This document shows positions 1-64,000 of a stretch of 64,000 nt of DNA, one piece after another. Under the pieces are notes generated by a model. That model made no database searches. It was given only the letters and a program-made list of their open reading frames with translations, and had not been told where the DNA came from. The stretch is from Octopus sinensis (taxonomy: Eukaryota), in the NCBI RefSeq assembly GCF_006345805.1, contig NC_043021.1, positions 7,440,001 through 7,504,000 on the forward strand, read 5' to 3'. Within the stretch, counting starts at the first letter, position 1. Each line of letters begins with the position of its first letter. Both the position numbers and the translations under genes were made by a program.

Positions 1-3000
1 ACAAGTTAATGAGATTGGCATTTAGTGTAATAAGTAAAAAAAAAAAAAAAACCTTCAAAACACAAATTGAAAGAAGGGATTTTTTGACACCAGGCAGTGG
101 AACTCCTTTAGTTTATCACAAGCATGAATCTTATTCCACAGTTCTTGCCCATATGAACAATACATAAGTAGGTTTTATGTACCAAAGTTTAAATCACTAA
201 GGAAAGGCAGAAGGGTGGTGACTGAAGCTGTTTGACAATTCATACCTTTCTCAAATATATTAGCAAGGAAAGGAAAGTAACTTGATGTCCAATAAGATAT
301 GAAAACCATCTCAAAGACCTGGCAAGCTATAAAAAGTTTACCACTTTCTCCTTAACAAGCAATCACCGCAAGAAGAGGATATAGGAATGGTATAAAATAT
401 CAAGACTGTCAGTCAATCATTAATACCCTTTCTTTTGATTAATTAATTAATTAATTAATTTATTTATTTATATATTTTTGATAAATACACTATTACAAAC
501 TAACATTGGTTTACATAGGAAAGAAAAAGTAGGTAGGTTGAGAAGGTGGAGGTAATGAACAACAGAAGAAGAGAGTGGGTCTAACCAGCTCAGAAATATA
601 AGGTTAAAAAACCACCTTTATAATACAGAAGATTTCGAAAAATAAAATACAAATATAGATATTTTTCTTAATCATCCTTAATTTAAATTTAACATCTTGT
701 ACAAATACAGAATTAGCCAGAAACAAAATTTCTCAAATGATCTCTTTTTTCATATTGTGAAACCGTTTTTGGTGTGCGTTTGTGTGTGTGTTATTGTTTA
801 CATTTATTTATATCCATGCTTATTATTATTATTATGCCTCCCCACCCCCTAGATATTTGCTGTTCCTATTACAGGCTACCCTTCAATTAAGTAAGAGTGC
901 CACCCTGTTTTTCCATCTGGCAAGAAGAGTTATGGACATTTACCTTAAGAATTCAATTAGGTTTGAAGTCAACAGATCATAGACCTGAACTTATTAAAAA
1001 TACAAACAACAACAATAATAATAATAATAATAATAATACAAGCAAATAATTTGTTTCTTTTGTTTTTTAGCTACTCCCCAAAGAATGAGTTTTTCTGCGA
1101 AATCGAAAAAAATAAAGCCTACTCACTTCTTAGCGGAAATCGTCATATTTTCCCGCTGCTTGTCATGAAGTCAGTAAAGTGAGGAGAGCCATGAACAAGG
1201 TCATGATACTGAGTCATAACTGTGTTTTTATCAGACAAAGATTGGAGAGAAAGAGAGAGAGAGAGTGTGTGTGTGGATGTGCAGAAAACTGGCTTTAAAT
1301 TTTGTACCTAACTCTTTATTCAGTAAGGACACTGGAAAGTTTTCCAAGTATATCTTTTGCACAATAAAGAACATACAATTAAGTGCATGCTAACATAATG
1401 AGCCAAAAAGAATTTTTAATCAATTGAAATTAAACCCATATTGAAAAGAATTCAAAGAAGGCAAGAGAATGAACTCCATCATTCAAATTGATTCAAAATT
1501 AAATGGCATCATCATAAATTCTAGTCAGATCTGAATGTAGACTTAACCTGACAACTAGGAATACAATAGCACTCTTATATTATTGCTTTGATCCCCTCTC
1601 CTACCCCTTATTAGGGATAACGAATATCATATGGCTCACGAAATAGAGGAAGAAAAACACAGAAAAATGAAAAACAGATGTTTTTTTGAGAAAACATCCT
1701 AGAACACGAGTTAGCAAGACCTCATCAGACAATTTTTACATTCAAAGGATATGCTATCCTTACTGGTTGCTATCATACCGATATACCATCTATAGTGGTC
1801 GATATAACCAAATAATGAAGACAATGCAGAGTCAAACAACCAACTAAATATAGCAGCCAACTCTCCCTCAAGCGTATCTAAATTTTCTTTGAAATGGGGA
1901 CTACATGTTAGAAGTTGCAAAATTTTCAAGATGGATTGTCCTATAAGGAAGATTGAATGATCACAAGAATGTTTATCAAACACTTAGCTCTGACTCAAAT
2001 CTACTGCTGGACTTGCACATTATACACACACATACACACAGATATATATATGTATGTATGTATGTATGTGAGTGTGCATATCAGGATGCAAGGCTTGTAG
2101 ATTATTAGTCTTAAAACATACCACTAGTTATCTACATGGCACAGGGGGTGTGCTCAGAAAGAGCCGATTGGAGACACCCCCAGCAACACTATCTTGATTG
2201 GTTTACAACCACAAACTCAATTTCTAACTGTAACAAATTTACATCTGAGATTGAAGCAATTTTTGTCCTACACATAATACAGATTTTTATTTACCAAAAA
2301 GAAAAAGATTTATATATATATACACACACACTCACATACTCATAGACTTATTCAGACCAGATTGTCAGTAGTGAAGATTCATGAAGATATTGTGCAAAAA
2401 TGTGTGTTTATATAAGGGTATACATGTATGCATATATATTGCATACCTCTTGGCTCATAAAGAACCTCATACAGATAACACATTGCACACACACATTCTT
2501 AATAATTAAACTGTATCTGTTTCACCGTTGAATTTTTAAATTAATACTTCTACATAAAAATATATTGATTTTTAAAAAAATTAAATAAGAATATTGCACT
2601 TGTATGTGTGTATGTATGTATATGTGTGTGTTTTGAATTTTTGTTTTTTTTCCGTTAAACATTTATGATAAAGAATTCACAGAAGACAGGGAAAGCTACA
2701 AAAGACAACCATGCAAGATTTACAGAAACTGGCAAAGTACAGAACTGATTGAACTAGTAATAGAGAGAGAGAGAGAGGAAAAAAAAACTCTTGTTTTCTT
2801 TTCAGATCTTTATCTTAGCCCAAGAGAACCAATGTTTTTTTGGGGGTTTTTTTTGAGAAGATAAGAATAACATAACATGCTGTGAGCATTTATTAGGGTG
2901 CTATGGGAAGTTTAAAAAATAATAATGGTTAGTATATTGCTCCAACCTGGCCAAGGCTACATTGGCTAAAACAAACTAAAGGACTATATCTTGGCAGTGT

Positions 3001-3216
3001 TTGAAAAAAAAATAAAATAAAAATCATAATAAAATAATAATTAATAACGTCAGTTAATTATCGTTAAGTTGCTGGAATAGATTTAAAGCAAGTTATTAAA
3101 ACTTGCAGGTTGAAAGGCTGGATTGATAGATGTACACAATGTTGGCTTATTGAACTGAACAAGAGTTAAACGTTGATGAGTGCTCGTAGAACTGGAGATA
3201 TATATCTGGAACTATT

Positions 3217-3255
<39 letters not shown>

Positions 3256-5379
3256 AACTCATTGCTCAAAGTACCATAAAGCTGTTGCAATAATTTTTGT
3301 GAGATGAGCAGATGAAGTTACGCTGTAAAACGATATTGCAGTTACCCATTCAGTATGAATTTGATAGGAAACCTCTAGGCTACAACTGATGCTGAACAGG
3401 TAAAGTAAGTGTTAGTAGGGTCACTAATATGACCATAAACATAGCTTAATGTTGACCAGCACTATAAAAAGAATAGTTAGAATAACGAGCTTGCTAATTA
3501 CCAATTTGTGAGGAAGTATTTAGTGGTGGTGCCCCAGCATGGCTGCAGCCTTCGGGCTGAAACATTTTTAAGGATTTAAGGAGTACATTAGTAGTTATTG
3601 TTTAGCCCCATCTTTAGCCCTGTATATCTATGGACTGCACTGTTTGATGTATCTTTTCTTTCTTTAAGATGTTAAAATATAATCTGAGGGTGATTAGACT
3701 ACTATTTCCAGCAGGTGAAGAGAGTATATCTAGAGAGAGAGGCTCTTTGTCGGCTCACTTTCTTACTCGGGCAATGTCTTACAATGATGTGAGGTTGAAT
3801 CTGCAATAACTGCTTCAGTAAGTATAAATGATACCTCAAACAAGCCTGCCTGGACTTCCCCATTAAACAAGTGGTGGATTTCCATACTAAGACGGAGAGC
3901 ACCATGGCATCCATCTCATGTCAGATGAAGGAATAATGACCGAGATGGTCTATCCAAGCAGAACAATCCGGCCCCGGTTGTGAGATTTTGTCCACAACCC
4001 CGGTCGGAAAGGAGGGTAATCCTCTTGCCAGAGATATAAATATGGTTATAACTGGAAGCACTTTCATTGAAGAAGCAGAGACAACCGGGACATCCTCCTC
4101 CTCCTTAGTGTACCAAATAGAACATTTTTCAGAGCACTACAAAGAACTGGTAGGATAACCCCCCAAACATCCAGACTTTCCGAGGAGTCTCCTGACGAAG
4201 ACTTGAGTCCTCTTCAGAATTGTTTGGCCATTAACCAAATACAGAGGACCTTAAAACTAAATACAACACAAAGCCAAAGAGTTAGTATACTAATAAATAC
4301 CGGATTAGTACAGCTGAAAGTAAATATATGTTTGTAAGGATATGACTAAATGTTTAGTAAACTAACAAATGTGTCTTAAAGTTGACAGTAACAATTCTTA
4401 ACAGACCAAAGATCTTTAGAAAAACACTCTTAACAGACCAATACATTGTATGCTTGGCTGATTTCAGTAGTTAGTTTCTATTGGTCAGACAAGCTTTATT
4501 AATTATAATTAATCCAAGAGACTAATAGTTAATTAAATGCTCAGAGCTGTAACTTTTAATGGAGAATGACAATGCAAACAATATTTGAGTGTGTATGAAT
4601 GCATCTATATATACATATGCATATATGTATATATATATATATACATATTTATTCACATACTATCAATCTAATGTTAACTTGGACGATTATAAAAAATAAT
4701 TTTTTTTAAAGGGGAAAAAAAATGAAGTAATAAACGAACAAAATTTCTGCTGATTTTGCTGTCTGAAGATGTCTAGCAACAACTTGAATCTATGAGAGAG
4801 ATTATGACAGGGGCTGGACAGATGGGGGGAAGGCAGTCGCTGGAAGCAGAATGCATCAAAGTAACATGTTAAATTGAAGTAAGGTCAGCAACAAAGTCGA
4901 TCCCTTCACAAACCACTGAAGCATAAAGTGAATGAAAATCAAATCACCTCACAAGATTTCTATATCCATTGCAGGTAACTTTATCCAGACAAAAGTCTGA
5001 TTGCCTTTTTATTTTCTTTATCCCCTTTTTTTTTTACAGTTTGGGGCTAAAGCGAGGCACTAAGAAAAGCCTGCAATGGCATATGAATTCACAATTTATA
5101 GGCAAGACATTTGATAATTCATCCACTCAGCCACTGAACAACTATTATAAAGCAACAAAGAGTTTGGTAAATACACATGCAGCCATGCAATATGCATGGA
5201 TATCCATTTACGTCAACATTTTTATCTGAGGAGAATCCACTGTCTTTTCTGTTAATCAACTGCTATTACTATGACAAAGGGGACAACATATATTTCCTCA
5301 GACCAGCTTTACTTCCTCTGGAAGTGAAGGTTGAGAGTTTTAGGGAGTTATATCACAGCTTTGAGTCTCAACACTGGTT

Positions 5380-6050
5380 CATGATAGATCTATTACATGT
5401 TGCCCACTTTTTTTCTTTTTCACACTATTGTTTGGTAGATCTACCACATGCTGCATCAAGCATGCTTGTCGTGGATCTACCAAATCACTTTATGCACACT
5501 TATTCTGGTTTGTGGCTCAATGCAACTGACTGGTGGTGGTCCTACCACATGTTGTCTCATACAATCATGAGGTGGCTCTATCACATGTTGCATCAGATAG
5601 TTGACACTGGACGGTTTATCATACATTGCCTCATGCAATCTACCATATCTAAAACATGTTGCCTCATAACTGCATTATGCAGTTATTTTTAGTGGATCTA
5701 CCACATGTTGCCTCATGCAAGAATCATGTGATGGATCTACCACATGTCACTTTATGACATAATCATTTAGTAGTGGCTTCTTCAAGTTACTTTAGGCAGT
5801 TGTTTATTGTAGATCTACCACATGGTGCACAATAAAGACATCCTATGGATCAACCACAAAATGCCTCATGTGTCATGCATACATGTGATGAGTTTTTACC
5901 TCCATGCAGTGTCCTGCAGTTGTCCTCAGTAGATCTACAAGTTTAGGCTCCAACATTAGGGCATTTGAAAAAAACCTACCACATGTTCATGTTGCTTTGA
6001 ACAGTTTTGTTGTGATACCTTTTTTTCTATCACATGTTGCTTAATGCAAT
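5380..6050. repeat. Degenerate ~38-bp minisatellite (core GTGGATCTACCACATGTTGCCTCA)
   Basis: The core recurs about every 38 bp (e.g. ~5435, 5470, 5535, 5572, 5692, 5730, 5809, 5846). Confidence 0.8.
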
Positions 6051-7536
6051 CTTCTGAAAAACATTTAGGAAAAAACAACATGCAAATCTGTGACCTTTCC
6101 ATCAGTACCATCACCAACTCACCAACCTCTTTCAATTTCTTTCACAAACAAAAGCTGCAGAAATAGAACTAGCATCCATAAACAACAAATAAGCTACACT
6201 AAAACTTAATTTACATTTTGTCTCTCACTCTCTCCAAAAAACAAAAGGAACACTGAGCCATAGTCACCAGCAAATTAATCTTTTTACTAGGTTAGGGCTT
6301 ATTTTTAACATTTATTTTATAAATCCTGAGCTAAATGATATTAATTTAGGGGAGTATCATTTTTTTTTTTTAGTATAGTTTTCTTACTTAAACCTAAGAT
6401 CACAATTTTAGAGGGCTGGCTGGAGGCATGAGACAATGTGATATACATCCCTCATGCCTTTCTTCATAGCCTCAATGAATCAAATCAAAGGAACTGACTT
6501 CAACGGGGAATTGAAATTAGCTCCCTTTCTTTTGTTTTGTTTCTATGATGCTTGCTGATCTTTCAAAAATATATCTCTAAACTCTATCACAATTATATAT
6601 ATATAAGTCAGATTTTTCTGATGAAGAAGGATAAGTATAAAATTGTGATGCTAATACTTCTTCTCAAAGCCAATGAGAAAAGTGATGAGAATAAAAGCTT
6701 TTAAAGAGATAAACAAGATAGATGAAAAGATGTAGGATGCTGGGTAACTAAGTAGTGTGAAGTAAACCTAACATAGAATAAAGAAGTGTAAAAATAGATA
6801 GCTTGAAATAAAGAAGTATATGTATTTGATATATAAGTTTAGTGTCTTTGAGCTAGAATTTTTTGAAAAACCAAAATTATCCCATATTCCATTCAGTATG
6901 AGCAAACATTTTAAACAAAGTAAAACTTTACCCAAGCACTACAGAACAATAATGGAATAACGAGATGTATTTATTCATGGGTTTAAAGAATTCTACCACA
7001 AGGAAAAATCATGTTAATAATTCTCATTGTTCTTCCTACCCAGCGCAACGAAGAAACAAAATCCCAAAGCATCTATTGAAGACGGGAACATTATTATGTA
7101 ACATATTATTATATGATATTATTTTTATTATTATTAATGGCCATATTCCACTGAAATCATTTGGAATTTTCAAAAGACAAAGAGAGATTGAAGAAGAAAC
7201 AAGAGTATGGATGGAGAAGGACAAAGTATAAAAGGAACAAGACGAAGAAAAGAAAAAAAATGCAACGGGAGAGAAAATGAAAGAACGAGAGAGAGAGAGA
7301 GATGGGGGTGGGGAAGCAAGGAAGGGGTGGGGGGAACCATAAAGGAGAAAACATCATCACACACGGTAATACCAAAGCTTTAAGAATGAAGTGAGGTAAA
7401 AGTGGTTGTTAATTATTTAATTACAATATTTTTTTTTCCCATACAGATAAGAAAAAAAATTTTGTCTTCATTCAACTATAAATAAAATTTCTGGAAAAAT
7501 AAAACACTATGATAACAATAGTAAATAGTAAATAGC

Positions 7537-7585
<49 letters not shown>

Positions 7586-8365
7586 GGTTAAGCTTCTGGT
7601 GATACAAGATTGCAAACCTAGTTTCTACTCCAGATTTAAGTCAGTTCCCTTACATTGCTAATGCCATTAGGAAATGCATGAATGTCATAAAAACACTTTT
7701 GCTCCTTTATAAATCTAGCGCCAATGAAAGAAATTAGCATTTTCCTTCTCCTTTTACACTAATTTTTTTTTGTGTAGAGGATGGTGGTATACTGACCTCA
7801 CCCATCTCAAACTTGACTTTGTCTTCCATCTTCCGCTAGAAAGATGCAAGACAAAGGTAACTTTTGTAGAATTTGAACTTAAGAGCAACAAGGGCTCTGC
7901 CTTTTCAATAATCATAAAGCATCACGCAAACAGCTATCAACTGGCTGATTATAATTCAGGAACAAAATCAACAATACCAGAACTTGGTTGGTACGTTATT
8001 GTATTGACCCTGAGGTATGGGAGGGGGGGGGAGATAAAAAGCAAAATTAATCATGGCAGGATTTGAAGTCAGAAAACGGAGCTGGAAGAAATAATGCTGG
8101 CCATTTCTTTCTGGCCAAACAATGTTCTAGCGATTCCTGGTTTCTTCACGTAGATTTAAGGGAGAGCAAATAAAGAGGTTGTGATATTTATGCATTCACA
8201 AAAAGAGCAGCAGCAATATGCAAGTGAAATGGCATCAACCGGGAGGAGAAACTGGACTGAGAAGGTGATTCACCAAGAAGCTACTACCACTACTAATACT
8301 ACTGCTACTATCACCACACTGAGATGCACACTTGTTACTACAACAACACGAATAAAAACATCAAT

Positions 8366-8428
<63 letters not shown>

Positions 8429-9826
8429 GAAGTTCCTATGAAATGTTAGCACACAAATCAATCCATATAATAATTATCAGATATTGCACAACCCAACCCA
8501 AAACAGAACCCTACATGACAAAAACAAGCTTCAATATAAGTTCACATGGCAAACCCGAGTAGTTTAAATGAAGCAGAATATTTGCAAGAAGCAATGGACA
8601 TTATTGTAGATGCTTGATTACTGAATTATTATCAGTAAGTATAGCATATGGCATGTGAGAACATTGGTTTCTCAATTTACATTTGTAAATGCTACAGATG
8701 CAACGATGTACAGTGGCTTCTGGCAATTTATGTTATGTAGAAGTGTAAGATACGAGAATAATCTGCTATACTAGCAATACTTAAAAAAAAAGAGAGAGAA
8801 ATCAGTAAATATTTCAAGATATTTCTTACAGATCATTTGCTTACTTTTAAGAATCATCCGCATGCTTTCTAAGATGTACTTGTGTGTGTGTGTGTATGCA
8901 TTGGAAAGATGAATTCCGTTAAATAAAAATTGATACAGAGTCCTCACGTTCAAACACTACTGAGCCTGACCAAGACCATAACATTTCCAACCGGTTTCAC
9001 TTAGAGAAAAGTCAAGTGGAGTCATGCGTACTAACCTCGCCTTTTCCAGAAGAAATGCATGTGTATGTGTACGGAGTGTGTGGTGTTGAATGAAGTATAC
9101 ATATGTGTATGTAGTGATGTATGTTATATAGACACATATGTGAACTGTGTGATGTAGCAGAGAAAGTCTTTCTCCTTTTGTCTTTGTCTTTCTCTACAAA
9201 AACACATCTGCAGACTTCAGTTCCACTACGTTATAAGATAACCATTTTTCCATAGACAAGACTTTAACAGACTAAACAGTGAAAATATGGAATAAGAAAA
9301 AGCATTGAATTCTTAAAATATGAAGAGAGAAAATAAAAACAACAAAAACATGGCAAAAAGGGGTGGGTTGGGAAAGAGAGATAAATGGAATTTATTATTC
9401 TAAAAAGAAGTGTAAAAATCTAATAAAGTAAAGATAAATATATCAATGCATATGTGTATATGCATTTGTCTATCTGTGTGTGTGTGTGTCTATGAATATT
9501 AGTTTGATAGAATATCACATATTTGGCTAAATCTCAATGAAATGCAAATAAAAAATCTTGGAACTGAAAAGTGAAAGTACCATGGTGTGTGTGTGTGTGT
9601 GTATGTGGTGGGTGTTGAATAAATTATCTAAGGAATAAAAAGCATATTAGTGTGTGTTTGTGTGTGTGTATGTATGGGAGAGATTTATTGCATAATTAAG
9701 GCCACAACACATACAAATATCTTTAACACATACGGACATACATAGTTTGCACTCAGCCACCGTCAATCTAAACTATATTATACTAACAATACATTAGGGA
9801 ACTTTGAGCTAGGATCTAAATTCTAG

Positions 9827-9869
<43 letters not shown>

Positions 9870-10087
9870 CTACTTAAATGTAATTCTAAAAACTCCCACA
9901 TTTCATTTTACTTAAAAGCACCCAGCTGAAGAGACCTGGCACTGTGCCAAAATAAAGTTTTAGTTACTACATTGCAGACTTCCTCCATGTACCTACTAAC
10001 TTCCTTCTTGTTCTCTTCCAACATTATGCGGATGTAAATGTACGTAGGCATGTGTGTGTATGTACATGTATGTGTGTGTATATTATA

Positions 10088-10118
<31 letters not shown>

Positions 10119-10350
10119 GGCAAGTTCCAGAAAAAAAAAATACGGAGCCACACACGGGTCTCTATATGTTGCAAGATTATTCAGAGCTAAATCATCGTAA
10201 ATTTCTTGTGTATGTGTGTTTGTATAAATGTGTGTGTGTGTGTATACACACACACACTCATCTATATCTGTGTAAGCATGTATATGTATCTTATACACAT
10301 CCAAATAAATATTCCCTTCTTTTTCTCTCTCCCAACTCATCAATACATAC

Positions 10351-10398
<48 letters not shown>

Positions 10399-10785
10399 GC
10401 ATATATGTATATATATATATATATGTATATATATATTCATCAGGCTCTAAGTGTATGTGTGTGTATGTAAATATATATAATATAAATATATCCATAGAGA
10501 GATAGATAAATAATGTAGATATGCATATATTTATACACATATATATCCATATATATATAATATATTGTCTGTGTGTTTAGCTGTGTTAATGTGTGTCTAT
10601 TATCTACATATTACACAAATAATGGGATTTCATTTAAGTTAGGTTTGGTTTGTGATATGCTTGTATTTGTTTTGCTTGAACTGCAGTTTTGCTTTCAACT
10701 TCCTTCTAAGAAGGCTGCATATGGCAGCGGCACTGCTGTAGAACTGACCAAGCTGTCTGCTGCGAGGTACTGGACTTATTGCAGA

Positions 10786-10825
10786 TCATATTTTCACCGA
10801 CTGTTTCCTCCGTGACAGTTTAGAC
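10786..10825 (-). CDS. unc-104: unc-104/KIF1A last coding exon (RSKLSRRKQSVKI*)
   Basis: tttccttag| acceptor, phase 2. Matches the KIF1A C-terminus RSKLSRRRSAQMRV. TGA at 10788-10786. Confidence 0.94.
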
Positions 10826-11165
10826 CTAAGGAAAGAAACAAAAAAAAGTAAATAAATATATAAGTAAAAAAGATAAATAAATAAGTAAGTAAAAAAAAAA
10901 GGTAAATAGATAAGTAAAAAAAAAAGGTAAATAAATAATTAAAAAAAGGTAAATAGATAAATAAGTGAAAGTGCTTTGTTACTTTAGCAAGAAACATCAA
11001 TCCACCCACCCTACTTATATTCATTTGACCCTTCAGTAGTTAAACTGTCTATATCAGACCCTAATATTTTAACTGTTTTACTAAGATGTCAGGTGATGCC
11101 CATGAGGGTGCTTGACAGTTCCAATGCTTTAGCCAGGCCATTGCCTATGGTTATGCTTGTCACGT

Positions 11166-11329
11166 GTTCTGGGTTCAAATTCCGCCGAGGTCGACTTTGC
11201 CTTTCATCCTTTCGGGGTCGATAAATTAAGTACCAGTTACGCACTGGGGTCGATGTAATCGACTTAATCCCTTTGACTGTCCTTGTTTGTCCCCTCTATG
11301 TTTAGCCCCTTGTGGGTAGTAAAGAAATA
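11166..11329 (+). mobile_element. SINE family A (..gagttcaaattccgccgaggtcgactttgcc..aaagaaata), 5'-truncated
   Basis: Aligns by eye with copies at 21201, 32659(-), 34795(-), 36894, 48591 and 63165(-). Confidence 0.85.
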
Positions 11330-11502
11330 TATGCTATAAGCATGTTGGCTAGCTTCAGTCAGTTCTGTTGAACCTTGTGGTGTTAAATTCATGTTTTTTC
11401 TTGCTTTTTCTTTCTTTCTTCCTCTTTTCCCCTTTTTTCCTTTCTTTGCTCATATTTGTGTTTTCTTTGGTTTTGTATTTGTATTTTAATGTGGTTTTGT
11501 AT

Positions 11503-11720
11503 TATCTCTTATATAAAATCAGTTCTGTCTGTCTGTCTGTGTGTGTGGCTTCTAGAATCTCGGGCATCCTCCATCCGATTGCACTCAAATTTGATATATA
11601 AATACCGACAGTATTAGGACATGTATAAGTCTTGAAAAAATTACAAAAATCGATTCCAAGTGAGAATGCGATTGATAAAGCCATGGGAAATCGTTTTTCT
11701 TTGGAAAGCAAAAAAGTCCA
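11503..11720 (+). mobile_element. Helitron-like non-autonomous 5' fragment
   Basis: a|tctcttatataaa start, then a (CTGT)n microsatellite, then ccgattgcactcaaatttg; this layout is typical of Lep1/DINE-like Helitrons. Confidence 0.45.
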
Positions 11721-11763
11721 TCTTTATTTCTTCTTTTGCTGGTATCTCAAATTTAGGTTAAAT

Positions 11764-12070
11764 CAGTGTTTCTCAAAGGGGAGGCCTATGGGACAGTCGG
11801 ACAAGTTGTTTTGAGAAAATTTGGTTTAAATGTTTGACAACTCAGCACCATCATTGGATGGGGGGGCGTTTTGCTCATATAGGTATCATATTCATACATG
11901 AGATATTCCAATAAATTATCTGAGACTCTTAGGGTAGTGCATAAAAAAATTAAAATATTTTTTTTATATATAGTAGAAGTGTAAGCAATTTATTGCACAT
12001 AAATTTTAACAACAAAATCTTATATGAACCCACCAAGGGCCCATATATGGACCCTGGTTGAGAAGCACTG
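11764..12070. mobile_element. hAT (Charlie-like) MITE
   Basis: TIRs CAGTGTTTCTCAA..TTGAGAAGCACTG; degenerate 8-bp flanks ggttaaat/ctttaaac. A partial sister copy lies at ~63820-63880. Confidence 0.75.
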
Positions 12071-12347
12071 CTTTAAACCTTGAATATAATTATGAGACAG
12101 AAACAATGGGACACAGAGTATGACAAGGCTGGGTAACATTGCATTAATAACTAAAAATAGCAGTCAAATCTCTGAAATTGATCCTGCTATCTTAAGAGAG
12201 GAAAAAGACAAACAGATTAGACACTGTAGTTCTAGATATACAGAACAACAACAGGATTATGATTGAAATGTCATTGATCATAGATCTGTTTGATCAAGGC
12301 TGACCTAGGGTTAAGCCAAAACAAATGAATAAATATATGTAGTTTAC

Positions 12348-12466
12348 CTAATTCGGCCAGCGAGAAGTGGATTGATGGCATATAGCCAATCATGGAAATC
12401 TTTGTCATCAAGAGTTTGAAGGAAAAATCCTCTATGTTTGGTCATTACAGAGAATGTGTTTCGAGT
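12348..12466 (-). CDS. unc-104: unc-104/KIF1A PH-domain exon ([39 protein letters not shown])
   Basis: cttcag| acceptor, |gtaaac donor, 119 nt, phase 0 to 2. Confidence 0.96.
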
Positions 12467-12709
12467 CTGAAGTGAAAGCAAGATAAAAAAAATATTCAAT
12501 AATACATTTTATATGTGTAAATGAGAGAGAGAAAGAGAGAGAAGAGGAAAATGCAAATGATAAAGAGAGAAAAATTAGAGGGAAAGAGAAATAGAGACAG
12601 ACCAAAATATGTTTATAGAAATCCACTAAAATATGATACACATCAGGACACGTTCACACATACCCACACATACAGAGCACATGCATACACACTACAGAAC
12701 AGAGAGTAG

Positions 12710-12945
12710 GACACGTGTCTACAGAATACAGAATATGGAACACCTTTACACAACACAGAGAATGACACATCTATATGGAATATAGATTATGGCACATCTA
12801 TACAGAATATAGATTATGGTACAGATCTATAAAATAGAGAGTATAGTACATCTCTACACAACATAGAGTATGACACACTTTTACAGAATATAGAAAATGG
12901 CACATATTTACAGAGTATAGATTATGACACACATTTACAGGACGG
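12710..12945. repeat. Degenerate ~27-bp minisatellite (ACACATCTATACAGAATATAGATTATG), ~9 copies
   Basis: Periodic units read directly from the sequence. Confidence 0.8.
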
Positions 12946-13011
12946 ATTTTGACAAACTTTTTCAGAGACTAAGCCACAAGTAAATGTATAGATAAATTGA
13001 ATGACATATAC

Positions 13012-13131
13012 CTTGAGCATAGCTTGTTGATCTTCACTATATTCAATCTGAGCTGTGGCTAAGTTAATCAGACCCCTTTCAACGGGATCTTTCTCATTGT
13101 TGTAGATATACACATAAGGACGACGGACAAC
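13012..13131 (-). CDS. unc-104: unc-104/KIF1A PH-domain exon ([40 protein letters not shown])
   Basis: tttacag| acceptor, |gtatat donor, 120 nt, phase 0 to 0. Confidence 0.96.
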
Positions 13132-13198
13132 CTGTAAAATAAAACAAATTATCAGTTAATGAATTCATATACATATATTATTATTATTATTATTATTA

Positions 13199-13758
13199 TT
13201 GAGTGAAAAAGCAGTGCATGCCATCAAAGTGACACTGGGGTAAAATATATGAAGCCTAATATACCCATCATGACTACCCTGTCTGATAAGGGTACACCAG
13301 GTGTATGCATCACAACCATATGTGCATGACATGGTGATCTCATATCAAGATAGACAGCACATGACCTTGTAGGTGGGGGTCCAGTTAGAATTTTCTTCAG
13401 GTCGAGTAACCTATCCTGTTCAAAAGTTCCCTGAGTAATGGTTGTTTAAAGATGTTGAACGCAACACCCATGTTTCCAGAGGTGTGTTATTCAAACACCA
13501 AAGAATTCCTCTCAGCACATGACTATGATGCTCTTCCAATACTTCTTCTCATGATCAGTGATGCACATATCATCAGCTACCAAGGACCATGCTCAACTGG
13601 TTATGGTCAAACAACTGACAAGCAAATCTCTGGTATTGAGAAGAATATTTGCTGTAGCCCATCTTTTATACCAAGACAAACCAATGTACATGATAACACT
13701 TCCAATCAGTCAAGATCAAAAGCCATAAGAACCACTACCCAGTACTGCATTAAGGCAT
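13199..13758. mobile_element. Dispersed ~560-bp repeat (probable SINE), family D
   Basis: Colinear with 28102-28595 over nearly its full length; flanked by (TTA)n. Confidence 0.85.
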
Positions 13759-13944
13759 TATTATTATTATTATTACATTTTTCAGACTGATTGTATGTTG
13801 ATGTCTTTTGATCAGGAGTGGGTCATAATGACCATGACTCCTGTCAACTGTCTCATTCCAGTTAGATTGACATGACTCTTCTCAAAATCCTGGCAGTTCC
13901 ATGTAGAGGGTGGGGATGGGGTGGAGAAACCACAGAAAGGAGAA

Positions 13945-14212
13945 ACAAGTTTACAGCACAAAAGAAATCACTTTAAACGTGCTTAAATAATATTCAACAT
14001 AGTTTATATTATCAGAAATATAATTTGGAAGTGTTCATGGTGTCATGGTAAGGATCTGATCAAAGGCTTTGCAATTAAAAAACGGTCGGAAAAAAAAAAT
14101 AAACACTATTTTCCATCTTACTGTTAGTTTTGTTTCATTTTGAAAAATAAAAATTCATTTTACAGTTTATAATTGTTTATATTTTAAATCACATATATAT
14201 GGGGACACCAAA
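13945..14212. repeat. Dispersed repeat, unclassified
   Basis: Colinear with 57960-58280 (gtttacagcacaaaagaaatcactttaaac..atatatggggacacc). Confidence 0.75.
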
Positions 14213-14366
14213 ATCTTTTAAGCCGTTAGGGCCTCAATCTGGCCCTGTCTGAAATCACGTGGTTGGGAAACAAACTATTTAAGTACAGAGTCGTGATGGT
14301 GATGGTACACACATACACACACCCACAAAAGATAAGAAGAATGGTTTCGGGGTAGAAGATACTTAC

Positions 14367-14598
14367 CACCCAACGTTTTGTCCATCCATTGGTCTTCTCT
14401 TCCAAGAAGTTGAGGTAACCTTTCCTCGATACTATGGGGCTGACCCTCACTTCCTCAATGTCTGGAATGAATAACTGTTGGTCAGTCTCTGGCTTGTTAG
14501 TCTTCAATGGCAAAGAGAACTTACGTTCAGAATTCTCGGCCATTGACGATAAGCTTTCGCAAGATTTCGACTGGGTTTTTGTCTCAGTAGATGTAGGC
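14367..14598 (-). CDS. unc-104: unc-104/KIF1A exon, linker plus start of PH domain (..[36 protein letters not shown])
   Basis: cttacag| acceptor, |gtaagt donor, 232 nt, phase 2 to 0. Confidence 0.95.
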
Positions 14599-14811
14599 CT
14601 GTAAGAAGGGAAAAACAGAAACAAGATTATTAACATTATTGTTGTTGTCATTATCATCAACTTTGTTGTTGTTGTTGTTGTAAATAATTTATGAAGATTG
14701 GTGCAACTCTTTGCAAAGGTGAATCCACAATTAGAAGAGTGTGATATATAGTAGTAATGGCTCATACATGAATCCAGCTGTGTGTGTGTGTGGTGTGTGT
14801 GTGTGTGTGTG

Positions 14812-14846
<35 letters not shown>

Positions 14847-14959
14847 CATGCACACGTGTACATGTATATACATGTGTGTATGTGTGTGTATATATATATA
14901 TGATAGATCGCTATGATAGATCATTAACCACTACACACATTTTTTTCTCTCCTTGTTTT

Positions 14960-15096
14960 TTCTGTGTCCCTTTCTGTAGAAGAGCGTAGGCCCGAAACAT
15001 AAAAGACTTTTTCTATTCCTGAGCGTTATACTAATACAGCTGTTTGTTTGGTACACCACCTGTCTTCATCTTTTGTTGTTTTTTTTCGTAAACTCT

Positions 15097-15100
<4 letters not shown>
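14960..15100 (+). mobile_element. Penelope-like terminal fragment with degenerate hammerhead-like motif
   Basis: CTTT-CTGTAGA-A-GAGC gtag GCCC-GAAA-CAT-A-AAAG, followed by a T-rich tail into (TA)n. Confidence 0.5.
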
Positions 15101-15131
<31 letters not shown>

Positions 15132-15132
<1 letters not shown>

Positions 15133-15300
15133 GGCGCGGGCATGGCTGTGTGGTTAGGGAGCTTGCTTCCTAGCTACATGGTTTCGGGTTCAGTCCCACT
15201 GCGTGACACTTTGGGTAGGTGTCTTCCACTATAGTCCCGAGCCGACCGGAGCTTTGTAATTGAATTCGGCAGGCGGAAGTTACTGCCGTGTGTGTATGTG
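15132..15300 (+). mobile_element. tRNA-head CORE-type SINE, family C
   Basis: A box TGGCTGTGTGG, B-box-like GGTTCAGTCCC, CORE-like ctttgggtaggtgtctt. Many sister copies in the window. Confidence 0.85.
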
Positions 15301-15342
15301 TGCGTATAGCTGCTCAATGCCTCTCCAAAAGAGAGAGAGGGG

Positions 15343-15379
<37 letters not shown>

Positions 15380-15559
15380 GTGTGTGTGTGTGTGTGTGAT
15401 TGTATGCATTTCGGTTGTGTGTTTGTGTGTGTGTGTAGATTTGCATGATGCATGTGTATATGTAATATTCAACATATGTCATATTTCATACTGCCTACAA
15501 CAAAAATTTGATTCATGCATCAATACATACGAATACTGAGGTGAGTGATACAGAAAAGA

Positions 15560-16210
15560 ATGGAGGAGAGAGTAAGAGAGGAGGACAGAGAGAGGGAGAG
15601 AGAGAGATTAAAACAGAGAGAGAGGTGAGGGAGAAGAAGAGACACACATGCAGAGATAGAAACAAGCAAGACAATGTGAGACAGAGAGAGGGAGAGAGAG
15701 AGAGAGATTAAAACAGAGAGAGAGGTGAGGGAGAAGAAGAGACACACATGCAGAGATAGAAACAAGCAAGACAATGTGAGGGAGAGATTAAAACAGAGAA
15801 GGAGGGAGAGAGAGGGGGAGAGAGAAGTAATATGAGAGAGAGAAAGAGAGAAGGAAAGAAAACTTAAGACAGAGAAAGTGGAGAGAGATGGACAAGGGGG
15901 AGAGAGAGATGCAGAGAGAGAGAAGCAGAGATAGAATCAGGCAAGATAATGAGAGAGAGAGAGAAAGAGAGAGAGAAGTAGAAAGAGAGAGAGAGAAGTA
16001 GAAAGAGAGAGAGAGAAGTAGAAAGAGAGAGAGAGAAGTAGAAAGAGAGAGAGAAGTAGAGAGAGAGAGAGAGAAAAAGAAAGAGAGAGAGAAGTAGAGA
16101 GAGAGAGAGCGGTTAAAACTAAAAGCAAGAGGGAGAAACAGAAAGGTTAAGACTGAGAGAGAGAGAGAGGGAGAGGAAGAAAGAAAGGTTAAGACTGAGA
16201 GAGAGAGAAT
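15560..16210. repeat. GA-rich compound repeat with an internal ~100-bp tandem duplication and GAGAAGTAGAAAGAGAGA units
   Basis: 15603-15680 is repeated at 15705-15781; short units at 15970-16110. Confidence 0.85.
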
Positions 16211-16623
16211 GGGTGAACTGTGTAAAACTACTGACCATTTGTGAGCATTAGCAGCTTGTCCTTCTGAATGCATTGACACACTACTCAGTGAGGAAGGTGA
16301 AGAGAGAAAGAAAGAGACATACAGTGAATTAAGTAATCAACAGGTGGAGGCTAAGAAGGAACAGGTGGTGGGGTGGGGGTGGGGGAGTTGAAGGTGGTGG
16401 GTATGGTGACAGGTTGCCTATCTTCTTTTCATTTCTTGTTTTATATATATATATATAAAAGAGGTGCAGGTGTGGTTAAGATGTTCACTTTGCGGCACAC
16501 ATGGTTTGGGGTTCAGTCCCACAGCAAGGCACCTTGGGCAAGTGTTTTTTTACTAGAACTGCTTTGTGAGCGAATTTAGTCAATGGAAACCATATGAAGG
16601 CCCATCCTATAGTGTGTGTGTGT

Positions 16624-16671
<48 letters not shown>

Positions 16672-16777
16672 CACGTGACCGACCAGACCATCAAATGTTG
16701 TTACACATCGCTGGTCACAATGCGTTCGCATTGTTTTAGCCTTCGAATGACGCCACCCCGCTGGCTAAGCGAGCAGG

Positions 16778-16848
<71 letters not shown>

Positions 16849-17074
16849 CAGAGTCCCTCCTAGCGTGCAGCATTTATGTGTAATAATGCCCTCTATATAA
16901 TATAAATAAATATATTCAAGTGGAAAAAATTTACAGATTTTTTCTCTTATGAGGTTTTTCACGCTAACTACTTGATAATTTCTCATGAAGGTTTTATCCT
17001 ATTTTAAAATTATATATAATGTACTGTTCCATGATAGAACAAAAAAAAGTACTGCATCTGGTGAGAGATAAATA

Positions 17075-17294
17075 TTATATAATAGACACAATACATGTTT
17101 CGTTTTTCGATTCGGTTTGCAAGATTCTTTATGTGAGTTCGTGTGTTGAAGCATATTCTGTTGTGTCTGGGGAGAGTCATTTTCTTTTTGTGCCTTATAA
17201 TGTAACACACTCACTGGTAAATTTTCTACTTATTTCTTTTTTATTTTCCTAAAATTTTTGTTGTGTCTTGCAACCTTTTCAAAAGGTTGCAAGA
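17075..17294. mobile_element. Penelope-like fragment (family F) ending in an inverted junction
   Basis: Colinear with 35555-35760; ends in a 14-bp perfect inverted repeat. Confidence 0.6.
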
Positions 17295-18137
17295 ATATTA
17301 GGTCACTCATTTGTGAAATAATCATTGTTGTTGTTGTTGTAGTGGTCGTTTTCTCTTTCATTATTTTCCCATTAATTTCTTTGAAGGACAAAACATCCTC
17401 TGTAGTATCAATTTCCACTGCAGTTCGAATAAATGCTGATGTTTTGTATCTTATAAAAGTCTTACAGATGACATCAAGTCTGTTAGTAACTAAATATGAA
17501 GAACTAATTTATTCTAAGGGAAAAGACACTTGCCCAAGGTGCCATGCAGAGGGATTGAACTTAAAATTATACAGCTGTGCAGTGAACTTTTCAACTAAAC
17601 ATCCATGCATGCATCTATGGTCTACAACCGCTATACTAACACTCCTTGTTTTGCCTATCATGTGTGCACATGCATACACATGCAAATACATGCACATTCA
17701 CAGAAATTTTCCTCTGGATTTATTCATTAGACACCCACTTATCACATGCACCCACACAATTTCCAGTCAATTTTAGTGTCAGTGACCAGGCTGTACTTGT
17801 ACAGTAAACTCTCCCTCATCTGGTACTCAAATAACCAGAATGCTCAAACAACCAGCACCCAGGAAAAATGAAAGAATGCATTGTTACTAAGAATCAGGAG
17901 TACCTACTACTTTGGCATGGTTTCTATGGCTGGATGTCCCTCCTACTACCAACCACTTTCCAGCATGAGTTGGGTGCTTTTTTCTTGAAGCCACCATGCA
18001 GTTTTCAAAATTACAAACCACAAGTGGACAACTTTATGCCAGAAGATGAAGGATAAGAGAAGGGTAAAAATATAGGAGAAGGGGCCAGAGTAGAATATGT
18101 TTCTTGTAGAGGTGCTACATGACTATTCAAATTTTAA

Positions 18138-18359
18138 CCCTTTTGTTACCAACCCAGCTGAAACCACCCCTGGCTTTGTAGTACAAATGTCTTGTTTTCA
18201 TAAGTTTTGAATTAAAATCTTCCACCAAACCTTAGTCACAATTTATGTTCCTAACACTAGCTTAATGATAACAAAGTTATTTTACTTAAATTCTTTGCTA
18301 TATTTAAAGTAATTGAAAAAAACACAGAGCGTCTCAACAGAAATACAGTAACAAAAGGG
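18138..18359. mobile_element. piggyBac-type MITE, 222 bp
   Basis: TTAA|CCCTTTTGTTAC..GTAACAAAAGGG|TTAA. Confidence 0.9.
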
Positions 18360-19397
18360 TTAAAAGAAAGGGTAGGGGTGATCGGGTGGAGCTGGAAAAT
18401 GATAAAAAAAAAAAATAATGATGATGAAATGTCAGGGTGAGTCTTCACAGTACGAGGTTGGTAGATATGAGAAAGGCAGAGGGACTTATATGTAAAAATA
18501 TTTTGTTATGTTTCAAACCCCAGCTTCATATTTACAAATAAATAGAAAACTCCCAAATTTATATATGTATGGTATGTACTCAAATGTATGATGTGTACCA
18601 GGGATTATGGCAACAAAATTCTGAAAAAGAAAAATGACATGCACTGTTCCTTCTAAACCATGTTCATGCATGCATATTTTATAAGTAACACAAACAAAAA
18701 TTTATGTGCACAAGAAATATATATGTGCATAAAAAGTTAGTTACAAAAAAAGAAAATGTAACAATTAATGACAATAGTTATTATATGTTCAGTGTACATA
18801 TACTTTTGTCACTAGTGTGGTGGGGGAAGAAGGCAATATGAAACTTTTACAGACATTGACCACTAAAATTTAAAGGGACACACTGGTTTTTGCTTAGTAT
18901 TACAATGTATAGAAAAAGAAATGATTAGCCAGATTTATTATAATTGCTGTGGAAATACTGTATAAAATACACTGTACAAGTTCACATTGTGAACAAAACA
19001 AAACAAAAAACAAATGTGGAAGTTTGAACTTTAAAGTGTAAGCTATTAAAGCGCATTGCTACAAATTCAGTACTACAAACAAGTTTTTTGTGAAATACAG
19101 TATTTTACTAAATTCCGCTAAATTCTTCATGATTTCCAAAATTAATCAAAATACAGGTAGTATATTTTGTTAGAAAATATATGACCACGAAAGGAGTTAA
19201 TATAAAACTAAATATATAACAAGCAATAATAAATCTCTGAACGAGGTATAAACGGTAACTGCACGACAATGTGAGGTATACTTGTTCTCCTGGGGCTACA
19301 AGCTACAGTAACACCCACCCTTAGTGGTTAGCCATATTGAGATGGCAAGTATACCTCACATTAAATAATTACAAATACTAAGAAATCTGACACCAAC

Positions 19398-19576
19398 CTT
19401 AAGATATCTGAAGTGACACTGCTGTCCATGCTACAGTTCTGGTTGCTATTGATCAGGCTGGTGTTGAGGACACTACTGCTAGTGCTTGCCTGCATCACGT
19501 TGTCCATGCTCATGGGGGCAGTCTCATCTTCATCTGAGTTACTGCTAACCATACTCTCATTTAATGCTGCAAGAGG
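19398..19576 (-). CDS. unc-104: unc-104/KIF1A exon (PLAALNESMVSSNSDEDETAPMSMD..DSSVTSDIL), Ser-rich linker
   Basis: ttattttgcag| acceptor, |gttggt donor, 179 nt, phase 0 to 2, which fits both neighbours. The sequence is poorly conserved. Confidence 0.82.
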
Positions 19577-19701
19577 CTGCAAAATAACAAGGTAGCAGAG
19601 TTCACTTTCTCGAACCTTCGGGGGCCCGCCTTGAGACTTCAAAAAAAAGAGATTGAAAATCCCCGACACAGAAGAACGAAGAAATCAACAGAAAGAATTA
19701 C

Positions 19702-20019
19702 CTTGTTCTGAGAGCTGAGGGGTAGACGTCCTTGTAATAGGAGTCGTAGACATTTGGCTGTCAATTCCTTGTTGGCGTCGCCATTAGTGACAAAATCTGG
19801 GATAGGTCCACCGGGATTGGAAAATTTCAGTTTCTTATCAGTTCCATCAGTGGAGAGGTCCTTGTCATCATCTCCTTTCAGCTCTTCTTCCTTGGCACGC
19901 TGTGACTTGGCTTTTGCATACATGTTGGACGCATCTTTATCAAGTTTGCTCAGCTCTTGGGTTTTGTTTTGTTCACCAAGTTTCTTTCTCAACAGGAGAA
20001 TGTGCCGTGCCTTCTCTAC
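19702..20019 (-). CDS. unc-104: unc-104/KIF1A exon (VEKARHILLLRKKLG..NKELTAKCLRLLLQGRLPLSSQNK)
   Basis: aacag| acceptor, |gtaatt donor, 318 nt, phase 0 to 0. VEK.RH.LLLR and KCLRLL motifs. Confidence 0.94.
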
Positions 20020-20220
20020 CTGTTAACAACAACATCAGAACAAAATACAGTTAGAAATTTGGTATTTGGTTTTTGGTAAGACACAACATCCACCACAAAG
20101 TCCAGTCTTTGTTGTGTGTCTCAAATATAAATACAGGCAATCATATTCTGACACACAAATGTGCTTGGCAGACATCTTTTGCCAGTCACGGTCCATTCAC
20201 GACAGACAATAAACTCTTAC

Positions 20221-20366
20221 CATTTCCAGTCGAGTGAGTTTCTCAAGTTCCCATTGGTGTTCTAAGATTAAAGAGTCACCACGGGGCCGCCAGCCGTTAA
20301 GGTTCTCCTCCCCACGAACATAGGTGGAAGATGTATCTAGAACACGACGCTGACGTCTTTGTACAC
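20221..20366 (-). CDS. unc-104: unc-104/KIF1A exon ([49 protein letters not shown])
   Basis: ttgtag| acceptor, |gtaaga donor, 146 nt, phase 1 to 0. Near-identical to the Unc-104 motif. Confidence 0.97.
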
Positions 20367-20680
20367 CTACAACAGAAAAACATAACAATTGTTACTGGAA
20401 AATCGTTTTAACACACACACATAAATATACACACACACATATATATACATGTATGAAAGGGTGCTGAAAAGTTCCTGGCTTTAAGTGTTTTGCGAAAGGC
20501 CTGGTTGGAGGCCCAACCTTCCAAGTTCTTTTACAGGGCACAGAAAAACTGAAGGACCGCTGCAATAAGTGTGTGTATCTGAGAGGGGAATATGTTGAAT
20601 AAAATCATAATTAACTGATCTTACTGTATTTTCTTTTACCCAAAACCAGAAACTTTTCAGGACCCCATTATATGCAAGCT

Positions 20681-20716
<36 letters not shown>

Positions 20717-21167
20717 GCAGGGGTAATCTAAAAACATTAGTAGTTCTAGCCTGTGTCAGTAAATGATAAAGTGGTAAACACAAGCAGTAACTAGAAGTGG
20801 AGTACCAGTAATACACTGGGTCAATGTAATCAACTAAGCTCCACCCACTAAAATTGCTGGCCTTGAGCCAAAATTTGCTGTTGTTTATTACAGCTGCATG
20901 CTACTTTCTAGTAAACAACCAAGTAAACAACCACGTTCCAGAGACGTGAGTTCATCATTGTATTCCAGGCATGAAGAATGGTGTATGTTACATGAAATTT
21001 GTCTTTTTTTCTGTGTTTCTTGTTTTAGAGTTTCATCTGTGTGTGTGTGCAATGTGAGCTGTGTTATCTTGCTGTAGCGGTGGTGATGGTGTTTGTGTTG
21101 TGTGTTTGCGTTATTATCACTTAACTTGATTATTGCATCCATGATAATAAAAATTATAGATTTATTA

Positions 21168-21198
<31 letters not shown>

Positions 21199-21200
21199 CA

Positions 21201-21412
21201 AGGTGGTAAGCTGGCAGAATGGTTAGCACGCTGGGTGAAATGCTTATTGGTATTTCGTCTGTCTTTACATTCTAAGTTCAGGGTTTACTTTGCCTTTCAT
21301 CCTTTTGGGGGCTATAAAATAAGTACCAATGCAGCACTCGGGTCAATGTAATCGACTAGCCCCTCCCCCCACCAATGAAATTTTAAGCCTTGTGCTAATA
21401 GTAGAAAGGATT
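21201..21412 (+). mobile_element. SINE family A, full-length-like
   Basis: aggtggtaagctggcagaatggttagcacg head; aligns with the other family A copies. Confidence 0.8.
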
Positions 21413-22172
21413 ATTATTATGACATAAACACAGAGAGAGGAAAGGAGAGAGAGAGAGAAGGAGTGAAAAGGAGACAGACAGACAGAGTGAGCAGAAGAGA
21501 GAAATAAGCAATTACTGAGATGACTCTGATTAGACCAGTTTATTTCAGTTACACCTTTAAGAAAAGAATGAAAGTTAGGCATTCTCCAAGAAAGAGAGAG
21601 AAAGAGAGGGGGGGTAGGAAGACAATAGACAAGAGAAACAAGAAAGGGATAGGAAAAAGGTTGAAAAGAAAAAGGAAAGCAGGAGTGGGAAGAGAATACA
21701 GAAGAAGAGGTGGAAAGCCGATGGAAATGAGGTAAGTGTTGGGGGAACAGGGGCAAAAATGGGGAGAGATGGCCACGAGAAATAGTGAAAGTGGATCGAG
21801 AAACGAGAAGGCAGAGGAAGAATTCACCGGAATACAGAGGCAGGAAAGGAGTGGACAAAGAGGGAGAACTAGTGAACACAGGAGAAAAATAAGGGTGAGA
21901 TGGGGCAATACAGAAATAAAGAGAAAAAATAGGGGAGAAAGAGGAAGATTGTGAGGAAAGGCACAAGCGTGAGAGAGTATGAGACATTTGGCAAAACTGT
22001 TACTGTGTTGCTGATTCATGTTGACTAATTTGACATTGGATACTTTGACTTTGGGTCGTTTTGGAAGTAGGAGCATTTTTAGTGACTATTCTTGTTGACA
22101 ACTAACTTATTATCACAACTATTAATCTGGCTGAGTAGTAAATTTCTTTAACTTCCTGCTTCACTTTATGTA

Positions 22173-22706
22173 TCATCATCATCGTTTAACATTCTATAAC
22201 AACTTTTCTAAACATTACCTTAATAATGATAAAAATTATCTATTTAATGCTGGCATAGGTTGAATGGTGTGTCAGGATACGATGGGTCCAAAGACAGCAT
22301 TATGTTCCAGTGTCTGCTTTAGCATGGGTTGGACAGTTCGACCGGGGTCTGGGAAGCCAGGAGGCTGCACCAAGCTCCAGTCTGATCTGGCAGTGTTTCT
22401 ACAGCGGGATGCCCTTCCTAATGCCAACCACTCCATGAGTGTAGTGGGTGCTTTTTACGTGTCACCGGCACAGGGGCCAGAGGAGGCTGGCAATGTCCAC
22501 GATCAGTTGGTGCTTTTTATGTGCCACCAGCATGGGTACCACAACTACAATTTCCATTTGATTTTTATTTTGATGTACTTGACTCAATAGGTCTCCTCAA
22601 GAACAGCGGGCCACTCTACGATCCAAGGTAAGCACAGCAGGCCATCCTGTGAGCCATGAACTCACTTCATTTGTCGGGTCTTCACAGTCACGGCATATCT
22701 CCAGAG
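22173..22706 (-). mobile_element. RTE-like non-LTR 3' end or derived SINE (family B), long copy
   Basis: (GAT)n tail on the minus strand; minus-strand peptide LWRYAVTVKTRQMK* resembles an RTE ORF end (inference). Shares its body with 39440-39722. Confidence 0.7.
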
Positions 22707-23159
22707 GATTCGGTATATGGAAGCTAATGTCTATGTCAATCAGTTACAATTAATATTAAAATCTCTCTCTCTCTCTCTATTTACCTCTCTATCTATCTAG
22801 CCATCCTTCCATCATCTATCTAACTATTTGTATATTTATATTTCTTCATATGTATGTTTGCCTCAAGGCTAATGTAGAATTATTATATATATATATATAT
22901 ATATATGTATAATTAAACTAAACAAATTAAAGCTATACAACTAGCAAAATGATAAACTAGCTACTGAATAATCTGTGAGTTTCTGAATCAAAAATATCTT
23001 TTTACTCTCCACCTGATATCTCTTCCAATGAATGTAAATTATGATTTTTGTTTTTTGAAACTCAGAAAACTTAATTTTTGGCAAAGGAACATTAAGAAAC
23101 TATCGATGGTAGGAGATGGAGTAGATAGGGAACCTAATATTGTGTGCTGAGGTACTTAC

Positions 23160-23219
23160 CACGGGCTAGCATTACCCGTTGAAGATCTCCATGCACCGAG
23201 AACCTCTTGGGGCGAGAAA
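23160..23219 (-). CDS. Candidate 60-nt cassette exon of unc-104/KIF1A (VSRPKRFSVHGDLQRVMLAR)
   Basis: tttttgttctgctag| acceptor and G|GTAAGT donor; phase 1 to 1, open in the frame of the flanking exons. No homology recognised. Confidence 0.65.
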
Positions 23220-23338
23220 CTAGCAGAACAAAAATGATTTTTTTTTCTCAGCAAAGAGAGAAAGTTCAGAAAAGTGAGAGGCAGGGAACGGATAGGAGGA
23301 TGAGCAGGGGAAAGTGTGACAGGGAATGGAATAAACAC

Positions 23339-23374
<36 letters not shown>

Positions 23375-24439
23375 TGGATTGGTGGAGGGAAGGAGACAAA
23401 AATATAAGGAGAAAGGAAAGTGGAAAGTAAGACAGGTAAATATAGAGGAGGGTAAGAAAGAAAAGGTAAAAAGGGGAAAGTTAAGATTAAGAAATATGAG
23501 ACAGAGAGAGGGAGAGAGAGCATGAAAGAGAGAGGCTTATCAAAGTTATGTTCTAAATCAAGGATTTTATTCATTTTGTGTGTGAGCTTTAAACCCTTCA
23601 AAGTTGGGGAACTTTAACTCATCTTAATTGCCAAACCTTAATCAATTAGATTTGGTTAGAGTGGGCAAAAGTTAAACTTGCAAAATTTCAAAACAAACTC
23701 TTCTTTCATGAGTGTTGTTGTTATTAACTCAGCCAAAGAAGTGCTGCGCTTTAGAGAAGAGAAATCAAGTTCAATTTCAACTATAGCAATTGATATATCA
23801 TTTAGATTTGTCTTTATTTTGTAGTCAGAAGGAAAAGCAGTTCTCATGATCCTTTATAGGGCTTCTGAGAAAGAGCGGGAAATTCCCTTCAAACCTGAGA
23901 TCTGACTTGAATTCTTACAATGGAGTATACTCTGCTAAAGTCACTCAATTGGGCAGGTGGTAGTGTTAACTATGTGACCACCCATACAGGTCACAGCGGG
24001 ATTTAAATTCAGAATGGAAAGTGCTGGAACAAATACCACAAGGCATTTGGTTCGACATTCTTAGTTCCACCAATCTCTCAATCTGGATTGGTAATTCCTT
24101 CTTTTTTTTTTTTTTTTATCAGACCCCGCAAAAAAATTAGAAGAGAAAAATGAGAAAAGGAAAAATATGAAAGGCAAAGTTGATTTTATCAAAATGTGAA
24201 CTCGGGTCACTAGGTGCCAAAACAAAAGCTGCAAGACATTCCATCCAATGCTCTAATGACTCTGCCAATTCCACCACCCATAACTGATCACTTATCAAGT
24301 GAATACCTCAACTGATAAATGGAGGAGCCCTTATTGATAAATGAGGCAAGGGCTGATATTTAATGTAACAATGCTTCGATGGTTGTGATTTGAAACTCAG
24401 AAACCTGCTTTCGCTTTTCAATAAAAATATTCTTGCATC

Positions 24440-24715
24440 AGATGTTGTTACACATCGCTGGTCACAATGCACTTTGCATCATTTTAGTTTCCAAATGAAG
24501 CCACCATGCCGCACCACTGGCTAGGTGAGCAGGCCAACATTCACTCTGATCAGAAGGTTACTCCATCGCAAGTTACCCATTTACAACTGAACAGACTGGA
24601 GCAATGTGAAATGAGGTGTCTTGCTCAACAACACAAGGTGCTGCTTAGTCCAGAAATCAAACCCACAATCTATCAAGCATGGTTGCAACACCCTAACCAC
24701 AAGGTCACTAGGCAC
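24440..24715 (-). mobile_element. tRNA-head SINE (CORE-like gtgttgttgagcaagacac)
   Basis: The reverse complement gives an A box tagtgaccttgtgg and a B-box-like gtttgatttc. 3' part shared with 16675-16780. Confidence 0.65.
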
Positions 24716-24976
24716 AGCAATTTGTAATGTAAGTGTAAATTTATCGAATAGTTCTGAACATTTAATATATTTACATTATTTGTAGAAAATATTATGTCAT
24801 GGTTGGAAAATGATTGATTCTAACAACAAAAATGGAAGTGGTGCTTGTTTTACAAATAATGGTTATACAAAAGTGGAAAAGCTCTCAAAATGTAATACAG
24901 CGACCAGCCACAAGAAACACAAAAGAAAAAATAATAAAAAAAACACATGGAGATATATATATATATATATATATAT

Positions 24977-25173
24977 AATTAAGAGAAATAACCTCTATTA
25001 AGCAATTCAATAGTGAAAGACATTATCTATATTAAATAGAGAAAATTTAAATATACTATAATAAATATTATTCAAAAAATAATATTTATTATAGCATATT
25101 TAAATTTTTTCTAATTAATATAGATAATGCCTTTCACTATTGAATTGCTTAATAGAGGTTATTTCTCTTAATT
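24977..25173. mobile_element. Palindromic (foldback) MITE-like element in a (TA)n context
   Basis: 96-bp arms, 5-nt loop, 4 mismatches. Confidence 0.75.
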
Positions 25174-25862
25174 ATATATATATTTATATATATATTGAAA
25201 TTTGATTTAGAATTGCTAAATTGAATTTTTCCCAGTAAGTTTGGATGGAATTATATTCCCAACTATTATTATTATTATTATTATTATTACATATATATAT
25301 ATATATTAAATTCACTTATGGTAACATTAAGGGATGCAATTAAGGCTCCTATTTCATTATGCCAGCTACTGTCTAATGATACTGACTAGTAAGTTAGTTT
25401 TTGGGGGTTGTATCATGGTTACACTGATATAGTAATAACAATAATTCTAGGATGAAGTTTATAAATATCTCATACATTGCTACATGCATTTTCCACAAAT
25501 CACATGACTTTTACATAGTGATGTAAAAAATATTTATAAATTCCATCCTAGAATTATTATCATATATAGATACACACACACACACACAGATAAAAAATAT
25601 ATATATAAAAACAAGTGAGCAGACAAATGAAAGATAAGGGCACTCAACACATTTAGTAGGAGTTACATGAATCATTTAAAACAGTTTTGTTCAGTTTCTG
25701 TGGTACTTCAAGTTTCACAGGCTCCTAATAGAGCTCAACTTGTTCAGGTTTCTGGAATAACCAAATTGGTTATTCTAGAAGCCTGAAGAGTTGGAACTTG
25801 GAGTAGTGAAACCTGAAGTAGCACAGAAACCAAATCAAACTGTTCTAAATAATATATATATA

Positions 25863-26062
25863 TGTATATATCATCATCATCATCATCGTTTAACGTCCGT
25901 TCTCCATGCTAGCACGGGTTGGACGGTTCGACCAGGGATCTGGGAAGCCAGAAGGCTGCACCAGTTTCCAGTCTTATCTGGCAATGTTTCTACAGCTGGG
26001 TGCCCTTTCTAACGCCAACCACTCCGTGAGTGTAGTGGGTGCTTTTTACGTGCCACCCGCAC
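25863..26062 (-). mobile_element. Family B element
   Basis: catcatcatcgtttaacgtccg..gctttttacgtgccacc. Confidence 0.85.
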
Positions 26063-26156
26063 AGATATATATATATTATATATTCACAGACAGCAGACAG
26101 ATAGATAGAACAAGAGAGAAATTATATCAGAAGAAATGAGACAAGTGATTATTTAC

Positions 26157-26263
26157 CTGGACTTCCAGAATTGTTGCAACGGCGTAAGAACAATTCATAA
26201 ACACCACCTAGTCTGTTGGTGTCCTTGCGAGAATAACCTCCAGAAAATAGGTTACGCAGGGAT
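26157..26263 (-). CDS. unc-104: unc-104/KIF1A exon ([35 protein letters not shown])
   Basis: tttcag| acceptor, |gtaaat donor, 107 nt, phase 2 to 1. Confidence 0.95.
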
Positions 26264-26362
26264 CTGAAATAACAAAATCAACAAGAATATAAAATAAGTA
26301 TTCTGGAATGGAACTTTACCCCAATAATCAGAGTTTGAAATAGGTTTAATTTAATCCTTTAA

Positions 26363-26584
26363 CCCTTTCATTACCAACCTGGCTGAAACCGGTTCTGGCT
26401 CTGTAGTGCAAATGTCTTGTTTTCATACGTTTTGAATTAAAATCTTCCACCAAACCTTAGTCACAATTTATGTTCCCAACACTAGGTGAATGAAAACTAA
26501 GTTATTTTACTAAATTCTTTGTTATATTTGAATTAAATTGAAAGAAACACAGAACATCTCAAAATAAATATAGTAACGAAAGGG
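26363..26584. mobile_element. piggyBac-type MITE, 222 bp
   Basis: TTAA|CCCTTTCATTAC..GTAACGAAAGGG|TTAA. Confidence 0.9.
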
Positions 26585-26665
26585 TTAAGGATATTCAAGT
26601 TTCAAGATTTTACTGGGTTGAACTTCAGGTATGACCATGTGGCCATCTTTTCCAGTGGGCTTTAA

Positions 26666-26887
26666 CCCTTTTGTTACCAACCCGGCTGAAACCGGCTCTG
26701 GCTCTTTAGTATAAATGTCTTGTTTTCATATGTTTTGAATTAAAATCTTCCACCAAACCTTAGTCACAATTTATGTTCCCAACACTAGGTGAATGAAAAC
26801 TAAGTTATTTTACTAAATTCTTTGTTATATTTGAATTAAATTGAAAGAAACACAGAGCATCTCAAAATAAATACAGTAACGAAAGGG
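26666..26887. mobile_element. piggyBac-type MITE, 222 bp
   Basis: TTAA|CCCTTTTGTTAC..GTAACGAAAGGG|TTAA. Confidence 0.9.
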
Positions 26888-28101
26888 TTAATCCTTGTCT
26901 CAGTATATAAACTATTGAAATTCAACATCAAGTTCAAGATTGAAGTTTTGTCTCTGTAGGACTCGTTTTAAGGATGTAATTGAATCAATTTAGTTTGCAC
27001 ATTTGCCCCAGGAACTGCACACTGGGATTTAACCTGAAACTATGTGGTGTTGCAAAAGGAAGTAGTTAACTATACAATCATGCCTGCATCCACATAATCA
27101 TCATCATCATTCTCTTTTTTATATCCCTGTTTCCATGCATGCATGGATTGCATTTTTTTCCTTCTTTTTTTGGCATTTCAAAACAATATGATGGAAGAAT
27201 TTGCAAGCAAGCGGTATCAACCATGGCAAGCAAACTATATGCCATTGTATTACCAGTTAAGAAGGTTGCAGGCAGTCTAACAAATCTTTCTTTATACATG
27301 TTTACCAATGGGCAAATTTAAGTTCCACATTGCAGGTTAGAAAAAGACATTTCTTGATTACTGTGTAGTCACACCATGGCAAGCTATATCTACTCTCCAT
27401 TGTACTTCCCATATTTGATGGTACATAAGATTTTTTTCCAAAAAAATAATGATTAAATGAAAAACTACCCCGAGTCCTATATGCGGAGTTAGGACTTCTA
27501 TGTGCTTTACTGCACTAAAACCTTGTGTCTAATGCACTGGCACTGTGTCTAATGTGCCAGTGCACCATGCATGCCATAATTGCAGTATTTGAAGTTACAT
27601 GGAGTGATCTATTGAGAATTTTGTATCCGGGTCATAACATCATATAGCATCAACAATGAGAGAATAAGAACTAGACTCACCAACCCTTTGCATGTTAAAC
27701 CAAAACAAGTGTCTTTCAGATAAGCCAGCAGTACCCTAGAAACTCTCACACATAAGCCTAGTAAGCCTGTAGTACCTTAACAATTCTCTCAGGTAAGCCA
27801 GCAGTAGCCTAACAGTCTTGAAGTAAGCCAGTAGTACCCAAACAATTTGTCTATTTTAAGGACCTTTAAATCTTATCTTACTAAAAAAACTGACGACCAC
27901 TCTAGTGTGACATCATGACAAAATGTTCTGTTGTACTCTGTAAAAATATCCAGTAGTAGAAACCAAGCCAAAATAAAATGTATGAGTTCCAGTCTAGGGG
28001 TGTAATGGCTCCCAATAAGAATTGATTCAGACCCTGATCCTGTCCAACCCATTCCAGTTTGGAAAACAGATGCAGAAACCATTATCATCATCATTATTAT
28101 T

Positions 28102-28595
28102 ATTGAGTGAGAGAGTAGTGTATGCCATCAAAGTGACATTGGGGTAAAATATACGAAGCCCAGTATACCCATCATGACTACCCGTCTGATAAGGGTACAC
28201 CAGGCACATGCATCACAACCATATGGGCGTGACATGGTGATCTCATATTCAGATAAACAGCACATGACCTTGCAGGTGGGGCCCAGTTAGAATTTTCTTC
28301 TGGTCGAGTAACCCATCGTGCTCAAAAGGTCCCTGAACAAGGATTGTTTAAGGATGTTGAACAAAACACCCATGTTTCCAGAGGTGATTTATTCAAACCC
28401 CAAAGAATCCCTCTCAACACATGGCTATGATGCTCCCCTACTACTTCTGCTCGTGATCAGAGATGCACATATCATCAGCCACTAAGGGACATGCTCAACT
28501 GGTTAAGGTCAAACAACTGACAAGCAAATCTGTGGTATTGAGCAGAATATTTGCTGTAGCCCATCTTTTATACCAAGACAAAACAATGTACATGA
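28102..28595. mobile_element. Family D dispersed repeat, second copy
   Basis: Colinear with 13199-13758. Confidence 0.85.
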
Positions 28596-29789
28596 TTATT
28601 ATTATTATTGGCTGTATCTGTAAATACTACAATCTGGAAGTGAGCTAACTGAAGAAGGCACAGCAACAAAGCTAAGGCTAATTTTATTTGCTTGTAATAG
28701 CTGAAGCGGATGCTAAAGGAAAGATAATTTAATGGTATTTTAAATTGCCTTAAATGGAGTATATATTTGCTTGTTCATCACATCATCATCATATTGTTCT
28801 GATCAAACCAAGGAAATTATGCTTCCATTGATTTTTCAGTTGCAAATACTATCTGATGACAGCAATTCCTAATGGTAGTGCTCTCTCTCTCTCTCTGTTG
28901 ACTGGAGGCATCAGGATTTGAACTCAGAATGTTCAGAGCTACAATACATAGCACAAACTAACTAGTTAACAACATTAAAAATTTCGCTAATCCTGAACTG
29001 GCAATTTTCATTTAAACCCTAAAGGATAAAAAGCATAGTTGACCCCTGGTAAGATTTAAAATCAGAGCGCAAAGAGCTGGAAAAAAATATGGCAAAGCAT
29101 TTTGTTTGAGGCCCTAATGACTTTGCTAATTCAATAGTGTTAATGAAATTAGATAAATGGAAACTGTATGGAAGCCTGTCAAATAGGTCAGGCTCAGCCT
29201 TATCCACATTAGTGTCATGCCGTTTTTCTGCTCAGAGATTACATCAAGGGTATAAGTGTCAGTGGAATACTCAGTCACTTATGCTATATAATACAATATA
29301 TAAGTTCCACTAACCAAAGAATCGGAACAGTTTATGAAAACATCATCCTGATCAGAATTGCATACATACATGCTTGTTCATGATTTGGCCATAAAAAAAA
29401 TTAAGTCAAGCATTATAGAAACAATACTTACAGATTGAAACATCCAATACTGAAAATACAAGACATGAAACTTATTGTCATCATCATCACCATCATCATC
29501 ATCATTATCATCATCATCATTACCATGACGTTAAATGAAATCAATTTTTGGTTTTTCCTCATGTTGATTGTTGACCTCACTTGGTGCCAGTGCCATGTAA
29601 AAAGCTATAAAATGGCTGGTGTCAAGAAGGGCATCCAAGCTTGGAAAACATGTCAAACCAGACATATGGGGGCTTGGCACAGTCTTCTGGTTTACTGGTG
29701 CCTGCTGATCCATCCAACACATGCCAGCATGGAAAACGAATATTAAGTGATGACGATGATGATGATGATGATAAGATATAAAGATCCCC

Positions 29790-29955
29790 AAGCACGGACG
29801 TGGCTGTATGGTAAGAAGCTTGCTTCCCAACCACTTGCTTTTGGGTTCAGTCCCACTGCAAGGCACCTTGGGCAAGTGTCTTCTACTATGGCCTTTGGCT
29901 GACCAAAGCCTTGTGAGTGGATTTGGTAGACAGAAACTGAAAGAAGCCAGTTGTA
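29790..29955 (+). mobile_element. CORE-type SINE family C
   Basis: gtggctgtatggtaagaagcttgc..caccttgggcaagtgtctt..gaaactgaaagaagcc. Confidence 0.85.
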
Positions 29956-30317
29956 TATATATATATATATATATATATATACGTGTGTATGTGTGTGTGT
30001 TTGTCATCCTCAAAGTGATGCCCTCAAAGTGCTGGCTGGATGTTAAAACACCTGAAAGTCATAGACAGGTGAGACAACTCACCCTAAATCCCATTCCAGA
30101 GTGATGGACATCAATGTTTTGCCCATTTTCGTAGCCTATCAACATCATGTAACTGAATCAAGTTGGAGGTGAACTGAATCACCAGTCCAAGACTACAGAA
30201 AAATAGTGTGGGAGAGAGTGATAGAGAGACAGAGAGAGAAATAATGTGTAAATGTAGTTACAATGTAGAAATGAGACACAAAAAGGCGGGATGGTAAATA
30301 AGATGAGCACACATTAC

Positions 30318-30403
30318 CTTGGAGCAGTTAGTTTTCCGTCACGGGCATGGATAAGCAGACACAAGTCTTTCGTGATGTAGGCAGGCTGGGCACAATTATC
30401 AAC
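30318..30403 (-). CDS. unc-104: unc-104/KIF1A exon (VDNCAQPAYITKDLCLLIHARDGKLTAP)
   Basis: cttcag| acceptor, |gtaatg donor, 86 nt, phase 0 to 2. Confidence 0.95.
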
Positions 30404-30784
30404 CTGAAGAAATAATTAGAGGAATATCAGTAACTTCACTCACAAGAACTAAAACAACAAAAACATTAGAAGAATTCAAAAAGAAAGAAAAAAACCAATG
30501 TTGAGCTTTAAAAAAAAAACCCTCGAAAGTAAAATTTTTCACAAACAAATTTATGAAAAAAGACACTCCACCTGTGACTATCCCTATTTGTATGTGTGTA
30601 TATATGCTATATATTTGTATATACAAATATATAGTATATATACACACATACAAATATACACCATATATGTATATATACATGTATACTGAATATACATACA
30701 TATATACACATATATACCCACATAAATACACATGTATACTCACATAAATACACATGTATACCCGCATAAATACACATTTATACC

Positions 30785-30888
<104 letters not shown>

Positions 30889-30909
30889 TATAAACACATA
30901 TATACTAAC

Positions 30910-31024
30910 CTCCAAATATGCAGATAATGTCATGAAGACTTTCTCTCCATAGGGAGTCACTCGGTTCAAAAGTGGAGAGTTGTGAAGGGAACTGTCCCAG
31001 GCAGCTTCAAACCGGAAAAATATC
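30910..31024 (-). CDS. unc-104: unc-104/KIF1A exon ([38 protein letters not shown])
   Basis: ttttag| acceptor, |gttagt donor, 115 nt, phase 2 to 0. Confidence 0.96.
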
Positions 31025-31534
31025 CTAAAAGACAGAAAAGAAAAAAAAGACAACATATGAATGATTATGAAGAAAAATGAGAGAGAAGGGTAACCTAAAT
31101 GCTACATGAAGATTAATACTAAATATCACGTGAAAATTGTTTCACATGGAGATAGTGCATTTATGCCACATGAGAACATTGTGCATTTATGCAAAGAGGA
31201 CTATACTAAATACACTGTCAAAATGCTACCACATGAGGCAGATGTTAAATGACAAAAAGAAAATACTAAATGCCACATGAGGTCAATGTAATGTGGTGCA
31301 TTATGTCCAGTTCTAAGCTATTTCTGCTAACTTCCCAACTTTAACCATTCAGCATTTAAACCAGCCATATCTGGCCCTGATAGTCGACATGTTTTATGTT
31401 CAAACTGACTGAATATCATAAAATATCCTTAAAAAAATATACTATTACATGATTGAAATCTAGAAGCAGGAAGATAATGCATGGCTAATTCAAAACAATG
31501 TGGATAATTAAGCATTATGCTTTACAGAATAATA

Positions 31535-31815
31535 ATCATCATCATCATCGTTTAGCGTCCGCTTTCCATGCTAGCATGGGTTGGATGGTTCAACTGGGGT
31601 CTGGGAAGCCAGAAGGCTGCACCAGGGTCCTGTCTGATCTGGCAATGTTTCTACGGCTGGATGCCCTTCCTAACACCAACCACTCCGTGAGTGTAGTGGG
31701 TGCTTTTAGGTGCCAGACGAGGCTGGCAAACGGCCACGATCGGATGGTGCTTTTTACGTGCCACCGGCACGGGGGCCAGGCAAGGCTGGCAAACGGCCAC
31801 AATCGGATGATGCTA
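31535..31815 (-). mobile_element. Family B element with internal duplicated unit
   Basis: Family B body plus a repeated ggcaaacggccac(g/a)atcggatg unit. Confidence 0.85.
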
Positions 31816-32350
31816 AATGGTTAATGCTGACAGATGGGAAACAGGAGGGAAGGGAAAGAAAACAAACTGTATGCTGTAGATATGTTATTGTGTAGTGAAA
31901 TGTAAAAAAAAAAAAAGGTAAACAATTAGATGCAATGATTGATTCTGATCAAGAAAACCAAGGGATGCAACTCTGAAATTGAAATTTATTAAACATCTGA
32001 CGTTCAGATAACTCTGTCAAATGTAATGCAAATTTATCCACGTTGTTTTGAATTAATCAGGTATTATCGTGTAGCTTTGAGAATTTTGATGGCATGATTG
32101 TATATTTTTAGAATGATGTTTTAGGGTAGGCTCGAGAGGCTGAATCTGGGCAGTTTGAACATATAACAAGCAGAACAGTAAAGTCTGATCTTTGGTATAT
32201 GTGGTGACAACTATGGGTATGTTTCAGTCTGATTAGACCTCCTCAGAGAAGCTTAGTCTTAACATTATCAACCAGATCCTGGATGACCGAGAGAAATGAA
32301 GACTTTTGTTTTTATATGTAATGATATAAGCTTTCAAACATTAAACTTAC

Positions 32351-32456
32351 CTATCATCATTGGGTTGCTGTACATAGTGAGCAGGGAAGAGACTCAGAGA
32401 CAGAACAGTATTCTCGCTGTCCACATCTCGATAATCCAGAGTATTTCTGATACGAC
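32351..32456 (-). CDS. unc-104: unc-104/KIF1A exon (RIRNTLDYRDVDSENTVLSLSLFPAHYVQQPNDD)
   Basis: ttgcag| acceptor, |gtaagt donor, 106 nt, phase 1 to 2. Confidence 0.95.
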
Positions 32457-32658
32457 CTGCAATGACAAAAGTTACCATTTATTAGCACCATATTTGGCTT
32501 AAACACACAGACACATACACACACACACAAAGACCACCACTCCACTCATAAACACACATACGTGCAAATACATATTTATATGCATACATAAATATACATA
32601 TGCATTACAACATACACATATCTTGTTTAAAGCACACTCATTTACACACATAAATACC

Positions 32659-32873
32659 TATTTCTTTATTACCCACAAGGGGCTAAACACAGAGGGGACA
32701 AACAAGGATAGACATAGGTATTAAGTCGATTACACCGACCACAGTGCGTAACTGGTACTTAATTTATCGACCCCAAAAGGATGAAAGGGAATTTGAACTC
32801 AGAACATAACGGCAGACGAAATACCGCTAGGCAGTTCGCACAGCGTGCTAACGTGTCTGCCAGCTCACCGCCT
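32659..32873 (-). mobile_element. SINE family A
   Basis: Reverse complement of the 11166 and 21201 copies. Confidence 0.85.
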
Positions 32874-33066
32874 TCTTAATACACATTCTTAACACACATG
32901 CATATACACATTGTAAACATACACACACATGCACATTGTAACACACACACACACTATAACCCCATACACACATACAACTTCTACACATCACATTTAAAAC
33001 ACCCAGATGCACTCAATATTCACATCTACTAAATACTGTTTCCAAAAGGAAGAACACAGCGCTTAC

Positions 33067-33218
33067 CAACTACAAGTTCCTTGATATCCCTCCATATCAA
33101 GTCTGGTCCTTTCTCGTGAACAATGGTTATGGTGATACGTCTTTGTATACCCTGGTGGAGAAGGTAGGTGCCGGCACAGGGTAAGTCGTCAGAATGGTCT
33201 ACAACTGTGGGTACGTAC
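33067..33218 (-). CDS. unc-104: unc-104/KIF1A exon ([50 protein letters not shown])
   Basis: cattag| acceptor, |gtaagc donor, 152 nt, phase 2 to 1. Confidence 0.96.
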
Positions 33219-33314
33219 CTAATGATAAAAACAGCCAAATATAAGATAGATGATGATGACGATGGTGATGATGATGATGGTGATGATCATCACACATACA
33301 CACAAATCTTTTAT

Positions 33315-33538
33315 CTTTTATTTGTTTCAGTCATTAAGACTGTGGCCATGCTGGGACACTGCCTCAAAGAATTTTTAGACAAATGTATTGATTACAGTAT
33401 TTATTTTTTCCTTAAAGCCTGGTGCTTATTCTGTCGGTCTCCTTAGCTGAACCGCTAAGTTACAGTGACACAAACACACCAACACCAGTTGTCAAGTGGT
33501 AGTGAGGGGACAAACATAGACACAAAAAACACATGCAC

Positions 33539-33586
<48 letters not shown>

Positions 33587-33745
33587 AGCTTCTTTCAATT
33601 TCCATCTATCAAACCCACTTACAAGCTTTTGGTCAACCTGGGGCTATAATAGAAGGCACTTGCCCAAGGGGTCACACAGTGGAGCTGAACATGGAACCAT
33701 GTGGTCAGGAAGCTAAGTTTCCTACCATAAAACCATGCTTGTGCC
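33315..33745 (-). mobile_element. CORE-type SINE family C with (GT)(GA) microsatellite
   Basis: ttgtttcagtcatt..gctaagttac..cacttgcccaagg body. Confidence 0.8.
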
Positions 33746-33939
33746 TCTCTCTACACATTTTCAAACATTCTGTCTGCTTTCCAATAATTTGATATTGTTA
33801 TTATCATCTACTAGTTACTACATTAAAAAAATAGTCATGTGACTATGGCTAAAAACATAAATCAGGGTCAAGAGGTCATGATGAAATTAATGTCATGAGT
33901 GTAACAACATGAAATTAATTTATTAAAACTGATGTGGTG

Positions 33940-34372
33940 ATGGTTCCACATAGCACTGAGGATGGTGCCACATAGAAAGCACTGATGATGGTGCCATGTA
34001 AAAAGTATTGGAATGGTGCCGTGTAAAAAGCACCAGGGATGTGTGCTGCATAATAAGTACTGGGAATGGTGCCATTTAAAAACCACTAGTAATGGTTCCA
34101 CATAAAAAGCACTGGGGATGGTGCCACAGAAAGCACTGATGATGGTGCCATGTAAAAAGTATTGGAATGGTGCCACATAAAAGGCACTGGTGATGGTGCT
34201 ATGTAAAAAGCAACCAGTGTATTCTGTAAAGTGGTTGACATTAGGAAGAGGTTCCGGCTGTAGAAACAATGCCAAAACACACTATGGAACTTGATGTGAC
34301 CTTGGCCTTGCCAGCGCCTGTCAAGCTATCCAAACCATGCCATCACAGAAGACAGATGTAAAATGATGTTTA
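33940..34372 (+). mobile_element. Family B element preceded by a tandem array (~26-bp unit TGGTGCCATGTAAAAAGCACTGGGA) derived from its own internal motif
   Basis: About 10 units at 33940-34215 run directly into the family B body. Confidence 0.8.
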
Positions 34373-34588
34373 CAAATAATGGTGTCAATTTGAAAACATA
34401 TGAGTTTGGAAATAACAGCAGAGTAAAGGTTTTTTTTTTTGCAATGTATTATGTTTTAAAACATTCTTATTCAGTGATTTAAGGAAGATGGACTCTTTAC
34501 ATAAAAAGGGTTTTAAAAATATCATTTCCTTGAAATACGTAGGTTTCACACAGACATAAAATTTTAGGCCTTAAAACTGTTTACTTAC

Positions 34589-34660
34589 TCTCCATTGGGT
34601 GCAAGTTCGCAGATTTCAAACCAAACCAAAAGGTCGTATTTTGCATGAACTGGAGAAGTA
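34589..34660 (-). CDS. unc-104: unc-104/KIF1A exon ([23 protein letters not shown])
   Basis: ttcacag| acceptor, |gtaagt donor, 72 nt, phase 2 to 2. Confidence 0.95.
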
Positions 34661-35554
34661 CTGTGAAAGAAAGAGAAAAGAAAAGAATAACAATTCGTTT
34701 TATTAACAAAAACAGATTAGAATTTTATTAAAACAAAAAAAATTAAATAATGATGGTTTCGTAGGTAGGTATGAAACCGAAAACAAAAATATTGGTCTCA
34801 AATTTTGGCACAAGGCCAGCAAGTTTTTGAGAGGAGGCTAATTGATTGATTACATCAACCCCAGTGCTCAACAGATGCTTATTTTATAGACCCCAGAAGG
34901 ATGAAATGCAAAGTCGACCTTGGCAGAAGTTGAACTCAGAACATTAAAAACAGACAAAATACTACTAAGCATTTTATCCACCTTGCTAATGATTCTGCCA
35001 GCTTACCACTTCGAAAGCAAGAATATTACACAGAAACAAAAAGAAGAAGAAGAAGAAGCAGCAGCAGTAACAGTAGCAATAGTAGTAGTAGAATGACCAT
35101 AATTTGAGAGTAATAAGAGTAAGTTGGAGGAGGGTGTTAACCTCTGACCTGCTGCACTCTGTTACAGAATGTAAAAATAATATCAGCAACAAGAATATTC
35201 CTAACTGAAGGCAGAAGAATTCAGATTCATGGGAGAGAGTGGAGATATGGTAGAGTGGAGGGAGGGAGGAAGAGGAGAAAGAGAGAGGGAGGCAGAAAAA
35301 GAGAGAGCGAGAAAAGGAAGAAGAGAGAAAGAGAGAGATGTTAAACCCTTTAGCATTTAAACCAGCCATATTGAGCACCCAGATATTCTGCCTATTTTAT
35401 GTTTCCAAACTGGCCAGATCTGACACCTTACACTTACCCTACAATGTCATTCTAAAAATAAACAATCACATCATCAAAGTATCGCAACCACAAGATTAAG
35501 ACAAAATCTGTGATTAAGACAAAACTAAGTGAATAATTAAGCATTACATCTGTA

Positions 35555-35885
35555 AAATGTAATGCTTATTTTTCGTTTTTGGATTTGGTTTGCAAGATTC
35601 TTTATGTGAGTTCGTGTGTTGAAGCATATTCTGTTGTGTCTGGGGAGAGTCATTTTCTTTTTGTGCTTTATAATGTAACACACCCACCGGTGAAATTTCC
35701 ACTTATTTCTTATTTTTATTTTCCTAAAATTTTCGTTGTGTCTTGCAACCTTTTCAATAGTCTTGACTCTGTCCGGAAAGAGTCAAGACTATTGAAAAGG
35801 TTGAATGGACAGAGTCAAGACTCTTGAAAAGGTTGCAAGACGCAACGAAAATTTTAGGAAAATGAAAATAAGAAATAAGTGGAAA
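35555..35885. mobile_element. Penelope-like element end with 79-bp inverted repeat
   Basis: Arms 35696-35774 and 35807-35885 with 3 mismatches; body shared with 17075-17294. Confidence 0.65.
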
Positions 35886-37994
35886 CAGTATGGCTGTTGC
35901 TGATGTTATTGCTGTCATTTAACCCTTAACTGATGAGAAATTTTAAGAATTTCATAAGTAATCAACAACAACAGCAAAAATAGATATATGTATTCTGTGC
36001 ATCTTTTTCCTTGCAATTCCTTAATTTCAAATTCAAACTTCTAATCCTACCAAATGTTATGAAGAAATGATTATCTCCCTTGTATTAACTGCCTGCTCTG
36101 AACTCTGAGTAGTCCTACAATCAAAAGCATTCTAGCTATTATCATCCTCTCTTTCTAGAAAATATCTAAGACAATGTTATGTATTAATTGCTGTATGTAC
36201 ACACACACATAAATACATACATGCATGCATTCATAGATACTTGTATGTACGTACATACATATGTACTGGTTGCCAAGAATGTCTGTTATATGTAAGTGGT
36301 CTGTCTATCCAATAGTATTACACCACTAAACTTAGTGGTTATTCAAGCAATGTATTTGTGGAACTACTTCTTAGCCAACAATGTTCCCAGTTCTATTCTG
36401 AGCATTTGTCAGGGTCTCCGGTATGGGTTAAAAGGCATGTGACCAGTGAAGCCAAGGTATATTGAAATCATGGCCTGCAGCATTGTGGAAGTGAACTATT
36501 TCAGAAAATAAACTTATTGAATCAATGGTGAATATCACCAGATGCCAAGCAGATGAACAGACAACAAACTATTAATGGACAGGATCAACCAATTCGCTTA
36601 GCAAACTACTGCTAATTTCATCAGTAACTGTAGTATGTACAGATGAGATATTTCAGCTAGTGAAAGAACATTGTGACTAAAACATAAACCAGGCATTCAA
36701 ACCACATCACTCAATCAAGACATCTTGGCATGGAAGTGTTACACTAGTGGGGGCAAGTTGCCCAACTGGATGATGAAGAGAACTTTGCTTGTCATTATTT
36801 AGAGGTCAGTAAAATAAAGTACCAGTCAAGTACTAGGGCTGATACAATCAACTTCCCCTTCCCCTCAAAATTACTTGCCTTAAGCCAAAAGAAGTGGTGA
36901 CCTTGGCAGAATCGTTACTACACTGGAAAAAATGCTTAGCAGCATTTTTTCTGACCTTATATTCTGAGTTCAAATACTACTTGGGGTTCATCTATTAGGG
37001 TTTATAAAATAAGGACCAGATAAGCACTGGGGTTTCTGTAATTGATTTATCCCTGAAATTGCTGGCCTTGTGCCAAAATTTAAAACTATTAATATTAATT
37101 TTATTATTAATTATTTAACCCTTTAGCATTTAAACCAAACATATCCAGTCAAAATATTCTACTGGTTTTATGTTTAAACTGGCCAGATCTGGCCTCTTAA
37201 AGCTACCTTACAATATTATTCTAAAAATAAACAATTATGTCATGGAAATCTCAAACCTAAAAGAAAATGCACGACTAATTGAAATGAATGTGAAATAAAT
37301 AATTATTACAAAGGACAAAGTAATCCGAATGCTAAACAATTAAGTAAGAAATTACACATAAAATATAAGAAATTATTAAATAAAATGAAATAAGATATAA
37401 AAAAAAACTTAAAGAGGGAAACATGTTCTATACAAGTAAGATAAAATAGTAGCCTGTATAGGTCCTTTCCCCGACCCTTTATTATTCAAAGTGAAAATGA
37501 AAGATAGTCCTTAGCCATCTGAGGCAGCTTTTAAACTGGAGTTTAGAAAGAATTGTGAGGGGTTAGTTAGTATGGTTAATGATTGAAGGGATAAACACGA
37601 AGAGCATTAGAATTCAGGTAAAGCGAAAGAGATAGAGAGAGATAATAACTGTTAATGTTAACGGTGTACACAGCATACCAAAATGAAACAGAGAGAGAGA
37701 GAGAGAAAAAAATGAGATACTCAAGGGTAAAAAACACCCCCACTAAAACATCTGGCAACATTTCTATTTCGATTGAATGGAATATAGTCTAAACAAAAAC
37801 CAAAAATAAAAAAGAAAAAAATTTACATGCTAAAAACATACGCACACACATACACATCACCACCACTACCACCACCATCTGCCATAAATATTTTCTTTCT
37901 TCACCATGCAGAACATAAATAGACCACAAGAGTCCACCCATTAAGGGGGTAAAAATAGGTAAAACACACATACACACACTCATTTCACAATATA

Positions 37995-38139
37995 TATGTA
38001 TATATATATATTATATATATATTATATATTATATATTTGTATATTATATATATATATATATATTATATATATTATATATTATATTATATATATATATATA
38101 TTATATATTATATATATTAATATATATATATATATATTA

Positions 38140-38179
<40 letters not shown>

Positions 38180-38352
38180 ATATTATATATTATATATATA
38201 TATTATATATATATTAATATATATATATATATATTATATATATATATATTATATATTATATATTATATATATATATATTTATATTATATATTATATATAT
38301 TTATATTATATATATTATATATATATATATTAAATATATTATATATATATAT
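37995..38352. repeat. A/T-only (TA)n-type low-complexity tract
   Basis: Read directly from the sequence. Confidence 0.95.
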
Positions 38353-38469
38353 ATAAACACATACACACACAACAAACAGGTGCAAAGAGAAAAGGTTCAA
38401 AGTGTAAAGAATTAAGAAAATGGAGTAAGAAAAACTAAGGAGAGAAAATAGCACAATGCAAAGTGTTTG

Positions 38470-39180
38470 GTGTAGAATGTGTTGTGTAGAGTGTTTGGAG
38501 CTCAGCATATCGTGTACAGTGTAAGATGTATAATTTATAGTGTAGAGCAGTGCTTTTCAAACTTTTTGCTGGAGCGGAACCCCAAGGAACATTCCACTGG
38601 CTCGAGGAACCCCTGTGCAATAATTTAATAGTCTTATGCACGCATATCTGCACAGGAGAATTAAAAATCACTGCCGATTTTAGCAGTTTTGTAACTTCTT
38701 GCGGAACCCCTGGACTGTAGTGGCGGAACCCTAAGGTTCCGCGGAACCCTGGTTGAAAACCACTGGTGTAGAGTATATTGTGTATAGTGTTAATGTCTTG
38801 GGTAGTGTGATGGTACAGGGTCTAGTGTAAAAGGGCCTACGGTGCAGAATACATTGTGTAGGGTGTACAATGTATGATATAGAATATATTATGCATGGTG
38901 TAGGGTGAATAATATATATTATAGAATATAGGGTGAAGGGTGTACAATATATTGTGTAGCATGTGTAGCATATATATTGTGTAGTATATAGTATACAAGG
39001 GTATAGAGTATAGATTGTGTGTAGAATGTATAGCATAGAATGTGTCATGTATTGTGTAGGTTGTATAATTTATGGCATAGAGTATATTATATAGGGTGTA
39101 TAGTGTAGAATGCATTGTGTAGTATAAAATGTATGGTGTAGAATATATTGTAGAGTACAGAATGCAGTGTAGTATGTTTT
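38470..39180. repeat. Degenerate short-unit minisatellite (TATAGTGTAGAATATATTGTG-like) interrupted by a hAT MITE
   Basis: Recurrent gtgtag/tatag units on both sides of 38548-38765. Confidence 0.7.
38548..38765. mobile_element. hAT MITE, 218 bp
   Basis: TIRs CAGTGCTTTTCAA/TTGAAAACCACTG; perfect 8-bp TSD GTGTAGAG (38540-38547 and 38766-38773); internal GCGGAACCC repeats. Confidence 0.93.
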
Positions 39181-41284
39181 GTTATCTCAATGAAAATGTT
39201 TATCCACAGATTTTAAGTATCCAAAAGTCATCAAAGGAAAACATATTTATTTATATACACCCAATCTCTTATATAAGTGAACAGATTCTTACATAAACAG
39301 GCTATCTAGTGCATATATAATAGCTTTCTCTCTCACTCTGTCTCATGGAGACACATCCATTCACATCAAAACACTTTGCAGACACACATGTACCTGTAGA
39401 CACACAAATATATATTGATCAACATAAATACAGAAGCCAGTCGAGGCGGCACTGGCATCGGCCACGTTCGGGTGGTGCTTTTTATGTGCCACCGGCACAG
39501 GTATCACAACAACAATTTCCATTAGATATTTATTTTGATGTGCTTGACTCAATAGGTCTCCTCAAGCACAGCAGGTCGCCCTACGATCCAAGGTAAGTGC
39601 AGCAGGCCGTTCTGCGATCCAAGGTACTTTGGATGGGCTGGGGCTATGCGAAACTGGTGCAGGAAACAGCCATGAACTCACATCATTTGTCAGGTCTTAG
39701 GAGTCACAGCATATCTCCAGAGATATGAAACAAGTGAAGACAAGGTGGGAGAGAAGATAACAGTAACTAGTTAAAAAGGAAAAACACAAAAATGGCTCTC
39801 ACAAATATTCGATTCCACAATAAGCGCAAAACACTCAAATAATATCTAAGAGAAGTCACATATGTAATTCACCAAAGATCAAATATTTTAAAGACTACCC
39901 AATTATCTATGAAAAAATTAATCTATTTCAGCTAATACATGGGAACGAATCAAACATGGATGTTATTAGCTATTCTCAATAAGTTCTGACTGAATATGTT
40001 TATGTCCTCAAAGCAACTGATTAAATCTATCATTAAAGCAGGGTTTCTAATTATGGTCATCTTTTCCTTTTCATCAGCAACATTATACTAGAGATTTACA
40101 ACTTGGTGTGTAACATCTCAAAAACAGCTTTGCAGTTACACTTGCCCTATTTGTGTGAATAAAACATGGGTTTTTAACATTTTAGTGCCGATTACTAATG
40201 AATATTCATTAGTGGGAATTTCAAGAGTTCTTTTATGGGGAAAAAGCTGAACTTCCTGATAGAAATTTCAAAGAGATGTTATGTAAATGTTATGTAGAAC
40301 TCAGAGAAGAGAATTAAACCAAGAAAACATATGATGTGTTATGCCAAAAAAATGTTAACCCAGCAAATCTTCTACAGCACAAAATGCAAAAAGAAAAACA
40401 CATAATTTATATTTGTTTGTGTATATAGGGCAGGGGTGCAGGCATGGCTGTGTGTTCAGAATTTTTGTTTTGTAGCCATGTCATGTTAAGTTCAGTCCTA
40501 TCAACTGACTTTTTAAGCAAATGCCTTCTACTATAGCCCTGGGCTAACCAAAAACTTGTAAATGGATTTGGTAAGCAAAACCTAAAAGAAGCCCATTGTG
40601 TGTGTGTGTGTGTGTACATGATTTGAGTGTATTTGTAACTCTGGGTCTCAACACTGCATGGTAGTTGTAAACAAGTATCACTGTCATACAAGCAGTGTCA
40701 ATCATTTTCAATCTTCTGTGAAAACATGTCTTGTCGTAGGAAATATCCCTTTGCTTGGAAATAGGTGAAGGTTGAAGACAGGAAGGGCGACTAGCCGGAG
40801 AAAAATCTGCCTCGATACACGAATGGAAAAGTGGGCATCAAAGGAATGATGACGTCAGAGACATATTGCGAAACGAAGGAAGAGAGGTAAACGAAGTAGG
40901 TTTAAAACAATCACTCTTATATTACATAAAAATGAAACTATATGGCTTAAAGCGAAATGATTTGCTGTCTGAATAGAACATGCTAAAACTATTATGCACC
41001 AACAGAAATGCAGAATATATATACAAACACCCACTACACTCTCGGAGTGGTTGACGTTAGGAAGGGCATCCAGCTGTAGAAACTCTGCCAGATCAAGATT
41101 GGAGCCTGGTGCAGCCATCTGGTTCACCAGTCCTCAGTCAAATCATCCAACCCATGCTAGCATGGAAAACGGACATTAAACAACGATGATGATGATGATG
41201 ATGATATATGTTTATATAAGCATGTGTGTGTGTTAATATACTTCTACACATCTGTATATAGCAAATATGTCTTGTAAGGGAATC

Positions 41285-41610
41285 TTACATTGCGTATAAA
41301 CTCTATATTTGGAAGGACCCATTTTAAACTCTGTTGGACTTTTGGACTTTACTCATAGGATATTGGAATATTGCATGTATACCATTATGCCTGTAAAATG
41401 GATTTACAACTTCAATATCCATACATATCTTGCATCTATTTTCTTTCTTCCACCTCACTCTCTATTTTGTATCTCAGCCAAACTAACTATGACTTAACCA
41501 TCCTCTCACACCGTCTCTGATGAAGGGATATAATTAATAAATTTCCTAGAAACAGCTGTTAAGACCTTCTTTCTATAAATGTTCTAATATCTACACAGCC
41601 TTGGTTTTTT
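41285..41610 (+). mobile_element. Penelope-like terminal repeat with minimal hammerhead-like motif
   Basis: GTCT-CTGATGA-AGGGA..TTCCTA-GAAA-CAGCTG-TT-A-AGAC at 41513-41565. Confidence 0.6.
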
Positions 41611-42349
41611 ATCGTATTATGCAAAAAATTCTTATATATGAGTTATATATACATACATATGTTTATATAAGTGTGTGTGTGTGTGTGTGTGTTAATATGC
41701 CTCTACATATCTGTATATAGCAAATCTGTGCCTATACAAATATGCATATCCAGAAGATATATATATATATGAGTTATATATACATAAATGTTTATATATG
41801 TGTGTGTGTTTGTGTGTGCGTGTATGTGTGTGTTAATATGCTTCTAAATATCTGTATATAGCAAGTATGTGTCTATATATACCTGCATATCACAAAATGT
41901 ATAAACATACGTGTGTGTGTGAATGTGCATATACATATCTGCATGTGTATACATATGTATATAAAAGCATATGCACATGTATTTACATGTAAGTCTATGC
42001 ATGTATGCATGTAATAATGCATCCTCCAAGCATGCATTATAAAAGAAAGTAACAACAACTGCAAAATCCTAATAAATAATAAGAAGAACAACTGGGAGTT
42101 GTTAACATGCTTGACAAAAAAGAAAAGTGATAGAAAGAGAAAGAGAGAGAGAGAAGGTGATTGCAGTGTGAGAGAGGGAGGGAGAGAGATAGAGAGAAAG
42201 AAAAGGAAATAAAACAACACAGAAATTGGGGAATACTGCACCTGGGATCTAGTGTCCAGCCAGAGGGGACAGCCAGGGGACTACTGGGGAAAACAGAAAA
42301 ATAGCCAATGGAGACAAAGTTGAAAGAAATAAATGCAGACCAGACACTC

Positions 42350-42412
<63 letters not shown>

Positions 42413-42519
42413 TTCATGCATATATATATATGTGTGTATATATATACACATGCATATATGTGTATGTATGTATAGACACACATATTCATCATCATTGTTT
42501 AATATCCACACTCCATGCT

Positions 42520-42567
<48 letters not shown>

Positions 42568-43449
42568 TATATATATACATATATATATATTATATATATA
42601 TATATGCATATAAGTGTATGTGCATATTTATACACACACTAGCATACACACAACTACGTATACATATATAGTACATATACAAACACACATACACACACAT
42701 ATATATATATATGTATATATAAAATTAATCGAAGGATACTGTATGTCTACCTGCTGGAAATAACAGTCAAAGCTCAGCAGGTAGACATACTTGGTATGTC
42801 CTTTGATTAATTTTAATCCTTCAGCTATTCAATGCTTTTTTGGGGACCTGCAATTGCCTATGTTATTGATTCTGTTATTATCATTTTAATTGTTACACTA
42901 GATAATAATAGAGTCAATATCTTCGCAAATACTTACTCCCGAATTTTTTGCTCCATATAGGAATATATATATACCCATACACACATATATTCATGTACAT
43001 GTACTTAAATAATAAGATTATGTGCATGTATAAAAACACACAACTGATCAGTCGGGAAAGCAAGCATCTTTTGATGGAAGTAATTAGTGACAAAGGTACA
43101 GATTACAACAAGCAACGGTAGGGTTAAGATTTACAGGAAATAAACCAAATCTGTTTTCAATCTTCCATTCATATTTCTTTTAGTCATTCATTTTAATGAT
43201 TCCAATATTCATAACCTTTACTTCCAAACATCAAAGAATCTTTTACATATATATATATATATATATACACACACACGTACATACATACACATATATATAT
43301 ATAGCTATACCACAACCCTGTGATGTAGGTTCAGTAGATGAGGGCTAAGTTTAAGCTGAATAGCAGCCATAAAGACAACCATGTGACTAATTCGAGCCTG
43401 CCGAATCCTCGGAGTATCACTTCATTTTCAAGTAATATTCTTTTTGTCT

Positions 43450-43832
43450 TTGTTTTAGTCATTTGACTGCAGCCATGCTGGAGCACTGCCTTTAAGTCAA
43501 AGAAATTTTATATCTTCAAGCTTAGTACTTATTTTATCAGTTTCTTTTGCCAAAATGCTAAGTTACAGGGATGTAAACACACCAACACCAGTTGCCAAGT
43601 GATGATGGGGAGGGGGACAAGCACAGATAAAAAGTCACACACACATAGATATATGCATGTGTATATATATACGATGGGCTTCTTTCAGTCTCTATCTACC
43701 AAATCCACTCACAAGATTTTGGTTGGCTTGAGGCTTATAGTAGAAGACACTTGCCCAAGGTGCCACACAGTGGGACTGAACCCAGAACCATGTGGCTCAG
43801 AAGTAAGCTTCTTACCACACTGACATGCCTGC
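43450..43832 (-). mobile_element. CORE-type SINE family C
   Basis: Colinear with 45520-45888 and 46695-47020. Confidence 0.85.
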
Positions 43833-45519
43833 ACTTCTATGTTTTCGTTATTGTTGTTGTTTGGAAGTATGTAATTCCTGGCAAAACAGACCTGAGCTCA
43901 AAAACCTTTCTAGTCCTTATTCTACCCTGTCTTTATCAAACATTTTATATCTATCACTATAAATTTTTTGTTTTTGATAAGATGATACTATTTGACTTTA
44001 GGAGATTTGGCTGCTATTTCCAGAAAGTCAGGTGACCACCTTTTCTGTTATCTTTTACTTGTTTCATGCAGGGGCACTGCCTTGAAGAATTGTTTTAGTC
44101 GAATAAATCAACCCCAGAACTTATTTTCTGTTAAGCTGAGTACTTATTCTTTTAATATTTTGAAAACATTCTGTTGAGGAATATGAGGTGTTGTTCATAT
44201 TCTCAGAGAAGGATCTCCCAAATTAAATAAATGTAAGGAATGAAATGCATGAGACTAGTGAGCTAATCAATAAATGCTGAACAACTGCAAAATCAGAATT
44301 CTCTGGAATTACACGGGGACATTGTGAAGAGTGTGATCAACTAATATGAGTTAGTGACCTATTCCGTAAATTAAAAAAAAAAAGAAAACAGAATGTAATG
44401 GAAAGTGGTATAACATAGAAAGATAAAGCTTTAAAGCTTAGAGATAAATATCAACATGGCTTGATATGGGGATTATATCAATCAATCATTTCATATTGTA
44501 GGTATGAAACTCTGAGCTTTTTATTGAATTTGTTTGTCAGAATATTAAAACTCATGTAAATACAATAACCATAATGGTTATTAGCACTGCATCCTTCAAA
44601 ACTTCCTTGCTTTCTGAGATTTGCCAACACTACACCTGATTTTCTCCCCTCCATACACACACAAGCATGTACCTGACTCATGCATTGTTCGCTTTCCAGA
44701 CATTTGTACGCTACTGTATGTGCTTTATATGCACTGTCTGACAAGTTGTGGTGCACCTGAGCACTGTATACAATAATTTCATTATTATTATATTATTATC
44801 AAAAGATTTAAAAAACAAACAAAAAAAAAACAGAAGAAAAAAAATGAGTTTTAAAACAAAAAGAATTGATTTGTTTTTTTTTGTTTTTTTACACACGAGG
44901 GAAATATGAAGGGGTCTGTCGTTTAGATGCAATTTCTGAAGTAATGAGTAAATTTCCATCTGGACAGGATGTCACACAATGGGAATTAGTTGTGTCACAA
45001 CACACAGCTCAGTTGCATCACAAGTGAATCAACAGCATTGCAATATGCAAATCAGTTGCATGCAGGTAGGTAGGTAGGCAGGTAGATACACAAATGAAAA
45101 AAAAATTAAATGCATGTAATGTTAGCATGGCTCAGTCCTATACGACTTGAAGTTTTGGAGAGACACAAATCACAAAATCACCATCTACTAATATGATCTC
45201 AAGGCAACCAAAACAATTGGTAATTTATGCCTACAAAACTTCAACTGACGTGGGACTATATTAATTTGTTTATAATGAACCCTACCCAATTTCTACAGGT
45301 GTTACTTATTCTTTCCTATCTTCCCTACTCATCATCCTTCAATACTTGTTCTTTATTATATTCACCCTCTCACTCATTCCCTATCCAACCTTCTTTCACT
45401 CTTCCATACGTCCCTGCAACCCCACCTCATACACCCTGCTTTGTCCCCACTCACCTTGTACTCATCACCACTATTTTTATCTCTTTCCAGTTCCATCCTG
45501 ATCACTCCTACCCTCTTTT

Positions 45520-45888
45520 ACTTGTTTCAGTCATTTGACTGCGGCCATGTTGGAGCATCACCTTTAGTCGAGCAAATCGACCCCAGGACTTATTCTTTGT
45601 AAGCCTAGTACTTATTCTATTGGTCACTTTTACCGAACCGCTAAGTTACGGGGATGTAAACACACCACCATCAGTTGTCAAACGGTGTTGGGGGGACAAA
45701 CACTAACACACACATATATATATATATATGACAGGCTTCTTTCAGTTTCTGTCAACCAAATCCACTCACAAAGCTTTGGTTGGCTCAAGACTATAGTAGA
45801 AGACACTTGCCCAAGGTGCCACGCAGTAAGAATGAACCCAGAACCATGTAGTTGGTAAGCAAGCTACTTACCACACAGCCACTCCTGC
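45520..45888 (-). mobile_element. CORE-type SINE family C, well preserved
   Basis: Ends in ..accacacagccactcctgc, the reverse complement of the tRNA-like head. Confidence 0.88.
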
Positions 45889-46694
45889 AACTATAATGTG
45901 AGCAGCCATATAGTCTCCCCACAGCAAGAAACCTGTTCTACGCTGATCCCTTCTCTCATACGTTAATCCCTTATCTCCTAGCATAAAACTACTTTCCTCC
46001 CTGTTGTAGCCCCACTCACTTGAATATGATCTTGGTCTTGCAGCTGCAAGACGACCTCACTCGGTTAAGTGGCTGGCATAATAAAACAGCATCAAGCCAT
46101 AGGGACCATACCAAAGCATGGTACAGGAGCAAGATGCTGTCTTTGGACCACTGACATTCTGTCACACTATCCATCTCATGCTAGCATGAAGCAGACATTA
46201 AATGATGACATGTGTGCGTGTGAGACTGTCAATCATGCAAAAAATAAAACTAGGAGCTATATAGTTCCTCCTCATTAGATTTTGCAGCCTTGTGTATTTT
46301 TATGGAGATGAAATTCTTATTCAGCAACCAGCCTGATTCCTTCTGGAGAGGGGCATTACCACCACCACAACAACAGCAACAGAGGGAGTCAACTGACCAC
46401 ACATTACTGCTTACAACAAAAGCAAAAACCTCCACCAGCTTCAGTAGCAAAGATTGAAGAGAAGCTAATATTTAAAAGTTGTTATTTCAAGGATGAGTGA
46501 CCATGCAGAACAGCAATTCACAATTTTTTCCCCAGCAAGGATCTCTTTTATATGAATGAATTTTCCCAAAGGACCCAGTCTTTTGATAGGTTTGTCTATT
46601 CAACAGCCTCGTTTTATTGATTAACAGTAAACGCAGTTTCCTAGTTTCGTGCCTCAACTGAAAGCTATACGTACATTATATATATATATTCTTT

Positions 46695-47020
46695 TACTTT
46701 TTACTTGTTTCAGTCATTTGACTGCAGCCATGCTGGAGCACAGCCCTTAGTCGAAGAAATCAACCCTAGGATTTATTCTTTGTAAGCCTAGTACTTATTC
46801 TATCAGTCTCTTTTTGCCAAACCACTAAGTTACGGGGACGTAAACACACCAACATCAGTTGTCAAGTGATGATGGGGGGAGGTCAAACACAGACACACAA
46901 TCATATACATACATATATATATACGATGGGTTTCTTTCAGTTTCCGTCAACCAAATTCTCTCACAAGGCTTTGGTCAGCCTAAGACTATAGTAGAAGACA
47001 CTTGCCCAAGGTGCCACATA
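46695..47020 (-). mobile_element. CORE-type SINE family C
   Basis: Colinear with 45520-45888. Confidence 0.85.
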
Positions 47021-47154
47021 CAGGTAATGTTGATCTGATGGAGGGAGTGGCTTAAGTCTACGCAAACATTTGATCACTCAAAGCAAATCATCTGTGTGGT
47101 TGTTCAGTAAGAAATTGTCGAACCTTCATGCATCGTCTAACAAAGGGAGAGTCC

Positions 47155-47212
<58 letters not shown>

Positions 47213-47213
<1 letters not shown>

Positions 47214-47510
47214 CTGGCACTTGTGCTGGTGGTACATGAAAAAACACTCCTGTGCAGGTGGCACATAAAAAGCACCATTTGAGCATGGCCGCTGCCAGTA
47301 CTGCCTGACTGGCCTTCATGCCAGTGGCACATAAAAGCACCCACTACACTCTCAGAGTGGTTGGTGTTAGGAAGGGCATCCAGCTGTAGAAACTCTGCCA
47401 GATCAGATTGGAGCCTGGTGCAGCCTACTGGCTTGCCAGTTCTCAGTCAGACCGTCCAACCCATGCTAGCATGGAAAGCGGATGTTAAACAACGATGATG
47501 ATGATGATAT
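47213..47510 (+). mobile_element. Family B element
   Basis: ..gcacccactacactctc..catggaaagcggatgttaaac(gat)n tail. Confidence 0.85.
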
Positions 47511-47662
47511 ATAATGTATGTATGTATATCTTCAAGGTGCTGCACAATGGAACTGAACTCAAAAGCACGCGGTTGCAAAGCAAGCTTCTTAACCTCACAG
47601 CCATACCTGCAGCTATAATTATTAAATAATTATGACCTTTTAAGAAAGGTGTATTATTATAT

Positions 47663-47702
<40 letters not shown>

Positions 47703-48805
47703 TTATGTATATATATAATATATATATATATGTATATATTCACATGTATATGGACATACTTGTTGACATTATTGAGTGACGTAATATAACTAAGGGAGTG
47801 AAGTGTGAGTAGTGAGAGAAAGAGGAGGCAGTGAAAATAGAGCGGGGAGGTGAGAGTAAGAGAGAGAGAGAGAGTAAGTGAGAGAGAGAGAGTAAGTGAG
47901 AGAGAGAGAGAAAGAAATTAAATGGCAGAGAGCCATGTAATAAAACGCTCGCATCGTTAGATGGGTGGTGGATGTTGTTATTCCTGTCTTCAAGGAGACA
48001 AGAGCAAGACATTAGCTAGACAATGAGAGTAGATGTTAATACAACAGAGATGTTAGTAGTGAAGTCAAAGAAACCATTCACCGAGTTGGAGTAGTAGTAG
48101 TAGTAGTAGTAGTAAAAAGGATAGTAGTTGATAACTTGAAGTCAACCTTACCAATTGGTTAATGATTTGTTTATCTCCATTACAAGAGAATTAAGTGGTA
48201 TGTCTACTTCTGAAGTGCTACAGAATTGGTGCAATGGAAAATAAAAACATAACACAACGATAACAACAACAACAATAAATAATAATAAAGAAAGAAAGAA
48301 AGAAAGGATGATAAAATAAAAATTCATAAACAGGAGTTCCAAAAAATAAAACAAATAGAAGAAATGATAGAAAAAGAAAAAAAAAACAAAAATTAAAGTG
48401 CAATGCTATAAAGAATAAAGAAACATTTAAAACTGAAGAATATTTTCTAAATGCTTATTCTATGTTTATACCATGTAAACTAATTCCAAACAAGACCTTA
48501 GCCAATCAAAAAATGCCTTAGTTAGCAGGTAGCTATTGCATCACCATCATTATTATTATTACTATTATTATTATTATTATTATTATTAAGAAGGCGGTGG
48601 GCTGGCAGAATCATTTGCATGCCAGGCCAAATGCTTAGCAGCATTTCGTTTTTACCTCCTGAGTTCAAATTCCTCTGAGGTCAACTTTGCTTTTCATGCT
48701 CCCAGGGTTGACAAAATAAGTATCAGTTAAGTACTGAGGTCAATGTAATTAATTGACTTACACACTCCCCTCAAATTGCTGGCCTTGTGCCAAAATTTGA
48801 AACCA

Positions 48806-48839
<34 letters not shown>

Positions 48840-49972
48840 ATTGGCAAGGATTGTGAACAGACTGTCTCATTTTTTTGACATCCTTAAATTGTCACCTAAA
48901 GCTTGCCAGTCATTGAATACGAAAATAAAATATTCTAACTTGAGAGTTTAACCATTTCAATATGAACCCATCTGAGATTAACTTGGGTTCTGTGATACAA
49001 ATTTCTCAGTTTAAAGCGATGTTGATTTGAGCCTTGCTCTAAAATTTCATGATAATTTGTTTCCAACCACCAGCTTAATAACAGCAAAGATATTTTCTAT
49101 AAATTTTTCATTATCTTCAAAATTAGCAGAAACAATGCTACACATGCATGCACTCATGTACACATCATACACACATACATGTATGGGATATGCATGTTTA
49201 TGGTAGTTCTTTCAACCCCAAACTGCAAAAAATCTCCTTGAAAATCAAGTATTGCCAGTCAAATTCCATTCATAAACTGACTTTCAGGTTTTGTTTAGGC
49301 ATCTGTATTCACAAGTAGAAGGATCGTCACTGAGCCGAGAGTAAACTTCTCACCTGGTTATTGCTATTTCTAACACACACAGGCACTGATCACAACAGCC
49401 ATACACCTCTTATCAAACAAGCCATTGAAGAAACCTTTACATGGTTGCTTAACCTGCTAGAAATAACAGCAAAACCTCAGTCAAATCACATCTAGATATC
49501 TTAGCAAAGGAAAGGGACACACTGAATGATATATTCCTTGATACTCTTTAAAGCAAAAAAAAAAAAATAATAATAATAAAATAAAACAGAACTGGAATGT
49601 CTTTGATACTAAATCTACTCAATTAGGTCTGACCTGGAACTAATCAACAACAATAACGAACTTCTCTGAAAGGACTAATTACCGTTGAGAGATACCTCTG
49701 ATAAGGAATACACCGAAGATATTCGCTATTATTACACATTAAGTTTAAATAAGAGGAAAGTACAAAATTATTCCGGAACAATTACAAATTGCTTTAAAGA
49801 TAATACAAATAATATATACAAGATAAATAATATAATGAAATATTTCTTTTATTAATAAATGAGTGTTAATATAACATTTTTTTATTCATTTAACAAATAA
49901 CTTTTTCATGGAATTGAAACTAAATTTAGATTATATCATATTTATTTATTATATATATATATTTTTTTTTAC

Positions 49973-50092
49973 CTGGGTGGAGTTATGACACCGAATTTTG
50001 GTGATGGTACTGGTTTTGATACAGGCAGAGACATGGGAAAACTGCGACGTGGGGGACGTCGGATGTTTGAGTATAATGGGCTTCCAGAACAC
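49973..50092 (-). CDS. unc-104: unc-104/KIF1A exon (CSGSPLYSNIRRPPRRSFPMSLPVSKPVPSPKFGVITPP)
   Basis: tttacag| acceptor, |gtaaaa donor, 120 nt, phase 2 to 2. Matches the KIF1A RR..P..PLSKPVP motif. Confidence 0.93.
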
Positions 50093-50197
50093 CTGTAAAT
50101 AAAGCCATAACGAAAAGATATCATTCTGTTTAATTTAATTTAATTCAATTCAATGTAAAGGACTCAAAATTATGCATGCACACACACACACAAAGTA

Positions 50198-50236
<39 letters not shown>

Positions 50237-50239
<3 letters not shown>

Positions 50240-50922
50240 AGTGGCATGTAAAAAGCACTATTCAAGCGTGATTATTGCCAGTGCCACCTGACTGGCTCCT
50301 ATGCCTGTGGCACATAAAAAACACCATTCGAGCATGGTCAATGCCAGTGCCAACTGACTGGTCCTGTGCTGGTGGCACGTAAAAAGCACCCACTACATTC
50401 TTGGAGTGGTAGACATCAGGAAGGGCATCCAGATGTAGAAACCTTGCCAGATCAGATTAGAGCCTGGTGCAGCCTTCTGGCTTGCCAGAACCTCAGTCAA
50501 ACTGTCAAACCCATGCCAGCATGGAAAGCAGACGTTAAACGACGATGATACACACACACACACACAGACATGTATGTTTATTACACAAAAAGCACCAGCC
50601 TAACTGAGTCTCACCAAGCAATTGATCTCAATTGTTTTCATCATGTAAAATGTACTTCTATATATTTTACTGTTCTTACATTATTATATATGCATGAGCG
50701 TGGCTGTTGCCAGTACCACCTGACTGGCCCTCGTGCCAGTAGCATGTAAAAGCACCCACTACACTCTTGGAGTGGTTGGCATTAGGAAGGGCATCCAGCT
50801 GTAGAAACTTTGCCAGATCAGATTGGAGCTTGGTGTAGTCATCTGGTTCACCAGTCCTCCGTCAAATCATCCAACCCATGCTAGCATGGAAAACGGACGT
50901 TAAACGATGATGATGATAATGA
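50237..50922 (+). mobile_element. Two adjacent family B elements (50237-50550 and 50695-50922)
   Basis: Both end in catggaaa..gacgttaaacgatgat. Confidence 0.85.
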
Positions 50923-51907
50923 TGTGAAGGCACATGGCTCAGTAGTTAGGGCCAACACTCTAATATAATTGTGAGGTTGTGAGTTCGATTCCTGGACCAG
51001 GTTGTGTGTTGTGTTCTTGAGCAAAATACTTTATTACTTCATGATGCTCCAGCTACTCAGCTGTGGAAATGAGTTGCGACACCACTGGTGTCAAGCTGTT
51101 TCAGCCTTTCCCTTGGACAACATCAGTGGCATGGAGAGGGGAGACTGGTATGCATGGGTGACCGCTGGTCTTCCACAAAACAACCTTGCCTGGACTTGAG
51201 CAAATGATGCTCTTTTGCCCATGAAAAATTATGCCATGAAGTTGTTATTGTTTCATCTACAGATAACTGATAATCTCTGTGTGTGAGTGTGTGTGTGTGC
51301 ATAGATTTGGTGGAACAACCAGGAGAAATAGAGAACCCTGCTGTACTCTTTCACCACAAATTTCTCTCACTCTTTCTTCCTGTTTCTGTTGTACTTGTAT
51401 TTCAAAGTACCAGCCTTGTCACACTGTGTCATGCTGAATCTCCCTGAGAACTACATTAAGGGTACACGTGTCTGTGGAGTGCTCAGCCACTTGCATGTTA
51501 ATCTCATAAGCAGGCTGTCCCAATGATCAGATCAACTGGAACCCTCGTTGTTGTAACCAACAGAGTGCCACAACGAATATAGAATAGTATAGAATGGTAT
51601 AAAAATGCACTGGCAGGTGCAACATAACTGAAATATATCATGGCACACAACCCAGTATGCTTCATATTATTTGCTGAGAATGCTGAAGAAATGGGTTGAC
51701 TATACTACAACTGCCTTGTATAATGATGACAATTGGTTAACTGAAATGAGTGTATGTTTTATAAAGCTTAAGATACCAATTATGTTTTCTGTGTTTATTA
51801 TTACTATATATTCATATATAAAGTATCAGGCAAGTTTTCAGTCATAGACAGAATTAAAAAGACAAAGAAAAGGTAAGGTAGATAAAAATGAAACAAAAAA
51901 TACATAC

Positions 51908-52026
51908 AACAAATTTTCTTTGGCTTGTTCATGAAGAGGATGTTGTTGGTAGTGACCAAACACTTCAAATACCAAGTGTTGACTTTTGATGTAGTCAATA
52001 AAAGACTTGGTGACTGTAACGGTGAA
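51908..52026 (-). CDS. unc-104: unc-104/KIF1A exon ([39 protein letters not shown])
   Basis: tttcag| acceptor, |gtatgt donor, 119 nt, phase 0 to 2. Not in the ORF track. Confidence 0.95.
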
Positions 52027-53549
52027 CTGAAACGGAGAAAGTCAATATGGTTTCGTTAATTAAGTCAGTGTTTCATTAATTAAGTTAATGCAGTGAACCC
52101 ACTAGGAATAATTATGTGTTGAAGAAAAGACAACATTAATTAATGGTAAATGATAATTCAATTGACAAGAGGAGATACATGGGACAGAATGTTTGTCACT
52201 GATGAGGCCATCACAGAATATTTTAATTATTCTGGCAAAGTAATGGGAGACAACTCCAGACAGCTTTCAACCTTGTAAGACTTCTTCAGAATAGTATAGA
52301 TTTAACCATATTTGCTAAATAATGAAGAGAGAATCATTGAATGTATAATATTGTATAATGGGAAGGGAGGAGGGGGAAAATTAACATGTTTTAGAGATTA
52401 AATTACTGAGTCATACCATCATATGGAAGATATTATCCTAAATTTATTGTGGAGTACAATTTTGCAAGGTACTATTTATGTTAATTTCATTTTGTTTTCT
52501 TTCTTATATCTTACAGCAACACTTTTTATGAAGTGTGTATATGTATATCTATGTATGTATATATACATACATATTTATACATCATGGAAGGAAAAGCAGA
52601 GTTGATTGCATGTCTGGAGTAGTGGTCGGGGACCAAGGGAATTCAAGATCACATACACAGAACGATGTCTCTACCAGAGATGTAGGAAGGATAGGAGGAA
52701 GGCAGGTAGGAAGGAAAGAAGGAGAGATAGGGTAATGACACACAGACAACACAGATATAGTTGCTGGCTGAGAAATATTAAAGAATGGACATAGTAGAAG
52801 CTCATGGAAAACGGGTTAGCTGGTTACAAGGAAAGACAGTAAGAGGGAGTTCTATCTCTTCCTGTGCACATTTGGCTTTCCTAGACTGTTATTATCACAA
52901 TTATTATTACATCTGTTTTTCTATGCTGGCATGGGTTAGACAATACTTTTTGAAGCAGATTTTCTACAGCCAGATGCTCTCCTTGTTGCCAACCTGCACC
53001 TGTTTTCCAGTGGTTGTCACATGCTGAAAGTTATGAAGTCACTGAAGCTATGGGACTTTAACTCAAAGAAGAATATGACACAAAGACACCATTTTTGCTC
53101 AGTCGGTGTTAATGAGGACACATGGCAATAACAATGGAAACATCCCCCTCTATCTCTCACACACACATAAGATGAAGCCTTTTCTCTTCAGGCTCTTTTC
53201 TCATACAGTAACCCCTCATCTCCTGGAATAAAGCTGCATCCATTTCTATTGTAGTGCCATCAGTCAAAAGGGATCTTATTCTTGCATGCTGCATAGAAAC
53301 CTCACTGGTGCTGGTGCCATGAAAAACAGCTGCCAGCATACTCTGTAAAATGATGATCTTAGTGGTGCCAAAACAGGCACTGAAGTACAGTGCAGTCTTC
53401 AGACCAATTGAATCCTGTCAAACAATCCAACCCACGGCAGCATGGAAGATTATATAAATATATATATATACACACACACAAAGAAGGAGACAAATAAATA
53501 AATATATATATACACACACACACAAAGAAGGAGACAAATAAATAAATAA

Positions 53550-53593
<44 letters not shown>

Positions 53594-53625
53594 AGAAGGA
53601 GACATATATATATGTATATATACTC

Positions 53626-54189
53626 ATAGTAATGTCTTGATACATAAGTTAATTTGTTCCCGGAGACTGCTCATAAAGTAAAAACTTGTAAAGTAGAGCA
53701 ATAATTTCCCATAGTAACAACGTTATAAATTGTAATTTGTTCCCAGAGAAATATTTTACCTGTAGAATTTATAATACCTGTAAATAAATGGCAATAAAAC
53801 AACAGTACAATGTAAATAATATTTTACGTGAAGTAAAAAGAATGTGAAAATCATTCATAATAAAAAATATTATTATTATTATAATCGTTTTCTGAATCAT
53901 TTTCACTCACACTAGACTCACACACACCATCACTTGTAGACACAAGCACTGCTTCACAAGCTCTTGCAGATAAACTTGTAGATTTCTTCTTAAAAAACAA
54001 GTCTAGAGTTGTTTGCTTAGAAGAAGCCTTTTTTTCACTCTGTATAAATTTCTCAGTAACATGCAGAGGCATTTGTTATGTTAGTAGAAACTTTTGCACT
54101 TCTTTCAAAATTTGGATCTTTTACTTGAAAAATAAAATTCATAAGCCAGGGGTCTCATAAAAAGGTCCTCATAAATTGAGGTGTTTCTG
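53626..54189 (-). mobile_element. Tigger/pogo-like non-autonomous DNA transposon with transposase C-terminal remnant
   Basis: Minus-strand peptide KQTTLDLFFKK (PIP-box-like, typical of pogo/Tigger C-termini); degenerate termini ending in CTG|TA within (TA)n. Confidence 0.55.
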
Positions 54190-54192
54190 TAT

Positions 54193-54292
<100 letters not shown>

Positions 54293-54607
54293 TTATTCTT
54301 GTCTTACCTATAACTTATGAACATAATATATTTGCACATGTACGCCCATGGTTAAATATAAGTAATATACCGGTAGTGTAATGGATACATCTATCCTTTA
54401 GACAATTATTTTAACCTCTAACTTAACTAACCTATATATACATATACATTTAATTATATACTTATATATATATACATATACACATATACATATATTAGAC
54501 AATATGAGATAACAAAGCCAAGGCTGTAAGGAGTTTTCCAGATATTTATAAATGTATATATACACATATGTATATACATACTCTTTTACTCTTGACCAAA
54601 GCCATGC

Positions 54608-54646
<39 letters not shown>

Positions 54647-54700
54647 GTATGTATGTGCACATATATATATATATAAATGTGTGTATATATATACATATAA

Positions 54701-54731
<31 letters not shown>

Positions 54732-56683
54732 CTAGCAGTTAAGCCCAGTTTCACCCGGTCTGTTTTGATGATGTGGCTGTGATCATTTTCGGTTAGACAT
54801 AATCTATAACAGCATTTCTCAACCTTATCATTTCGGGTCCCCCGTTTCGATTGGAGTCTCCAGCTGTCAGCTGTATGAAAATTTCTTCCCCCACTCTTGT
54901 CAGGAAACAGCCTCAGGAGTTGTGAAGAAAGAATTTGTACGTAGTCTGTTTCTGAGAGCTATTGTATTGGACCTCTGTCCAATCATTAAAACATTTATTT
55001 AATTATGAACATAGAAAGAAATCATACATTAATCCCTATTTTTGTAAGCAGCTGTATCCATAAAAATTTTATTTGCAGATAGCAGAAATTGAAAGAAGAT
55101 ATGTGAAATGGACGTGTGTGTGTGTGTGTGTATCTGTGTGGATGTGTGCTTGCGCATGTGTATGTGAGGGAGAAAGAATGTGAGAAAGAGAGATAGAGTG
55201 AGTGAAGTGAAAATATCTTCGCAGAAAAGAGCTTTAGTTGTGAAGAAAGAATTTGTACGTTGTCTGTTTCTGAGAACTATTCTATTGGACTTCTGTCTAA
55301 TCACGTCTTCGAAGGTACACACATATACATAGAAAATGTGAGGTCATAGTAGAACATTTTTACAATAGTTGATTCATGGAAAAGATTATGTGAAATTTTT
55401 GAAATGCAAATCTGTGAATGAAAATGAAGTTTAGATGTCTACATGATAGGTAGACTTGGTAGAAATAGTAGCCAAATCTCCCTCAAAACACCCTACTGTA
55501 TTAATCTGTCAATTTTGCCTATTATGTAGTTTGAATGAGAAACTCTAACTAAAGATCATCATCGAAGATAATTAACCCCACAAAGAGGTGAAAGAAGAGA
55601 GACAGCATAGAGTTTTGGCTGACTGTCATCCTGCAGTTCCCTTGTTGCTAGCAGACTAGTATATGGTGGCTGTGTGAGCAACTGGTTGTTTTAATGGGGG
55701 AAGAAAGAGGGGAAGAAGTTTTAATCAATTTTCTCGGTAAGTACAGGTACTAGGAAAAAAATAGAAAAGGCATTAAGAAGTTGACGTTAAGAATTGCTTT
55801 AACAGTTAGAAAATGTTTGACATTTCAATCATCATATTATCTGTCTGTAAGAATTTACAGGGAAATTGTATGTAAGAAGTAAAGCAGAAATGGTTTTTAA
55901 CTGTACTGCCAAAGTTCTGCAACTTAATAACTGACATATCCAATTTAAGAAAAGTGAAGATAAAAGGTAAAGTAGATAAGTATGTAAGTCGTTGTTAGAC
56001 GTTTATAGAAAAAATAGACACGTACCTTTCTAGAGAACAACAATTGGGGTAGAGGTATTGTATTGGACGTCTGTGTAATCAGAGAGCAGAAATTGAAAGA
56101 ATATATATGAAATGGACACGAGTGTGTGTGTGTATGTGTGTGTTTTCCGGCTACTTCGGCGGGATTTCTGCAGTCAGCATGAGGTGGTTTGTGTTTATCT
56201 CTGGAGGGGTGGAAAGGGGATCTTTTGAAGTCGTCATGAAAGCGAAAGAGACAGATAGTATGAGTGAAGTTGCTTTGAAGTTGGCGTGAAGCGGAAGAAT
56301 TGATGTGCATGCATGTGTGTGAGAGAGAGAGAGTATGTGTGTGTGTGTGTGTGTGTGTGTTTGATAGGGTGTGCAATATGGGCAAGAGAGTTAACTGAAA
56401 TTTCGTTATTCACTTGTTGTAGTGAGAGAATGTGTGAGTAACAGAGAAAAGGAGAGAGAGGTTATGTATGTTGGTATGTTGGCAGGGGAATTCCATCAGA
56501 AAAGTTTTAATTGATTTTCTTGGTAACTATGGGGGCTAGGAAAAAAAATACAAACTGCATTCCAATCTATGCACCCGTCTCCACATGCATGCCATTTTTC
56601 ATGCGAATCCATCCAGCCGTTTGGCTGTGAACCTCAAGACAAGGAAGAATACAACGCTCACCCATGTCCAATTTATATTATAT

Positions 56684-56735
<52 letters not shown>

Positions 56736-56813
56736 CTTAGTAAGAAGATAAAAAAGAGACAGAAGAGAAGCGTAGAAGTAGGAGGGGAAACATAAATGAA
56801 AACTGTAGCTTAC

Positions 56814-56904
56814 ATTTTGAACATGGTAAAAGCTGAGAGGAAGTTCTTTCCCTGAATTCTTTAAAGGTTCAGTGGAGAAAGCTTCATCGTGTCTATGAAG
56901 AAAG
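56814..56904 (-). CDS. unc-104: unc-104/KIF1A exon ([30 protein letters not shown])
   Basis: ttgcag| acceptor, |gtaagc donor, 91 nt, phase 2 to 0. Confidence 0.96.
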
Positions 56905-57004
56905 CTGCAATGGAAAGGAGAAAAACAGAAATTCAGACAACAAATCAACAAGGTAAAACAAAATGTAATGTTTTTGGCTATATTCCTTTGATCCAACTCA
57001 CTTT

Positions 57005-57440
57005 CATCATTATCATCATCATCCGCTTTCCATGCTAGCATGGGTTGGATGATTTGACTGAGGTCTGGCAAACCAGATGGCTGCACCAGGTTCCAATCTG
57101 ATCTAGCAGAGTTTCTACGGCTCGATGCCCTTCCTAATGCCAACCACTCCGAGAGTGTAGTGGGTGCTTTTACGTGTCACTGGCACGGGGGACAGTCAGG
57201 TGGTACTGGCAGCGGCCATGCTCAAATGGTGCTTTTTATGTGCCACTGGCACTGGCAATGACCTCGTTCGAATTTTTTTTCACGTGCCACCAGCACAAGT
57301 GCCAGTAAGGCGACATAGGTAACGATCACACTCGAATGGTGCTTTTTACATGCCATCAGCACAGAGGCCAGCTTGTTGCTCTGGCAATGATCATGCTCAT
57401 ATGGTAATCTTAGCCCTCCACTAGCACAGATGCCAGTCAT
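57005..57440 (-). mobile_element. Family B element with several internal GTGCTTTTTACGTGCCAC units
   Basis: Direct alignment with the other copies. Confidence 0.85.
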
Positions 57441-57670
57441 CGAATTTTATTTCAATTTCAGTAATAATTATTTCAAATTTTGGTGACAGCTCATGCCAGT
57501 TTCATCTATGTCCAAACTCACATTTGATAAGTTCCACCTTAATTTCAGTTAGGGTAATTTTAGCTAAATCTGATCCCCACCATTAACGATGTCTAACTTC
57601 ACTTTCATGTATGTTCCCATCATCATTTTAACCTTTGTTGTGCAAGAACCACACCAGATTAACCATTAAC

Positions 57671-57891
57671 CCTTTGGATACCAACCTGGCCAAGACTACC
57701 CCAGCTTCTATGATACAACTTGCAGTATAAAGTGATCTAAATTAAAATTTCCATTTTAAAATTTTATGTTAATTTATGTTCCAATCATCAAGTTAGTAAT
57801 GACAAAGATATTTTACTAAATTCTTTGTCTATTTTCAAAATAAGTTGAAATAAATGCCGTGCTGTTTAAAAGGAATATGGTAACATGAGGG
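57671..57891. mobile_element. piggyBac-type MITE, diverged
   Basis: TTAA|CCCTTTGGATACC..GGTAACATGAGGG|TTAA; body resembles the 18138 copy. Confidence 0.75.
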
Positions 57892-59253
57892 TTAAGCAAA
57901 ACAACCACATGTTCAGGGCATCAATGGAAGTGGCGGGGAAGCACCAAAGAAATGGTAAATTGTTTACAGCACAAAAGAAATCACTTTAAACTTGCTAAAT
58001 TAATATTCAAAGGGGTCTATATGATTGGAAATATAATTTCAAAGTGTTTATGATGTCAGAAGAGGACCTGATCAAAGACTTTGCAATTAAAACAAATAGG
58101 ATGATGATGATGATGAGGAGGAGGAGAAAACTTTTCAAGTATAAATAAAGCGGAATTATAGAAAAATAAAACATTATTATCTATCTTATGCGCAGTTAGT
58201 TTTGCTTCATTTTGAAAAATAAAAATTTATTTTATGGTTTATTGTTTATATTTTGAATTAAATATATATAGGGGACATCCAAGAAGACCTGTTCACCACA
58301 ACGGAACTGAGATCCTAAAACCAAAGTGCCATGTAAAAAGCATTGGTAGTAAAAATCACCAGTATACTCTGTAAAGTGGTTGGCATTACGAGGGACATAC
58401 AACCATAGGAACCAAGCCAAAATGGACTATGGAATCTGGTGTGGTCCTGGTCTTGCCAGTTCCTGTCAAGCCATCCAACCCATGCCAGCATGGAAAACAG
58501 ATGTTGAATGTCCATGATTTCCTCTACTCCCTCAAACAATGAAACAACTCAGTGGCAGGACATGATTTCAAGAAAGATTGCAAATTGCAAGCAAACAACA
58601 CCATTTTGTATGAACAGTGATGGTTGTGTTGTTGATCAGTATACAGACACCAAGGCAAGGGTAAGACACAAATACATACACACACACACATACACGGAAG
58701 CAAGCAAACACACACACAAATATACACGCATGCAAGCAAACACACTAATACATGCACACATATGTGTGCATGCAACAGGCCTTTTAAGAAGTTTCTGTCA
58801 ACCAATTTCACTCACAAGGCACTGATCAGCTTGAGGTTCTAGTAAAAAGGTACCAGCTGATAGAGCTTTTTTGTAGTGGGTATGAACCCTAAGGGACATG
58901 CATCCGGGGCAAAGTCGTTAATAGGACATGACTGAGACTGCATTCAGCAAAAAAAAAAAAGAAAATGTTTTAAACAATCGATAACTAATAATAGCCTCAC
59001 TGCTTAAAATGTTCAGTTCTTGCAGTACAAGCAACAGTACCACCACCACTGCCGCCAACAGCTACACTATCAGTTTACAGATGTTATTTAATCTCATTGC
59101 CGTGCAACTTCCCACTTCACAGCCAATAGGAAGTAAATATGATCAATAAACTCATCACATGACAGAAACAGGATTCTTTAAAATGAAAGGCTTGTAATTT
59201 GGGATTGAAACTTGATTTTCAGGTTGGTTAGAGGGGATCTATCTCTCCCTGCT

Positions 59254-59254
<1 letters not shown>

Positions 59255-59337
<83 letters not shown>

Positions 59338-59525
59338 TAATAATAATAATAATAATAATATAATGATAATAATAATAATGATGATGATAATAATAATGAT
59401 AATAATAAAAATAATAATAATAATATAATGATAATATAATAATAATGATGATAATAATAATAATGATGATGATAATAATAATATAATAATAATAATGATA
59501 ATAATAATAATAATGATAATAATAC
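59255..59525. repeat. (TTA)n/(AAT)n/(GAT)n compound microsatellite
   Basis: Read directly from the sequence. Confidence 0.95.
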
Positions 59526-59704
59526 CACTGGCACCAATATCTGCTGATAGATGAGCACAGCAACAAATATAAACAACACAAATAATCTCTCTAGCCCACA
59601 CATTGTATGTATGTATGTATGTGTGTGTGTAGATATATGCATGTTTATAATAACTGCATTTGTGTGTATAAATGCATGTGCACACACATATTTGTGTGTA
59701 TGCG

Positions 59705-59748
<44 letters not shown>

Positions 59749-59785
59749 TACAGCAATGTGTGCATGTGTGTGCTTATATGTGTAT

Positions 59786-59835
<50 letters not shown>

Positions 59836-59853
59836 GTATGTATGTAAATGTAT

Positions 59854-59887
<34 letters not shown>

Positions 59888-60004
59888 GTATGCATGTATG
59901 TATAAATTATATGCATGTGTGTAAGAAAGAGAGACAGACAGACAGACATGCAGACAGACAGAAACAAAGAGAGAGAGAGAGAGAAAGAGAAGAAAGACAC
60001 TCAC

Positions 60005-60179
60005 TTAAATTGGCAGAATATATCAGCATATTCAGGAGAAATACCAGATGCTTTTAAGACTGTGACTCGGAACTGAAATACAGATCCTATTTTCAGGTGT
60101 TCTGGCAATTCCTTGTCTGCAATGTCTGGGAAGTGGTCTGCAGACTCACGAGTATTATCCACATTCACTTTACCTTCCT
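60005..60179 (-). CDS. unc-104: unc-104/KIF1A exon ([42 protein letters not shown])
   Basis: ttctacag| acceptor, |gtgagt donor, 175 nt, phase 1 to 2. Confidence 0.95.
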
Positions 60180-60545
60180 CTGTAGAATGAAAATAACAAA
60201 TATTACAAGTTAATTTAAAAAAAAACAAACAATATTAATATTCAACCCTTTAGATTATCTCAAATTTAATGCTTATTTATTCACATTCTTAAGTGGTTGG
60301 TGCTAGGAAGGTATCCAGTCATAGAAACCAAGCCAAAAGCTAGCCTCTGTTTTCCAAAATGGAGGTGAACACCTTTCTCCATGTGATCGGCTTGAAAAAA
60401 TTGTGAAGACACTAGGATATTTTCCTACTTTTCTTAGCATAAAACCAATGGTAGCTTTAATTCACAAATAAAGGAATTATATCTATCAATGTGGTGTTGA
60501 GCACTCATTCTCATATGTGACATTTATGAATGTATGTATGTATAT

Positions 60546-60619
<74 letters not shown>

Positions 60620-60762
60620 TATATATATATTATATATATATATATATATATACACATACACACATATACTACTAATATAGGATGAATTTTTTTCTCTACA
60701 GAAAAAAATTTCATCAAGAAATGTGGCAGCATATTAAAATACCTTTACGGTTAAAATTATAA

Positions 60763-61079
60763 ACAACTTATAAGTAAGGGCTAAAGAAAATTATTTCAAA
60801 GCCAATATGCTGATAACAGATTATTAATCGTCAATTTCCACATATAATATACTCGCTACAGCAAAGACAGAAGAACTGAAGTTAGGCAAACTGGCCGTTA
60901 GAATTTCTAAAAATTCGTTATCTCTAATTTTTAGAAATTCTAACGGCCAGTTTGCCCGACTTCAGTTCTTCTGTCTTTGCTGTAGCGAGTATATTATATG
61001 TGGAAATTGACGATTTAATAATCTGTTATCAGCATATTGGCTTTGAAATAATTTTCTTTAGCCCTTACTTATAAGTTGT
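60763..61079. mobile_element. 317-bp near-perfect palindrome (foldback/MITE-like)
   Basis: Arms of 153 and 154 bp, 10-nt loop, 2 mismatches and 1 bulge; TA-rich flanks. Confidence 0.85.
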
Positions 61080-61566
61080 ATATACATATATATATATATA
61101 CATGCATGCTTTGTAGTGATTATAAACAAAAGTATATAAGTAAGTGTAGACAATGTGAGCAACACCTGTGTCTTTATATAAAGACACAGACATCACCACT
61201 ACGAAACTGTGCACTCAAGTGGCTCAAATCATTAAAGAATTTGTTGGTTGGTGGAAAGACTGACAGATCAGTCTGTAACATTATACAGTACTAACTTTTT
61301 GTGTTACATATGTAATTTTTAAATTCATCACCTTTGCTAACAACATGAACAAAACCCAACTCACGCACAAACATATTCAAACATATACAAACATGTACAA
61401 ATTATGCAAGTTCTATACATGAAATAAAGTTGCTTAAAGAGAAAATCAGTAGACTTTGTTCAAGGTTAGAAATTTGTCATAGTATTTGAAATATAAAAAT
61501 CATCAGCAGTAAGCTTATGGATAAGATGGTTTATGCTTTTGAACACCATTATACACTCATATCAGT

Positions 61567-61950
61567 GGAGGCGCAATGGCCCAGTGGTTAGGGCAGCGGG
61601 CTTGAGGTCTTAGGATCGCGGTTTTGATTCCCAGACCAGGCGTTGTGAGTGTTTATTGAGCGGAAACACCTAAAGCTCCACGAGGTTCCAGCAGTGGGTG
61701 GTGGTGAACCCTGCTGTACTCTTTCACCACAACTTTCTCTCACTCTTTCTTTTCCTGTTTCTGTTGTACCTGTATTTCAAAGTCCAGCTTTGTCACACTC
61801 TCTGTCACGCTGAATCTCCCCGAGAACTAAGTTAAGGGTACACGTGTCTGTGGAGTGCTCAGCCATTTGCATGTTAATTTCATGAGCACGCTGTTCTGTT
61901 GATTGGATCAACTGGTACCCTCATCATCGTAACCGGCGGAGTGCCAACAA
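61567..61950 (+). mobile_element. tRNA-derived SINE (A box TGGCCCAGTGG, B-box-like GGTTTTGATTCCC)
   Basis: tRNA-like head without a CCA-type 3' arm; 3' body shared with 51315-51570; (CAA)n tail. Confidence 0.85.
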
Positions 61951-62006
61951 CAATACAGGAAATATGTTTTAAAGTCACAACAGTACAACATTGATCAGGA
62001 TAAAGA

Positions 62007-62303
62007 TTGAATAAAGAATTAACTTCATTGAATAAAGAATTAAGTTCGTGGAATAAAGAATTAAGTTCATTGAATAAAGAATTAAGTTCGTTGAATAAAG
62101 AATTAAGTTCGTTGAATAAAGAATTAAGTTCGTTGAATAAAGAATTAACTTCGTTGAATAAAGAATTAAGTTCGTTGAATAAAGAATTAAGTTCGTTGAA
62201 TAAAGAATTAACTTCGTTGAATAAAGAATTAAGTTCGTTGAATAAAGAATTAAGTTCGTTGAATAAAGAATTAAGTTTGTTGAATAAAGAATAAAGTTCG
62301 TTG
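62007..62303. repeat. 21-bp minisatellite TTGAATAAAGAATTAAGTTCG, 14 near-identical copies
   Basis: Units start at 62007 and every 21 bp thereafter. Confidence 0.97.
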
Positions 62304-62311
62304 CTACTCAC

Positions 62312-62441
62312 CAAGCATTTCATTAGAATCTGGATTGGTACCTTCGCCCTCAACGATACGTTCTTCCTCCTGCGGTGGAAGTTCAACAGCTTTCTTCAAA
62401 TTACTGCAATCTTGTGCAAGTTTTGGGCTATACAACTGTTT
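62312..62441 (-). CDS. unc-104: unc-104/KIF1A exon (KQLYSPKLAQDCSNLKKAVELPPQEEERIVEGEGTNPDSNEML); acceptor ambiguous (62441/62435/62427)
   Basis: EERIVEGEG resembles KIF1A EELRIVEGQG. Donor G|GTGAGT is phase 1 and matches the next exon. Confidence 0.85.
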
Positions 62442-63373
62442 CTACCGAAGACAAAGACATAACTACAGCCTGGATAACGTCTTGAGGCTTATGGCAGTGT
62501 CGGTAGCTTCTTGTGCAATGAGACAGAATTGAGCTAACTAAAGTACCCCATCCACCCACCCACCCACTCACTACTTGTATTATCGATGTGGAAATATCTT
62601 ATGAAGGCACTGAATAAATGTTTTTTGATATCAATAATAGACTCTAAAGATTGATCTTTAAAAGTAATTAAAGGTAATTAGTAGAAAAATGAAGGCAAAC
62701 ACTAAAGTGCACACCCCTCAAATGTAAAATGCACAAACATCAACACACACATGTGCACATGCATACAAGTGATTACATCAACCCCCAGTGCATGACTGGT
62801 ACTTTATTTTATCAACTTCAGAAGGATGAAAGGCAAAGTTGACCTCGATGTGATTTGAAATCTGAAAATAAGGTGATGTAACTAAGCAATGCAAGGCACT
62901 TTTATCGACAGTCCACTGCCCTGATGATGACGATGATGATGATGATGATGATAATTTCTTACATAGGCACAAGACCACATATTTGGGAGAAATAGCTAGT
63001 TATAATGACTACCCCCACCTCCTCTACCCCCAGTTCTTGACTGCAACTTTACCAATCCCAGAATGATGAAAAGAAAAGTCAGCAATGGTGGGATTTGAAC
63101 TTAAAGGATAAAGGAGCTGTAACTAAACACCACAAGGCATTTCTGCCAATCTTCCAATTCAGATTTTGGCACAAGGCCTGCAATTTTGAAAGGAAATGGC
63201 TAGACAAGTACACTGCTTCCAGTATATGGCAGGTACTTTATTGTATTGACTCCAAAAGAATGAAAGGAAAAGTTGGCATTGACAGAATCTGAACTCAGAA
63301 TGGAAAGAGCCCAAAGAAATGCCACCAGGCATTTTGTCAAATGCACTAAAAATTCTGCCATCTTGCCACAATT

Positions 63374-63404
<31 letters not shown>

Positions 63405-63899
63405 CAGCAGAAGCAGCAGCAGCAACAGCAGCAGCAGCTCCAAAATCGGGCATAAGACCAGCGATTTTAGGAAGAAGGGTTAGTGAACTACACTGACCCC
63501 TACTCACCAGTCCTCCCCTAGCCCTTATTTTATCCATCTAATGATGATGATTTGGAATTTCAGTAGGTCATGAATTGGTGGGGGATGGAGTCATTAATTT
63601 AACTAAGGCCCTCTCCCCAGATTCTCACTCCTTTCACTCGACTAGTAACTATTTTCTAAACCCCTAAAATGATGAATGACCAAACTAACATAGGCAGAAT
63701 TCAAAAACTGACTTAATACGTGTGCCCTTTTAAAATGACAATATACATGAAAGTTCAAGACAACATACATATTTAACCAATATATTTCTTTAGTTTTAAT
63801 GAATAACAAAATCTAAACCAGTGATTCTCAACCAGGGTCCATATAACCCTTGTGGGGCCCAAATAAGATTTTGCTGTTCTATATTTAAGAGATGAGGAA

Positions 63900-64000
63900 T
63901 TATGTACTTTATTTACATTCGATGGATATTTGTCCTCATCTTGTTTGTTGTCAACCCAATGTTTTGGCTGATATACCCACCACCTTCTTCAGGTGTCTTG
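63900..64000 (-). mobile_element. Penelope-like terminal fragment with decayed hammerhead-like motif
   Basis: Minus strand: ACAC-CTGAAGA-A-GG..CAGCC-AAAA-CAT-T-GGGT. Confidence 0.55.

Follow-up and report, generated by a model that had tools for sequence, protein, structure and literature searches.

The comparisons presented here suggest that a 60-nt segment on the minus strand of a 64,000-nucleotide stretch of the Octopus sinensis genome (hereafter the window; positions 23160-23219) is a genuine, so far unannotated alternative cassette exon of the octopod unc-104/KIF1A gene, a reading to which we assign a probability of roughly 0.7. The cassette sits between two constitutive exons that are joined directly in all known mRNAs, and its boundaries, length and frame have stayed identical since Octopus and Argonauta diverged, within an intron that has otherwise diverged past alignment. 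Its inclusion would most likely be low or restricted to certain tissues.

The host gene and the candidate cassette within it

The exons of the host gene were located by tblastn with a human KIF1A sequence, which was put to no other use, and their boundaries were set by enumerating frame-keeping GT/AG pairs. This gave 15 collinear minus-strand exons, running from 60.1 kb to 12.3 kb, that cover the C-terminal third of a kinesin-3. When translated, all window exons match the O. sinensis unc-104 proteins XP_036369357.1 and XP_029651128.1 at 100% identity, which identifies the window as the 3' third of the gene for the kinesin-3 synaptic-vesicle motor unc-104/KIF1A; judged by this identity, the source is O. 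sinensis or a genome nearly identical to it. The reconstructed 515-aa product contains DUF3694 (PF12473) at residues 152-298 (E 7e-45), followed by the QRRQRR...GWRPRGD segment, a coiled coil and a C-terminal PH domain, and this order of elements, together with orthology, places it within the KIF1A/unc-104 group of kinesin-3 proteins. At 14513-12347, the exons for the PH domain can be aligned with KIF1A; those for the motor and FHA domains are not part of the window.

Queries with the spliced peptides of 104 and 515 aa recovered only distant relatives, none of them from a cephalopod, with lengths of 64-179 and 302-895 aa; matches were apparently limited to proteins of about 0.57-1.75 times the length of the query. 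Triplication of the query in tandem gave access to full-length orthologs and recovered O. sinensis unc-104, Argonauta hians unc-104, and a squid and cuttlefish cluster that includes the Doryteuthis pealeii kinesin-3. The gene ranges over 184 kb in O. bimaculoides and 112 kb in Sepia pharaonis, and is compact in Argonauta hians; in O. sinensis it has at least five annotated alternative regions. The features that bear on the cassette are the following.

23160-23219, minus strand: candidate cassette exon, 60 nt, phase 1/1, encoding V-SRPKRFSVHGDLQRVMLAR(-G); read directly, with an Argonauta ortholog
26157-26263, minus strand: upstream constitutive exon, ending in a phase-1 G; 100% identical to XP_036369357.1, 86% nucleotide identity to Argonauta
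20221-20366, minus strand: downstream constitutive exon, 84% nucleotide identity to Argonauta; within the kinesin-3 tail this segment is the most conserved, with invariant columns
23220-23233, minus strand: 3' splice-site region with the sequence ttttgttc[t/c]gctAG, conserved as part of the 90-nt blastn block (85.6% to Argonauta)
23144-23159, minus strand: 5' splice-site region with the sequence GTAAGTACC[t/g]CAGCAC, conserved as part of the 90-nt blastn block with Argonauta
23220-23530, minus strand: low-complexity sequence, mostly (CT)n, on the upstream side of the cassette; 81% pyrimidine across its 311 nt; Octopus only

An earlier sequence-only reading had described a 60-nt cassette here, and its coordinates, splice sites, phase, open frame and peptide were all confirmed on the minus strand. 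With a slash marking each splice junction, the upstream exon ends in ...AAT TCT GGA AGT CCA G/gtaaat at 26157, and the downstream exon starts as ttgtag/GT GTA CAA AGA CGT CAG CGT CGT at 20366. The acceptor of the cassette is ttttgttctgctAG/, with its AG at 23221-23220 after tcatttttgttctgct (longer upstream context tcatttttgttctgctAG), and the donor is G/GTAAGT, where GTAAGTAC begins at 23159. Together with one carried-over base (phase 1), the encoded segment begins with V, and the final G of the cassette, joined to the GT of the next exon, restores the Gly of GVQRRQRR; the inserted peptide VSRPKRFSVHGDLQRVMLAR would fall between ...CNNSGSP and GVQRRQRR. In both Octopus and Argonauta the cassette is stop-free in the phase imposed by the flanking exons and its length is divisible by 3, and both of its splice sites, the acceptor ctAG/ and the donor /GTAAGT, are canonical for the gene strand and kept in Argonauta. 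The acceptor scores 0.81 with a generic matrix, at the weak end of the gene's constitutive exons (1.4-9.0), and the donor scores 5.65, the second best among the 13 exons scored (range -1.5 to 6.2). Such a pairing of weak acceptor and strong donor is typical of cassettes.

Two other interpretations of the segment were rejected at this level. An alternative acceptor at 23246, which would give an 87-nt version, scores well, yet lies outside the conserved block, and was rejected as the main form. A structured non-coding RNA was rejected on a fold z-score of -0.97 and the lack of any Rfam family above threshold; the sole match in the Rfam scan was sub-threshold, at 22.8 bits against a gathering score of 41, and lay 100 nt away on the opposite strand.

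Conservation in Argonauta and expectation by chance

Conservation was tested in one other species, Argonauta hians. A tblastn search between the orthologs of the flanking exons, at 67477-67581 and 69743-69888 of the Argonauta locus (L006), found an orthologous block of 60 nt at 68386-68445 with the same splice sites, length and open phase-1 frame (VYLPKSFSVQADLQRVLLAR). The DNA around the block reads ...acttttgttccgctag/TTTATCTTCCCAAGAGTTTCTCGGTGCAGGCGGACCTCCAACGGGTACTGCTGGCCCGTG/gtaagtaccgcagcac, with acceptor ttttgttccgctAG and donor GTAAGTACC, and the block encodes V YLPKSFSVQADLQRVLLAR. By blastn the identity is 85.6% over 90 nt (E 7e-25), a stretch made up of the cassette and 14 and 16 nt of splice-site flanks. 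Absence from related cephalopods had been named beforehand as a finding that would count against the exon; in Argonauta it is present with identical boundaries, length and frame.

The conservation is confined to the exon and its splice sites. In the inter-exon blastn comparison only three significant blocks are collinear, namely the cassette and its two neighbouring exons (86% upstream, 84% downstream); the other matches are repeats at non-syntenic positions or low-complexity sequence, and the remaining intron is unalignable. Over the whole window, the collinear chain with Argonauta consists of the annotated exons and five other blocks, four of which belong to repeat families that have 7-48 members in the Argonauta locus and 8-14 in the window. 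In each locus the cassette occurs just once, and it is the sole single-copy conserved block of the window besides the annotated exons.

Substitution patterns were used to consider what kind of constraint has preserved the block. Between Octopus and Argonauta the flanking exons have a dS of 1.37 and a dN of 0.011, and neutral sites are thus saturated between the two genera; the persistence of the cassette at 85.6% identity points to strong purifying selection on the block. Its boundaries are exactly those of an exon, and the substitution pattern leans towards coding: seven of the 11 substitutions in the cassette fall at codon position 3 (binomial p ~0.04, from a manual count on the alignment), and in the predicted frame dN is 0.144 and dS 0.369 (omega 0.39 over 21 codons), as against an omega of 2.6 in the other open frame. 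This omega is no more than modest evidence for selection at the protein level. The low dS indicates constraint at the RNA level, and a non-coding exon-like element would be expected to show the same.

These last observations bear on a different explanation, in which the segment is a conserved exon-like intronic element, either a decoy or pseudo-exon or a splicing-regulatory module, that is recognised but kept out of productive mRNA and would aid or regulate removal of the long intron. The dS of the cassette, 0.37, is far below the 1.4 of its neighbouring exons, as RNA-level constraint predicts, and the peptide is 70% conserved where the flanking exons are 97-100% conserved; moreover, no annotated or assembled transcript carries the cassette. 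However, alternative exons are commonly low in dS too, and a non-productive element does not account for the preservation in both species of the frame, the length of 60 (a multiple of 3) and the stop-free state, nor for the third-position bias and an omega below 1 in the predicted frame only. A recursive splice site or RS-exon, as one form of such an element, was rejected, since TTTCTC and not GTRAGT follows directly after the acceptor AG. We regard the non-productive element as unlikely, and retain the alternative exon as the preferred reading.

The exon-like character of the segment was also set against what the intron would yield by chance. We scanned the 38,991 intronic bases between mapped exons with position weight matrices for stop-free, frame-preserving segments of 27-300 nt whose combined splice score equalled or exceeded that of the cassette. 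Five candidates were obtained, of which two use the cassette's own donor, one is an annotated exon (42283-42242), one is repeat-derived (35768-35688) and one is unexplained. With about five comparable candidates in 39 kb of intron, splice sites and open frame alone, judged by the window alone, are within chance expectation. Composition gives the cassette some weight: its GC content is 0.55, with four CpG (o/e 0.88), compared with a GC content of 0.36 and a CpG o/e of 0.30 in the intron, and a comparable composition occurs in just 0.6% of 60-nt intronic windows. No second copy of the cassette was found in the window, where only the upstream (CT)n tract has matches, to (CT)n tracts elsewhere, and on this ground a repeat or transposon origin was rejected.

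The yield of the scan, including one candidate that is clearly repeat-derived, is what would be expected if the segment were a functionless open frame that happens to be bounded by AG and GT in a long intron. That explanation is extremely improbable in view of the 90-nt match at the syntenic Argonauta position, between introns that are otherwise unalignable and at a distance where dS is saturated, and in view of the single-copy state of the cassette in both loci. On the cross-species comparison, the cassette is far beyond chance, and the earlier description of a frame-preserving, exon-like and lineage-restricted cassette in the kinesin-3 tail is well supported by the genomic data.

The same comparison provides a view of the other alternative exons of the gene. 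The annotated alternative exons at 48154-48219 (TSEVDIPLNSLVMEINKSLTN) and 16226-16282 (SVSMHSEGQAANAHKW), both on the minus strand, are conserved at 57586-57639 and 73341-73400 of the Argonauta locus. The first of these has 72% protein identity in Argonauta, against 70% for the cassette. Though present in the Argonauta genome, it does not appear in the only Argonauta protein model, a sign that this model may under-represent isoforms. The 42-nt exon at 42283-42242 (minus strand; SPLAVPSGWTLDP), annotated in O. sinensis isoform X6 and also picked out by the blind scan of splice sites and open frames, was not detectable in the Argonauta locus and may be specific to Octopus.

Interspersed repeats are a further feature of the window. 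Copies lie at 25900-26070, ~57090-57180, 50759-50923, 41161-41203 and 29865-29951 (e.g. ...ccaacccgtgctagcatgg...), and related copies occur in the Argonauta unc-104 locus (7-48 matches), so that the families are common to octopods; in alignments between species they give rise to blocks that falsely look conserved. Another repeat, which carries an open frame (...EKVARHN(E/K)NFRKIK...), has at least two intron copies, at 35688-35768 and ~17233-17508 (minus strand), the former of which mimics a frame-preserving cassette with good splice scores. A 45-nt stop-free, frame-preserving candidate at 56026-56070 (minus strand; TSNTIPLPQLLFSRK) also has good splice scores; it lies outside the Argonauta-conserved blocks and is probably due to chance.

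Occurrence in transcripts and candidate regulatory features

The cassette was found in none of 32 cephalopod proteins and transcripts, all of which read directly across the junction between GSP and G and thus represent the skipping form. These sequences comprise eight O. sinensis RefSeq isoforms out of 12, with X1, the longest, among them, seven from O. bimaculoides, one each from O. vulgaris and Argonauta, five from Sepia pharaonis, the Doryteuthis pealeii kinesin-3, and nine Logan transcript assemblies from decapodiforms; O. sinensis isoforms X3, X5, X8 and X9 and some O. bimaculoides entries fall outside the comparison, and to that extent a small doubt remains. Isoform X1 equals X2 with an additional "KQ", as predicted, and an exact look-up showed it to be 1819 aa, the longest, and without the cassette. 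When the cassette was inserted into X1, X2, X4, X6, X7 and X10, all six of the resulting sequences were absent from a collection of 15 billion proteins. Of two pattern scans of metagenomes, one returned nothing and the other a single chance match.

The collections contain no partial octopus transcripts, and absence from them is weak evidence about inclusion. RefSeq models draw on RNA-seq, and absence of the cassette from the models implies that its inclusion is low, restricted or nil.

Outside the cephalopods the junction is equally uninterrupted. It was described in the sequence-only reading as contiguous in the human and fly proteins, and it is indeed without an insert in these and in other kinesin-3 sequences: GSP/G-[VIM]QRR is contiguous in almost all of about 200 other kinesin-3 proteins examined. 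Among some 150 full-length kinesin-3 proteins from molluscs, annelids, nemerteans and insects, an insertion at the junction was found in one, an ab initio model, and its sequence is unrelated to the cassette. A search of representative proteins likewise recovered none with the cassette. Apparent insertions in P0245, P0252, P0258, P0259 and P0111 proved to be vertebrate ORFs that read through short introns, and apart from such read-through ORFs the fish KIF1A and KIF1B proteins recovered have no insertion at GSP/G. Five loci from compact non-cephalopod genomes (L001-L005), with introns of 140-380 bp, do not contain the cassette, and are uninformative for cephalopods. In a genomic comparison that covers Octopus and Argonauta, the exon appears to be restricted to octopods.

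The sequence-only reading had gone further and proposed that the exon is under neural regulation through RBFOX and PTB, with a possible influence of temperature, and provides a PKA-type K-R-F-S phospho-switch beside QRRQRR. Each of the features on which this proposal was built is present in Octopus. The peptide R-P-K-R-F-S fits the basophilic (PKA/AGC-type) consensus [RK][RK]-x-[ST], and with Arg at -5 is a good predicted site; TGCATG occurs in the exon at 23195; and the CU-rich tract upstream is real and fairly unusual, being one of only three regions of the window that reach 80% pyrimidine over 300 nt. The insertion also adjoins the invariant basic segment.

In Argonauta these features are largely lost. 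The equivalent peptide is L-P-K-S-F-S, which retains the Ser and, at -3, the Lys but has lost the Arg at -2 and -5, and the basophilic consensus is not conserved between the two genera. The exonic hexamer reads TGCAGG, and no GCATG was found within 300 nt of the Argonauta block, so that a conserved (U)GCAUG in or near the exon is lacking; within the window, TGCATG is present 54 times on the cassette strand against about 12 expected, a roughly 4-fold excess. The orthologous 310 nt upstream are 57% pyrimidine and unalignable to the low-complexity Octopus tract, and a conserved upstream CU-rich tract with UCUU or CUCUCU was likewise not found. With K-R-F-S, UGCAUG and the CU tract not conserved, the comparison gives no support for neural, PTB or RBFOX regulation. 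The reading of the exon as a regulated phospho-switch is speculative, and we consider the full model, with its regulators and its kinase site, quite improbable.

As to the other pyrimidine-rich regions, the strongest tract of the window lies at 15800-16250 (minus strand; 85-92% pyrimidine over ~450 nt), directly downstream of the alternative exon 16282-16226, and a third is located at ~21850-21950.

Predicted consequences and comparison with known systems

Under the preferred reading of an alternative exon, the spliceosome would include the cassette in only a minority of the mRNAs, or its use would be confined to a particular tissue or stage. Inclusion would insert a basic 20-residue segment with the conserved core P-K-x-F-S-V-x-x-D-L-Q-R-V-(M/L)-L-A-R. 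The net charge of the peptide is +4 in Octopus and +2 in Argonauta, and its C-terminal half, DLQRV(M/L)LAR, is the best conserved part. The insertion point lies about 42 residues C-terminal of the Pfam DUF3694 match, and two residues before the invariant QRRQRR...GWRPRGD segment.

The structural setting was examined in an AlphaFold2 model of a homolog, P0130, which is 65-68% identical, lacks the cassette and has a mean pLDDT of 72.5. In this model GSP/G falls in a loop that directly follows the final beta-strand (residues 203-214) of the DUF3694-containing folded region. It marks the start of a 30-residue stretch with a pLDDT of 38-54, which is yet the most invariant part of the tail, and a long helix follows. 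On the basis of this model an insertion in the junction loop should be structurally tolerated. The most likely effect would be to alter how far the folded domain lies from the invariant motif, and the electrostatics between the two, and such a change at the hinge would tune the binding of adaptors or cargo, or tail-mediated autoinhibition. Phosphorylation of the conserved Ser may contribute; this would be the weakest step of the proposed mechanism. We therefore put forward only tentatively the idea that octopods have an isoform of this motor of synaptic and dense-core vesicles in which a basic 20-residue module (PK-FSV--DLQRV-LAR) before QRRQRR switches autoinhibition or the binding of cargo or adaptors, in a manner specific to the lineage and restricted to certain cell types, possibly by way of phospho-Ser. 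No comparable insertion before QRRQRR was seen in any other animal examined.

If inclusion of the cassette is confirmed, a missing isoform would be added to a key axonal-transport motor of the octopus, a model genus for neural complexity and transcript-level diversification. The hinge before the invariant QRRQRR...GWRPRGD segment would be marked as a site that both tolerates and keeps an insertion, and the cassette would offer a natural means of probing the function of this segment, one of the best-conserved stretches of the KIF1A tail. The syntenic intron alignment of Octopus with Argonauta recovered the annotated exons and one single-copy block, which suggests a cheap way of searching for missed exons in very long cephalopod genes.

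One point of comparison is mouse Kif1a exon 13, which lengthens the neck hinge between the neck coil and CC1 and raises dimerisation and activity (PMC12436618). It resembles the cassette in being a small frame-preserving cassette in KIF1A, and it is regulated (PMC12436618). In contrast to the cassette, exon 13 lies in the neck and hinge, at residues ~390-430, belongs to another lineage, is unrelated in sequence and has a function that was shown experimentally. An alternative exon of cichlid KIF1A is reported to lie inside DUF3694 (PMC13646608). It has in common with the cassette both alternative splicing and the general region of the KIF1A tail, but the octopus cassette lies after the Pfam match.

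Insertions at the same GSP/G intron position are present in protein models from Branchiostoma belcheri (P0124), Cyprideis torosa (P0002) and Tegillarca granosa (P0375). They are unrelated to one another and to the cassette, and the models are ab initio or unnamed. These insertions are probably intron-derived model artefacts; it is possible that they are instead independent alternative exons at this phase-1 intron.

Close counterparts of the cassette are found within the same gene. The exons that distinguish the O. sinensis unc-104 isoforms X1-X12, among them 48219-48154 and 42283-42242, are like the cassette in being short and frame-preserving, in encoding linker-like peptides of the tail, and in lying within long introns. 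These two exons are represented in RefSeq isoforms, whereas the cassette is in no isoform examined; and unlike these two, the cassette lies C-terminal of DUF3694 and beside QRRQRR, where almost no kinesin-3 examined has an insertion. Small alternative cassettes are common in kinesin-3 tails, and the cassette is unsurprising in kind. The new elements are its position directly before the invariant basic motif and its apparent restriction to octopods.
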